Positions 1-64,000 of a stretch of 64,000 bases of DNA are shown here, one piece after another. A program made the translations under genes and the position numbers. The notes below the pieces were generated by a model. It had not been told where the DNA came from and ran no database searches. It was given only the letters and a program-made list of their open reading frames with translations. Where the stretch lies: NCBI GenBank assembly GCA_964234715.1, contig OZ174284.1; one strand, 5' to 3'. Every line of letters begins with the position of its first letter. Position 1 is the first letter of the stretch. Source of the stretch: Podarcis melisellensis (taxonomy: Eukaryota).

Positions 1-1
1 A

Positions 2-1702
2 CTCCCTGTCCCATATGGTATAATTGCGCTCCGCCTTGCTGAGCTTCCGGGAGTAGAACGCACCCGGTCGCCAGTTGCCTTGTGAATCCTCTTGCAAAAG
101 AACGGCCCCAACCGCTCTATCTGACGCATCGGTCTCTACCCGCATGGGTCTGCCGGGATTCACGTGGAGCAGCTGCTCTTCGGAGGCGAAAAGACCTTTA
201 AGCGTCCGGAAGGACCGCTCCGCTTGTTCGGTCCAGACGAACTTCTTCTTCTTGGAACTGAGGGTGTCAGTGATCGCCGCCGTCGCGTTCGCAAAACCTT
301 TAATAAACTTGCGGTAAAAATTGGCAAAGCCGATGAACCTCTGGACCTCTTTCCGATTTCGAGGGCTTTTCCAGTCCAACAGCGCTTGAACCTTAGCCCT
401 GTCCATGGCCAGTCCCTCGTCGGACAACTTGTAGCCAAGGAAATCAACCTCTCTGACATCAAACTGGCACTTTTCCAACTTGGCGTACAGCCTGTGTTCC
501 TTCAGCCTCTGCAGGACCTCCCTCACGTCCTTATCGTGATCCTCCGGCGATTCCGAGAAAATCAGGATATCGTCGAGAAAGCAGACACACTTCTTGTAGA
601 GGAGACCTGCTAGCACGTGGTGCATAAATGCTTGAAAAACGTGGCTGCCATTTTGGAGGCCGAAAGGCATGACTCTGTATTCGTATGTGCCCAGAGGGGT
701 GAACATGGCGGTCTTCCACTCATCCCCTTTCCGGATGCGGATGAGATTGTAAGCTCCACGTAGGTCCAGCTTGGTGAAAATCTTGCCCCTCCTGACGGTC
801 GCTAAAAGGTCGTCAATCTTGGGCATGGGGAAAGCTTTGGGCTTAGTCAAGCTGTTGATGAACCTGTAATCCACTATAAGCCTTTTTTGGGGCGTGTCCT
901 TCTTCTTCACAAAGAAAACAGGGCTGCCTCCCGCTGCTTTAGATTCCTGGATGAAACCTCGCTTGAGGTTATGGTCTATGAACTCCCGAAGCTCTTGCAT
1001 TTCGTCCTCCGACATGGAGTACAGCTTGGCAGCAGGCAATTGCGCCCCTGGCACTAAATCAATCGCGCAGTCGTAAGGTCTATGAGGCGGCAACTTGTCA
1101 GCTTCCTTCTCACAGAAAACCTCCAAGAATTCCTGGTACTTGTGAGGCACTGTTTGCACCATACCCAGATGCAATGGCTGCTCAGCTTCTCCTCCCTGAT
1201 CGGTCTGAAAGCAATGCTGAGCACAATACGATGAACAAAAGTTGATCTGCCTCTGGTACCACGCAACCGCGGGACTGTGCCTCTCCAGCCAACTCATGCC
1301 TAACACGATGGGTGTGTCCGATAAGTGGGTGACATTGAAACTAATAAGCTCTCGATGGTTGCCAATCTGCATCATCATGGGAGGGGTTTGCTGCACCACT
1401 TGCCCCCCCAGCAACTTCCTGCCGTCCACCGTGACCACGTTCAGAGGCGTCGTTGCAGGCAGGAGCGCCATGTTGTGCTGCTTAACGAACTGCAGTCCCA
1501 TGAAGTCGGCGTTGCTTCCCGAATCGATCGTTATTGGAACCTCGAGGAGTCTCCCATCAGGCAACTGGAGTGTAGCTGTGAGCAGAACTGCCGGTTTGGG
1601 AGGCAAAGGGTCCACGCTCTGCAGTGATGCTGGGGGCTTGTCTACAGATCCGCCTGGCTGAGCCCCAGTAGCTCTGCTTCCAGCCAGGCACTGTCGTTTC
1701 CC
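2..1702 (-). CDS. pol: Pol polyprotein (aspartic protease, reverse transcriptase, RNase H), -1 frame relative to gag, open to the window edge
   Basis: Manual translation: ...VPITIDSGSNADF...LPPHRPYDCAIDL...KLDLRGAYNLIRIRKGDEWKTAMFTPLGTYEYRVMPFGLQN...CFLDDILIFS...VETDASDRAVGAVLLQ...FYSRKLSKAERNYTIWDRE. Same frame from 1702 to 2; probably missing from the ORF track because it has no stop in the window. Confidence 0.95.
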
Positions 1703-2718
1703 TGAAGCTGCTCCCCTGGTTGCACCTCTGCTGTTACAGTTGCCAGCGCTGCAGTGTGCTTCTGGAGCCTCTGGGGGCACTCTTTCGCCATGTGGTGCGC
1801 ACTGTCACAGATGTAACACTTCCTGGTTCCTCTAGGAGGCTTCGCTTTGGCTGCACCAGGGACAGGGCTCTGGGATGGCTTCTGAGCCCTAGCACCACCA
1901 ATCTCCATTGGCTCCTCTCTGTCCTTCCCCATTGGCGAGGGGTGCGCACGGCTGAAGTCCCTGTGCACAAAAGGGAGAGTCCTTGCTTGCGCACGCGCTT
2001 GGGGCCCGTCCTCCTCGTGCCACGGACGCGCCTCATGTCGAATTCCAAGAGCTAAAGCCCGTTGCACCACGTCTTCTAGGGTCTGGGGTCTGTCCCCCCT
2101 AGCGATCTCATCCTTGATGGGGGGGCTCAATCCCTCCCAAAAAAGATCTCTGACCGGTTTACTGTCCTTTGGCCAATCTAAGGCGGTGAGCAATGCAAAA
2201 AATTTAGAGTGGTATTGGCGCACAGTCGCTTTCCCCTGCCTCAGCCCGTGCATTTGACGGCGCGCAATGTCCACATCCACAGAGGATTGAAAACAAGAAT
2301 CCATCGCTTTGATGAACGCAGTTGAATCGCGACGGGCCGGTCCATCTTCGCGCCACAAATTGCGTAGCCAAGCCCTGGCCTCCCCATGCAGGTGCGAAAC
2401 AATGAACCCCACTCTCTCCTCCTCATCTTTAAAATCGTGACGGAGTAAGTGCAGTGCATATACAACGTCCGCTCTGAAATTGGGATAGTCTTGCAAGTTG
2501 CCATTAAAATGCGGAACTAGGGCACCCCCCCTTCGTCCAAGCGCAATGCCCTCCGCTCTGGATCCTGGGGCCCCCGCCTTGTCCGCGCGCTCCCACCTTG
2601 CCTGCAAATCCTGGCACGTCTTCTCCAAGTCGTCATTCTTCTTCTGCGAAGCAATGACTGCCGATGTGAGAGCGGTAACCTGATTCCGCAATGCAACCAG
2701 CTGCTCCTCAGCGCTCAT
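1642..2718 (-). CDS. gag: Gag (N-terminal coiled coil, retrotransposon capsid domain, CX2CX4HX4C zinc knuckle), 358 aa from MSAEEQ
   Basis: ORF 1642..2823; the part above 2778 is LTR. First ATG after the LTR is at 2718 in GCCATG context. Motifs LRQGKATVRQYHSKF, EEPMEIG, CYICDSAHHMAKEC. Confidence 0.93.
   Translation of the reverse strand: MSAEEQLVALRNQVTALTSAVIASQKKNDDLEKTCQDLQARWERADKAGAPGSRAEGIALGRRGGALVPHFNGNLQDYPNFRADVVYALHLLRHDFKDEEERVGFIVSHLHGEARAWLRNLWREDGPARRDSTAFIKAMDSCFQSSVDVDIARRQMHGLRQGKATVRQYHSKFFALLTALDWPKDSKPVRDLFWEGLSPPIKDEIARGDRPQTLEDVVQRALALGIRHEARPWHEEDGPQARAQARTLPFVHRDFSRAHPSPMGKDREEPMEIGGARAQKPSQSPVPGAAKAKPPRGTRKCYICDSAHHMAKECPQRLQKHTAALATVTAEVQPGEQLQGNDSAWLEAELLGLSQADL
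1652..1702 (-). promoter_or_regulatory. -1 programmed ribosomal frameshift signal (G GGA AAC, 6-nt spacer, 9-bp stem-loop)
   Basis: Minus strand reads CAG GGA AAC GACAGT GCCTGGCTG (20 nt) CAGCCAGGC; heptamer 1702-1696, stem arms 1689-1681 and 1660-1652; the -1 shift enters pol. Confidence 0.85.
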
Positions 2719-2765
2719 GGCTGCTCCCGTTCGTGAGCTTCGCAAAAAAAAATTTTTGCTTTCAG

Positions 2766-2776
2766 AGAGGGGACTT
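2766..2776 (-). promoter_or_regulatory. Self-priming primer-binding site (non-tRNA)
   Basis: AAGTCCCCTCT lies 2 nt inside the LTR boundary and is exactly complementary to AGAGGGGACTT at 2930-2920 in the LTR; no TGG-type tRNA PBS. Confidence 0.8.
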
Positions 2777-2778
2777 AC

Positions 2779-3545
2779 TGTCACGGCCACCCAGGACTGG
2801 TCCCAGCTCACAAGAGACCTCACTCCGTTGCAGCTTATTTACAAGAAAAGTTTATTGAAGATTTCTGCTTCTCATACAGTTCAGCATTGTGGCCGTACGT
2901 CTGCCACGTTAGACCGCTGAAGTCCCCTCTGACTCCTCCCCTCTTCCGCACCAACTTAATAGCCTGGCTCTAGACCACCTCTTCCTCTCCTTTCTTTTCC
3001 GCAGGGTCTTCCTGCCCCCCTGGGTTCCCTCTCTCCGTGACTCGCCTGAGGCTGAATCCTCTGCCGCCTCTTCCCCCCTCTTTCTGGCTTTAGGGCCGGG
3101 CTCCTCCCCTGAGCTCTCTCCACTTCCGCGCGCCTCTACGTTTGAACTTGGCGCGCGTACGTTGCTGCTGACCTTTCCTTCGACCGCTACACCACCCCCT
3201 GCTCTGCTCTCCACCCTTTCCGGCTGAACACCCTGCTCCAACCCCCTCTCTCTGTTCTCTCCTAATCCTGCTCCCTCCGAGAGGCTGACGACTCCACCCC
3301 CTTTACTCCGTTCCGGCTGAGACGTCTCTTGCTTCCTCTGTCTTCCACTGGGCTCCTCTCCGCTTCTCCCTTCTCCTCCCCTTTGCTTGATTAAGGTAAC
3401 CCCCTTTTGAGAATCCTCTGACTCGCTGCTCAGACTCGTGGATTCCCTCAGAATTCCGTCATCTTCTTCCTCATCCTTCTGCCCCTCCTCCCACTCGCTC
3501 TCCGTCTCCTCTGTCATCTCCTCCTCTCTCCCAGAAACCCTGACA
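2779..3545 (-). repeat. 5' LTR (767 bp) with TATA-like TATTAA (2961-2956), predicted TSS ~2930 and AATAAA (2856-2851)
   Basis: Minus strand begins TGTCAGGG at 3545 and ends CCGTGACA at 2779; promoter and poly(A) motifs are in U3-R-U5 order. Confidence 0.88.
2909..3544 (-). CDS. LTR (U3)-encoded open frame: acidic/Ser/Gly-rich with basic C-terminus; coding status uncertain
   Basis: Part of ORF 2909..3658 inside the LTR: VRVSGREEEMTEETESEWEEG...TLRKRKERKRWSRARLLSWCGRGEESEGTSAV*, ~210 codons with no stop; in-frame ATG at 3517. Confidence 0.45.
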   Translation of the reverse strand, partial: VRVSGREEEMTEETESEWEEGQKDEEEDDGILRESTSLSSESEDSQKGVTLIKQRGGEGRSGEEPSGRQRKQETSQPERSKGGGVVSLSEGAGLGENRERGLEQGVQPERVESRAGGGVAVEGKVSSNVRAPSSNVEARGSGESSGEEPGPKARKRGEEAAEDSASGESRREGTQGGRKTLRKRKERKRWSRARLLSWCGRGEESEGTSAV

Positions 3546-4114
3546 CATACCTTTAGGCGCCAGGTGAAAATGTTTCTGTACATTTCGCCACAACATGCAA
3601 CAGAAATACAAACTTCTGTATTAAACCCACCCGTGAAATCCACGAAGACAACAAACATTATATTCAGAACCTTTAAAAGAGAGTGACATACTTCTAAATA
3701 TATCTTTATTCTTGTTAGTATGACACATTAGGTATCCTTTTACACTTCAGTTTTGCCAGATGTAATGAAGACCGTGGATCAAAAATAAGGTGTAGCTTCT
3801 GGTTTCCTGGTTCTTCTATTTTTGTTGGGATGAGGTTGCATGCATTACGTATGTGGAAATTTGAAGTGTAAATTTAACACTTTGCTGTCAGCATCAGGAA
3901 GGCATCATTCAGCCAACTGAAGCTGCATTTCCCTGCATTGACCTTCCCATGTATCTCATATGTGATCAGCAAATGATTTAGCTTACAGATGCTACTACCT
4001 GGGAAACATATCGACAAGCAACTTCTTTCTGGTTCGGAGGCTGTCCTGTATTGCATGTTTTGTTATTTTGCTAAAGGTTTAACTCAGTGCTGTTTCACTC
4101 AGGGCCTTCCTATA

Positions 4115-4215
4115 GGCTTCCATTGGGCATCCAGTTGACCACTGTGAGAGCAGGATAATGAATTAGGCTTTTGGCCTAATTCAACAGGGCTCTTCTTATG
4201 TTCTTCTCATGTTGT
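4115..4215 (+). mobile_element. Old squamate SINE/LINE 3'-end fragment (...CAGGGCTCTTCTTATGTT tail)
   Basis: Similar degenerate copies at ~25640-25720, ~56760-56890 and ~62040-62110. Confidence 0.5.
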
Positions 4216-5449
4216 TACATTTTTCTGTTGGCACAGTGCATTTCTCTTTGTATCCCCTGCCCTGCTTCACCCCTTGCACAAACATAGCATGGCTCCTGAT
4301 ACTTGGGGGACAGGAAGCTAGAGAAAGGTTCAGCATTTTGAATTTTGGAAATGCCTGCTGTGCATTTTTAAGTGATGTTGAAGTTCATCATCACACCTGT
4401 GTTATCACACTGATAACATAAATCCCAGCAAGGAAAATGGAGTCAGAAACTTTTGAGCATTCCTGTTGGACAAAAAGCTGGGTTCCAGCATCACTTGTCA
4501 CTGATATTTCAATGTAACTGACAAAGGTAGCTTGGATGGTTCAGCATTTATTTAATTTTTGATAGATAAGCTCCCAGGACAGGCTGCAAAAACAACAACA
4601 ACAATTATACAGTTTAAAATACAGTATACAGCCAATTCTTAATGCAATTCCAAAAATATTTAAAATGGAGGATAACAGTAAACATATATCTCAGCTGTGA
4701 AATGACATGCACACATGTGAATTCACTGATGTATATTTCTGCTTGTCTTACTTCTGTGAACAAGACTGAGATTCACTAAGACTTGAGGACATCAGCAGCA
4801 GTACTTATGGCTGCCAAAAGCAATAGCCCTCGCTCTCCGCTTTTCTCTGATAAGGTTGTGTAGTCCACAATGGGTGCTGTGATGTCATTCCTTTGAATTT
4901 CCTCACTCCTGCAAACAACAGTCAATAATGGAAATACTTATTCATAACATCCTGGTTTGTATGACATGCTCAGCTCAGCCTTGGCTTAGTGAGACTATGC
5001 AAATCTGTGGTCTCCTAGAGAAAAGCCTGCAGTCGTCATTTTGTTGTTCCCTGGATCCTTTTGTGTTCCTATGCTAGTCTGAGGCTTAGCATGCTGTCTG
5101 AACCAGAACTTGTGGTTGAGGTCACTCCTTATGAACCACAAGCTAAAGCCAAGGTTCACTCTTGGCTACAGCTTATGGTTATTGAAGAAAGAGCTGAACC
5201 ATGAGTTGAAATTTAGACCTTGGTTGAGTGTGATACAGCAGCAAAAAGGACCTGGGGAGGAGCAAAACAGCTCTGAGCTCCTCTCTGAGAGACCATTCAC
5301 CAGCAGCATCTTAGCATGTCATGCTAACCCACCCAGTAGTAGAACATCTCATATCTTTCATTATTAAATGTTACTGCGGAAGAGAGGAGGCCTGCAACTT
5401 TTAGTGGCAGCCTCCAATTAGTCAAGTAGTCTAGTTCTGGACTAAAAAG

Positions 5450-5805
5450 AAAGGTACCCTGCCCATACGGGCCAGTCGTGTCCGACTCTAGGGTTGTGCG
5501 CTCATCTCACTTAAGAGGCTGGGAGCCAGCGCTGTCCGGAGACACTTCCGGGTCACGTGGCCAGCGTGCCGAAGCTGCTCTGGCGAGCCAGCACCAGCAC
5601 AGCACACGGAAACGCCGTTTACCTTCCCGCTATAAAGCGGTCCCTATTTATCTACTTGCACTTAGGGGTGCTTTCGAACTGCTAGGTGGGCAGGAGCTGG
5701 GACCGAAAGACGGGAGCTCACTCCGCTGCAGGGATTCGAACTGCTGACCATACGATCGGCAAGTCCTAGGCACTGAGGTTTTACCCACAGCACCACCCGT
5801 GTCCC
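5450..5805 (-). mobile_element. Sauria SINE
   Basis: Reverse complement of the tRNA-like head (GGGACACGGGTGGTGCTGTGGG...GTTCGAATCCC) and BovB-like tail; closely matches the copy at 22523. Confidence 0.92.
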
Positions 5806-8800
5806 TCAAGAAAACAGGGTGACAAATACAGTGATACAGTCTAGACATCTGTCCTTGTGGGGAGGAAGTTACAGACTCTTTGGCTCATGTACGTCTTGCC
5901 TCTAATTTATATAAAGACAACTGAATTAGATCAGTGACTCCCATTCTCTCAAACTTACCAGGTGGGACTTCTAAACCTTTTGGCAGATTCGAACAAATGA
6001 TAAACAGAGACTGTTGCTAGATTTCTCTTTCTAACTGCAAAAACATGAAATGAAATTCCCCAATTAAACCTATCCTGTCTGCTGTTCTCCTACATTACCA
6101 TTTAAAAATACTTATTTTCATTAGTTGTTAGCTTCAGTTAACGCTATAAACATACAAAATAATAATAAGTATCATCAACAAAAAGGAATACAGAACTTGA
6201 CAAATGTTTGATGTAACTATCAGCTGAAGGTTTTAGTCACTTATGTTCCAATATAGACAATCAAATAAAGGTGTCATTTCATAATGTTCCATGCATTGAT
6301 GGAGAAAGAAAACCATGTTCAATCAATTTTGCAAAATCAATGAAAGGATACCATGTTGAATATGCTGGTCATTTTTCCAGTGTGATCTTCTATTTGTAGA
6401 GTGGTAAATAAGTCCACAAGTACAATGTCCCATTCTTGCAAAATTCAAACTTCAAAAAGATTTATATCTAGAGATTTCCAGGGTTTTTTTTGCTATCACT
6501 AATTTAGCTGCTGTTAGTAAATGAAGGATAGTATCTTTATTGGTTACATTTTGAGTCTGGGGCCTGAGGAATGCCATTACATTTTTTAATCTGGTTATGT
6601 GATTTTTTCCCCTTTCAACTCACTCTTAACTTCCATATTTTAAGGTATCTTGTTGTATATCTTATTTTAGACATATTTTAGATATTTCTGGTATTTGATA
6701 TCATTTCTGTATTGCAACCCACTTTAATGTATTTTGTATGTTATGATATTTATTTGTACATTTGTTGGCTTTATTGTGTCCAGGACTGAGACTGCATAAT
6801 AAAGAATCTGTATTTGCATCAGTGATGTAGTTCAGCACTGGTCCATGGACCAACTAGGAGCATTAATGGATCTCATTTTTGCAATTTCCCTATTTATGGA
6901 ATTCCCACAAAAGGGAACCTATCAATTCTGACTTTTTACTGGGCTTTGTAGATCCTTTTGTTTCAAACTGCTTTTAGGTAACACATCTATTAGTTAAGAA
7001 CTTGGGCTCATTTTACATTGTTAATAGATATCCCACCACTGGTTTTAATTAAACCTATGTTTAATTAATTTTATGGGTTGCTTGGCTTGCCTCTTTTTTG
7101 ACTACTGTTTTATCGTGTGTTTACAGTTTTATGTAGGCCTCCTTGGGAGGTTTTTCTGTGTTGAAAACAGGCCTAGAAATACTGTAAAATGATGGTTTGT
7201 CCTATGCATGCTTAGCAGGGGAAGCTCCACTGAATGCAGTAAGGCCTAATTCTGAGAATACATGTATAGGCTTGTGTTCTTAATTTGACTTCTGCCCAAC
7301 ATTCACAGGGTTTCAATTCATGTAACTCCCCCCCAAGATAAGAGTAATGTACTTTCATGCAAATCTTTCCTTTATAAGCTGAAGCAGTTCATTTTGCTTC
7401 TCAAGAATATGGCTTTTTTGTATGATCATTTAAGCATTAGAAATGAGGAAATTGTCTATACTACACTGCAGTAAAGGCCATTTTCTTTCTCTGTATCTTC
7501 ATTAGTGCAAAATAATATTCACCTATCCATAGTTCTTTCTATATAATGGCTCATGAAATGAAGGCTTTGTGCTCATTTTCTGCAAGGAATCATTTGCTTC
7601 TCAGGCACCCTTCTCTACATCCTTTGTGTTATGGAAAGAGATCCATGTATATATTTCCATTTCAAACCAATTTAGCACTTTGGTGGATTAATTATTTCAA
7701 AACCTTCAGATGAAAAACCCTTTAGAAAAAAATCTCATTTTCTAATGTCATAACCATGATAGTGTAATGGGCACAGTGAGTCCACTCTAGCAGGGGAACA
7801 AAAACTCTGAGGCCTCTTGGAAGCTTGCCAATATCATAGTGAAATGGCGAAGTCCATGGACCTTTTGCATATTTCCAGCCCCACTTAGGAGCATAGATAC
7901 TGGAAGCACTTGCAAATGCCATTTTTGGGTAAGTGGTGGGAAGAAGCATTTGGAAAAGGATTTTGATACATAAAAGCATCTATCATTGATTTCATCTATA
8001 ACAATGATTTTAAATCGGATTACAAAAGGTGGGGGGACACAAATGAAATAACAATACATTCAAAACAGCCAGAAGATAAAAGTGAAATTAAAAGTCAAAA
8101 CAGTTTTAAAAACTTAAGACAATAAAAATTGTTTTAAAATGCCTGCATTATTAACAAAGTTCTTGTCTGGTGCCCCAAAAGACAAGAATATTTGGTGCTA
8201 GCATTCCTGGGACACCATTACCAAAAAAAAAGTGCTGTCTCTTGTTGCAACGAAACGTTACCTATGACAAAGGTGGTATTTTGAGAAGGTCATTGGCTGA
8301 TTGCATTGGCTGATGTGGGAAATATGGAACAGGGGGGAACTGTTGGCTAGTAGAAAATAATCCCTGGAATTCTGGTGCAGTGCTCATTTATAGACAGCTG
8401 GAAGAGGAATAATAGAACATGGTAAGCATTAGAATTACAATGCAATTCTGTCCATGTGCATTCGGAAGTAAGTGCCATTGTAAGTGTGCATCATTAGTTC
8501 ATAATGATGGGTGATACTTAAGATACTCTGACTTCTATTTTATTATTTTGAAATGTGATCCACTTTCTACATGTTGATTTATATTTTGCTTTCTTATTTG
8601 TTGGTCTTTTGAGTTTATTTCCATTGTTGGTCTTTTGAGTTTATTTCCATTGATACGAGTTTTAATTTTCTTATTTCTATTTTCTACAGTATAGTAAAAA
8701 GATGTAATGTTAGCATAGGCTCCAGACAGGGTTAACTTCTCCTCACAGACTCCCCCCCCCCCATCACAAATCCAGATTCAGTCTAGATCTGGATAAGCAT

Positions 8801-8807
8801 AATCTTA

Positions 8808-8858
8808 AAGAAGAAAAAGAGGAGGAGGAGGAGGAGGAGAAGAAGGAGAAGGAGGAGG
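8808..8858. repeat. (GAA/GGA)n purine-rich microsatellite
   Basis: Direct reading. Confidence 0.85.
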
Positions 8859-9056
8859 TTTCAGTTTGTAGTGTAATATAGGTTTAAAATGATTTGTCTT
8901 TAAAATTCTGCAGAGACCACCACCTTTACTGTATCCAGGTTGGAATAACAAGCAGGGTCGGCCCAAGTAATTTTTTATTCTAAACCTCAATTTGAGGCAA
9001 ACCACAAATGGCACTCCTCTTCCCACCAGGGAAGAAGGGGTGAGTGAAGATCTACA

Positions 9057-9170
9057 ATAAAATTTGGATTTTAATTAATTTTTATAATGTTTTTATAATG
9101 TTGCACTATTTTAGTGTTGTTAGCCGCCCTGAGCCCGGCTTCGGCTGGGGAGGGCGGGATATATATAAAA

Positions 9171-9206
<36 letters not shown>
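9057..9206 (+). mobile_element. L2-type LINE 3' end with (TTA)n tail
   Basis: GTTAGCCGCCCTGAGCCCGGCTTCGGCTGGGGAGGGCGGGATAT plus (TTA)n; near-identical to the 3' end of the L2 copy at 59233-59657. Confidence 0.8.
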
Positions 9207-9249
9207 GACAAGGGCGGGGAGAGAGAGATTGAATAAAGTTCAACAGAGG

Positions 9250-9400
9250 AACAGTCTCCATCTGGAGGTCTCTTTCCTTAGGAATTTTTAAGCAGAGGTT
9301 GGATGGCCATCTGTCATGGATGCTTGAGATGCCTACATTGCATGGAGTTGAACTATATGACCCTTGGGGTCCCTTCCAAGTCTAAAATTCAATGATTCTA
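9250..9400 (+). mobile_element. CR1 LINE 3' fragment
   Basis: GCAGAGGTTGGATGGCCATCTGTC...GGTCCCTTCCAA...ATGATTCTA, CR1-type terminus. Confidence 0.7.
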
Positions 9401-10899
9401 TTATCTACATCGGGATCTGCTACCCCGTGGATCCTGCCACCTGAGGTGAACACCTCACTTTGCCTCAGGGGCCAAAGTAATAAAAATATTGTCAATAACA
9501 ACATCTAAACCCTAGGTTGACTAGTGCAATCCTATGCATTATGTCTATTCAGAAATATGTCCCATTAAGTTGTGCTGTATGGAAACTTAGTGATTCATTG
9601 TCTACATCAGATATAGCTTTCTAAATGTCACATACATAATGCACACAATAATTATAATAAAAAATTAGGAACATAAAGGAGGGGTAAAGGGCAGACCACC
9701 CAAGACTAAAGTCATCACAACCCTGCTTTATGCCACACTAATTTGTCTGATAACATTAATTGTAAAATCTGCTTTTTATCTCAAAATTAAACAATAGATA
9801 TTATAATCCCCATGTCTTTATCATACTGAGGCTGTGCTGCATGATTTCTGGTGTTCTGAAACATGGGCATTGCTCTAGCTTTCTTATTTGGGAACATATC
9901 CTTGACTTTCTGCCAACCAAACTGTCTAGCCATATCAAATGTCCTTAAGCAAACTGCACTTGATTACCTTGGAGACTGCGGCTGTTAGATTCACATGGAG
10001 TTTACTACAAAATTGGTATAGACTGATATCCTCCTGTGCCCTACTTCAGTTCTGCTCTGTGTATGTGTGTGTGAACTGAAAAATGATGCAATCTGTGATT
10101 GGAAGCAAGTGTGTTCTTATGGCATATATGTGCAAGAGCCGTTTAATGCCAGAGCCTCAAAATGCTTGCATTATTAGATAAATGCAGAATTTTAAGAGCA
10201 AAGGTTGCTGTGTGTGTAGCTAATGCTTAATCTTCAAGTGCTTTGTACATAACAACTGAGCTCTCTTGGCATATGATGATACGATAGTAACATATAGAAT
10301 ATTTGGCACACTGTATCCTACAGATATAAATAGCTACAACAGCACACAATAGCACAGCTGGCATAGCTCCAGCCATATCCTATGTTACATTTGGCAACTC
10401 TGTCAAACACTGTCACGTTCACTTTCTGTTAGTTGCACTCCCATCATTTAAAAAAAAAAATAGATCCTGGTTATCATGCCCTCTGTTTTGAGATCAGGAG
10501 ATCAAGAATTAACCTCACATGCTCTGAAAAGCCATTTGTCACTCTGGAGCAAGATGTTTTTGGATGCAGAGCTGTGGCTTGAGCGAGGAACAGCTATCAA
10601 GCCCAGAAACCACATAATAGCCTTCAACTCAGGGCATCAGATCAGCAAAACCTACTTTCTTTTAGTTATTTCTGAAATTGGAATCAATTACGATTTGGGT
10701 GATTTATTTGCCAGTTAATTATCACCCAGAACACAAACTGACTGCTGAGGTAAGAAGAGGCATTAATTAAAAGGCTGAAAAACAACCCAAAAAGCTTATC
10801 TAATCGGTGATTAGAAAGTACAACGGATAAGGAAGTTCTGAGGTGTTAAAAATATTCATTTTTTATTACTTGTAACTCTCTGTCCTGTCCATGTGGTGA

Positions 10900-12160
10900 T
10901 GGAGGAGACTTACACAATCTTTCCAAGGCAGAGACTGACAAGGGAAAGACTTAAACAATTCAGTTTCACAAAAATACCATTGAACACCCTACTGATTGGT
11001 ATCATGCAACAATTATTGGGTGAACAATTGGAAGAACTCAAGGCTGAGATGTGCAGAATGCTGAATGAAAATGGTTCAGAGAAAAACCAGACCAAAGAAT
11101 TCATAGAACCTGTGGGGGGAAAGTGTTGATCAAGATCTACCTGAATATGAGAGTGAAAAGGCAAAGTGGGAAACAGCAGAGGAGGAAATGATCTCCACAC
11201 AGGTGTTTGGAGGACTGAAACAGACAAATGATGGCACTGGGATGCTGTAAGAGAGGAATGGAATTTTGGACAGAGACATTAAGAAACATCCAGAGATGGC
11301 AGAGATAGAGCTGAGAGAGAAAGGCTTTTGTACAAGTTGAAGTGAATGCAGAAGAGAAAGTCATCAAGCTTCTGATGATGTGTTTGGAAAACGAGTGGAA
11401 GAAATGGAAATGGAATGATTTTCCCCCTTTAAATTAAGACGGGAAAACATGGCCAATAGGAAATGGGACTAGAAAATATGGAATTGGATAAGAATTAACG
11501 GAGATACAACAAGTAAGTAATTGTGGACTATTACTCTGATAAAAGTTCTTGCAATCTCTTGGAGAAAAAAGTCATTGTACTGGATTGGAGAAAGACAATT
11601 ATTGACATTTAGCAATAATAACAGTAGAAGAACCCCTTTTGGACTATTTGTGTAGAAAGAAAACTAAATGAACGAGATGTCTGGGACTGAAGATTGGGAA
11701 AACACTGCCTAGCAGAATGAGGAACAGCTGGACATTACCCTGGAATCCAGCTAGATACTATCCACGAGTGAATGTTTTGAATATTTTGAATAATCTCTTT
11801 ATATACATAATTGGCAGACGGAGAACCCGAAATCCCCCTTATTTCCATCTTCTAGCATTCTGCTTATGTTTCTTTTATATATTTTGTCTTCTTCTGTTAA
11901 CTTTACCCACACTCATGTTTTGTTCTGTTTTTGATGTCCTCTATTCAGAGTTAATGAGGCTACAAATAGGAAGGTGATAGAAGGATGATGAAGGACCCTG
12001 GCAGGGAAGGGAAGATCTCCCAGGGTGGGAGGCTGGGAGAAGAGAGGGAAGCTCCCAGGTGAGAGCTGGGTGGATGCCCCACCTTTTGTGTGGGACAAAG
12101 GTTAACATGCACCTCTGATAGAGGATTTTGTTTTGTTTTTCTTCCACTTCTTCTCTCTGT

Positions 12161-12220
<60 letters not shown>

Positions 12221-12310
12221 TCCTTGGTTGTTCTCTTTTTTCTATTTTTATTTAGGTTAGTTTGGATTTTATTGTATTGTATGCTGAAAAGTTTCAATAT
12301 TTTTTTTTAA
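10900..12310 (+). mobile_element. Decayed LINE-like (possibly L1-derived) sequence
   Basis: A/G-rich strand with broken coiled-coil-like frames (QLEELKAEMCRML) and a T-rich 3' part; no intact ORF. Confidence 0.35.
12160..12222. repeat. (TTTC)n microsatellite
   Basis: Direct reading. Confidence 0.95.
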
Positions 12311-12565
12311 GCCCCAAATATGGACTGCTCAGAGATGTGGGCTTTGAAGTGGGGGCAGGAAGGAAACATAACACAAATGTGTTAAGTAATGTATCCTTGC
12401 GGAAGAGAAGCAGCTGAACTGCATACTAAGGATACCTCTAGCCCCTGAGGGATTGACTGAGCCTCTGGGCTTCTAATTGCCTATCTCCCACAGTACTCCT
12501 TAATTTTAAAATTAATCACCACTTTTATTGTGTTATAATTAATGTAGATATAGTGATGGAGTGTA

Positions 12566-12956
12566 TGCCCGTAATGCCCAGGGCAGGCTTGTTGGGTGCA
12601 CCCCTGAGGTGTGCGGGGTGCAGAGGGAGCCACAGTTCAGGGTAGGGGAAGGGTGGGGAAGCTGCTGCCCACTCTCCTCCTGTTCTCCACCGCAGGGTCA
12701 GGCCTGACCCAGCAGTGGAGGTGCTGCCACCAGGCGCGAGGTGTGCCGCGGCCAAGGAGGCTCCACCCACCCGCCTGCTCTCCTCCCCTGGGTCAGGCCT
12801 GACCCAAGGGTGAGCGGAGCTGCGCCAGGCACGAGTGTCTCAGCCAAGGTGCAGCTCCTTCTGGCATGGTGCCAGGCTCCAGTGAAGGAGCCTTGCCCTA
12901 GGAGTGCCTGTTTGCGCCCCCTCTCAAAATTGCTCAACACCCCTGGTATGCCTCTG
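12566..12956. mobile_element. Decayed GC-rich non-autonomous DNA transposon
   Basis: Abrupt GC-rich island ending GCGCCCCCTCTCAAAATTG...CCCCTGGTATGCCTCTG, similar in style to the element at 28722-29052. Confidence 0.45.
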
Positions 12957-13951
12957 TGTAGACATAATGTAGATGTATGTTCTTGCTCAGGTGACTCAAA
13001 CTCTTAAGTATCAGTGGAAAGTTTTCCTAACCTCTAAATTCAATTTGCATATATTGAAAGCTACCTTTGATTTGTTCCATGATCTCTGCTTTTTCACACA
13101 TTTCTGAAAAGGCATTGTAACTGTATAACCCCCATTGCACTCTAAGCTTTATACAAACAAATAAAAAAAAACCCTTTCCTGATTATTTGTTTCATTAGTA
13201 ACATTCTTCAGATCAAATTTACCTAATCCATGGTTCAGTCTACTAACGGGAAATCAGCTCAGTGAACAAGAATTTATATAACAAAAGAAATGCTCACTTT
13301 GGGAATCCTCATAATACTCTGCTCATTGAAAAAAATGCTAACCTCCAGACTTTTTATTTTTTACTCTACTGCTCTCGTGTTTCACTTCGGATTTAGCTGC
13401 AAACGAGAGACTCTATAAAGCCCTTTAATCCATCAATCTCCTATTTGCTGAAGTACAAGTTTCATGGTGCCTCAAAGTTTGCTTTATTTCTTGTTATTTT
13501 TATTTCTTATCACAGCTGCTATCCATAGGCATGATACATTTAATTTTATTGCATATTTTACCATTCTTCACTTTCTAAACAATTCATCTTGAATATTCAT
13601 TAATGTCTCTTTATTTTAAGAATTTTAGGCATGGGTCTGCTTTTCACACCCACCGTCATGATGCAACTGGCATCGCTGAGCAGTTCCTTTCTTGAAATGT
13701 AGCTACACTACTAATATGTTCCTTTTCTGCCTGTCAAGTAACATTATATATTTTTCTTTTCTCAGAAGTTATGATAAGCTCTTTTGGCTATTGCACCACA
13801 ACTAAAACTATTCTGAGATTTATTTATTTATTACCTAGTCAACTGGACAGTCAAAATGCAGTTTTATTTATTTCTGGCAGTACCAATTCATATCTCTAAA
13901 AGGGCATTGGTGGACTGGCATTCTGTTTGGAACCTTGTTTTCACGGTTCCT

Positions 13952-14437
13952 AGAGACATCACCTTGCCAACAAAGGTCCGTATAGTTAAAGCTATGGTTT
14001 TCCCAGTAGTGATGTATGGAAGTGAGAGCTGGACCATAAAGAAGGCTGATCACCGAAGAATGGATGCTTTTGAATTATGGTGCTGGAGGAGACTCTTGAG
14101 AGTCCCATGGACTGCAAGAAGATCAAACCGATCCATTCTGAAGGAAATCAGCCCTGAGTGTTCACTGGAAGGACAGATCGTGAAGCTGAGGCTCCAATAC
14201 TTTGGCCACCTCATGAGAAGAGAAGACTCCCTGGAAAAGACCCTGATGTTGGGAAAGATGGAGGGCACAAGGAGAAGGGGACGACAGAGGACGAGATAGT
14301 TGGACAGTGTTCTCGAAGCTACGAACATGAGTTTGACCAAGCTGTGGGAGGCAGTGGAAGGCAGGAGTGCCTGGCATGCTCTGGTCCAGGGGGTCACGAA
14401 GAGTCGGACACGACTAAATGACTAAACAACAACAACA
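13952..14437 (+). mobile_element. RTE/BovB LINE 3' fragment with (CAA)n tail
   Basis: Encodes DITLPTKVRIVKAMVFPVVMYGSESWTIKKA...DAFELWCWRRLLRVPWTARRSN...LEKTLMLGK (BovB ORF C-terminus), with a premature TAG. Confidence 0.95.
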
Positions 14438-15926
14438 GGCAAGCAAGAGGCATTATCAGAGTTCAAGGCCAGGCAAAAACACTCAAGGGCAGTGAAGCAG
14501 AGCTAGTGAAGAAATGGGCTGTGGGGAGAGTCCTAAGGGCCAGATAGAGGTGCTTGGAGGGCCACATTTGGCCCCTGGTTCCCAGGTTCCCCACCCCTGA
14601 TGTTAAGACTGGCTTGTAATTGCCCTTCTGTGCAACCCCAGTGAGAAAGAGCTGCTTCAGGTGGATTAGAAATGGCTGCATGTGTGTCTCTAAAGAGGAA
14701 TGCAGTATCATTTGTATTCTCTCAACTATGCAGTAGACTAGAGGGACTAGGAAAGGTTTGTTTCTCGCATGGTTGCCTAATTGGACTACTTTGTGTTATA
14801 GAGAGCATCCTTACATACAAATGTGAATGGTGTGGTAGCACTTTTGGATAAACTCTTTCATTAAAGGCTTGCGTCACAGTCAGTAGAGGATGAATGCACT
14901 AGTGGAGCTGCACTTCTAAAGCAGCACTAGCAAATCATTTCTAATCAAGTAAGGAAAGTGACGTCACTCTTGGTAAATGTAAAGTTGCTTTTTCTGAATG
15001 CAGCGGCCAAGTAATTTTGCTCTGCAGTTGAGAGAAATAACAAGGCTGTTGCCTCGTTGTCCAGCTGGACTAGAACGGGCTGCCAATTTCCTTGTTTAAG
15101 GGCACACAGCTTTATGCAGCCCAGTAATCATAATTGCATCCATTCATGTTTCAGTTTGTTCAACTGTGAACGAATGGGAGTGAAGGGAAAGGACCTTTGT
15201 GGGATTTGCATTCATTATATCCAAAATCCCATGGCACTTTTCTTTCTAATGGCCCTGTGTCTCAAGAGCAGGGCTTTTTTAAAGGATCCTAATAGGTCTG
15301 GGCATCAAAATCCTATTGTAATTGACTATTCTATGAGTGTCTATAGCACCTTGCATTTTAAATATCATAATGCTAATGGCGCACAAATGATCTGGCTTAT
15401 ACTGCAAGCACCTTTTTAACTAGTCCTGTGTTAAAATCTGTCCTTCAGTTTCTCAGAGGTTTCCATCCACCGTGATGTGAAAAAGCATTCAATTTTTCTG
15501 CCTTGTTCTCAGGGCACTTGAGAATTTCATAAGAATTTCAACAGGTGCACAGTTCTGAGCTAACCTCCTTGATGGAGGTATCGGAGGATGGTATGTGGTT
15601 TTTTTCTTTCCAGTAAACATATCTTCAGCACTCTGAAGTCTCACTGGCTGCCTGAACCTCCTGATCTGAAAAAGCCCTGTAAGACTTGCCTCATAATGTC
15701 TTTCCCTGGGATTTAATTGAAGTGCAGAAACTTGGAAAGGTTTCAGAGTGAACACCACTGATGAGATGACGTCCCTAGCCTCATGTAGGCAATTTGCAGA
15801 CAATTTTGGATTAACTTAATCAAATATATTTCACTATGAAATCTTCCAGATCATACTTAAGGGCTTCCCCCCTTTCAATGGATGTCATTGCTTGTTGTTT
15901 TTAAGGCCAAAGTACCCACTTTTCAA

Positions 15927-16166
15927 GGGACATGGGTGGTGCTGAGCCTCTTGGGCCTGCCGATCAGAAGGTCGGCGGTTCGAATCCCCGCGACGGGGTG
16001 AGCTCCTGTTGCTCGGTCCCAGCTCCTGTCAACCTAGCAGTTTGAAAGCATGTCAAAGTGCAAGTAGATCAATAGGTACCGCTCTGGCGGGAAGCTAAAC
16101 CGCGATTCCATGTGCTGCTCTGGTTCGCCGGAAGCAGTTTAGTCATGCTGGCCACATGACCTGGAA
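15927..16166 (+). mobile_element. Sauria SINE, partial
   Basis: GCCGATCAGAAGGTCGGCGGTTCGAATCCCCGCGACGGGGTGAGCTCC core; 3' tail missing. Confidence 0.88.
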
Positions 16167-16207
16167 AAAGGGTTTCTGTTTATGTGAGATGGTGCCCTTA
16201 GAGTGAA

Positions 16208-16229
16208 ATATATATATATATATATATAT
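16208..16229. repeat. (TA)n microsatellite, left flank of the Penelope-like insertion
   Basis: Direct reading. Confidence 0.9.
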
Positions 16230-16281
16230 GGGTTTTGGTGTCCTCGGGTGTCTTCCCGTGTAAAAGTTGGGGTGTCTAGGC

Positions 16282-16315
16282 GACGTTTCGACGAGGTCTC
16301 ACTCGTCATCTTCAG
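16282..16315 (-). ncRNA. Minimal hammerhead ribozyme-like motif (PLE type)
   Basis: CTGAAGA-T-GACGAG-tgagac-CTCGTC-GAAA-CGTC: core, 6-bp stem II, palindromic ACGT stem III; stem I weak. Confidence 0.6.
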
Positions 16316-17202
16316 GCTGGTGCTTTCGGCTTCTTGTTACTGGAACAGAGCAGGATCTCAGTGTTTGAGTTCCTATAAATACTGTTGAGGGGGTGTGGTG
16401 TATAGCCTCCAATGTTCTGGGCAGAGAGGAAGTTCCCAGGCTAGTGTGCCTTTTCTTCTTTTGTTCCTTAATTACTTGAGGGATATCTTGAGTGATTTCT
16501 TGAGTGATATCCTGAGTACCACTTAGGTGGGTCATTAGGTGTGGATTAGTTGCTAAAGTCTTTGTGTCTTGACCTCTTGAACTTTGTGAAGAGTTTTTCT
16601 GAGAAGATGGCTGTACTGCACATAGTTGTGCTCTGGCTTGGCTTCGTGTATAGGGGCGAGCTGTGGTTTTGTGGCCTGTGTCAGCCAGATCTGTGTAGGG
16701 ATTGCAGAGGGGTGCAGCATCCGGAGGTGCCACCATGGTTTGGCTACTGGATGGTGTCTGTAATTTATCTGTGGAGAGGGTCTGGGTTTGGGTCTGGATG
16801 CTGCACCCCCCTGCAATCCCTACACAGATCTGGCTGACACAGGCCACAAAACCACAGCTCGCCCCTATACACGAAGCCAAGCCAGAGCACAACTAAGTGC
16901 AGTACAGCCATCTTCTCAGAAAAACTCTTCACAAAGTTCAAGAGGTCAAGACACAAAGACTTTAGCAACTAATCCACACCTAATGACCCACCTAAGTGGT
17001 ACTCAGGATATCACTCAAGAAATCACTCAAGATATCCCTCAAGTAATTAAGGAACAAAAGAAGAAAAGGCACACTAGCCTGGGAACTTCCTCTCTGCCCA
17101 GAACATTGGAGGCTATACACCACACCCCCTCAACAGTATTTATAGGAACTCAAACACTGAGATCCTGCTCTGTTCCAGTAACAAGAAGCCGAAAGCACCA
17201 GC

Positions 17203-17236
17203 CTGAAGATGACGAGTGAGACCTCGTCGAAATGTC
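17203..17236 (+). ncRNA. Minimal hammerhead ribozyme-like motif, second copy with C>T in stem III
   Basis: CTGAAGA-T-GACGAG-tgagac-CTCGTC-GAAA-TGTC. Confidence 0.55.
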
Positions 17237-17318
17237 GCCTAGACACCCCAACTTTTACACGGGAAGACACCCGAGGACACCAAAACCTGCATTCCTGTAC
17301 CCGTGAAAATCTACGAAA

Positions 17319-17320
<2 letters not shown>

Positions 17321-17364
<44 letters not shown>
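17321..17364. repeat. (AT)n microsatellite, right flank of the Penelope-like insertion
   Basis: Direct reading. Confidence 0.95.
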
Positions 17365-17371
<7 letters not shown>

Positions 17372-17576
17372 TATGGAAGACTTACGGTAATATTCTAACG
17401 TCATACCTGACAACCAGGCAAAGGCCCCATTAGTGGGGAAATCTGCATTATTTATCTTTTATTTCATTGAAGAATAATTAATAATAATAACAGTAATTTC
17501 TATAATATTCTTGTATATAAAATATTGAGTGAAAATAATTAGGACTAAAAATGATGTAATAAATATGAAACCTGTA

Positions 17577-18083
17577 TAGTGGTACCTTGGTTCTCAAACT
17601 TAATTTGTTCCAGAAGTCCGTTCCAAAACCAAAGCGTTCCAAAACCAAGGCACGCTTTCCCATAGAAAGTTATGCATAATTGATTAATCCATTCCAGACT
17701 TTTAAAAACAACCCCTAAACCAACAATTTAGCATGAATTTCACTATCTAATGAGACCACTGCTCCATAAAATGAAAGCAATAAGCAATGTACTGCAGTCA
17801 CACACACAATCAATCAATCAGTAGCTGAACTGGGTTCCACACAGTCACGAAAACAAAACAGCCGCAAAAACAAAAGCACAAAATAAATAGCAAAAACAGA
17901 CAGACCTCAGTGTAACACTCAAAACGGAAATGTTGATACTCAAATTGGAAGTGTAACACTCAAAACGGAGCACATTCGGCTTCCAAAAAATGTTCCCAAA
18001 CTGGAACACTTACTTCCAGGTTTGCAGTGTTAGGGTTCCAATTTGTTTGAGAGCCAAGGCATTTGAGAACCAAGGTACTACTA
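17577..18083. mobile_element. Tc1/mariner (Tigger/pogo-like) MITE
   Basis: TIRs TAGTGGTACCTTGGTTCTCAAA / TTTGAGAACCAAGGTACTACTA, TA flanks. Confidence 0.85.
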
Positions 18084-18517
18084 TATCTTGTTTGCTATTA
18101 TTGTTTTTTATATGACAGTTCTATATGCTAGAAACTGAGGCAGTAGGGTAATATATTACCAAAAGGTCACATAATTAGTCTAAGCACCTATTTTCAGTGA
18201 CTTTATGAAATATACATTCACATTTCCTAATCTTGTGGGTAAGGCCCAGTATGCTTAGAACACAGGTCAACCCTTATATGGACTTGGTTAACCAATCAAA
18301 CTTCGAAAAGTAAATTTATTTGGTTTAAATCATTTATATCCCACTCTTCATCCCTAAAGAGAACAGAGCGAAATGAACTCAAACACAAAGAGAGAAAGGA
18401 AAACCTTAAAGTAAAAATATCTAGGAAAGCTCAGGAACCTGAGGTTTTAACTAACTTCCTAAATGCAAGCAGTGAAGGAAACAACATTTTACTTCACAAC
18501 TTCTATTGAACTATTTA

Positions 18518-18735
18518 CAGTGGTACCTCTGGTTAGGAACTTAATTCACTCTGGAGGTCCATTCTTAACCTGAAACTGTTCTTAACCTAAAGCACCACTT
18601 TAGCTAATGGGGCCTCCTGCTGCTGCCACCATGCAATTTCTGTTCTCATCCTGAAGCAAAGTTCTTAACCTGAGGTACTATTTCTGGATTTGCAGAGTCT
18701 ATAACCTGAAGCGTCTGTAACCTAAGGTACCACTG
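18518..18735. mobile_element. Tc1/mariner-type MITE
   Basis: TIRs CAGTGGTACCT / AGGTACCACTG, TA TSD; same family as 36639, 43473 and 62517. Confidence 0.9.
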
Positions 18736-21700
18736 TATATGACTTCTGTGACCCATTTGGGTAGCCTTCATAAACTGACTCATCTTCCATGAAATTTTCC
18801 TAAAATACGCAAAATACTGTTTATTATCAATTTTGTATAATTGTATAATATATACACACGACAGATGAAGGAGACAAGAAAGACATTAGTTCCAAATGGT
18901 AGGTTTTGGTAACCAAGGTTTCAAGATCCCCGTTGTAGCTTGGCTGTATATTAGAGCTTCTAGGCACACCCTTTGCAGAGATGAGTGACACAAAAAGGGG
19001 AGTCTGAGAAGTTCCCTGGAACAGGACTTTGTAGAGCCCAACTTTTGGTTAGTCCGCAGAGCCGCAGCTTCCAAAAGAGGGTGGCGACAAACGAAAGACT
19101 TATTGCTGCAGAATATTGCCTCACACTGGCATCCTTCAGGAGAGTTTTGGGAGACTACAGCCCAGCCTGGGCTGGTGTGGTGGCCTCAAGGATGAACAAC
19201 CTGCTCCTGTCACACCATTCTCACATGACGAAGGGAAACTTTAGACCTGGAAATCTCACTCCCTCTTCCACCCTTCTTCCCAGCATTTGACACAACTGTG
19301 AGTTTTATACTCCATATGATTTATTTTTACAAACGTTAATGATTAAGTGATATATAAATGCCACAAACAATGAAAGTGATGTTTGCAGTTAAATAGGAAT
19401 CTGACATTCCTGAGAGATGCTGGTGCTGTTTCATAAAAAAAAAAAACACATTTAACTTGATGAGCCCCATTTAACACAAAGGAATTTACTTTTCAGTAGG
19501 CATGTATAGGTTATTACCGTAAACCACTTTGTGTGGCCATTTGCTTTTTTATCACTTTTATTTTTAAAGAAGGGAATGGAAGAGAAAGCAAAAACACCAA
19601 GTTTATGTTTAAAGCACTCAAAATCATTATTATTTGTCCAGACAGATCCCGATAGCACATGACCGGAAGCGTGGGGAGGTAAAAACTGAATCTGGCTATA
19701 TCTGTTATAACAAGAAGTCACCCTCCGTAGCAAATGCTATTGACTCCTAAGTAGGAAATACTAATTTTAAACATGAACTGATATCCAGAGGTTACTTATA
19801 ATTCTGTGATTTTTTTGGCTCGTTCCCTGGTAAAACATTCGATCATTTCCCACATGGTGAGATAATAAACCTAAGGTGAGATAATAAGCATTTAAGGACT
19901 CCAGGCCCCACAAGAAAATAACCATATAATTTGCATTTGAGAGGAAAGAGTTCATCATCCTGATGCAGGGAGAAACAATAAATTTTTAAAAGCAAGCTGA
20001 TGATGTAGCTGTTCAAGGTCCTGAAAATAAAAATAAAAAAACAGTTTGGCACTGTAATCCTAATCATACCTCAATATGTTTCTGCAACATTCTTCCTGCT
20101 TGAATATTATGCTTTTCATCCTATGCCCTTGTTTGAGATCCCTGGCCTTCTAAATTTAGGTAGATCATGTCTAGAAAGGGCTTTTTTCCTTTTGTGGTAT
20201 TTGTATGCAGAAAGCTCTTCCTGTGGAAGCCCAACCAGGACCAAATTTAATGCCCTTCTAGCATAAAATGAAACAAATCCTAGCAATGCCTGACCAATGC
20301 AGATATTTTCTGATAATGCCCTAAGGGAACAATATTTGGTATTTTATATCCTAAATACTACTGGTTGACACTTGAAACATAATTATTTAGGTTTGGTTAA
20401 ATGAGTTCAAATTAATAAAAAGTTGTTGCTGAAATGAGAAAAGTGCAAGTTTGAAAACAAAGTGAGCCATAGAAACACAGACTGATAGAGTTGTGTATTC
20501 CAGCAAATGATTTTGTAGGTGCTGTGGGCAGGTGTTTTTGGTTTTTTTATTGTAACTGTCAATACTCACACTCCTGGTACAATGCAGTGTCTGCTTTTCA
20601 TTATTAAACCCATCTTATTATGGGCCCTCAAACTCTCAGAGACAAAGCAAGCTGCGTCAGTGCAATGTTACTTTTCTAGAGCTAATGCTAAGTTAATCAC
20701 TGATTCTGTTAGGCGTGCGCACGGGGGTGTGCTTCGCTTATTTGCCAGAGGGAGACCAAAACATATTAGTGTTAATTATTACAATTTCAATTCCCAGATC
20801 ACCTGCCTGAAAATTACAGAGAGAGTTCTGTACATGCAGTAATCTACTATCTATCCTCACGACTGGGTAGTCTATTAGCATCCAGAGCAATGCTGGACAT
20901 GCTAGGCAAAATCTGCCAGAAAGGCAGTTCTTGAATGGTCACATCAGCATTATTAGCAGAAAATTCATCTGTGTTCTTTAGCAATTAAACATTGCTGGAA
21001 TTGATTGGATTTAAACATTCATTCATCCAGGGAGTAAAATATCTAATTTGTAAGTGAGCTGTTTTTAACTGAATCCATTTTAATGCAGATTCCTGGGCTA
21101 TTAGAAAAAGCGAGATCAATAAATCCACAGGCCGTAATGGGAAATGCACCTAATTAAAGATGTGTTTGATTTATCAACACTGCTGACAGCTGTAACCACA
21201 AAATGGAGAAGTGGAAATGTAGGGATTACATATTGTGTTAACCTAACCACTAAAATGAATTTTAAAATACTATGTGTTAATATGACATAGACCACTTTTC
21301 CATTATTGTGACCTTTACATGTTCTCCCAGGCACAAGGAATACACCTGTGCAGCTGGGAGAATGTTTAAATGTGACTAGGGCTGATTACAGGGTCTTCCC
21401 CCACAAAAATCAACATCCTAGTGGGAGAGAGATTCTGTGTAACATGTTGTCATATGTTTGGATCATTTATATGAATGCTCAGCCATCTGGGAGCCACTCA
21501 CTTATGTGTGAGAACATGTGAAAAACTCGACGTCCTGCCACAATTTTCACTAGATATATGGCAAAATTAACCTTACACCTTGGCAGGATTATACAGATAA
21601 TCCAGCTAGTTCATCTTTATCCTGAACTAAAAATCCCCAAGAACTTTAGCCTTTCTTCCCCCTCTTAGTCACCCTTTTTAAATACCTTTTCCAGATAAAT

Positions 21701-22522
21701 GATATCCTTTGGGGCATGAGTTTAAGTGGAACCGAACTTTGTACTTCAAGTCTGCTGTGAAAACTCTGTAGCATGAGGTCCTCAGAATCAGATTAGTCTG
21801 TTATGTTTGGAAGATATCTCCAAAACATAAATGGTAGAGGCCATTTATTTTGTATGTCCTTCACATTGTTTCCATTCCCACAGGCTTATGAAAATGGTGA
21901 CCAATCTGTATTCTGATACATGGATGAAAAATTACACTATGTTTAACTTAATGCATTGTTATTGTGCATACTTAATAATACAGTTTCCCTAGTCCTGTAA
22001 ACAGATTGTCAAGTGTGTATTCCACCCCTCCCCATACAGTCACAGATGGAGAGGGACATGCCCATAATAGCTTCAAATAAAATCTGTGTACCCACTGAAA
22101 AGCATTTTTCAAATGTAGGTCACCCATTGTGAGAACTTGCTAGATGAGCAAGATGGAAATTTTAATTTGTTTTACAATACCAGTATCAAATTGTGTGCTT
22201 TTATTAAAGTAATTATGTTGCAGTGTAATAAAAGCAATTGTCGCCATTCTGTTCTGCTCTCCCTTTTGTAGAAGAAGAATTAATAAGAAGGTGGTGTGTA
22301 ACTCAGTCGAGTGTCATTGAAAGTGAGATACTTTGAATGCTAGATTTGGGCTTAGGTGAGCTAAAGTGACATTCCCACTCAGTCATGTACTAACAGGAGG
22401 CTAGACTTGGGCTAGTCAGTATCTCTCCAGTTCAGTCCCAGGAGGCAGTTTACTGCTTGTTGGCTGAATGCAGTAAATATTGTACAATACATTATATTTT
22501 AGGGGCCTAACTACATGTTGCA

Positions 22523-22891
22523 GGGACGCGGGTGGCGCTGTGGGTAAAACCTCAGTGCCTAGGACTTGCCGATCGTATGGTCGGCAGTTCGAATCCCTGC
22601 GGCGGGGTGAGCTCCCGTCTTTCGGTCCCAGCTCCTGCCCACCTAGCAGTTCGAAAACACCCCTAAGTGCAAGTAGATAAATAGGTACCACTTTCTAACG
22701 GGAAGGTAAACTGCGTTCTGTGTGCTGCTCTGGTGCTGGCTCACCAGCTGCAGCTTCATCATGCTGGCCACATGACCCGGAAGTGTCTCTGGACAGCGCT
22801 GGCCCCCGGCCTCTTAAGTGAGATGGGCGCGCAACCCCAGAGTCGGTCACGACTGGCCCATACGGGCAGGGGTACCTTTACCTTTACCTTT
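22523..22891 (+). mobile_element. Sauria SINE, full length
   Basis: GGGACGCGGGTGGCGCTGTGGG head, (ACCTTT)n tail, TSD TAACTACAYGTT (22508-22519 / 22891-22902). Confidence 0.95.
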
Positions 22892-23365
22892 AACTACACG
22901 TTACTAAAGAAATTTCTGATAGGCTATTTTCTTAAAAGCACCCATAGGGTAGACAGTTTGGCTTGTGGATTTGGAGCTGAAGCTGTCCTTATACAAATCA
23001 TTTCTTCCTGGTGCATCTATTAACTGCAGGGGGGGGGGGGAATATAAAATGCTCATGTTGTACCCATGTGTTTCCCCCTCCATTCCTAATAGCATTTGTG
23101 CCAAATCACCTCCCCACCCTGCGAATGGTGATTTGCAGTTGCTTTTAGGAAATAATAATAATTTTAAAAACAGTTTCTCTCTCGTGGAATTTGCAGTTTG
23201 GCATTGTGTAATAAATATTCCCTACAAATGATACCTTGTGAATTCCAGCAGAATGGAAGCCACAAGGATGCTGATCCTCAGTATTATGAACCATAGGCTG
23301 TTCCTTGTAAAAGCAATGAAAACAGACTTTAACATTTGGAATATCCCAAAAGAGCCCATTGCTGG

Positions 23366-23658
23366 TGTGACTTAACAGCTGGCCAGATTAGTTGCAGGAG
23401 TTCAGGACCCTGGTTAGCTCTTTACAGGAAGAGGCTGGATGCAAGGCACTATGAGCAGCTGCTAAGGTATCCTAAGGCTCCGCTGTAGGCTGCAACCAGG
23501 CATGGGCCTTTATAGCCCTGCAGCTGAGGGATTCCTTCTAGCTCTTGACCCCTTTGAGAGAAGGGTTTGACCTTGTGCCCTGTTACTTAGGCAGGGGCTC
23601 CTCTTGGCCTAGGATCTTCCTTCTGCCCCTGACTGTCTGGTAGTACTGGCTCAGCAAC
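23366..23658 (-). mobile_element. Possible decayed solo LTR
   Basis: Minus strand TGTTG...TCACA with internal GCTATAAAGG; no matching TSD. Confidence 0.3.
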
Positions 23659-24051
23659 ACGCGGCTAGTAGGTTTACTGTGTTCTGAATTTCCATGTATG
23701 ACCACTCTGAAATGAGTTTCCTAGAAGAGCCACAACATAGGCCAAACACACATGTGTACACACCTAGAGCAGCGGTCATGCATAATGTTCTGGGCTGAGT
23801 AGTGGAGAGAAAGAACTTCTGCATGTTCAGAGTTAAGCCCATTACCCAGTATCTCAATTCTGTGTTAGGAGGTATATTATTCTTTTTAAGTATACTGAAA
23901 CTACTGAGAGCCCAGCTGAAGAATGTGAAAAAGATTCAGTAGCTCACACAACCTCTCCCATAAAGCAGCAGTAGAGTATGACAGGGATTTCTTTCTTAGG
24001 TAGGAATGGGTGCATCTTCATTGCTTAAAGAAAGATGGAATGGAACTTTCT

Positions 24052-24492
24052 TTTTTTTTATAAATATTTATTAAGATTTTTTGAATACAGATACATAAAT
24101 AGTAAACAGCTTTACTTATATAATATACTTTCTTCACTTCTTTGGACTCCCTCACGTCTCCCGCTCCCACTTACATTGTAGAAAAGTTTTTCCAAGCAAA
24201 TTATCATCTTGTTTACAATCTTATATCCACTTATTTAAATACAATCTAACAGTTCTCCAAAAAAAGAGTTTATATTTTCTTTAATCTCTCTTGTCGTCAA
24301 ATTTAGATCTAATTTAGTGGTGGGCGATTATTTATGATCTAGCATCCTTCTTAACATTCAATCAAGTCACAATATCTTTGTAGATAAATCTTAAATTTCT
24401 TCCAGTCTTCTTCGACCCTCTCTTCTCCCAGGTCTCGGATTCTGCCAGTCATCTCGGCCAGTTGCATATAGTCCATCAGCTGCATCTGCCAC
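24052..24492 (-). mobile_element. 5'-truncated L1/Tx1-type LINE with poly(A) and 18-bp TSD
   Basis: ORF2-like C-terminus WQMQLMDYMQLAEMTGRIR...EDWKKFKIYL; AATAAA plus A-tail; TSD GATGGAATGGAACTTTCT at 24034-24051 and 24493-24510. Confidence 0.88.
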
Positions 24493-26059
24493 GATGGAAT
24501 GGAACTTTCTAGCCAACCACAAGACGCTTGCACTTGGTTCTACAAGGAACTAATATGTGAGATTTTCACCAGTCAATGAGTCACAGGTTGAAAATGATGA
24601 TCCTGAAAGGATGAAGTGTAATATCATGATACCGCACAATACGTTGGTTTGGATCTCAGCAAAAGGTTTTCCAATGAGTGTGATGGATGTCTTTTATTTT
24701 CCCTGTTTATAATGGTGTGAAATTGTACAAAGGAACATTTGGGCACCAAGTTAAAGAAATAATATATTCCCATGGTTTCACTGTTCTTCGTGTAATTTAG
24801 AAGCACTGAGACTCCTTTCCACCTCAGCATGTTATTTATTTGTTTTTTTCTATTAATAAAATATAATTACAAGCCCCCAAACGAGTGTAGTGAATTACAA
24901 AGTGAACATAACCATAGATTTCTTCACAGAAAATATGTACCACCCCCACCCTTACTCAACTCAAAACTCTGAAAAATAAGAAAACAAGAAGGAACTAGCA
25001 GGATATTATTCAAATCAGTGGGATGGAAATATTGTGCACCCTTACATTAATTATTCCTAAAGGGTTGATCTCAATCCCAAGAGCACTTCCTAAGAGAAAT
25101 AACCAGCAACAGTATGTTCTCAGGCTTAAGATCACAGTGGATGATGCTGAGCTCAGGTATTGCCAGGATGAGTAGTGCATTATTTGAAATATTTTGATTC
25201 CTGAAATCAAACAAAACTTGCCTTAGCCACTCAACATTTATTGTCATTTCATGTTATAAATATAAATTCAAAATATTTAACTTGAACAGGAATAATGTTA
25301 ATAGTAATAAAAGAACCGTGTGTTTTTTTCAAACTACTTTCAGCTGCTATCAGCTACAAATAAAATCTTTTATAGGAATTTTATGGATGGCATATGATAA
25401 TAAAATAATACACTGCTTTGGTTAGTAGTGCTGCAAATGTTGCAAATAGTTGTGAGAGATGTCTGCAAAGAGCATTTAATGTACAGCACCTGAATAATTT
25501 CATAATATTTGTCTGCTCTACTGTTGTTGAAATCAGAGCACTGCTTTCTTTAAGAAAGCTAGTTCTGTGGAACTGCATGTGTGTTCTAATAATAACTAAA
25601 TATTGTAAAATAGTTGGTTGCTAATTATTTAAGATTTGGGCTCTCCATAGGCCTCTGCATGGCTGCTGTTGGAATTGAATGCTAGCTTAGATGGGCCTTT
25701 CGTCTGATTCAATAAGGTACTTCATAATTATATTGTTTGGGCTGCAACCCATACTGAAACTTCTCACCTGGTCACAAAAAGCCTTTATTTATATAACCTT
25801 TGATTTTCTAGAATTTCCAAACCTTGTGACATTTGCACAACCATCATTAGATCAGTATCATTAGATCAGAACAAGCAGCATTTACCTGAGCTACTTGCTG
25901 GCTCAGGAAGGCTCTCCTCCAGAAAACGCAGAGAGTCCAAGCCTGGCAGCCACTATCAATAGGAGTGGTCCCAGAGATCACTGTAAACTCTTGTTGACTA
26001 GCTGGCTGTGCCTATGTGTGCGTTGAATAAATACAAGTGTATTACCCATGCATCTAAGC

Positions 26060-26222
26060 CAAGGGTCAGCAAACTTTTTCAGCAGGGGGCCGGTCCACTG
26101 TCCCTCAGATCTTCTGGACTATATTTTGAAGGGGGAAAGTGAACAAATCCCTATGGCCCACAAATAACCCAGAGATGCATTTTAAATAAAAGCACTCATT
26201 CTACTCATGTAAAAACACACTG
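26060..26222. mobile_element. hAT-type MITE fragment (one end)
   Basis: CAAGGGTCAGCAAACTTTTTCAGCAGGGGGCCGGTCCAC resembles a hAT terminus. Confidence 0.55.
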
Positions 26223-28184
26223 TAATCTTTATTCTTTCCTGCAGTGACAGTTTTCCCCCATGATGTTTTCCCATCCATATATGATGTTATATCCTTCATT
26301 CCTACAACTGTTGATGGTTCCCGTCATGCCTTGGGAAAAGCGGTTATTCAAAAGTCACTGCATCACTTTGTCCCATGATTTGGCTTCCAATAAACAAGCT
26401 GTCTTCGCCATTTTTCCAGCCTAGGAAGAACGGTCTGAATCCAGACTGCAAATAGTTAATCCAAAAACTTCTATTCCTGTAGCTGGTAGACTCCTTTCCT
26501 CCCTGCCGCTGACTTAGGGACAATTGTCCTTATCTCAAACACATTCCTTTTAGGATAATGGAGGTTAAGGAGAACTTTGCTCCATATTTTCAAAGTGTAG
26601 CATTCCCCACTCTCTTCCCTCTCAGTTCCTTTCTCTCATACATACAGTTCCAGTTTTGTCAAATTCCATATTTATATTCCAATTTCTTCCCTCCTCACTT
26701 GTACAGATTAAAAAAACACACACAAAAAACCCCTTGCATACCAGTGCAGGCACGCAGTATCATAAATGCAGAGAAAAACTTGGATATAAGCAAACTGTGG
26801 GCTCCCCTCCCCCATCGTCTCTTTCACCGAATGAAATCCCCTCTCAATCCAAACCTTTTAAATCCTTGTAGCTGGGTTCGTTTTTTGCAGTTTCTTATCT
26901 CATCATCTCTAGTATGCGCCTGTACTTTACTCCAATTTTTATATTAAAAAAAACCCAATTGGCAGGGTAACCTGTGCTTCCAAGAACAGGATCAGGGGTT
27001 GCGGCAGCTGGAGTGCTCCATGCGCCCAGTGCCTTTGCCTGCCCTTGCATTCCATGGGAAAGCGAGTGTCAGACCATCAGGCAAACTCCGGGTGAGAGCC
27101 AGGTTCCTTTTCCAATCAAAGAGAATGCAGAAAATGCTGTTCCCCCATCATTTTCTGTTTATCTCCATCTGTCTCTTTCCGCAGTGTTGGGAGAGGTGTC
27201 CATCCCCTGGCACACAGGAAACAGGAAGCCTTTCCTGCTCACTTTCCACCCCCTTTAATTTATTTATTAGTAGTAGTAGTAGAAGTATTGCCATGCGCAT
27301 AAAGCTGAATGGGCACAAATTAAGTGTGCATAAGTTGTGTGCTTACTGTATGCTGCCTGAATTTCATTGGAAGAAAGGTGGGATATATATTAAAAGTGTA
27401 GTGCAATGTAATGTAGATGCACTTCTAAACCTTTCCCTCCCATGTTTCAGTTTTCAGGATCAAGGGTGACTTGATAGAAGGAACCTATGACTCATTACTG
27501 TAACATGAAAAAGTATAAAGATGTTATCTTAGGCTGTAGCATTACTGAGGGCTCATTCTCATGACCCCATGTGTGGTGGAACATTGTATGGCTTCCCTCA
27601 GTAACAATTCATATTGTTCAGTCAAACACAGCAGTTGTAACATTTGTATAACAACCAGTTAAGTCCAGTCACTATGTGGTTACTTTCTACACAACTGTCT
27701 ATCTCAACAGCATATAATCAGCTCATATCCCCATGATCAACCTCCACTATACTACTACTATTCCAAGATTTATGGCAGCTGAGGTGTACTATTTCTGAAT
27801 TCAAATTGGTACTGCACTTTATTCTTACTGCAAAAAGCTTTACCATTAAGGTTTCAGAGCCTTCCCACACCCCACCCTGAAAGGAGCCCTGCTTTTCTGT
27901 TTTTTCAGAAGGTACTGATCCAGGCATATTTCTGGATTGGGAAACCCAGAGGAGAAACTCCTACAGAAACAGAGGTCATGTGCTGCTCTGAGGGGATATT
28001 ATTTTGCTGCATCTCTGCTTGGAAATGATTGAATCATTCAATCACCCCCAGTGCGGAAGTACAGTTGAACTACCGGCCTCCAGCTGGGGCTCACTGGAAG
28101 AAAGCAAGGCCAGCTCAGCGATACATGCAGAAATGTATCTGTCAGCCACCTCTGCAAATGGGTACTTTGAGCTCACCAGTGCTC

Positions 28185-28385
28185 CTAGGGCGCCATAATG
28201 GTCAGGATACTGGACTAGGGAGCAGGAAGACCCAGGTTCAAATCTGCCCTCAACCACAATAGTGACTGGATGTCACGCCCTCTCAGCCTAAGCTGCCACA
28301 CAAGGGTGTTTGAGGATTCAAGCGGGGAGCCATGAACACCACCCCGAGCTACTTGGGAGAGGGGCAGAATATGACAAATAAAAAT
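28185..28385 (+). mobile_element. Old tRNA-derived SINE
   Basis: A/B-box-like head (ATAATGGTCAGG...CCCAGGTTCAAATC) and L2-like 3' end with AATAAA. Confidence 0.5.
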
Positions 28386-28431
28386 GCAATTACTCCAGTA
28401 TGCAGGTGTTATTTATATCCTGAGTAGAAGT

Positions 28432-28523
28432 GGTTGTTGTTGTTGTTGTTTAGTCGTTTAGTAGTGTCTGACTCTTCGTGACCCCATGGACCAGAGAACG
28501 CCAGGCACCTCTGTCCTCCACTG
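28432..28523 (-). mobile_element. RTE/BovB extreme 3' fragment
   Basis: (GTT)n TAGTCGTTTAGT...GACTCTTCGTGACCCCATGGACCAGAG. Confidence 0.85.
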
Positions 28524-28721
28524 ACTACCAAATAATAGTGTATGAAGCAAGCCCCCTGCCTGCCTTGAAGTAGTCATTTCTCATAACTGCCCCTTAAATC
28601 ATAGATCTCTCCTTGTCTACCTGAGTGAAAACACTTGGGTGGGTGTCTGTTAATGATTAAAACTGGGTCTGTTTGTTTTGGTATGCTTGCATCCATCCAA
28701 GAGAGATGCATAACATACTGT

Positions 28722-29052
28722 CAGTGTAGTGTGGGGCGTGTCCTCGTGGCACCTGGGGTGCACACACTGAGGGTGAGGTGGGCAGTGTGAGGAGGATGCA
28801 ACAGAGCAGCCACTTGCCCTTCCAATCACTTGGACCGGGCTGATTTGAAGGGTGCATGTCCTCCTGATGCCCTCCTGCCAGCCCCACGTGTCCTCCTGCC
28901 AGCCCCACGCTGCTTTGTGAGGCTGGCATGCCGGATCAGACTCACAAAGCAGCATGGGGCTGTCAGGAGTGGTGTTAGGAAGAAAATGCGCCCCCCCAAA
29001 AAACTGCACCCAGGGCAATGGGCCCCCTTGCCTTTCCCACACTACACCCCTG
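28722..29052. mobile_element. GC-rich non-autonomous DNA transposon
   Basis: Inverted ends GTGTAGTGTGGG (28724-28735) / CCCACACTACAC (29036-29047). Confidence 0.55.
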
Positions 29053-29419
29053 TGTCCATGCCTGGCTCTGAACAGTGAAAAGTTTAATTATATATCCTTC
29101 CCCCGTGTGACACTATCTTTCATTGATTTTTCAGGGAGGTGAGGGAGAGTGGGATAAAACACTAATTATCAGCCCTTATAGCTATATTTTTCCTCTTGCT
29201 GTGTAATGTAAATGAGCTACCTTTATCTCCTTAAAAAAGAAAAGAAGAAGTCAGAGCCTCTATTGGTGTGTCTTCTGCTTTTAAGAGAGGAAGGGTCACC
29301 TGACTGCCGCCTCATCCTGCTCTTTTATCTGAGGGAAACCAAGAGTAATAGGTAGAGAGATGGGCACAGAATAGGTCATCACTGCTCAGATGCTTAAAGG
29401 ACCCTGACTGAAGGAGAGC

Positions 29420-29722
29420 AGAGTTAGGCTGCTGCCGGGGGGTGGGGAGAGAGACAGAGAGACTCCGGAGCTGCTGCTGCTGCTAATGCTGCCTGCTTGC
29501 CTTCAGAGAGGAGAGAAAACAAAAGCGCTCAGCTGCAGTTTTGTGTTGCTGTGTCTGGCTTTAGCGGAAAATTCTAGACACCCTCGCTGAAAACTCTCAA
29601 GCCCAGCCGAGGCTTCTTCCCTCTCCAGAAGATTATTTTCTTCCCTTACAAATGGGTTGGATCAGTACAGGTGGCCTCACTATCAGGAGAAGGCAGACTG
29701 GCTAAATGAGGACCATGGAAAG
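29420..29722 (+). other. Candidate host-gene first exon (5' UTR, possible start MRTME/ME) ending at AAG|GTAGGG
   Basis: Non-repeat sequence with GA and CTG runs typical of 5' UTRs, ACCATGG Kozak context, donor-like site; gene not recognised. Confidence 0.35.
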
Positions 29723-32700
29723 GTAGGGGAAAGGCTCTGCCTGGTTTTCCTGCTCTTATTTCTCTCTCCACTCCTGCCTTCCTTTCCTGTATTCGTGCCT
29801 GGAGCCAGTGCTTCAGTTTGCTGAGACCAAAAGGGAGGAGAGGGGGTGGTCCAGCTGTGGGCATTTAAATCCCACATTGCCAAATTGGAATTTGCAGCGC
29901 TACCTGTAATTGAACAGATGTGGAACCCAAACTTGATCCTGAGTCTCACTTGGCTATATCGAGGATGTTCGGTATTTGCTGTAAAGCTCTGTGCTGCTCT
30001 TCTGATGGCCAACCAACCCCTTTTCACTCAGGAAGTATCAGATAATTGTTATGTAGGAAGCAAAAAGCAGAAGACCGAACAATCCAGGATGCCAGGAAGG
30101 CTGAACAGATGCATTGATTATTGGCTCTTTAGCAACAAAGGAAGAATGGACTTTTTGGAGTTTCTTGAGGTGGCAGCAACATGATTAGGAAATGAGGGGC
30201 GATTTTATTTTGACTGTTTGTTCATTTTATGAATGGTCAAGAGGTTAACTTTTGAAGGCTTCCTTCTTCAGCAATGCCAAAATCAGCTTGTTCCTTTAGA
30301 GTCACTTTCTGGCTGCTATTAAAAGCAGAGAAACCATTAAAAAAATTACTCTGCTTCCCAATGGCTTAAAAGCTAGTGCTGGGGAAGAGCCAGGATTTGG
30401 TGTTTCAGACTTCTGTATCCGCTTGAGTGTGACTGTTGTCATGTAAAATAAAAGCTAGCCATATCTAGCAGACCTGAATGCATTTGTGTTCCTTTCATGG
30501 TGAATGATGGATTTCCTTTTGTTCTTGAACATGCCTTTTGCCTCTGCCTTTTGGAACAACAACAAAAAAGCATTGCATCTGAATGCATTGGGGCTTTGTT
30601 TTTTATTTTAATGTTAGTGAAAGCCATGTATACAAATCTCCCATTGTGTGGTTATGCTCTGCTTGGGGGGGGGGGTAAATTGGGAAAAGAGCTGGTCCTA
30701 GGGTAATATTGGATGTATTAAATCCCTGCCACCTGAAATGCATACAGAAGCTTACATTTAGTGGTAGCTGGCATTCAGCTCCATGCCCCACCGAAATCTG
30801 CAACATACAACAGAAAGCACCACAAGAGAACACCAGTAAATCAGATTTGTAATGGGCCCTTTAAAATTTTCTCCTTAAGGGATGACTATCTGGGTCCCCC
30901 CTTTGGCCAAAGTAGGATGCAGTCTGACGGTGCACAGAGCAGCTGCATGCTGACATTTTCTCTGGATACTAGTGAAAAATGGCTCCACATCTCTTCTGTA
31001 GTTCCATGAAGATGGTCTCTGAGTAGCCATGCATTTCTCTGAAACAATTGTTTGTTCTAATCGCTGTGCTTTGCTGAGGCTGCCTGTCTGGTTAATTTCA
31101 GTTCCCTTGTTTGAAACCTCTGCTGTGTATTGTCAGGGATACTTGGCTAGGAAGAGTGTGGTGGGGGTGAGAAAGGTTGGTGGGCGTTTTTCTCCCCCCA
31201 TGAAGTAGGAACCCATGGCAATATGACTGCCTCAGTAGACAGGAAATGTTTATTACAGACGAGCTGTATGAATTCTGCCAACAGCACCACTTCCGACAGT
31301 ATTAATGGAAAAGAGAAGTGTGTTTAAAATGTACGTGGCTTAGATAATGCACCACCCACTGGAAAGGTGGGGGTACAAAATGCAAAACAGCACTTACGGG
31401 GAACTGAAAGGCATAAGCACCAATCCTTAGAAGATGGTCAATTTCTGAATGGATAATCATGCTTTTATGATAACATCACTGCTAGGGAATTCAAAAGGGA
31501 AAGCTCTTGGTCGCATCGCATACAACTAAACAGCGAGGAAGGGAGAGAGAAATCTTTCTTTATTTTATTTTGCTTGAAGACAGACTCATTGATGAAAATC
31601 ACTGAATCAAAGAGCTATTGAGTGCTGGCAAACCTGAAGCATTGTTCTTGGTTTTGTCTATGTATTCTGGATAGCAGAAGCAGGAGGAGAGCTCTTATAA
31701 AAAGCACTGTGTTTAGGGAAAGGAAAGGTAGGGAGGGTAGCCTTGACTGCCTTCCCTTTCCTCCATAATGCCATGTGTGATACGATTTGCTGAGCTGTAC
31801 TGGAGTTGGCTTAAGAGGAAATGGAATCTCCTTCCCACTCCTGCAGTGCCCAGAAAGAGTTAAAGTGTCACAATAAATAGCTACCAGGGAAAGAGTGGGC
31901 TAGAGAAATAGGATGGGTAGTGAGGACATGGTACCCAAAAATAGTGACTAGATGAATTGATGGTTGATCTTTTAATGCGAAATTAGCATTTTATAAAAAC
32001 ACAAAGAATACTCAGAGTCGAGGCTACAAAATGCAATAGTTTCTATTCAATTTCAGACATGACTGGCAGCAAGCAAGCAGTAATTTTCAGAGCTTCTATT
32101 CTCGTGGCACAAATGTGGTGCCAATTACGCAGTATAAAAGGCACAACCCTTCAGATGGTTGTTTAGAAATGGTGTAATGTATCAAAACACTCTTCGCCAA
32201 TGCATGCTTCAATTCGTTTCCACAGAACTAAAAGCCTGAAGGTGCAGTGTGATTCCACTTCATCAGAGAAAATGGTGAAAATGGACCTCTAAGTGCACCC
32301 ATGCAGTCTGATTAATGCTTTTATAAACGTAGATAATTTCGCCATCATAAATGGCCTATTCAGAGGAAAGTGATGCAATTTACAAGGTGGGGAAATGTAA
32401 AAAGAGGACTAGCCATCCTTTACGCCACCAGAGAAACAATAATGTCACGCCAACATTACACACCCCTTACAAACAGAATTTAAATAATTGGAACTGTGAA
32501 GGCATTCCAGATGCCTAATTTCAGCTGGCCATGTTTGAGCATCGAACAGTGCAGCTGCAGCTTTGGATACTAGACAATCCAGTTGATTTCCAACTATGTA
32601 TGTTCGTAAGTGTAAACAATGAAAACAAAATGCTGCACAGGCAGAGATTAGTTTTCAAATTTGCACTCTTTGTATGGAAGGGTTTGACAAAGCTGAATAC

Positions 32701-35105
32701 AGGCCCCCAAGAAAAGACAGAAAAACAAAGTGTCTGAGGACAAGCTCATTCTGAATAAAAGCAGGCAGACAAGGGCAAATTGTTGACTACCCAGAACATT
32801 CTGTTCATCACCAATGTGGTTGCAGTGAGGAATTGTTTATAGCAGAATGAACCATCCAAATCCATTTGCCCAGAAATGGAAAAGGAAATGTTGCATGTTC
32901 TCCTTTTCCTCTGGAAATAAGTGTGCAAATTAGCTTTGCTGGGCATATTAACTCAGGCTGCAATCCAAGACACAATTATCTGGGAGTAAGTACTGTACAT
33001 TGAATGTTATGAGACTTTCTTCTGAGTAGACATGTTGTATAGGATTGCACTGCAAGACTTCTAATAGTCACAGCACTCCAGATGTTTACTTGGTAAAAGA
33101 CATTTCCCATTCTTTCACATCTGCATGCTGAGTTGGGTGCAGTGTTTAGCATTAGATTTGGACGTTTGAGAGGCCAGTTAGAAGGAAAGACCATCTTTAA
33201 TGTGTTCCTTTTCATATCCTATTACATTTAAAGTTCAAAGATAGCAATTAAAAAATGATTCCATTAAGTAAAGTTGCCTCTCCCTTTTTAAAGGCAACTT
33301 TGAAATGGCCAGTTTAGGTATTCCGAGAGACTCCTCTATTCCTCAGATTAAAATCCTGGGCCTGGAAGAGCGTCTTACTGCACATACTTCTCTCTCCACA
33401 AGTGGACATACTTTGCAATAAAGTTTGCACCATCAGGCAGTAAATCAGAGGCGGATTTAGGGGAACGTGACCGATTCGGTTGCACTGGGCACAGAACCTT
33501 GGAGGTGCCACAACTATGGTGTAGAATGGAAGGCGGCTTGCTTGCTGAATTTTGCACATGGTGCTGCTGAAATTTGAGACCTCGGGGTCTGCCAGTTAGG
33601 CTTCGCCAGTTAGGCTTCGCAGTTAGGAAGCCATGCACTCAGATATAGTCAGAGCATTATATATAAAATCAAAAATGGACAAGTAAAATCAAGGTGTCTC
33701 TTTTTGTTGCCAGCAGGTATCGTTTTTATTTTTCTACAAATGAAGCTGTAGGAAAACCTTTTACCAGAGTGACGGATATTTGGTAGGGCGACTCAGAAAC
33801 CAGACAGAGCGGCTCCAAGGGCAGTCTGGGCCATTTGGCCATCTCTGTAGCAAAGCTTAGTGGATTAATCTGCCAGGTAAACCGTCTACTGCTTGCTTCC
33901 CTAATATTGAATGAATTTTAAAGTCTTTCTTGTGACTGTCCTTGGGACAGTAAAGAGGTAAAAGCCTTTTCAGTAGTGTCTTGCTTCACAGACAGGTTTA
34001 CTTTGTGAGAAAGAGCAGAGTGGCCCTCAAAAACCTTGTTGCGTGCATCCTACCCCTCTGATAAGTCTTCCAGCTGAATGCATAAATGTTGGTGGGTCAG
34101 AACAATGACAGGCCAACATAATGACTCATTATGCAATAGGAAACAAAGGCTGCTTTCTCTTGCAGAACAAATATGTTTGGAGCATGGCAATACAGTAGAC
34201 ATAATTTTAATCATGGCACGCAGCTAGCCATCAGTTAATTAAAACAAGCAGATGATGGGACCATATTGTTAGTAGTTCAGCACTCCTTTAAAGCACTGGT
34301 GCTAGGAAACTTACAGCAAAAATCCAAATATGTGTATTCAGAACAAAGTTCCATTGGATTAATTAAAGTTTTCTCCTAGGTAACTGGTTATAGGATTGAA
34401 ACCTTAATCTTCAAAAAATCTTAGCATGAAGACCACAATAGGGCTGTTGTGTTTCTATGGATTTGTCAGAAGACCTTAGATGTGATGACTGGTGAGGAGG
34501 AAATCTGGTTGTAGGAGATCCAGCTGCTTGACTTCAACCCTCAACTTTGTATTTAACTGGAACTGAATAGCTTTTACATGTTTTTACATAAAAAAGGTTT
34601 AAAATGGGAAGTTCTCCGTGAATATAAGATATCGTAAATAATGCCACATTTTCTAAAATCTCTAGTCTTGTAATGTCTTGCTATGAAAACAACATGCTAT
34701 TTTGCAGTTATGCAGCTTGATTTAGAATCAGATTAGATGACGTCATGTTATAAATCCAGAGTAAAAAATTGGTCTCTTGTGACATGTATAATTTGCAACC
34801 GAAAAATGTTGGCGCTACTAAGTGGCTAAATAAAGACAATTGCAGGAAATATTTTTCATTGTGCAGAAATTCAGCCTAAGGCCTAAGGATCTGATGTAGC
34901 ACTATTGCTTGAAATGCTAGGCTAGAAGGACCATTTGGTTGATTCTAATGTAACTCATTGTATTTTTATCAGCTAATGCGCATTTGCTAAAGAGCATTCT
35001 TGCTCTTCAGTTATACAAAGTGTTTGTTGTCAGAATCAATATGCCTGACAATCAGGCATTGTTTGGAATTACTCATAGTTGTATGCTGGCAAGTAAAAAA
35101 AAAGA

Positions 35106-35373
35106 AAAGGTAAAGGATCCCTGGACCCTTAAGTCCAGTCATAGGCGAATATGGGGTGCGGCGCTCATCTCGCTTCAGGCTGAGGGAGCTGGCGATGGTC
35201 CACAGAAATCTTTCCAGGTCATGTGGCCAGCATGACTAAACTGCTTCTGGTGCAACGGGACACCATGACTGAAGCCAGAGTGCATGGCAACAGCATTTAC
35301 CTTCCTGCCACCGCGGTTCCTATTTATCTACTTGCACTTTGATGTGTTTTTGAACTGCTAGGTTGGCAGAAGC
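35106..35373 (-). mobile_element. Sauria SINE, degenerate and 5'-truncated
   Basis: AAAGGTAAAGGATCCC...TATTTATCTACTTGCAC...GAACTGCTAGGTTGGCAG. Confidence 0.85.
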
Positions 35374-35807
35374 CGTGTGTGTGTGTGAGAGAGAGACAGA
35401 CAGACAGACTTTTGGGGAGCTGCACAGCTCTGCTTCTCCCACCTTTTCCCCAGAAGCTTGCAGGAATTGCTTCTGCCTAATTTGACAGGGATCTCTTTAC
35501 TTGTCAAGGCAGCATTCCTCTGAATGCCAGTTGCTGGAAATTTCAGGTGCTGTTGCGCACATGTCCACCTCGCAGGCTTCCCACAGGCATCTGGTAGTTC
35601 ATTGGCTTGATCATCTTAGTTTGTTATGCTCTTCTGCTTCACTTCCAGACAACCTATTTAATGAGTAGTCATCCTGATTTCTTCACAGGAATATTAGGTG
35701 ATGTTGGCTTTTTACTGAGCATTCATTCATATTTGTTTACAGAGAGGCTAGATCATGGTTTGTTAAAGTGAGTGTTATTCCACACTTTCCATTGCATTTC
35801 CCAATTA

Positions 35808-36052
35808 CAGTGGTACCTTGGTTTACAAATTTAATCTGTTTCGGAAATCTGTTCTTAAACCAAGGTGTTCTTAAACCAAGGTGTGCTTTCCCATAGCAGT
35901 GGGGACTCAATTTACAAATGGAACACACTCAACAGGAAGCGAAACATTTTCTTATTCCAAGGCAAAGTTGACAAACCAAAACTACCGGGTTTGCAGCATT
36001 CTTAATCCGAGTTGTTAATAAACTAAGCTGTTCTTAAACCAAGGTACCACTA
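35808..36052. mobile_element. Tc1/mariner-type MITE
   Basis: TIRs CAGTGGTACCTTGGTTTA / TAAACCAAGGTACCACTA, TA flanks. Confidence 0.88.
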
Positions 36053-36638
36053 TACTTTCCTTATTGCAAAAATTCCCAAGTCAGCTTGAATAGTGCAACC
36101 TGAATTTGCTGGTAGAGATTGAATTGCACTCGAAAATGGCAACGTGATGTTCCCTTACCAAGGAAAACTGAGTCCCTGCAACAACGTGTGGAGGTTTCCT
36201 TTCTCAAAAATTAGAAGCCCATGTAGATGGTTCACTGGCAACAAATTTTAGGAGTGGCTCATCCATGACTGCACTTGCACCCCTTCTTTTTGACTGCAAT
36301 GACAATCATATATGGAGCACATTTGGGGGCACCTACTGAGGCCCATGCTGCACAAGTGCGAGATGATCAAGCACTGAGAGTAGTAAGGAAGGCACAAGTG
36401 GCTATCATGGCATCCTTTGTTCTTTCCCTTTGAGAGGTGCTATGGACTGGGATTAGAGGGAGATGCAAGCAGTGAGGTCATTACAACTGTGCACTTGGGA
36501 TGGGGTGTCCATTGGTACCAATACAATACTTCATCATTTCTTCTCCACTCCCCCAGCTCTTTAATGAATTAACATAGCACTGAGTCATTTCCACTCTTTC
36601 TCACACACAGTATATAAAGTTCTATATCTATCCATATA

Positions 36639-36880
36639 CAGTGGTACCTCGGGTTACATACGCTTCAGGTTACATACGCTTCAGGTTACAGACTCCACTA
36701 ACCCAGAAATAGTGCTTCAGGTGAAGAGCTTTGCTTCGGGATAAGAACAGAAATTGTGCTCCGGCGGTGCAGCGGCAGCAGGAGGCCCCATTAGCTAAAG
36801 TGGTGCTTCAGGTTAAGAACAGTTTCAGGTTAAGAACGGACCTCCAGAACAAATTAAGTACTTAACCCAAGGTACCACTG
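36639..36880. mobile_element. Tc1/mariner-type MITE
   Basis: TIRs CAGTGGTACCTCGGGTTA / TAACCCAAGGTACCACTG, TA TSD. Confidence 0.92.
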
Positions 36881-38261
36881 TATATGAGAGAAATAATTTA
36901 TGTTGATTCCCCTTTTTTATCTGGTTGAGTTTCTTAAACTCTCAGAATGTGAGACATTATTCCCAGCAGACATTTATTGTACTATGTCATTACTCACTTG
37001 CAAATTAATACACACGCACAGAACACACATCCCAAAACAAAAAAACAAAACCAGGCTACCCCACTGGTTTCAGAGGCTTGGGGGCTGGTGTTCATTTAGG
37101 AAGCTTTACTATTCAGTTCTGCAGATTCAGCAGTCCCGGTGGTTAATCCTGGTTATAACCTTGAGCTGTAAGGAGTGAGGGCATTTAGTAATTACGCTTC
37201 CCAACTGTGGATGTTACTGCCTAATACATTTAGAATTGCTCATTCAGTTCGTTCCCTTTAAAACTGAAGTGAGGAAATAGATTTGCTGCTTCTTCTAGGT
37301 GTCCTTGACAAGGGTGAGGGATGACTATTGATAAGTTTAATTGACCTAATTAAAAAAAAAATTCTGATGACTCTGTTGCTGCTAGAAAGAAACAATTTAT
37401 TACTTGTTAGCGAAATGTCATCTATCGGTGCAACCATACCTTCTAGAAAGTGCTTAATGAGAGGTGGGGGGAAGAATGAGAGAGAAGCAGAAGATGGAAA
37501 GTGCTGCTTGGATGGAGGTTGGCTTCTTGCGGTCACTGTGGAAATGAGGAAAGTGTGTTCCTGCATATCGGAAGACACATCTGTAATGATACTTGAAGAC
37601 AACATAAACCATGAAGGATATTTGAGCTAGATTATTTTGGTAAAATAGGTAGAGCAATGCCTGAACATGAGGTGTTAACAAAGACAACCCATGATCTGAA
37701 CCTTGTGAATATGACTCAGAGTTGGAATCCTCTTTTGCCCAAAGTCCACATGTGCAAATTTCCATTTACATCTGAACTGCAGTGTTGTTTTATTTCAAGA
37801 CTTTATTATAAACAGCTGTGATCACATACTGATTATAAAAAAACACCGTGTGATATTCAAATGATTGCACATTGACACAGAAATCTTAATTTTAGCAGTC
37901 AGAGCTTCAGATGCTCAAGAGCAATTGCAAGATCACGAATCAGTTCAGAGTACATAAACCTACGTCCACATTGTTTTCTTTGTGATAGACAAGGCACTTA
38001 CCTTGTTTGTGGATATCAGTCTCTGCAAGTAAAAAAAAATACACCTTTAAATAGTAGTTTGAGAGAGAATGTACATTCAAATACTTGCTGAAAACACCAA
38101 TATAAATGCACATGTCTGCTTGTGTGTGTAAGTGCATATTAATGCAAAATGAAATGAATTGTCCATCGCTATTCAGTCTGTAAAACCAGAAATATTTCAT
38201 TAGCGTCAAGAGAAAACTAAAGGCTTTCATAGGAAAATGTATCCATCCATTGATGTCTTAC

Positions 38262-38360
38262 AGTATTTTAATATATATTTTTGGAAGCCGCCCAGAGTGG
38301 CTGGGGAAGCCCAGCCAGATGGGCGGGGTATAAATAATAATAATAATAATAATAATAATT
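38262..38360 (+). mobile_element. L2-type 3' end with (TAA)n tail
   Basis: GGAAGCCGCCCAGAGTGGCTGGGG...GGGCGGGGTATAAATAATAAT. Confidence 0.7.
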
Positions 38361-38560
38361 ATCATCACTTAATAATTACCCACCAGTGTTCATTTTCGAT
38401 CATCAGATTGGAATCCTTGGCTCAACATTAAAAGTTGAGAGTGAGGGACTGAAGCTGGCCCAGCCTTAGCCTAGTATCAGAAAAAGAAGCCACCTGCTCT
38501 AGGAGAAGGTGGGTAGCTCCAATGGTCCCAACTCCCCACCTTGAAATTTCTGGCATCTCA

Positions 38561-38658
38561 GGTAGCACAGTAGGTCAGAGTGGCTGGCTGTTAACCAGAA
38601 GGTTGGTGGTTCAAGCCTACCCAGGGATAGCTTCCAACTTACAATTCTGTGATTCTGT
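38561..38658 (+). pseudogene. tRNA-Asn(GTT)-derived sequence fused to a CR1-like tail (short SINE)
   Basis: GGCTGTTAACCAGAAGGTTGGTGGTTCAAGCCTACCCAGGGA resembles the vertebrate tRNA-Asn anticodon and T arms; followed by CTTCCAAC...ATTCTGTGATTCT. Confidence 0.7.
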
Positions 38659-39636
38659 ACACATCAGAAATATATGCTGAGATTCCCTTGCTTTTGGCTC
38701 TCCCACTAAACACCAAATCCCACTAAACTCTGTCCAGCAGCAATGTGGAAAGAAAGAATGTGACCAAAAAGCTGTTTGATCATGCCACTGTTTTGTTTTT
38801 TTGACCCTACAACTTCTTTGAAAATCAACAGTGTCTAGTCTTTTGCTCCCAGTATGTTATCATTTGGACGATATCAGTTTTGCTCAAATTAAAAGTGTGA
38901 GGACTTTGCTTCAGGACTCTTAACAAGGGCAGTAGAAGAGGTCACTTCCTTAATATGAAGTGTGATATATGCAATGTATATGGTTTTTTGGAGGAGGAAA
39001 AGGTGTGAGGTCTAAAATATATTTTAAAAATCGCAATAGCAAAAATGTGACTATCTCCTTATTTGTCCATAAAAATAAAACAGTTTCTAAAGACTATTCT
39101 ATTTTAGTCATCTGTGAAATTGTTCAGTGACAGTTCATTATCACATAAAACCTACCTTTTAATCCTTCCTTCCTTCTTGTTAAAATGCATTATAATAGCG
39201 ATTTCTGCTCCTTTATGTGTGCCAGTGTTCCCAATTAAAATTGTACCACTTAAAACAGTTATCCAGACATTGTGGAGATGGGCTTATATCCCCTAGTCAC
39301 TGTGGCTACAGGTTATACTTGGAAAGCATATATCAGTAGGTGGTTACCAAATTTTATTTCCAACTGCAATATTTAGTACTGTTATTGAATGCTGCTGCTG
39401 TGAATGATTCCATTATCTTCCAGATCCAAGAGGCTATGACATGATTGAAAAGATTTGATACATCAGGTGAACATCATGTGCAGCCCTTTGGATCCTTCTC
39501 TGTGTTTGTTTTCTTTAATATTCCTTATTGCTTCATGTTTTCCATAGTAGATAATACCCATGATAATAGATTTTTGTTACTGAGTTATGGCTACTTTTGG
39601 TGAAGCCAAGGCTATTATTTAAAAGATGCTACCCTC

Positions 39637-39975
39637 CGCGGGTGGCACTGTGGGTTAAACCATAGAGCCTAGGGTTTGCCGATCAGAAGGTCGGTGGTTT
39701 GAATCCGTGCGACGGGGTGTCACCCCATTGCTCAGTCCCTGCTCCTGCCAACCTAGCAGTTCGAAAGTGCAAGTAGATAAATAGGTACTGCTCTGGCGGG
39801 AAGGTAAACAGCATTTCCGTACACTGCTCTGGTTCGCCAGAAGCGGCTTAGTCATGCTGGCCACATGACCTGGAAGATGTACGCCGGCTCCCTCGGCCAA
39901 TAAAGTGAGATGAGTGCCGCAACCCCAGAGTCGGTCATGACTGGACCCAATGGTCAGGGGTCTCTTTCCTTTACC
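39637..39975 (+). mobile_element. Sauria SINE
   Basis: CGCGGGTGGCACTGTGGGTTAAACC head through GACTGGACCCAATGGTCAGGGG tail. Confidence 0.92.
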
Positions 39976-42900
39976 CTCCTTTTACAAATGGACCTTGTCT
40001 ATTGAGAATGTTAGCCTGTATGTGGAAAAACAACATTTTTGAGGAGAAATTAAGAATGCTGCTCTGTTAGAAGAACCACAGCTTTGTGGACATTCCCCCC
40101 CTCACCAATTTGTGTTAGGTTTAATGGCTTTTGTATTAGTTAACCTACCATGACTGAAAAAAGTGGAAAGAAAAAACATTATCTTAATTTGGGTTGGAAA
40201 TGACATTTCTTCTGCTCACAGGCTTGCCTTTCATTCAAGAACTAGTCTTATAACCTTTGGGCATTTGTTATAAGAGGTTTGTGTTATGTTCCCCGAGAAA
40301 AAAAATCCTATTTTGGTGGTATGAATTTGATTTCACCAGTGAAAGAATGAGAAGAGTATATCTGATTTCCAGACTAGTCTTAAAAGAGCAAGGAGACCTG
40401 TCATTTTTTAAAACCACCTAAAGGAAGGGTTCACTGAAGGTTTTCAATTTGAGATAGGAAATCTAGATTAAAAGAGCAGCTTTGGAGCATTGCTCTCACA
40501 AAGGATTATAATTTGAGAGGAGCAATGGTTTTCATGCTTCATTGTTCTGAGCAGTAATGACTCATCTGAAAGCCTGGATGGTGCACAGCCCCCCCACTCC
40601 ATACAACCTTTGGAGGCGAAGCAGAGAAAAATATTGGCAGCAGCTGCTGCAGGAACATATGTCTTTCTGCCCATTTGCTGTGCAGGCATCCTGTGTTTCA
40701 TTGTTATTTCGTTTACTTCCTTGCTCCATTTTTGGTTCTTATTAAAATCTGTTGCTACAGTCCAAAGGTCTGCAGAAATCCAGTGAACTAATGGAGAACC
40801 ATGAAAGAAGGGATTCTCTTCCTTATCAGAAAATGATTCATACACTCCTCACCATGAGATGGGCAGAGTACTGAAGAGAAGAAAGCAGGCCTTGTTTGTG
40901 TGGAGCTCCATATACATAGTAGAGCACCTCCAGGCACAATGCATGCCTTGGGTTTTCCATGAGAATGCATATCTATTTCACCAGGAAAGCTGTGAGACTG
41001 CTGTGTGCATTCCTCAAGCAAATGCAGTCAGAAAAATTCACACACACACAAAGCAGAATCTTTGTAAGTTTGAAATGAAAAGAAAGTATGAGGAAATAGT
41101 CACAGGGCCACTTACCATATTATGTTTTCTTTAAAGGTGTAAATTCAGAAGCAAAGAAAGGCATATGGAGTTTGATGATTGTATGATGAGACATATGGCT
41201 ACTCAATACCTGATGTTTGCATCATACAGGCAGCCGCTATGCTAATGTGCATTTTCTTAATTGCTCATATACTGCACACATACTCATACTACTAGGGAAA
41301 GCTTTATATGAATAAGAAGTGATTTATCACTTTTGGCTGACCATGGTAGCCAAGCCAAAATGTGTGGTTGTCTACCCCTTTGTCATCACCAAGGTCAGTC
41401 AAAATCCCTTCCTCCTACTCCTCTGGTGATGAGCCAGCACTAACGCTGGAAAAATAAGCTGGGGCTTGCTTTGGTGCTAGGCAGCCAAACTGCTCAGCCC
41501 ACCTTAACAACCCAACACCAACTAGATGGGCAGGGACTTTCTCCATAGTTGGACTTTGCTTCTGGGCAAAGGCCAATTTTGGAACTGATTCTGCCCCCGC
41601 TTCAGTTCCAGAGTACCTTGCAAGGCTAGGGGTCTTCTTGCCTCTGTCACCTGATGACGATGAAGCGCTTGCTATTGCGAGTAAGAAAGAACATCAGTAC
41701 GTTAAGAAACAGCTGCAAAGGACAGAAGACACACTGCTTATTTACCTTCGGTGGTGAAATAGTTCTACTAGACCTGCTACTAATGCTTTTAAAAGTCAAG
41801 TAAAAAAAATGAAGCGCCAGTACTCCTATCTTGATAAAGGCGCTGTGGGTGCCAACGCACAACAGCTGCCAATAGCAGCAAAAAAAAGTGGAGGAAGAGG
41901 TGACTATACTCCATACTGATGAGTGCAATCACAAAAATAGTGTTGCGTATCAGTAATGAAATCCGACCATGCAGGATAGATTCAGGTGTTGCTAGGGTGA
42001 TTGTCCTGAGGCAGCCTAGGTGGACTTTGCATTCTGTATCAGCATTATCTGGTGGAAGGAAAGCATTATCATCATCACATACAAGCAGTGGCCATCAGTA
42101 AGGCAGGGAGCATGCAAGTGATGTGCTCATCATAGAACAATAACTGCATGAACAGAAATGCAGATCTCTCTAGAGACTGTGGCAGTCTCAGAGGAGTCAT
42201 CTATTTAGAATTTTTAAAAGACTAGTATGCCTTCTCCGTTTTTACAAAAGGGCTCACTATCTGATACACCTTTCCTGAGCTTCTGAGGATGGCCTAGCTT
42301 TTTGCTACTATTTTTTCAGTGATTTTGGCCTCTCCACCCCTTTCATTTTTTTAACTGAGAGGTGTTCAATTCTGAGCTGAATAGCTGCTTAAGGAACAGT
42401 TGCAGTCTCAGATTAAATGAATATGCATCCATGTGTTGCCATGGCAATGTGGTGTAGACAGCTCTTCAGTCCTGGAGGAACCTAGCAGGAACACGAACAT
42501 CCATTAATATGTGATATTAAAGACATGGTAAAGCTACAAGCCTTTAATGTTGCCTTAATCTTGGGTGCTGCTTCCAGGTGGTTTTCTGGCTAGATTATTA
42601 ACACGAAGATCAGGTTATTTTGCTGTATTTGGTTCCATCAAGATTCCACACCAAGTTGCCATGTGTCTCGTTCCATAAGAAAATTATACTACCAGAGGAG
42701 GCAGACTGTGCTGAAGTGCAGTTCAAAGGAGATAGAGGACAGGGGCAGGAACCTGGACAACTCCAAGGGACCAGCTAATTAGGCCCATAGCTAGGGGTGC
42801 TGCCCTCAAAAAACTCTCTCCCCTCCTTAAATGTTTTACAAACAATATTTAAATCAATAGGAAAGTCTTTGTCAAAAAGGTCATGCCTTTTCTTCTCTCC

Positions 42901-43472
42901 CAGAGGCCAAGCAAACCTCCAGGCACACTAGCTAAGCCAAAGACAAGCATGCATCTTAGATGTCTGCATATCTCATGCGTACCTGCACATTTCCCTAGCT
43001 AGCTTGTAGGAGTCTGTGTGTGTGCAGGCTAGGGAATCGTTTTCATTTTTAAAAAATTAAATCACAAGACACAAGATAGGGCCCACAGATTTCCTTTGGT
43101 CGGGACAACTCAGCTGCACATATTTACTCCTTTGCTAAAGTGCGTTGAAGAAGAAGAGGAGGAGGAAAGGCCTCTTGAAAAGGCCTCATTTTCCCAATCT
43201 GGGGAGGGGTGGTGGCTTGAAAAACTTGCTGGGAAGAAAAGAGAATTCTGGAGGCTTCTTTTGAAATGCATGGGGAATCCTTTATGGCCAGAATGGCTAT
43301 AATCCTATACACCCTGGGTTATATTCTGCTGACCTGTTCACACAACTTAATCCTTTGCCCCTCTGTTCAGAAAAGAACCATTTACGGAGTTGCTTACAAC
43401 AATCAGTAATAAGACAGTCGTGGTGTGGGTTTGCCTTTGAAGGATAAATTAGAAGTTATGTAAATACACATA

Positions 43473-43704
43473 CAGTGGTACCTCGGGTTACGAACTTAAT
43501 TCGTTCCGGAGGTCCGTTCTTAACACGAAACCGTTCTTAACCTGAGGCGCGCTTTCGCTAATGGGGCCTCTTGCTGCCGCCAGCATCAATTTCTATTCTC
43601 ATCCTGGGGCAAAATTCTCAACCCGAGGTACTACTTCCGGGTAAGCGGAGTTTGTAAACCAAAGCATTTGTAACCTGAGGTGTTTGTAACCCGAGGTACC
43701 GTTG
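43473..43704. mobile_element. Tc1/mariner-type MITE
   Basis: TIRs CAGTGGTACCTCGGGTTAC / GTAACCCGAGGTACCGTTG, TA TSD. Confidence 0.92.
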
Positions 43705-44504
43705 TACTTATTGGTGAAGTGGGAGAGGAGAGTAAGCACAGTTACAATTTTGTTGGTTGGAGGAGGTGAGAGAGAGAGTGTAAGCAAAGGGGAAGGACAG
43801 CACCAGGAAAGCAGTGGGGCAAATAAGAGATGAAGGAGAAGGGTGGAAATAGGGAGAATGTAGGATGGAGAGAAAAAGAACATGGAAATCATAAAACGTA
43901 TTATAAGGTGCAGCGTAGAAGGAACAAGGAGTGGAGCAAAAGGAAGCTGAGGAGGAAAAGCGGAGGGGTCAAGGAAGGCAGCCAGTGGATAGGTGGATGG
44001 ATAGATGCAAACAAAGAGGCGAAAAATAGAAGGAAAGATAGGAGGTGAATGCTGTGCTCTGGCAACCCCAGAAATAGTTCCCCTCTGACCTGGCCTACCA
44101 CTGCCCCAGGGGCTCTGCAGATAATAATTTTCATTATTATCAGTAGTATCATTAATATAGCCTTAATCAATTCATGTAAAGCATTAGCTTCCCCCCAACT
44201 TTTTTTGGGGGGGGAAACCTTTAGGCTGGCTACGAGTGTGCTGCTAAGATAGTGCAAGACGTTGTTGTCTGTGTAGGGAGCTGAAGCCAATGGAGGCAGT
44301 AAGTAGACCAAGAAAACACAGAGTATGTTGGTCTGCAAGCGCTTCTTCTTTTTGGCCACTTTTTGGCCATCAGTTTCGCCATCACCACATAGTCCAATAA
44401 TTTCAAAGTCCACTCCTCTCTCTCTGTCTCTCACAGCAGCAGCACTGGGTTTTCTGACAGGGAGGGTCCTGGATAGCGTATAATTTTTAATACCCCCACT
44501 CCTT

Positions 44505-44863
44505 AAGGTAAAGGTAAAGGGACCCCTGACCATCATTAGGTCCAGTCGTGGCCGACTCTGGGGTTGCGGCGCTCATCTTGCTTTATTGGCCGAGGGAGCC
44601 GGCGTATAGCTTCCGGGTTGTGTGGCCAGCATGACTAAGCCGCTTCTGGCGAACCAGAGCAGCGCACGGAAACGCCGTTTACCTTCCCACCAGAGCGGTA
44701 CCTATTTATCTACTTGCACTTTGACGTGCTTTCGAACTGCTAGGTTGGCAGGAGCAGGGACTGAGCAACGGGAGCTCACCCCATCGCGGGGATTCGAACC
44801 GCCAACCTTCTGATCGGCAAGCCCTAGGCTCTGTGGTTTAACCCACAGCGCCACCTGCATCCC
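44505..44863 (-). mobile_element. Sauria SINE, full length
   Basis: (AAAGGT)n tail at left, head at right, TSD-like CCCCACTCC on both sides. Confidence 0.95.
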
Positions 44864-46104
44864 CCCCACTCCGCTCACTCCTTACTGGACCCCACTGGGT
44901 TGCTGCTAACCTCTCATTGCCTTATTCCTCCATCAGTGTTTACAAATAGCGTTGTGAAGGGGGACGTTCCAATGAGATGGGTGCGCTGTCGCTGATGCTA
45001 TTCCTATGTTGGTAATAATGTCTTCAGCCAAAGGACTGGGCTTTAGGGAAGTGGAGAAAGGCAACATGTCTCTTTTTTGAGAGAAGAGAGTAAGAAGCAC
45101 GCAGCAATGCAACAAACAACCTAGAGAACCAGCTGGGAGAGTCAGACAGGAGGCAAGGTGATGGGAACAGCTCGGGCATCCTAATGAGAAATGTGTTCTT
45201 ATGAAAATAATTCTTGATCCCGTAGCAGTACTATATGCCGTAGGACACAGAAGGAGCCATAGTATTGTTGGCAGGGCAGAAATCAAATGAATGCCTTCCC
45301 CTCTTTCTGTTCTACTGTTGCTGTCTCCTGTCCCACTGCTAGAATTTGACAGGGATGTTGGGGAAAGGCTTTTAGGTAGACAAAGGAAGCATGGAGTCGA
45401 TCTCTTCTAGTCTTGTTGGCAATTAAAGAGTGGTGGGGATTTCTGTGCACAGTTCATATCAACTTTGGGTGCTTGTTAAGTACAACAAGTACTTCCACAC
45501 AGTTAACCTATCTGTGACTTACTTTGCAATATGCAACTGCTCTGGGACGTATTTCACATCACATATTCAAAGCAGATGTGACAAATGCAGGACAAAACGG
45601 TACAATGTTCACTTTAAAGATATTCATCACCCATTTACCCTTCTGCCATTTTGCTGAATGTTTGTCATGCATACACATTAGGGAATTGGTTTGATTTGTG
45701 ATTTATTTTCGTCATGTAGAAATGCAGGCACCTTTTAAAAATAAATAAATAAACATTATAAGGAGACAGCAACATGTATAGCAAAGATGAACTACATTTT
45801 ACATATATTTCAAAATCTTGGTATCAAATCTAACGTGGGTGCTTCAAGGGAAATGACAATGCCAGATGATCTTTTTTGAAAAGTCCTCAAAGTTTTAGCT
45901 GGCAGATTTTATGCCTCATATTCGGATTGCTCCTTCCTTCGTTATGTAGATTTTTTTTATCCTTCCCTCATTATCACATCTAAAAGTACATTAAGTGTTG
46001 TGAAACATGTTACACATGGTGCATTCTTTTCCTGTGGTATTCATCTTGAGTACAGAAAGCGGACAACCAATGTAAAAATTTTTTTTTCATTAATTGCATG
46101 AAGT

Positions 46105-46458
46105 GGTAAAAAGGTAAAGGGACCCCTGACCATTTGCTCCAGTTGTGGCTGACTCTGGGGTTGCAGTGCTCATCTCGCTTTATTGGCCAAGGGAGCCAGT
46201 GTACAGCTTCCAGGTCATGTGGCCAGCATGACTAAGCCACTTCTGGCGAACCAGAGCAGCACACGAAAATGCCGTTTACCTTCCCACCGGAGTGGTACCT
46301 ATTTATCTACTTGCACTTTGATGTGCTTTCGAACTGCTAGGTTGGCAGGAGCCGGGACCGAGCAACGGGAGCTCACCCCTTTGCGGGATTCGAACTGCCG
46401 ACCTTCTGATCGGCAAGCCCTAGCTCTGTGGTTTAACCCACAGCGCCACCCACGTCCT
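46105..46458 (-). mobile_element. Sauria SINE
   Basis: Same consensus as the 44505 copy. Confidence 0.93.
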
Positions 46459-46947
46459 TCGTGCATCAAGTGGTACTTTCCAGTAAATGCTATATGAACC
46501 TGACAGATCTTTCTTCAAAAGAGGCCCATCATTTTTATATTTTGGAAGGCTTACAAGTGAGGCGCTATTCTTTGATTTCAATTTGATTAAGTACGTATCA
46601 GGTAAAAAAAAAATCCAATTATGCCTAAACACAGTGCACAGTGCATTCAAAAATAGTCAAAAGGGATGCTAAATCCAACTTACTGTACTGAGACATGTTC
46701 AAAGCAAGGGATTACCTGACATAGGCTTCAAATGTGTCGTGCCATTTGCTTCTTTCCTTTAAAACAATAATTTGGTTTCAAAGTCAAAATAGTACTCCAG
46801 GCTAGCTTCAGAGAAGTGTGATACGTTTGATTCACTAACTGCAGGTTTGTAAGCTTGACAGCAGCAAACATGCATGAAATAAAAACTTTTTTGTTCTTCC
46901 AAACCTTATAGAATCTAAGATCTGCAAAGGGGGAGCCTAGGGAGCTA

Positions 46948-47524
46948 TTGTGGAGGCTGGTCCATTAGGACAAATAGGACCTGCCCCACTGGCGGAGGAA
47001 GGCGAGTGCGGGGCGCACTGGGTGTCGGCTGTCAGGGCGGGTGACATTGCCGTGCCACACACACACACACACCGTGCTCACTGCATGGACGGTGCCCCAG
47101 ACACTCACCTTGCGGGTGGCAGGCCACTAGTGATGCTGCTGCCGTGGCCAGCTAGCGCCCCCCCCCCCGACGCTTGTTGCGCGGGCAGCAGGCGGCTAGG
47201 GATGCTCCCCACACAGACGGCTAGCAGTGCCCCCCACGCTCGCCACATGGGCGCGAGTGGCTAAGGACACTTGCTGTGTGGGCGGCTAGCTCTGCCCCCA
47301 CACCATGTGCCAGGGCAGGTAGCTCCGCCCCTGCCCTGCCCCACCAACTGCAATTTTGAATCATCTTCCATAATCTCAGTTTTGCCCATATGTAACTCAG
47401 CAGGGAGAAGGATGGAGGCAAAAGTTGAATTCAGCTGGCTCCACCTGTAATTCTCTCTGGCTCTACCTCCTGTTGGGCTCCCTGCCTTCTGCCTTACCGG
47501 TCCAACAGGTACCAGGCACCACTG
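46948..47524. mobile_element. GC-rich non-autonomous DNA transposon, decayed
   Basis: GC/CpG-rich block with degenerate inverted ends GTGGAGGCTGGT / ACCAGGCACCAC. Confidence 0.45.
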
Positions 47525-47534
47525 GTGTATAGTG

Positions 47535-48208
47535 CAGACCCTCCAAGTGTCCCTATTTTCCAGGGTTGTCCCTGATTTAGAGAAGCCATCCTGGTGTCTG
47601 ATTTGATCCCAGAATGTCCTGCTTTTCCTTAGGCTGTCCCTATTTTCATCGGAGAAAGGTTGGCAGGTATGGAGTTATCCGACCCAGAAGCTGATTGAAG
47701 GCAATCCTGTATTGGTTGTTGTTGTTGTTGTTTAGTCGTTTAGTCTGACTCTTTGTGACCCCATGGACCAGAGCACGCCAGGCACTCCTGTCTTCCACTG
47801 CCTCCCGCAGTTTGGTCAAACTCATGCTGGTAGCTTCGAAAACACTATCCAACCATCTCGTCCTCTGTCGTCCCCTTCTCCCCCTGTGCCCTCCATCTTT
47901 CCCAACATCAGGGTCTTTTCCAGGGAGTCTTCTCTTCTCATGAGGTGGCCAAAGTATTGGAGCCTCAGCTTCAGGATCTGTCCTTCCAGTGAGCACTCAG
48001 GGCTGATTTCCTTAAGAATGGATAGGTTTGATCTTCTTGTAGGGAAGGGTTTTTTTAAATGTTTAATGTTTTATTATTATTTTTATATATGGTGGAAGGT
48101 GCCCAGAGTGGCTGGGGCAACTGAGTAAGATGTGTGGGGTATGAATAGTAAAATTATCATTATGGAAGGGGTGTCCCTATTTTCATTGGAGAAATGTTGG
48201 AGGGTATG
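47535..48208. mobile_element. MITE with nested BovB fragment and L2-like tail
   Basis: Ends CAGACCCTCCAA / TTGGAGGGTATG and repeated GTCCCTATTTTC subterminal motif. Confidence 0.6.
47715..48039 (-). mobile_element. RTE/BovB 3' fragment
   Basis: (GTT)n tail; encodes RGRQRTRWLDSVFEATSMSLTKLREAVEDRSAWRALVHGVTKS. Confidence 0.93.
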
Positions 48209-49120
48209 ATGGTTCTGGCTGGTGTTTTAGAACAATAGTACATAGGAAACTGTATTGCATTAAGTAAGACAATTGGTCCATCTAGTTCAGTGTTATGCGT
48301 GTAGACTGACTGGCATCATGTACTCGACCACTGGGCTATGCTAGATGTGATCTAATCACTGTCCACACATAAGTCAAGAAATGGGTAAATATCACCACTT
48401 CTATTACTATGGGAAACCTTAGTGTAACTATTCTAGAGCATTGCTGTTCTAGAAGGAAGATGTTGTGCTCTGACAGAGGAGATGGGGAAATGGAGAGTCT
48501 GTCTGTAACACAGCATTAGGACTATACTCGGTAATACACTTATTATGCTTTGTTTTATGTTTTTATCTTTACGTTCTGTAAAATGTGTTCTTAATGTTGT
48601 ACACTGCCCTGGGATCTTTTGGTAAAGGGCAGTACATACATTGTAGTAATAATAATTGTAATAATACTGCTGGCTGCGTCTCTGCTTCCCATGTGCGGCC
48701 CCCAGCCCAGTTTTCTAGAGCCAAAACCATTCCAAGGCACTGACGGCTGCATATGCATTGTAGTGAACACTAGAGAGCCATTGTTTCATTCTTTGGACTT
48801 GATCTGTAGATCACTTGCCAAATCATTTGGCTGCCACGACGAAATAGGTATGGTAAAGTGCAAAATGGTCAGTAATTTCTCCTTCTAAAATGTGCTGAAT
48901 GTGTGGAACTTTGGGATATCGAGTCACAAGGATCCTGTTACTGCTTTGCAGCTGATTTATTCTGGTTTGGGGATATCTGGGGGAAGGGGATATTTCAGTT
49001 GCTTTTTAAGTATTACAGCCACACCAAGGAGCCATTTTCCACCCATTCACCCAAAGCTACTAACATACAAAAGGCACACAGTCATGTGGCTGAAGCATCT
49101 GGGATGTGGCTGAAGCATCT

Positions 49121-49921
49121 GGGACGCGGGTAGCGCTGTGGGTTAAACCACAGAGCCTAGGACTTGCCGATCAGAAGGTCGGCAGTTCTAATCCCCGCGA
49201 CGGGGTGAGCTCCCGTTGCTCGGTCCCTGCTCCTGCCAACCTAGCAGTTCGAAAGCACATCAAAGTGCAAGTAGATCAATAGGTACCATTCCAGCAGGAA
49301 GGTAAACGGCATTTCAGTGCGCTGCTCTGGTTCGCCAGAAGCGGCTTTGTCATGCTGGCCACATGACCCGGAAGCTGAACGCCGGCTCCCTTGGCCAATA
49401 AAGCGAGATGAGCGCCGCAACCCCAGAGTCGGTCATGACTGGACCTAATGGTCAGGGGTCCCTTTGTTGTTGTTTAGTCGTTTAGTCGTGTCCGACTCTT
49501 CGTGACCCCATGGACCAGAGCACGCCAGGCACTCCTGTCTTCCACTGCCTCCCGCAGTTTGGTCAAACTCATGCTGGTAGCTTCGCGAACACTGTCCCAC
49601 CATCTCGTCCTCTGTCGTCCCCTTCTCCTTGCGCCCTCCATCTTTCCCAACATCAGGGTCTTTTCCAGGGAGTCTTCTCTTCTCATGAGGTGGCCAAAGT
49701 ATTGGAGCCTCAGCTTCACAATCTGTCCTTCCAGTGAGCACTCAGGGTTGATTTCCTTCAGTATGGAGAGGTTTGATCTTCTTGCAGTCCATGGGACTCT
49801 CAAGAGTCTCCTCCAGCACCATAATTCAAAAGCATCAATTCTTCGGCGATCAGCCTTCTTTATGGTCCAGCTCTCACTTCCATACATCACTACTGGGAAA
49901 GGGGGTCCCTTTACCTTTACC
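49121..49921 (+). mobile_element. Sauria SINE interrupted in its tail by a BovB insertion
   Basis: Head at 49121, body to ~49465, tail resumes GGGGTCCCTTTACCTTTACC at 49902. Confidence 0.92.
49466..49900 (-). mobile_element. RTE/BovB 3' fragment
   Basis: ORF 49474..49890 MMYGSESWTIKKADRRRIDAFELWCWRRLL...TKSRTRLND; flanked by GGGGTCCCTTT duplication. Confidence 0.95.
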
Positions 49922-50811
49922 TATGTGGCGGTGGGTTTGTAGATGCTACAGCTGTGCCATGAAATGGTACAGCTACAATGTTTTTAAAAGCATATCTCAA
50001 TTTTTATTTTTATTTTTTAAAATAGAAATGTATCTCATTAACTATCAAAAATGGTTTATTACACTATGATGCACCACACTCAACAGTGATTTATTTTTTA
50101 AAAAGCAAATCACATATAAGCACAAATCATTAAGACTAAAGCAAAGCCAAACTGAGTCCAAAGCTTCATTTGCTTCTTGTTGCTGATGAGTGGGTGAGTG
50201 TAATATTAGTTCAGTGGGTTATTTAGCTTAAATTTAACTGACTGTTACTATTAGAATCTTCTAACAGAGTGAAGGGCAAAGATGGGAGTAACATGTGTTA
50301 ATGATATCCAATAGTGCAAACACCCATAATGAGGAACAAACTCATTAATAATGAGTTTTACAATACACAGAGAAAGAGAGAAAGAGAAGGCTAGAGCTAT
50401 AAACTGCTGTGAGACACAGGAATACAGAGAATTAGTGTGAAAAGGCAGCATTCACTTTCTGCAAATTTAAGAACAGGTAATGTGCAATCTGGATGAGGGG
50501 GAAAGGTAGCAATCTGCAACTGAAAAATCCAGTTATCTAGCTGGTCCTCCTTGTTTTACTTTTCATGTGGTAGAAGAACAGGCACATTATTGCAATAATG
50601 TCAAGATTAACTAAAGGATAAACACATCTTTACAAAGGACTTTCAAATCACTGATAATAGAGAACCTTGTAATTTTAGGGCTGACATGCAAAATAATGAT
50701 ATTGAGAAGAGGAAAAAGTGCCAAAGTTGGGATCTTGTTGTACAAGCAGACCTGTATGAATGCCATTCATTTCTGATCTGTAAAAACAAGAGTGATTAAA
50801 AGAATAGATTT

Positions 50812-51262
50812 TGTCAGGGAACTGCCATCAGAACAGGGGCAGGAAACAGAGGGGCAGTTGTGTTACAGGGAGCCTCAGAAAGTCTTGCGAAGCAGTTCTT
50901 CCTTCTGGTGAGGAGGAAAACACCACCTCCAGTGGGGAAGAGGTGAAAGGACCAGAGGATGCTGGTAGGAGCCTCAACACCGCTCATGGCAAAGTTGGCC
51001 AGGAGGGAAGCACGCCCCTTCCATCGCCCACCCTGCATAGAAGTCTAAAGCGCAAAGAGGGAAGGAAAAGGCTGGGCGTAATGAGACTTTTATGCTGGGA
51101 GAGGTCCCGGAAACAAGCACTCCCAGATTTTGCTAGCGATTGAGGCAGACATGAACTTTGGGGCTCTGCACTGTAAATAGTTTTGCACCTAAATAAAACC
51201 TGTAAAAGACAGGTCGGAGTCCTGCCTGGTGACTTGTGAGCAACCACCTTTGCCATCTGACA
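50812..51262 (+). mobile_element. Gypsy-type solo LTR (451 bp)
   Basis: TGTCAG...CTGACA termini, perfect 5-bp TSD GATTT (50807-50811 / 51263-51267), AATAAA near 51192. Confidence 0.88.
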
Positions 51263-52151
51263 GATTTCATTGCTTTCTGAATGTAGATTCACCCAAAAAT
51301 CCCAAGCACCAGACTATTTGAAATGGAGAAATCTGGAAAAATAGGTGATGTGCTTAAGCCAACTCAGACTCATTTCAGGATGTCAGAAACGATTGATCTT
51401 CGATCATTGGTGGGAACTCACCGGTCCATGGACCTCATTAGTCTTAGCAGTGGTTCTAATTTTACCCTGATGGGGCAGAGAGAGACACAGCTGCAGAGGA
51501 ATAATTGGGGAGTCAGAGTGCACCCCCAATTGTTCCTTGGCATGTGCCACTTGTATTCAGTGTCATTTCCTTATTTAGTATTACTTTTATATCCCAACTT
51601 TCCTCTCTCAAGGTGGCACCATGAGCTGTAACCAAGATATGGGGTGGGGGTGGGAGAGACTATGTGGGACTGAAGATTGCTCAGAGGCAGGTGATTTATG
51701 TTGGGACTTCAGCCAATGGAAAAGTGAGGCTTAAGACCCGCCAGACCCTAAAGGATGCTTAGATACCATATGACAGTCATACAAAGGGCAAGAAGGCATT
51801 AGTGTTTCTTTAGCACTTAGTAGGCTGAGATTTCTGCTTTTTGACCCAAGAATCTTGAGCTACACATGCCAACACACAGGGGAGATTATGAAAAACATAG
51901 ATGTTGTGCTTTTTAAAGTCAGGTAGAGAAGAAGAGGCAGCAATAAGTAAGTTATCACAAGGTGGTGGCCTTGGGGAAACTGTTTATTGGCCAAAAACAT
52001 ATGAGGCATTAGCTGAGCAGTAACCTTCCTGATGATGTTGAAACTTTGGCACATGGTCTGCACAGCAAGCTGTTTGCATTGCTTCTTGCATTTCCCCTCC
52101 TGTTCAAACCAGCCCTTTCTTGATTCTTCTCCACCTACTAGCCAGTCTGGT

Positions 52152-52202
52152 TGCTGGCAATGCAGCCCTGCTGGGGGCTGGCAATGCAGCCCTGCTGGGG
52201 GC
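52152..52202. repeat. 24-bp tandem duplication (GCTGGCAATGCAGCCCTGCTGGGG x2)
   Basis: Direct reading. Confidence 0.85.
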
Positions 52203-52865
52203 ATGGACAGTGTGTAGCGCCACATTTGCATTATCAGTACTTGAAAAGGTAATATAATGTCAGTATTTTTCTCCCTTTTTTAATTTTTGAAAGCACACCC
52301 CCATACATGGAATTCCTTCATCTTTCAAATGTTCATTTCTGGCAACATACCATTTGCAACAGCTCAGCCACCTCCACGTCTTCTAAACAGAAGACCAATA
52401 TTAGTATTAATATACACACTGCCTCTGGTATGCTTTTACTCACAGCATAAGAGGGTGGTCCTTAAGGCATTTATCAACTTCTCTGTTGGCACATTGGCAC
52501 AACCTCAAAGAAAACAGAAGGCAGCATTTACAATTTACAAAATACTTTGGGGAAAGAAACTGTTACACAGGCAAAGTAGAAATTGTAAAATGCATTACTT
52601 ACTAGCAGCTTTATTGAATTGCCGGTTTCTTATAACAAAGTGCTTATGACAAAGGCAATACAAAATAATGTACATGAGTTCCTGGAAGTATTGATTGTTT
52701 AGACTTTAGAGGAAATTCTGTTCAGTTAGGCTTCTTATCCACTAAGCGTACTTAGGATCCCAGTCTTATTTACATTTTTCAGCAAAGAACTTGCCTATCT
52801 CTAATTCAGCCCAAATATTCCAACTATTTACCTGATTTTCTGAAAATATAAGCTCCTTTCATGCA

Positions 52866-53286
52866 TTGTTGTTGTTTAGTCGTTTAGTCGTGTCCGACTC
52901 TTCGTGACCCCATGGACCAGAGAACGCCAGGCACCCCTGTCTTCCACTGCCTCCCGCAGTTTGGTCAAACTCATGCTGGTAGCTTCGAGAACACTGTCCA
53001 ACCATCTCGTCCTCTGTCGTCCCCTTCTCCTTGTGCCCTCCATCTTTCCCAACATCAGGGTCTTTTCCAGGGAGTCTTCTCTTCTCATGAGGTGGCCAAA
53101 GTCTTGGAGCCTCAGCTTCACGATCTGTCCTTCCAGTGAGCACTCGGGGCTGATTTCCTTCAGAATGGAGAGGTTTGATCTTCTTGCAGTCCATGGGACT
53201 CTCAAGAGTCTCCTCCAGCACCATAATTCAAAAGCATCAATTATGGTGCTGGAGGAGACTCTTGAGAGTCCCATGGGCTGCAAGAA
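52866..53286 (-). mobile_element. RTE/BovB 3' fragment with fold-back inverted 5' end
   Basis: BovB ORF end on the minus strand; 53181-53228 inverted at 53239-53286; TSD CTTTCATGCAT. Confidence 0.93.
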
Positions 53287-54153
53287 CTTTCATGCATGGA
53301 CTTTCATGCATAGATTACATAATACTTGAAGTGGGATGGGGATATTGCTGCCCCCATGCAAATGTCCACACATTGGCAGGGACTGCTTGACTGATAGTGC
53401 TTACACATGAGCAGCTGCTTGCCCTATGCTGTGGGCAGGGTCTGTATCACAGCCTTATTTAATAGTAATCATGTGATGCCCTCTTTGCTGGTTTCACACT
53501 TGAAGTGGGCTATATAGAGAACGCCTTCCGATGTATAGGTGTCTTAGAATGGTAATAGCAGGTGGTTGCCTATGTTCTTCCAGCACATGTGGGCATTTTG
53601 ATATCGGGATACCATTAATTTCATTTCTAAATGAAACCTGCTGTGCCCACAATGCAATTAAAAAAAATTATGTTAGGGACAAAAGTTCATTGCTGAAGGT
53701 GGCTTTCCTATGTCTCTTGCAAGTTCCCAGTTCTACAGTCTTTCTCAGAGCTGGCAATAAGATGAGCTACAAATAGTTGCAAACCATTCAGAGTGCTGTT
53801 TTTGAGATTCCAAACTGTGACTTTCCAAAGGGGGGGGGGCGCTTTGGGCTGCTGCTGTTCAATGCTACATACCTTGGACTTCTGCTCTCCCACCAGCAGT
53901 AATCAATGACTGAGTGTGCTTTACGATGTTTGGTTGCAGGCAGAAAAACAATGATAAGCTTCACTGGTGCCAATCTGCTTGGACTGCAGCTTTCAACTAA
54001 GCCCCCAAGTCTAGTTTTGTACTTACTGTCTTGAAAGCTTGTCCACTTCCCCCCATACGTTCCAGAAAACATCACACCATAATTCCCTTAATAACCTTAA
54101 AAGTATTAGAAGATGCCCATGATGCATCATTCCCCAGTTTGTGTCCGGAGCAC

Positions 54154-54205
54154 AATTATTATTATTGTTATTTGTTGTTGTTGTTGTTGTTGTTATCATC
54201 ATCAT
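54154..54205. repeat. Compound (ATT)(GTT)(ATC) trinucleotide microsatellite
   Basis: Direct reading. Confidence 0.85.
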
Positions 54206-55901
54206 CCTATTGCCTGTATTGAATTAAGATTCAACTGCTAGTCCAGTCAGCTTCTGTAGATCGAATCAGTGGTGCGCCATCTTGTTCCTTTCTTTGCAGT
54301 AACAAAATATTCTAGGTCAGCCCTGGCCTTTGCTATGCAGAATAGTCCTTTTATTGATGTGTTTATAGCAAAAGACACTTTTGAAATTCTGAGTGCATTG
54401 TGACTGAAAACAGCTAGAGCCTGAGAATGGCAGAGCTGAGGTAATGAGATCACTGAGGTGAGGGCAGCACAGAACTGCAAAAAGTTTGGAAGTAATAGTG
54501 ATAATAGAGTAAAGGTGCAGAAATGGACGTACGAAACCGAATGATTACTGCCTCAAAGAGCCTAGCAATGTCCACACTTCACTGGAGGAAATGTCACCAG
54601 TGCTGATTGATATCGTGTCTAAGAGTAGGTGTGAGATTGCTGAAGTGTTTTTGTGCAGTCAACAAACTGAGCCTCAAAAACGTTTACTCAAGATCACACA
54701 GCAGATGTTGGTATGGTTCAGAAAGAGTCCTGCTATGAAAGCTAACTCAATCCTTCTTCTGTTCCAACACAGCTTGATAACCTACGCACTGATCTGGAGT
54801 GAGAAACTGCATTTTCTCCACCGAATTTCAAACAGATATACTAATTGATACATAAGGCAAGCAGTAAATTGCTGGCAAATGTGCATGACAGGTTTACACC
54901 CTGTGTCTGTTGGCATTGCTGCTCCTACTCTAGGAATTCCACTTGGCATTCCATTTCACTGTCTGTAGAAGGGTCATTGCAGGGAACCAAGTTCTGGGAT
55001 GCCTTTAAGAATGTGTCACATTCTCAGTGAGATTCCCTCACCATCTCAGCCAACAGACAGGACAGCAACGTGATTTGGCAGGGGCCCATTTCCATCCCTT
55101 TCTTTCATTCAGATAGCTTGCGGTGCTTTTTCATGTCAAAGAAAATGTGATTGGTGGTCTCGCCAATGGAAACAATGCAAGAATACGATAACGAAAGTCT
55201 GGATCATCATGGAAAGTAATCTCTGGAGAATTGTTTTGCAACCCAGAATGCCATACTAGGGCTGATCTATAAATCAATGTATTGTCTGATATTGGGTTTA
55301 AATCAAATTGTGATAATGACGTTACAATTTATCGCATATTGTGTGTGTGGTATTAAAAGTCGGCTCTTCCTTGCCTCCTGCAACAACAAGAAATAGCTAC
55401 AAATCACTACAACAGGCTGACTCAAATATCGCTCAGCAGATATCGCCAGACATCAAGTCCCTGGATTCTTTAACAGAATACCCTTCACATAGGGATGGCA
55501 AGAGCGTTCTCACATCCCTACCACCTGAACCAGACTATATCTGCTGGGTATAGATAGCTCCCTTGAACCGTTTGGACTGCGTCCCATTGGCCAGATTGCA
55601 CCCAGCTTGGAGGGACCTACCAATCGGGTGTTGTGGCTGACCAATAGTACCCACCCACAACGCAGGGTGTCAGTTTTCCAGATCTCACCGCAATGTGCCC
55701 TCTTTAAGGGAGGACCCGATTTGTTAAAACTGTACTGTGGGGGTGTGATTGTGTCTCCCTGACTACTCCCTCCCCCCTCTGTTCATGTGCCAAGATGGTG
55801 CTTCATTTGGAGCCATGAAACTTTGGCAAGGAACTTTCCTGGAGGTGCATTTCTATATCCCCATATTTCTTTAGCTCAGTCTGACCTCCAGTGCTTTGCG
55901 T

Positions 55902-55902
<1 letters not shown>

Positions 55903-55986
<84 letters not shown>
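55903..55986. repeat. Compound (CT)18(GT)10(GA)14 microsatellite
   Basis: Direct reading. Confidence 0.95.
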
Positions 55987-55990
<4 letters not shown>

Positions 55991-56295
55991 GGCTTGGCTT
56001 GCAAGAATAAAATGGGGCAAAACACCCAGTACTTGTTGTTTGTGCCTTTCTTTTGGGGCAGAAGCAGGCCACGGGTTTCTTATTAAGCATTTCTTATTTC
56101 TTATGCCAGCCCCATGTTAACCCTGCCAGTCTTCAGCTCTCCCCTCCCCTGTTGTAAGTAGGAGGGAAATACACAATTGAGATGCTTGTTGGCTTGCAAG
56201 TTGCTTCAGAGTAAAAGAAAGAAACACCACCCTGCTCTGCTCTTTGAGCCTCTTCTGTGTCTCCCCCCACCTCGTTATGCTCCCCATTTTCTCCT

Positions 56296-56538
56296 ATAAG
56301 GCTATGCCAAGAGTGGACATTGACGAATGCTCTCTAATGTAGTGTAGGGCACATGAGGCAGCCTTCCCAATGTTGGAGGTGCTTGCAAAGAAGTTTTTGG
56401 CTATCCCAGGAACAAGTGTGCCATTTGAAAGTGTGTTCAGCGTGGCTGGCAATGTTCTTCAAATACAAAGGACATCTCTAGTGCCAGAGAAGACCAAAAT
56501 GCAAATTTTCCTTGCAAAAAATATAAATTTCATTTAAT
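56296..56538 (+). pseudogene. hAT transposase C-terminal dimerisation-domain remnant (ZBED1/Ac-like)
   Basis: YKAMPRVDIDECSLM*CRAHEAAFPMLEVLAKKFLAIPGTSVPFESVFSVAGNVLQIQRTSLVPEKTKMQIFLAKN fits the hATC pattern (P.TSV.SER.FS.AG); stop at the expected W. Confidence 0.85.
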
Positions 56539-57252
56539 AATTTTTGTTCTGTTAAATTTTATCCATTCTTTCTGGTTTGGCCTGGTTAATACAGGAAATG
56601 CAAATTTCCCAGGCAATAAAAATATAAATTTTGTTTATATTTTGTTCTGTTAAATTTATCCGATCCATTCTGCCAAAAACCAAAACTAACATTTGAGTCT
56701 TGTGTGAATTTATTTAGGAGGGAGGTTTCAGGCTCTGAACACGCATATACCACTTGCTAGAAACCAAAGCAGGGGAAAGTGCTGTTGTGGTCAAATCCTG
56801 CTTGCTGTGTTCCCACAGGCATCTGGTTGGGCACTGGATGCTGGACTAGATGGACCATAGGCCTGATCCAGCGGGCTCTCCTTTTGTTCTTGCAGACACG
56901 TCTGAATGTTTTCTTACTACTGTTGGAAACTGCAGTAGCACCTCTTACTTATCAATGCTCATATTGGTCTCCACAGCCACAGCAGGCACTTCACCCTAGA
57001 AGGCGCACATTGTCCCCCAAGGCAGATGGATGTCAGCCATTTGGAAGCAAGTCATTATTTAGGTCTGAGTCTGGTCTGTTAATTCAAAAGCTGCTTCACC
57101 CCCAATTGAGAAGCTAAAAATGGTTCTTTCCCCCTCCTCCTCTCCACATAAGTGGATGAAATCTGCAGCCAAGCAAGTGCCTGAGGAGTAGATTAAAACC
57201 CACCAAATTCCAGGCAGATCCATTTGGGGGGTTTCATGCAGGGAATCTATTA

Positions 57253-57421
57253 CCGTATTTTTCGCTCTATAACACGCACCCAACCATAACATGCACATAG
57301 TTTTTAGGTGAGGAAGATCCGTAGACATGCCACCCGTAGGCATTTCCTCCATAACACGCGCAGACATTTCCCCTTACTTTCTAGGAGGAAAAAAGTGAGT
57401 GTTATGGTGCAAAAAATACGG
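57253..57421. mobile_element. Tc2/pogo-like MITE
   Basis: TIRs CCGTATTTTT / AAAAATACGG with TA TSD. Confidence 0.85.
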
Positions 57422-59232
57422 TACTTAAAAGCACAAAAAACAGAATGGGGCAGGGATAGATATCACACACCCCTCCAGGTTCTGTTGCAACCCATTAGAA
57501 AACTGAAGCAGGTGCCTCTGGATAAGAAACCTGCCAAAGACAAATAGGTCCAGGGGCTATAATGATACCTGATTTTGCCTTTGTTTTTTAAAAATGGGCA
57601 AAGTCCATTTTTCTCACTGATCCCTGTCCCCCTTTCTCAGTGAACTAAAAAGAGTGAGCACTATTAGTTTTAATTGTTTGTTAGGTAAAGAATACTTGAG
57701 AAAGAAGTCCACTACCCTAGTAGCCTAGCTATGCTTCTTACGCTGTACTCTGGAAGGAGAATAAGGACCCACACGAAAAACAACTCTGTCTACTACTTCA
57801 ACACCTCTCCTCCAAGTTACTAAGATTGGAGTGCCTATGAAAAATAGTTCACTGTGAAAAACTAGCTGTGTCTGTCAAAATGAAATGTCCCGCCAACATC
57901 TCCTTCCCTCTAGGCATATCCGCAGTCAGCTTGGTTTCATTACTCAGAAAAGGAAAAGAAAAGGAGAGTGGGAAAGAAGACTAGTGCCATAAGGTGATGA
58001 ATAACCTTTGGGGTCTTTGTTCCACCTCTAGACATCTTGCTGGCACCAAAGTCCAAGTTGGGAATGTGAGATCATGATCTGAATCGCCCCCAATTCACCT
58101 TGTTCTTTGGGGTGCCCACAGAACAGATGCACCACCCTTGTGTACTGTTAGCTGCTACTACACAGAGACAGTGAAAGGAAACCTAGAAGAATTCAGCTCT
58201 CTGAAATTCTCATGAAGGTAGCACTAGTATACATTTCACCAGTCTGCAGCAATATAGGACAGAACAAGCAAGTATAGCTGAGGGAAAAGGAAGACTCCCC
58301 TGTGCTATGAACTCATCATTTTAAATATAATTGTTAATACAAATATTTTGAGACAACAGTGGCTTTAGTTCACCTTCTCTGTTGTTCATTTCTGAATAAA
58401 CTATAGGTAGGGTAATGAAATGGATACGGCAGAGAAAATGTGTTTTTGTCTCAGTATCAGATTAAAATAATGAGGTCTACAGCATTGTTATGGGACAAAT
58501 CTGATAATCGTCGTGCTAGCAAAAACCATCTGGCTTCAGTGACATTTTTGCTAAAGTAGGAAACACAGAATTTGATGTATGTAGGCTGAAATTTCTTTCA
58601 GAATGTAGTCCTTCATCACAAGTTACATTGTCTTCAATCCATTTTCTATATTTTTGATCTCTTGCTCTAGTTTAGTGTCTATTCAACATGTTCCATCTGT
58701 GTGCTGGTGTTTTAAATTTCCTTGTAACTTACCATGACCGGCAACAATTTAGAACACAGATAGATTATGGGAAGTAAAGTGTCCCGTCAAATAATTGCAC
58801 TATTTGGGAGTGGAGTGGAGAAGGAAATAAAAATAAAAAGTCATGTTAAACTGTTATCTCACTTTCTAACTTTCTTCAACACTTCCTGTGGCCCTTTTCC
58901 TTCAGAGAAGGGAGACTTTTATTCCCTCCTTCCCCAATGAACTTCTGTCTCCCAAACAACTTTACTCAGCTTGCAAAGAATTGCTGGTGCTTGCATCAGA
59001 CCACTCAAAATGGCATGGCATGCTTAGGGAGTGGGGCAGGCAAGTGAGGGGGCACGGGACAGGCTGTGACTTTTTTTTTTACACATCTGTTACCTGTTGA
59101 CTAGTGGAAGCACTTAAAAGAGGCCAAACAGAGCAACACCTTAAAGGCAAAAATTCAAAAATATGGCAGCTGGATGCTCCCCCTTCCTTTAATATTGCAC
59201 TTTGTTTCCTGTAAAAAGGGTGACATGTTGTA

Positions 59233-59657
59233 AATAATAATAATAATAATAAATTTTATTTATATCCCGCCCTCCCCAGCCGAAGCCGGGCTCAGGGCGG
59301 CTAACAACACCAAAATAGTGCGACATTATAAAAACATTATAAAAATTAATTAAAATCAAGATTGATGGCAGCCATAAAGTTTTGTAAAGGTTGCCAAAGG
59401 AGGGAGTCAAGCTGCGCCCTAACCAAAGGCCTGGCGGAACAGCTCTGTCTTGCAGGCCCTACGGAAAGATGTCAAGTCCTGCAGGGCCCTTGTCTCTTGT
59501 GACAGAGCATTCCACCAGGTTGGAGCCGCAGCCGAAAAGGCCCTGGCTCTAGTTGAGGCCAGCCTAACCTCTCTGTGGCCTGGGACCTTCAAGGTGTTTT
59601 TGTTTGAAGACCATAGGTTCCTCTGTGGGGCATACCAGGAGAGGCGGTCCCGTAGGT
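59233..59657 (-). mobile_element. L2 LINE 3' fragment
   Basis: Encodes LRDRLSWYAPQRNL...TRARAFSAAAPTWWNALSQETRALQDLTSFRRACKTELFRQAF* plus 3' UTR and (TTA)n tail. Confidence 0.9.
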
Positions 59658-59903
59658 AAACTCCTGTGCGTAGTGAACCCTTTCACGTGAACTAGTTTTA
59701 CACAGGCCAATCTTTGGTGGAACAATCCAATTTGTGTTTGTGAACATGGACTGAGCAAAGATTGAACACAAAAGAAATAAGCAAGAATTGTGGGGAGAGG
59801 GGGGAACCTAAGAAAGCATCTTGGGAACATACTGGGATTACATACAACCTTTGTACAGCACAAAGACTGCAATGCTTTAATAACAGCAATATTTAAAGCA
59901 CCT

Positions 59904-60200
59904 TGTTATGTACTGAGTTGAATAGGCTCCAAAATGTGGCAGACTGATTCGTCCTAGAACAATAGGATTCAGAATGCAGCAATCTGATTGGTCCACAGCA
60001 GCCACCCAATCCAGCTCCAGGTGGAAGTGAATCCGCAACCTGATTGGCCTACAGGAGAATCCTGGAATTAGCCAATCATGTGGGGCCATTGTGTAAATAA
60101 TGTATATAAAGCAGACATTCTGGGGGAACTTCCATTCCTCCTCACCACTATGAGCTGAATAAAGAGCATGAAATCCACTCTCGACTCAGAGTATAATTCA
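59904..60200 (+). mobile_element. Solo LTR (297 bp)
   Basis: TG...CA termini, 5-bp TSD CACCT (59899-59903 / 60201-60205), four CCAAT/ATTGG boxes, TATATAAA ~60103, AATAAA ~60158. Confidence 0.88.
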
Positions 60201-60347
60201 CACCTAATCACTGAAAAACTGCACTGATTTTTATAACGCTAGAAAAATGAAGACTTTTTGGCCATTTTTTAGATGATTGTTAATGTTAAGGTATATTATG
60301 TGTACAATTTAAATGTGCAAGAATGTATATTATCTATTACTCTAGAG

Positions 60348-60909
60348 CAGTGTTTCCCAACCGGTGTTCCGCGGCACACTACTGTGCCGTCAGACATTGG
60401 CTGGTGTGCCGTGGGAGGGAGGCGGGCGAGTCGGGCGGTGAGAGGCGGCGGCGGCGAGGATCCGCGTCGAGCCGGGGGCGGCTCCGCGGTGGTGGTGCCG
60501 AGCGGCGGGGCAGCGCGTGCAAAAGGGAGGAGCGCGAGACAGCGGAGGAGGAGGAGGCCGGCATGTCCGGGCAGCAGCAGCAACAACAGCAGCAGCAACT
60601 CCCGGCGACGGCTCCTCAAGCCCCGCCGCCGCCCCCTCCTCCGCCCGCTATCGCCGCCACCACCACAACAGCCGCCGCCTCAGTTGCCGCCGTCCCTCAG
60701 TCCCTCGCTCTGCTGCCTCCTCCCACCCCCAAAGCTTGGAGGTTCCCCGGCAAGGGGGAGGGAAAAAACTTTCACTTTCGTGCGTCCCTCCCGGCGTGAC
60801 GCTGCGCGCTGACGTCACGGGGCGGGGCGGGGCTTTAATGGTGGTGTGCCGTGAGATTTTTTTTCAGTAAACAGGTGTGCCGTTGCCCAAAAAAGTTTGG
60901 GAAACACTG
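60348..60909. mobile_element. hAT (Charlie-like) non-autonomous element with GC-rich cargo
   Basis: TIRs CAGTGTTTCCCAA / TTGGGAAACACTG, perfect 8-bp TSD CTCTAGAG, subterminal TGTGCCGT repeats at both ends. Confidence 0.93.
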
Positions 60910-62516
60910 CTCTAGAGCAATATCATGTCTGTACACAGTTAGGTATCCCAGAGCTTGAGAAAATTTGCCCTCACTGATCAATCTTGTTGCAAATAAGACA
61001 TAGCCCAGAACAGTTAGCTCATTGTTGGACACATTTCCAAGCAACCAAGTTTGGAAAAGCCCTGTCAAATCTATATACTTATTGAGAGCCCTGCGGAGCA
61101 TTTACAAAGCCTTTTCCGATAATGGACAGATGTTTCTAAACCCTCTGCTTTTGCGCCACCCTTCTCAAGAGTAGTTATTGTAGGTTTTACTGATACATCA
61201 TCTCTCACACACATTCCTCACCGCCACCATCTTGCTTTTCTTTAGGCTCAGGATAGTGGTTTTAAATAGATTGTTTGCTGTGGTCCTATTTGGATTGCAG
61301 AATCTGGAAGTTAAATCAAAGAATACAGGGCAGGTAAGAACTGTTTGCTCCTCCTTCCTCCTAACAGCAGGCAGTGTGAAAACACCCTAGCCTACTGGGA
61401 ATGGCAGACATAGGACCTCATGAAGAGATGCTGATGTTTTCATCAAGCATAGGACCTTGAGATGTGACAGAGTGTTTCTGGTGGAATGGAGGAAAGGGTC
61501 CCTGTATCTCTTTTCCTTTGTTTTCACCCCCCGCCAATCCCTCCCATTGTGTTAATAAATCTGAGATGAATGCAAGTTAAGAATTCCTGTCATCTAACCC
61601 ATGTCTGGATTGCAGCAGCAGCAAATAATTGAAAGGATTCAAGGCTACGTCTAGACCAGTGTTTGAGATGGCACTGGCATTTGTGCAACGAGGGGAATTC
61701 ATATTGCGTCCCACCAGGGCCTGTCATTGTTTGCACACCCTGATCCTGATTAAACTAACACTAGCAGAAGCCAGCACAAGGACTTCCACCAGCACAATCA
61801 TGCTTGCCCCCTCTCTCCTCCTGTGCCTCCCCCTAATCCGCTCTGGAGGGTCAGAAGAACCTCCAGAACAACACAGATGGGAGCTTTTCCGCCGGGCAAG
61901 CAGAAATGCTTGCACTGATGGAACAATGTCATTGTGCAATGCTGAATTCAACCCCATATCCTGCTTGTTGTGACAATTGTTGGGTTTTATTAAAGCAATC
62001 CAGCCTTTTGCACAACTCATCCCAGCACCTGTCTCTCACTCTGGTTGGTCACTGTTGGCAACAGGGTGCCAGACTGGGAAGGTCCTCGGTGTTATTCAGT
62101 CTGGCACTGCTTAAGTGCTGCTGTGTGTTCTACCTTCCTGACTTGCCTCATCCACACTTCTTCATTGTGAGGGCCTGTATTTCTGTTTTGTTATGGTGAC
62201 TTTGTACCAGGGCACTCGGTCTCAACCCACAATGACTTATTTGCCACACAGCTCTCTGAAGTCTTGTGCAGATGACCTCCCTCATCCTGCCCCATCAATC
62301 CCAACATAACCGATGCAAACCTGCGGTCCATGGCAGTGTCCAGGTGGAGAATAGGAAGCCTGGAACAGGCAATAATGTTGCCTATTCTTGTAACGGAGAA
62401 CATGCATAGATTCAAGTTCTCTTGAAGAACTTCAATTTAACAATTGTTCAGTTAGGTGTGTTTCACAAGATGATTGTAGAAAAGGTACAACCATAGGAAC
62501 ATAAGTAACCACTTTA

Positions 62517-62758
62517 CAGTGGTACCTCGGGTTAAATACTTAATTCGTTCCGGAGGTCCGTTCTTAGCCTGAAACTGTTCTTAACCTGAGGTACCACTTT
62601 AGCTAATGGGGCCCCCCGCTGCCGCTGCGCCGCCAGAGCATGATTTCTGTTCTCATCCTGAAGCAAAGTTCTTAACCTGAGGCACTATTTCTGGGTTAGC
62701 GGAGTCTGTAACCTGAAGCAAATGTAACCTGAAGCGTATGTAACCCGAGGTACCACTG
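62517..62758. mobile_element. Tc1/mariner-type MITE
   Basis: TIRs CAGTGGTACCTCGGGTTA / TAACCCGAGGTACCACTG, TA TSD. Confidence 0.93.
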
Positions 62759-63502
62759 TATAGTGGATTGGACCATTGATCCACTGAGCTCAGTATTGTT
62801 TACAGTTACTAGCAGGATTGAATCTGGGGCCTTTGCCTGCAAGTAGGCATGGGTCTGCCACTGTCTTACCACTAACATCATAGCATAGCATTTACAGGGC
62901 GCATGTTCTTCTAACTGTGATAATGTATATTCCTCATATTTTAAAAAAGCAATTTCAGAGCTGCTCTTATCCATTGATGTTCTGCACTTTTGTGAAGTGA
63001 CGTTTTTCTCCTTAGAGTGCTGATCACTTTTCAGCCGTACATTTTCATTGTAGTAATGACATAACTGTAGTGGAGACTCCAGCTGCATGAACATATATAT
63101 AAACTTATGGAATCAGTGCAGGACTTCCTATCCAATGGGACTAAGTTTTTCTTCTCCATGGGTTGGAGTTGAGTTTGTCATTGTTTGCTCACTTACACAG
63201 AGGTCCCCAAAAGACAGTTTCCACTTCCTCCAGCTCTCTCTCCTATGACTCAATCTATTATTTTATTTAAATCATGAAAACAGCAAAATCATAGATTCTG
63301 ACAAATAAGGTACAGTAAAGTAAATGAGACATCTGTTTACAACTACTAACTGAAAGTGGCACAAGGTTGGACCCCATTAAATTTGGCTAAATGACTACTT
63401 AATCCATAGGCTTTCAAACTGGGGCGGGGTATTGTTTTGTGTTTGTTATTATGTTACGCGTTTTTGTGTTTTTATATTGTAAACCACAGTATAGTCATTT
63501 AA

Positions 63503-63654
63503 TGTTGTTGTTGTCATCACTTTATGTTGAGAGACAAGGAAGGAATGCACCTTTGGAAGTAAAGTCAAATCACTGGAGTCTTACAGCGCCCACTGTGGTT
63601 GTAGAGGTCGATACAGGAGAGACATGTTTTACTGCAGTTAGGGCAGGTGAAGGC
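63503..63654 (-). mobile_element. RTE-clade LINE 3' fragment (C-terminal zinc finger)
   Basis: Minus strand AFTCPNCSKTCLSCIDLYNHSGRC (CxxC...HxxxC) followed by a (CAA)n tail. Confidence 0.7.
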
Positions 63655-64000
63655 AAAATAATAATACCACTTCTTGAATCTGGATTACTAGCATATCCGC
63701 TTTCATTTAGTGGTCTAATACCTCCTCTTAATAGGAGCTAATTACATTGCAAGATGGTCTTTTGGACTGCTCCTTATTCGTGTAGGAAGACTTGTAAAGC
63801 CGTAATTGTCTTTGCACCTGAACCACAGAAATTGCTTTCCCTGGTTCTGCGTAACCAGTTCACTGTCCATTTGGGACACCTTATTAGTAATTACTCCTTC
63901 AGAATAAGACCCTTAAAAGTAGACCTATTAAGTCAAGTTATTTTACAGAATGTTTTAAAAGAAAGCTAGGAAAGCCTTTAAAACTTAAATAATTTAGTTT

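Follow-up and report, generated by a model that had tools for sequence, protein, structure and literature searches.

The long open frame over the U3 region of an LTR of a Ty3/Gypsy element in the lizard Podarcis melisellensis is most probably the 3'-terminal part of pol, which would be read through the polypurine tract (PPT) into the 3' LTR and end at a stop codon 20 nt inside R. As a C-terminal extension of Pol the frame is well supported, a judgement that is based on relatives of the element and not on the 3' end of this copy itself. The element would belong to a lacertid Gypsy lineage of the self-priming Tf1/sushi type, with a −1 frameshift between gag and pol and an integrase that carries an SH3-like and a degenerate chromo-like domain. 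With pol lacking a stop ahead of the PPT, translation of the genomic RNA would proceed through a long disordered integrase tail, after which the ribosome would cross the PPT (read as GGxGGFEGG) and enter the 3' LTR at base 2, between MD and VRGSG. Reading would then cover U3, pass the TATA box and terminate shortly after the start of R. Thus, a stretch of about 615 nt would act as promoter in the 5' LTR and would code for some 210–220 C-terminal Pol/integrase residues in the 3' LTR. From the comparison of related sequences we infer that the 3' LTR of the element described here is likewise entered in the base-2 frame, and that the U3-encoded tail is made as protein.

The window, i.e. the whole stretch of DNA that was analysed, comprises 64,000 nt of contig OZ174284.1 (assembly GCA_964234715.1) and contains no N. 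The element is located at its left edge and is apparently intact as far as it is covered (Table 1). Because gag and pol follow the LTR on the same strand, at lower window positions, this LTR is the 5' LTR, and the copy that would be translated is therefore the 3' LTR outside the window. The end of pol and the 3' LTR lie beyond the window edge, and the junction between pol and U3 was read in relatives. The interval 2909–3544 given in an initial annotation of this DNA correctly delimits the ORF and should not be taken for the LTR, which extends from 2779 to 3545. In Pfam, the gag product matches Ty3_capsid (1.8e-11) and Retrotrans_gag (1.8e-09), with zf-CCHC below the cut-off, and pol in the window matches protease, reverse transcriptase (RT) and the start of RNase H (RH), which together with the related model P0015 gives the domain order of Ty3/Gypsy elements. 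At the priming site, AGAGGGGACTT pairs with AAGTCCCCTCT, by which self-priming of the Tf1/sushi type is predicted. Further copies of this LTR family, or of the family of the solo LTR discussed below, were not found within the window by BLASTN or tblastn.

Table 1 Sequence features of the Ty3/Gypsy element and of the divergent solo LTR in the window
Feature	Position	Strand	Remarks
5' LTR, Ty3/Gypsy element	2779..3545	(-)	767 bp; TGTCAGGG at 3545 ... GTGACA at 2779
Stop-free frame	2912..3544	(-)	211 codons from LTR base 2; all of U3 and first 19 nt of R
TAA stop of U3 frame	2909..2911	(-)	20 nt inside R; aligned end in P0001, P0003, P0004, P0008, P0011, P0015
Acidic/serine block SSESEDSQKG	3401..3430	(-)	In 8/8 covering homologues; sole change final G to E in P0007
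Conserved block RAPSSNVEARG	3125..3157	(-)	Over GC-only inverted repeat
Basic cluster RKTLRKRKERKRW	2975..3013	(-)	NLS-like by composition
TATA-like CTATTAAG	2955..2962	(-)	Within RLLSW codons; 25–32 nt upstream of putative R start
Putative R start/self-primer AGAGGGGACTT	2920..2930	(-)	11 nt, LTR 616–626; complementary to PBS; under conserved C-terminal SEGTS
AATAAA	2851..2856	(-)	Within LTR
PBS-like AAGTCCCCTCT	2766..2776	(-)	Directly after LTR; 11-nt complement of R start (Tf1/sushi-type self-priming)
gag	1645..2718	(-)	358 aa, intact; Ty3 capsid, CCHC knuckle
pol	2..1798	(-)	-1 frame; protease, RT, RNase H start; 599 codons open to window edge
Solo LTR, divergent family	50812..51262	(+)	TGTCAGGG...CTGACA; TG...CA termini
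Solo-LTR base-3 frame	50814..51140	(+)	109 codons, whole U3, ends ...RKEGRKRLGVMRLLCWERSRKQALPDFASD; stop 51141–51143

The U3 frame begins with VRVSGREEE at position 3544, spans the TATA-like box as well and extends 13 codons beyond RLLSW. Over U3, the other two sense frames contain 5 and 8 stops, which is one stop per 25–40 codons. Among 5000 dinucleotide-preserving shuffles, only 0.64% had any frame that stayed open for 210 codons or more, and the initial description of the whole U3 as a single stop-free frame of about 210 codons is borne out. The two cautions that accompanied this description were equally justified, since the TATA-like box does sit inside the RLLSW codons, and since the purine-rich U3 is indeed poor in stops: the ORF region has only 11% T and the longest run in the shuffles has a mean length of 111 codons. 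The sequence of the window alone provides moderate support for a coding frame in U3. A codon-position composition bias was not detected in the U3 frame (chi-square p = 0.26) and its period-3 signal is 1.6, as compared to 8.1 for gag and 14.6 for pol, so coding is not backed by this measure. In the window LTR, the base-3 frame, which is used for entry by some of the relatives described below, reaches a stop after nine codons. By chance, the U3 frame remains open for 37 further codons upstream into the host flank (3546–3658, minus strand), up to an ATG at 3658, and a mechanical ORF list consequently gives an ORF of 249 aa that is partly host DNA.

Relatives in which the junction can be read were obtained from protein and contig collections. 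A word search with the tail yielded an ORF of Podarcis lilfordi (P0001) and one in a Logan contig (P0002), and a profile search of 1.84 billion representatives of any length added P0004 and P0003. Since P0001, P0002 and P0004 were found via the U3 ORF itself, they are selected for openness; P0003 was also first found via the U3 profile and not via the integrase side. Sampling by the integrase tail, which involves no selection on U3, gave P0007, P0008, P0009 and the other 11 members of the P0009 cluster (90% identity). The set that reaches the junction has ten members, nine Podarcis muralis models and one Logan contig, with P0003 and P0005 counted among them. The relation to the element in the window is close, as codons 143–599 of its pol are 88% identical over 457 aa to P. 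muralis P0009, the cluster representative of P0015, which makes P0009 a member of the window's own family or of a close sister.

The structure of the junction can be followed in P0003, a protein of 415 aa in which 196 residues of integrase tail are followed by the LTR start and then by the whole U3 frame. The N-terminal half corresponds to the C-terminal end of integrase models from P. muralis that contain H2C2, rve and SH3_Tf2-1 and then a chromo-like ILDSRWGEEG, and its last 218 residues match the window U3 in a single frame over the entire length with 63% identity (tblastn). Between these halves lies GGEGGRGGFEGG, as a purine tract translates, followed by M-D-VRGSGRE, which is the LTR start read from base 2. 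The combination of integrase, PPT-derived GGxGGFEGG, LTR start (M)DVRGSG and full U3 frame in one ORF is found in P0003, P0008, P0011 and P0015. The last of these is a single PR-RT-RH-IN model of 1405 aa with tail and U3 part, with Pfam domains in the order RT, RH, H2C2, rve and SH3_Tf2-1; its Chromo match at residues 995–1041 has E = 0.066 and 13.6 bits as compared to a cut-off of 25.1, and its look-alikes in the atlas score only 0.82–0.85. Single-frame tblastn alignments of the window U3 frame were obtained with P0003, P0002, P0004 and P0001. The N-terminus of P0001 aligns in the same frame with low identity, and a frameshift at this end is not indicated.

The initial annotation had suggested a C-terminal extension of Pol as one origin of the frame, and had proposed to look for a stop of pol ahead of the PPT. 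Such a stop occurs in none of the ten relatives that reach the junction, and four of them run through the full U3. Entry into the LTR is in the base-2 frame, which is that of the window ORF, in six of the ten: P0003, P0008, P0011 and P0015 continue for 218–220 codons to the end of the window ORF (SEGTSAV or similar), whereas the frame changes after about 150 LTR codons in P0007 and after about 20 in P0017. The remaining models (P0005, P0009, P0013, P0019) enter at base 3 and stop after 11–26 codons, and with four of ten thus being short-framed the long tail is missing from some copies. Short-frame models differ in the sequence immediately upstream of the LTR border, with at least two variants, which suggests, as far as can be judged from protein strings, that the variants arose by independent decay of copies. 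Within the P0009 cluster of 12 P. muralis models, long- and short-frame junctions number 3 and 3.

The observation that pol has no stop at the junction still allows that ribosomes enter U3 without consequence, the added residues being neutral and the frame being open due to the T-poor, purine-rich composition of U3 and to the shared ancestry of the copies. We consider this unlikely, even though a functionless run-on would agree with the absence of codon periodicity, the predicted disorder of the tail, the short tails of four of the ten models and the length that chance ORFs already reach in the shuffles. It would also agree with the rapid divergence of the U3 tail, which is much faster than that of pol (with the same family, the tail shares 63% and pol 88% identity). 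The tail lineages are the window element, P0015/P0011/P0003/P0001, P0008/P0004, P0002 and P0007, and the tails of the window, the P0015 group, P0008/P0004 and P0002 share 41–65% of their amino acids, with pairs that involve P0001 or P0007 slightly outside this range. The frame is open from end to end in every lineage but P0007. When substitution in the window ORF was simulated without constraint, with new bases drawn from a T-poor composition or from a transition/transversion model and with indels ignored, the frame survived in 0.4–0.8% of the trials at 61% amino-acid identity and in 0.1–0.2% at 45%. Run-on without function would thus leave the frame open in less than 1% of the trials per lineage (0.001–0.008), but four lineages remain open and end at an aligned position, the end being confirmed in three of them.

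The pattern of insertions, deletions and conserved blocks also argues against neutral run-on. A comparison of indel lengths across U3 frames, as proposed at the outset, reveals at least eight indel events between lineages, ranging from 1 to about 16 codons, and in the protein alignment every one of them comprises whole codons. It had further been envisaged that conservation might be limited to the TATA bases. This is not the case, because the acidic/serine block SSESEDSQKG, which is far from known cis elements and shows one change among eight homologues, is located some 500 nt upstream of the TATA box, so that conserved sequence extends beyond the promoter core. When the same lineages are compared, the part encoded by U3 is about as conserved as the tail preceding the PPT, which is certainly coding: the values for P0003 and P0008 are 54% and 57%, respectively, and for P0003 they are 77% in the U3 part (with P0015) and 72% in the pre-PPT tail (with P0009). 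The integrase core, with 83–94% identity, is far above both. Other conserved blocks lie over nucleotide elements, namely RLLSW over the TATA box, SEGTS over the self-primer and RAPSSNVEARG over a GC-only hairpin, and since blocks and cis elements coincide here, the conservation of amino acids may partly reflect selection at the nucleotide level. The hairpin consists of a GC-only inverted repeat, CGCGCGCC-N15-GGCGCGCG (3127–3157, minus strand), with an 8-bp stem and a 15-nt loop (−18.1 kcal/mol as RNA, z = −2.2). Its 3' arm is lost in the P0008/P0004 lineage, where RAPSSN is kept.

Dual use of U3 is well known from retroviruses. In the case of MMTV sag and HIV/SIV nef, U3 is promoter in the 5' LTR and coding in the 3' LTR, and the products come from separate accessory genes, each of which has its own start codon and is expressed from spliced mRNA. 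A similar arrangement for the lizard element, with a separate protein that starts at the ATG at 3517, was the second origin proposed in the initial annotation; initiation could also be at another Met close by in U3, on an own or a subgenomic/read-through transcript. A Met at codon 10 is common to the window, P0015, P0011 and P0017; all tails but that of P0003 have a Met in the first 28 aligned columns and none later, the only Met of P0003 being in column 37; and gene callers began P0002 and P0004 at such residues. The start is nevertheless poorly maintained, as P0003 has R and P0008 has A at codon 10, the Met is displaced in P0007 and P0002, and the proposed initiation codon is thus absent in P0003, P0008 and P0007, with positions that vary by lineage. 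Moreover, the open and conserved frame extends upstream past every Met as far as LTR base 2, and in six models it is continuous with integrase. Unlike sag and nef, the lizard frame continues pol and its internal ATG is not conserved, and an own conserved start that is independent of pol was not found. An independent accessory gene is unlikely on these grounds, and we assign it only a very small probability. The least probable explanation is an untranslated chance ORF, with database matches that only reflect the choice of open LTR copies by ORF callers. This bias does apply to P0001, P0002 and P0004, but models reached via the integrase tail show the same continuity. A stop between integrase and LTR is also absent from all models, so that at least the first U3 codons would be translated whenever pol is.

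If the frame is accepted as an extension of Pol, the properties of the tail deserve attention. An AlphaFold model based on a five-sequence alignment had a mean pLDDT of 49 over the tail and was without secondary structure, a relative of the U3-encoded tail was not found in Pfam or PDB, and a metagenome scan with the tail alignment gave no match. The U3-encoded tail is predicted to be a disordered extension with acidic/serine blocks and a terminal basic cluster. The tails preceding the PPT in P0003, P0005, P0007, P0008 and P0009 share a conserved STF[HQR]GF followed by acidic residues, and this integrase tail apparently continues into the U3 part. In P0008 from P. muralis, about 37 residues of the pre-PPT tail (DDRPEEQWRRKWLEG...DMDVFG) are duplicated exactly in tandem, which shows that the length of the disordered integrase tail can change freely by whole codons. 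Integrase C-termini that act in tethering are known from other elements, such as murine leukemia virus (MLV), where integrase binds BET proteins, Ty1 (integrase NLS and AC40) and Ty5 (integrase and Sir4). The lizard tail resembles the MLV, Ty1 and Ty5 tails in being a disordered integrase C-terminus with short motifs, a resemblance that concerns architecture only. A function of the lizard tail would probably lie in short motifs; judged by composition and by analogy with such integrase tails, the acidic/serine blocks and the terminal basic cluster may serve as short linear motifs for nuclear import of integrase or for its tethering to chromatin.

A precedent for the arrangement is known from plants. 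In the group A chromoviruses of the CRM clade (CRM/CRR, Beetle) and in Bingo of Beta vulgaris, the gag-pol ORF reaches into the 3' LTR, and the LTR encodes the putative targeting part of integrase, the CR motif (PMC3059260; PMC3605345). As in CRM group A, the lizard family has no stop between integrase and PPT (10/10 relatives), and the ORF continues inside the LTR and is conserved there, with 218–220 codons in four models and 41–65% identity between lineages. The differences are also considerable. CRM and Bingo are plant elements with a PBS primed by tRNA-Met, whereas the lizard element is an animal element with a self-priming PBS. Furthermore, the CR motif of CRM takes the place of the chromodomain and is LTR-encoded, whereas the chromo-like region of the lizard element lies upstream of the PPT, and the part encoded in its LTR, a disordered tail of about 210 residues, extends over all of U3, the TATA box and the R start, in contrast to the CR motif of CRM. 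The lizard family would thus be a functional analogue and not a member of the CRM group, likened to it by arrangement and not by sequence, and homology with the CR motif is unlikely. With the Tf1/sushi-ichi group it shares the self-priming complementarity between R start and PBS, the Tf2-1-type SH3 domain in integrase and a gag with a Ty3-type capsid. A description of a U3-encoded Pol tail in the Tf1/sushi group or in vertebrate Gypsy elements was not found in the open-access literature, and the family would be the equivalent of the plant CRM arrangement in a vertebrate. Provided that the tail is functional, promoter, priming and protein constraints would act together on about 615 nt of the LTR, and this family could serve as a natural vertebrate system in which to study dual-use sequence and how integrase targeting tails evolve. 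Practical implications are to be noted as well. In UniRef, the P. muralis models with the pol-U3 fusion bear an automatic name, and P. muralis loci of interest are those behind the entries A0A670JVM7, A0A670HKW3 and A0A670HMP7; pipelines for annotation in which pol is cut at the LTR border, or in which LTRs are masked before gene calling, would lose some 15% of the polyprotein; and dating based on LTRs presumes neutrality, which may fail in U3 here.

The solo LTR of the divergent family is of interest because the initial annotation had described it as unrelated in nucleotide sequence but as sharing a C-terminal motif with the U3 frame. BLASTN indeed detects no nucleotide similarity between the two LTRs, and in a global alignment they have the termini, AATAAA and CTTGTGAGC in common. 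Both strings that had been quoted from the solo LTR are present. The other two frames over the span of its base-3 frame contain 3 and 4 stops, and openness of the base-3 frame is therefore not significant in itself. Compared to the profile of the tail family, the solo-LTR frame scores 6.3 bits, a value attained by 1.9% of shuffles, and its local alignment with the tail scores 58, attained by 3.1% of shuffles; nucleotide identity is 39%, and the differences per codon position are 41, 44 and 57 in 77 codons, without a clear excess at third positions. Thus, the string that combines a basic cluster with RLLxW is real, but the similarity is marginal (p ~0.02–0.03), and an assignment of the likeness to descent at the protein level, to descent at the promoter level or to chance is not secure. 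A pol belonging to the solo-LTR family was not found. Base 3 is also the entry frame of the short-frame models (WMSG...), and the sequence of the solo-LTR family is compatible with read-through of pol there as well.

A more far-reaching scheme may be put forward as a speculation that is unlikely to hold in full. The tail would be a working integrase module, acting in nuclear import and/or as a chromatin tether and co-evolving with the promoter that it overlaps. Its presence would depend on the purine run at the border of PPT and LTR, where gain or loss of a single base would switch the tail on or off and yield long- and short-tailed integrases, and the solo-LTR family would do likewise in another entry frame, so that the arrangement would be general in squamate sushi-type elements. 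On either side of the solo LTR itself, GATTT is found as a perfect 5-bp target duplication (50807–50811 and 51263–51267).
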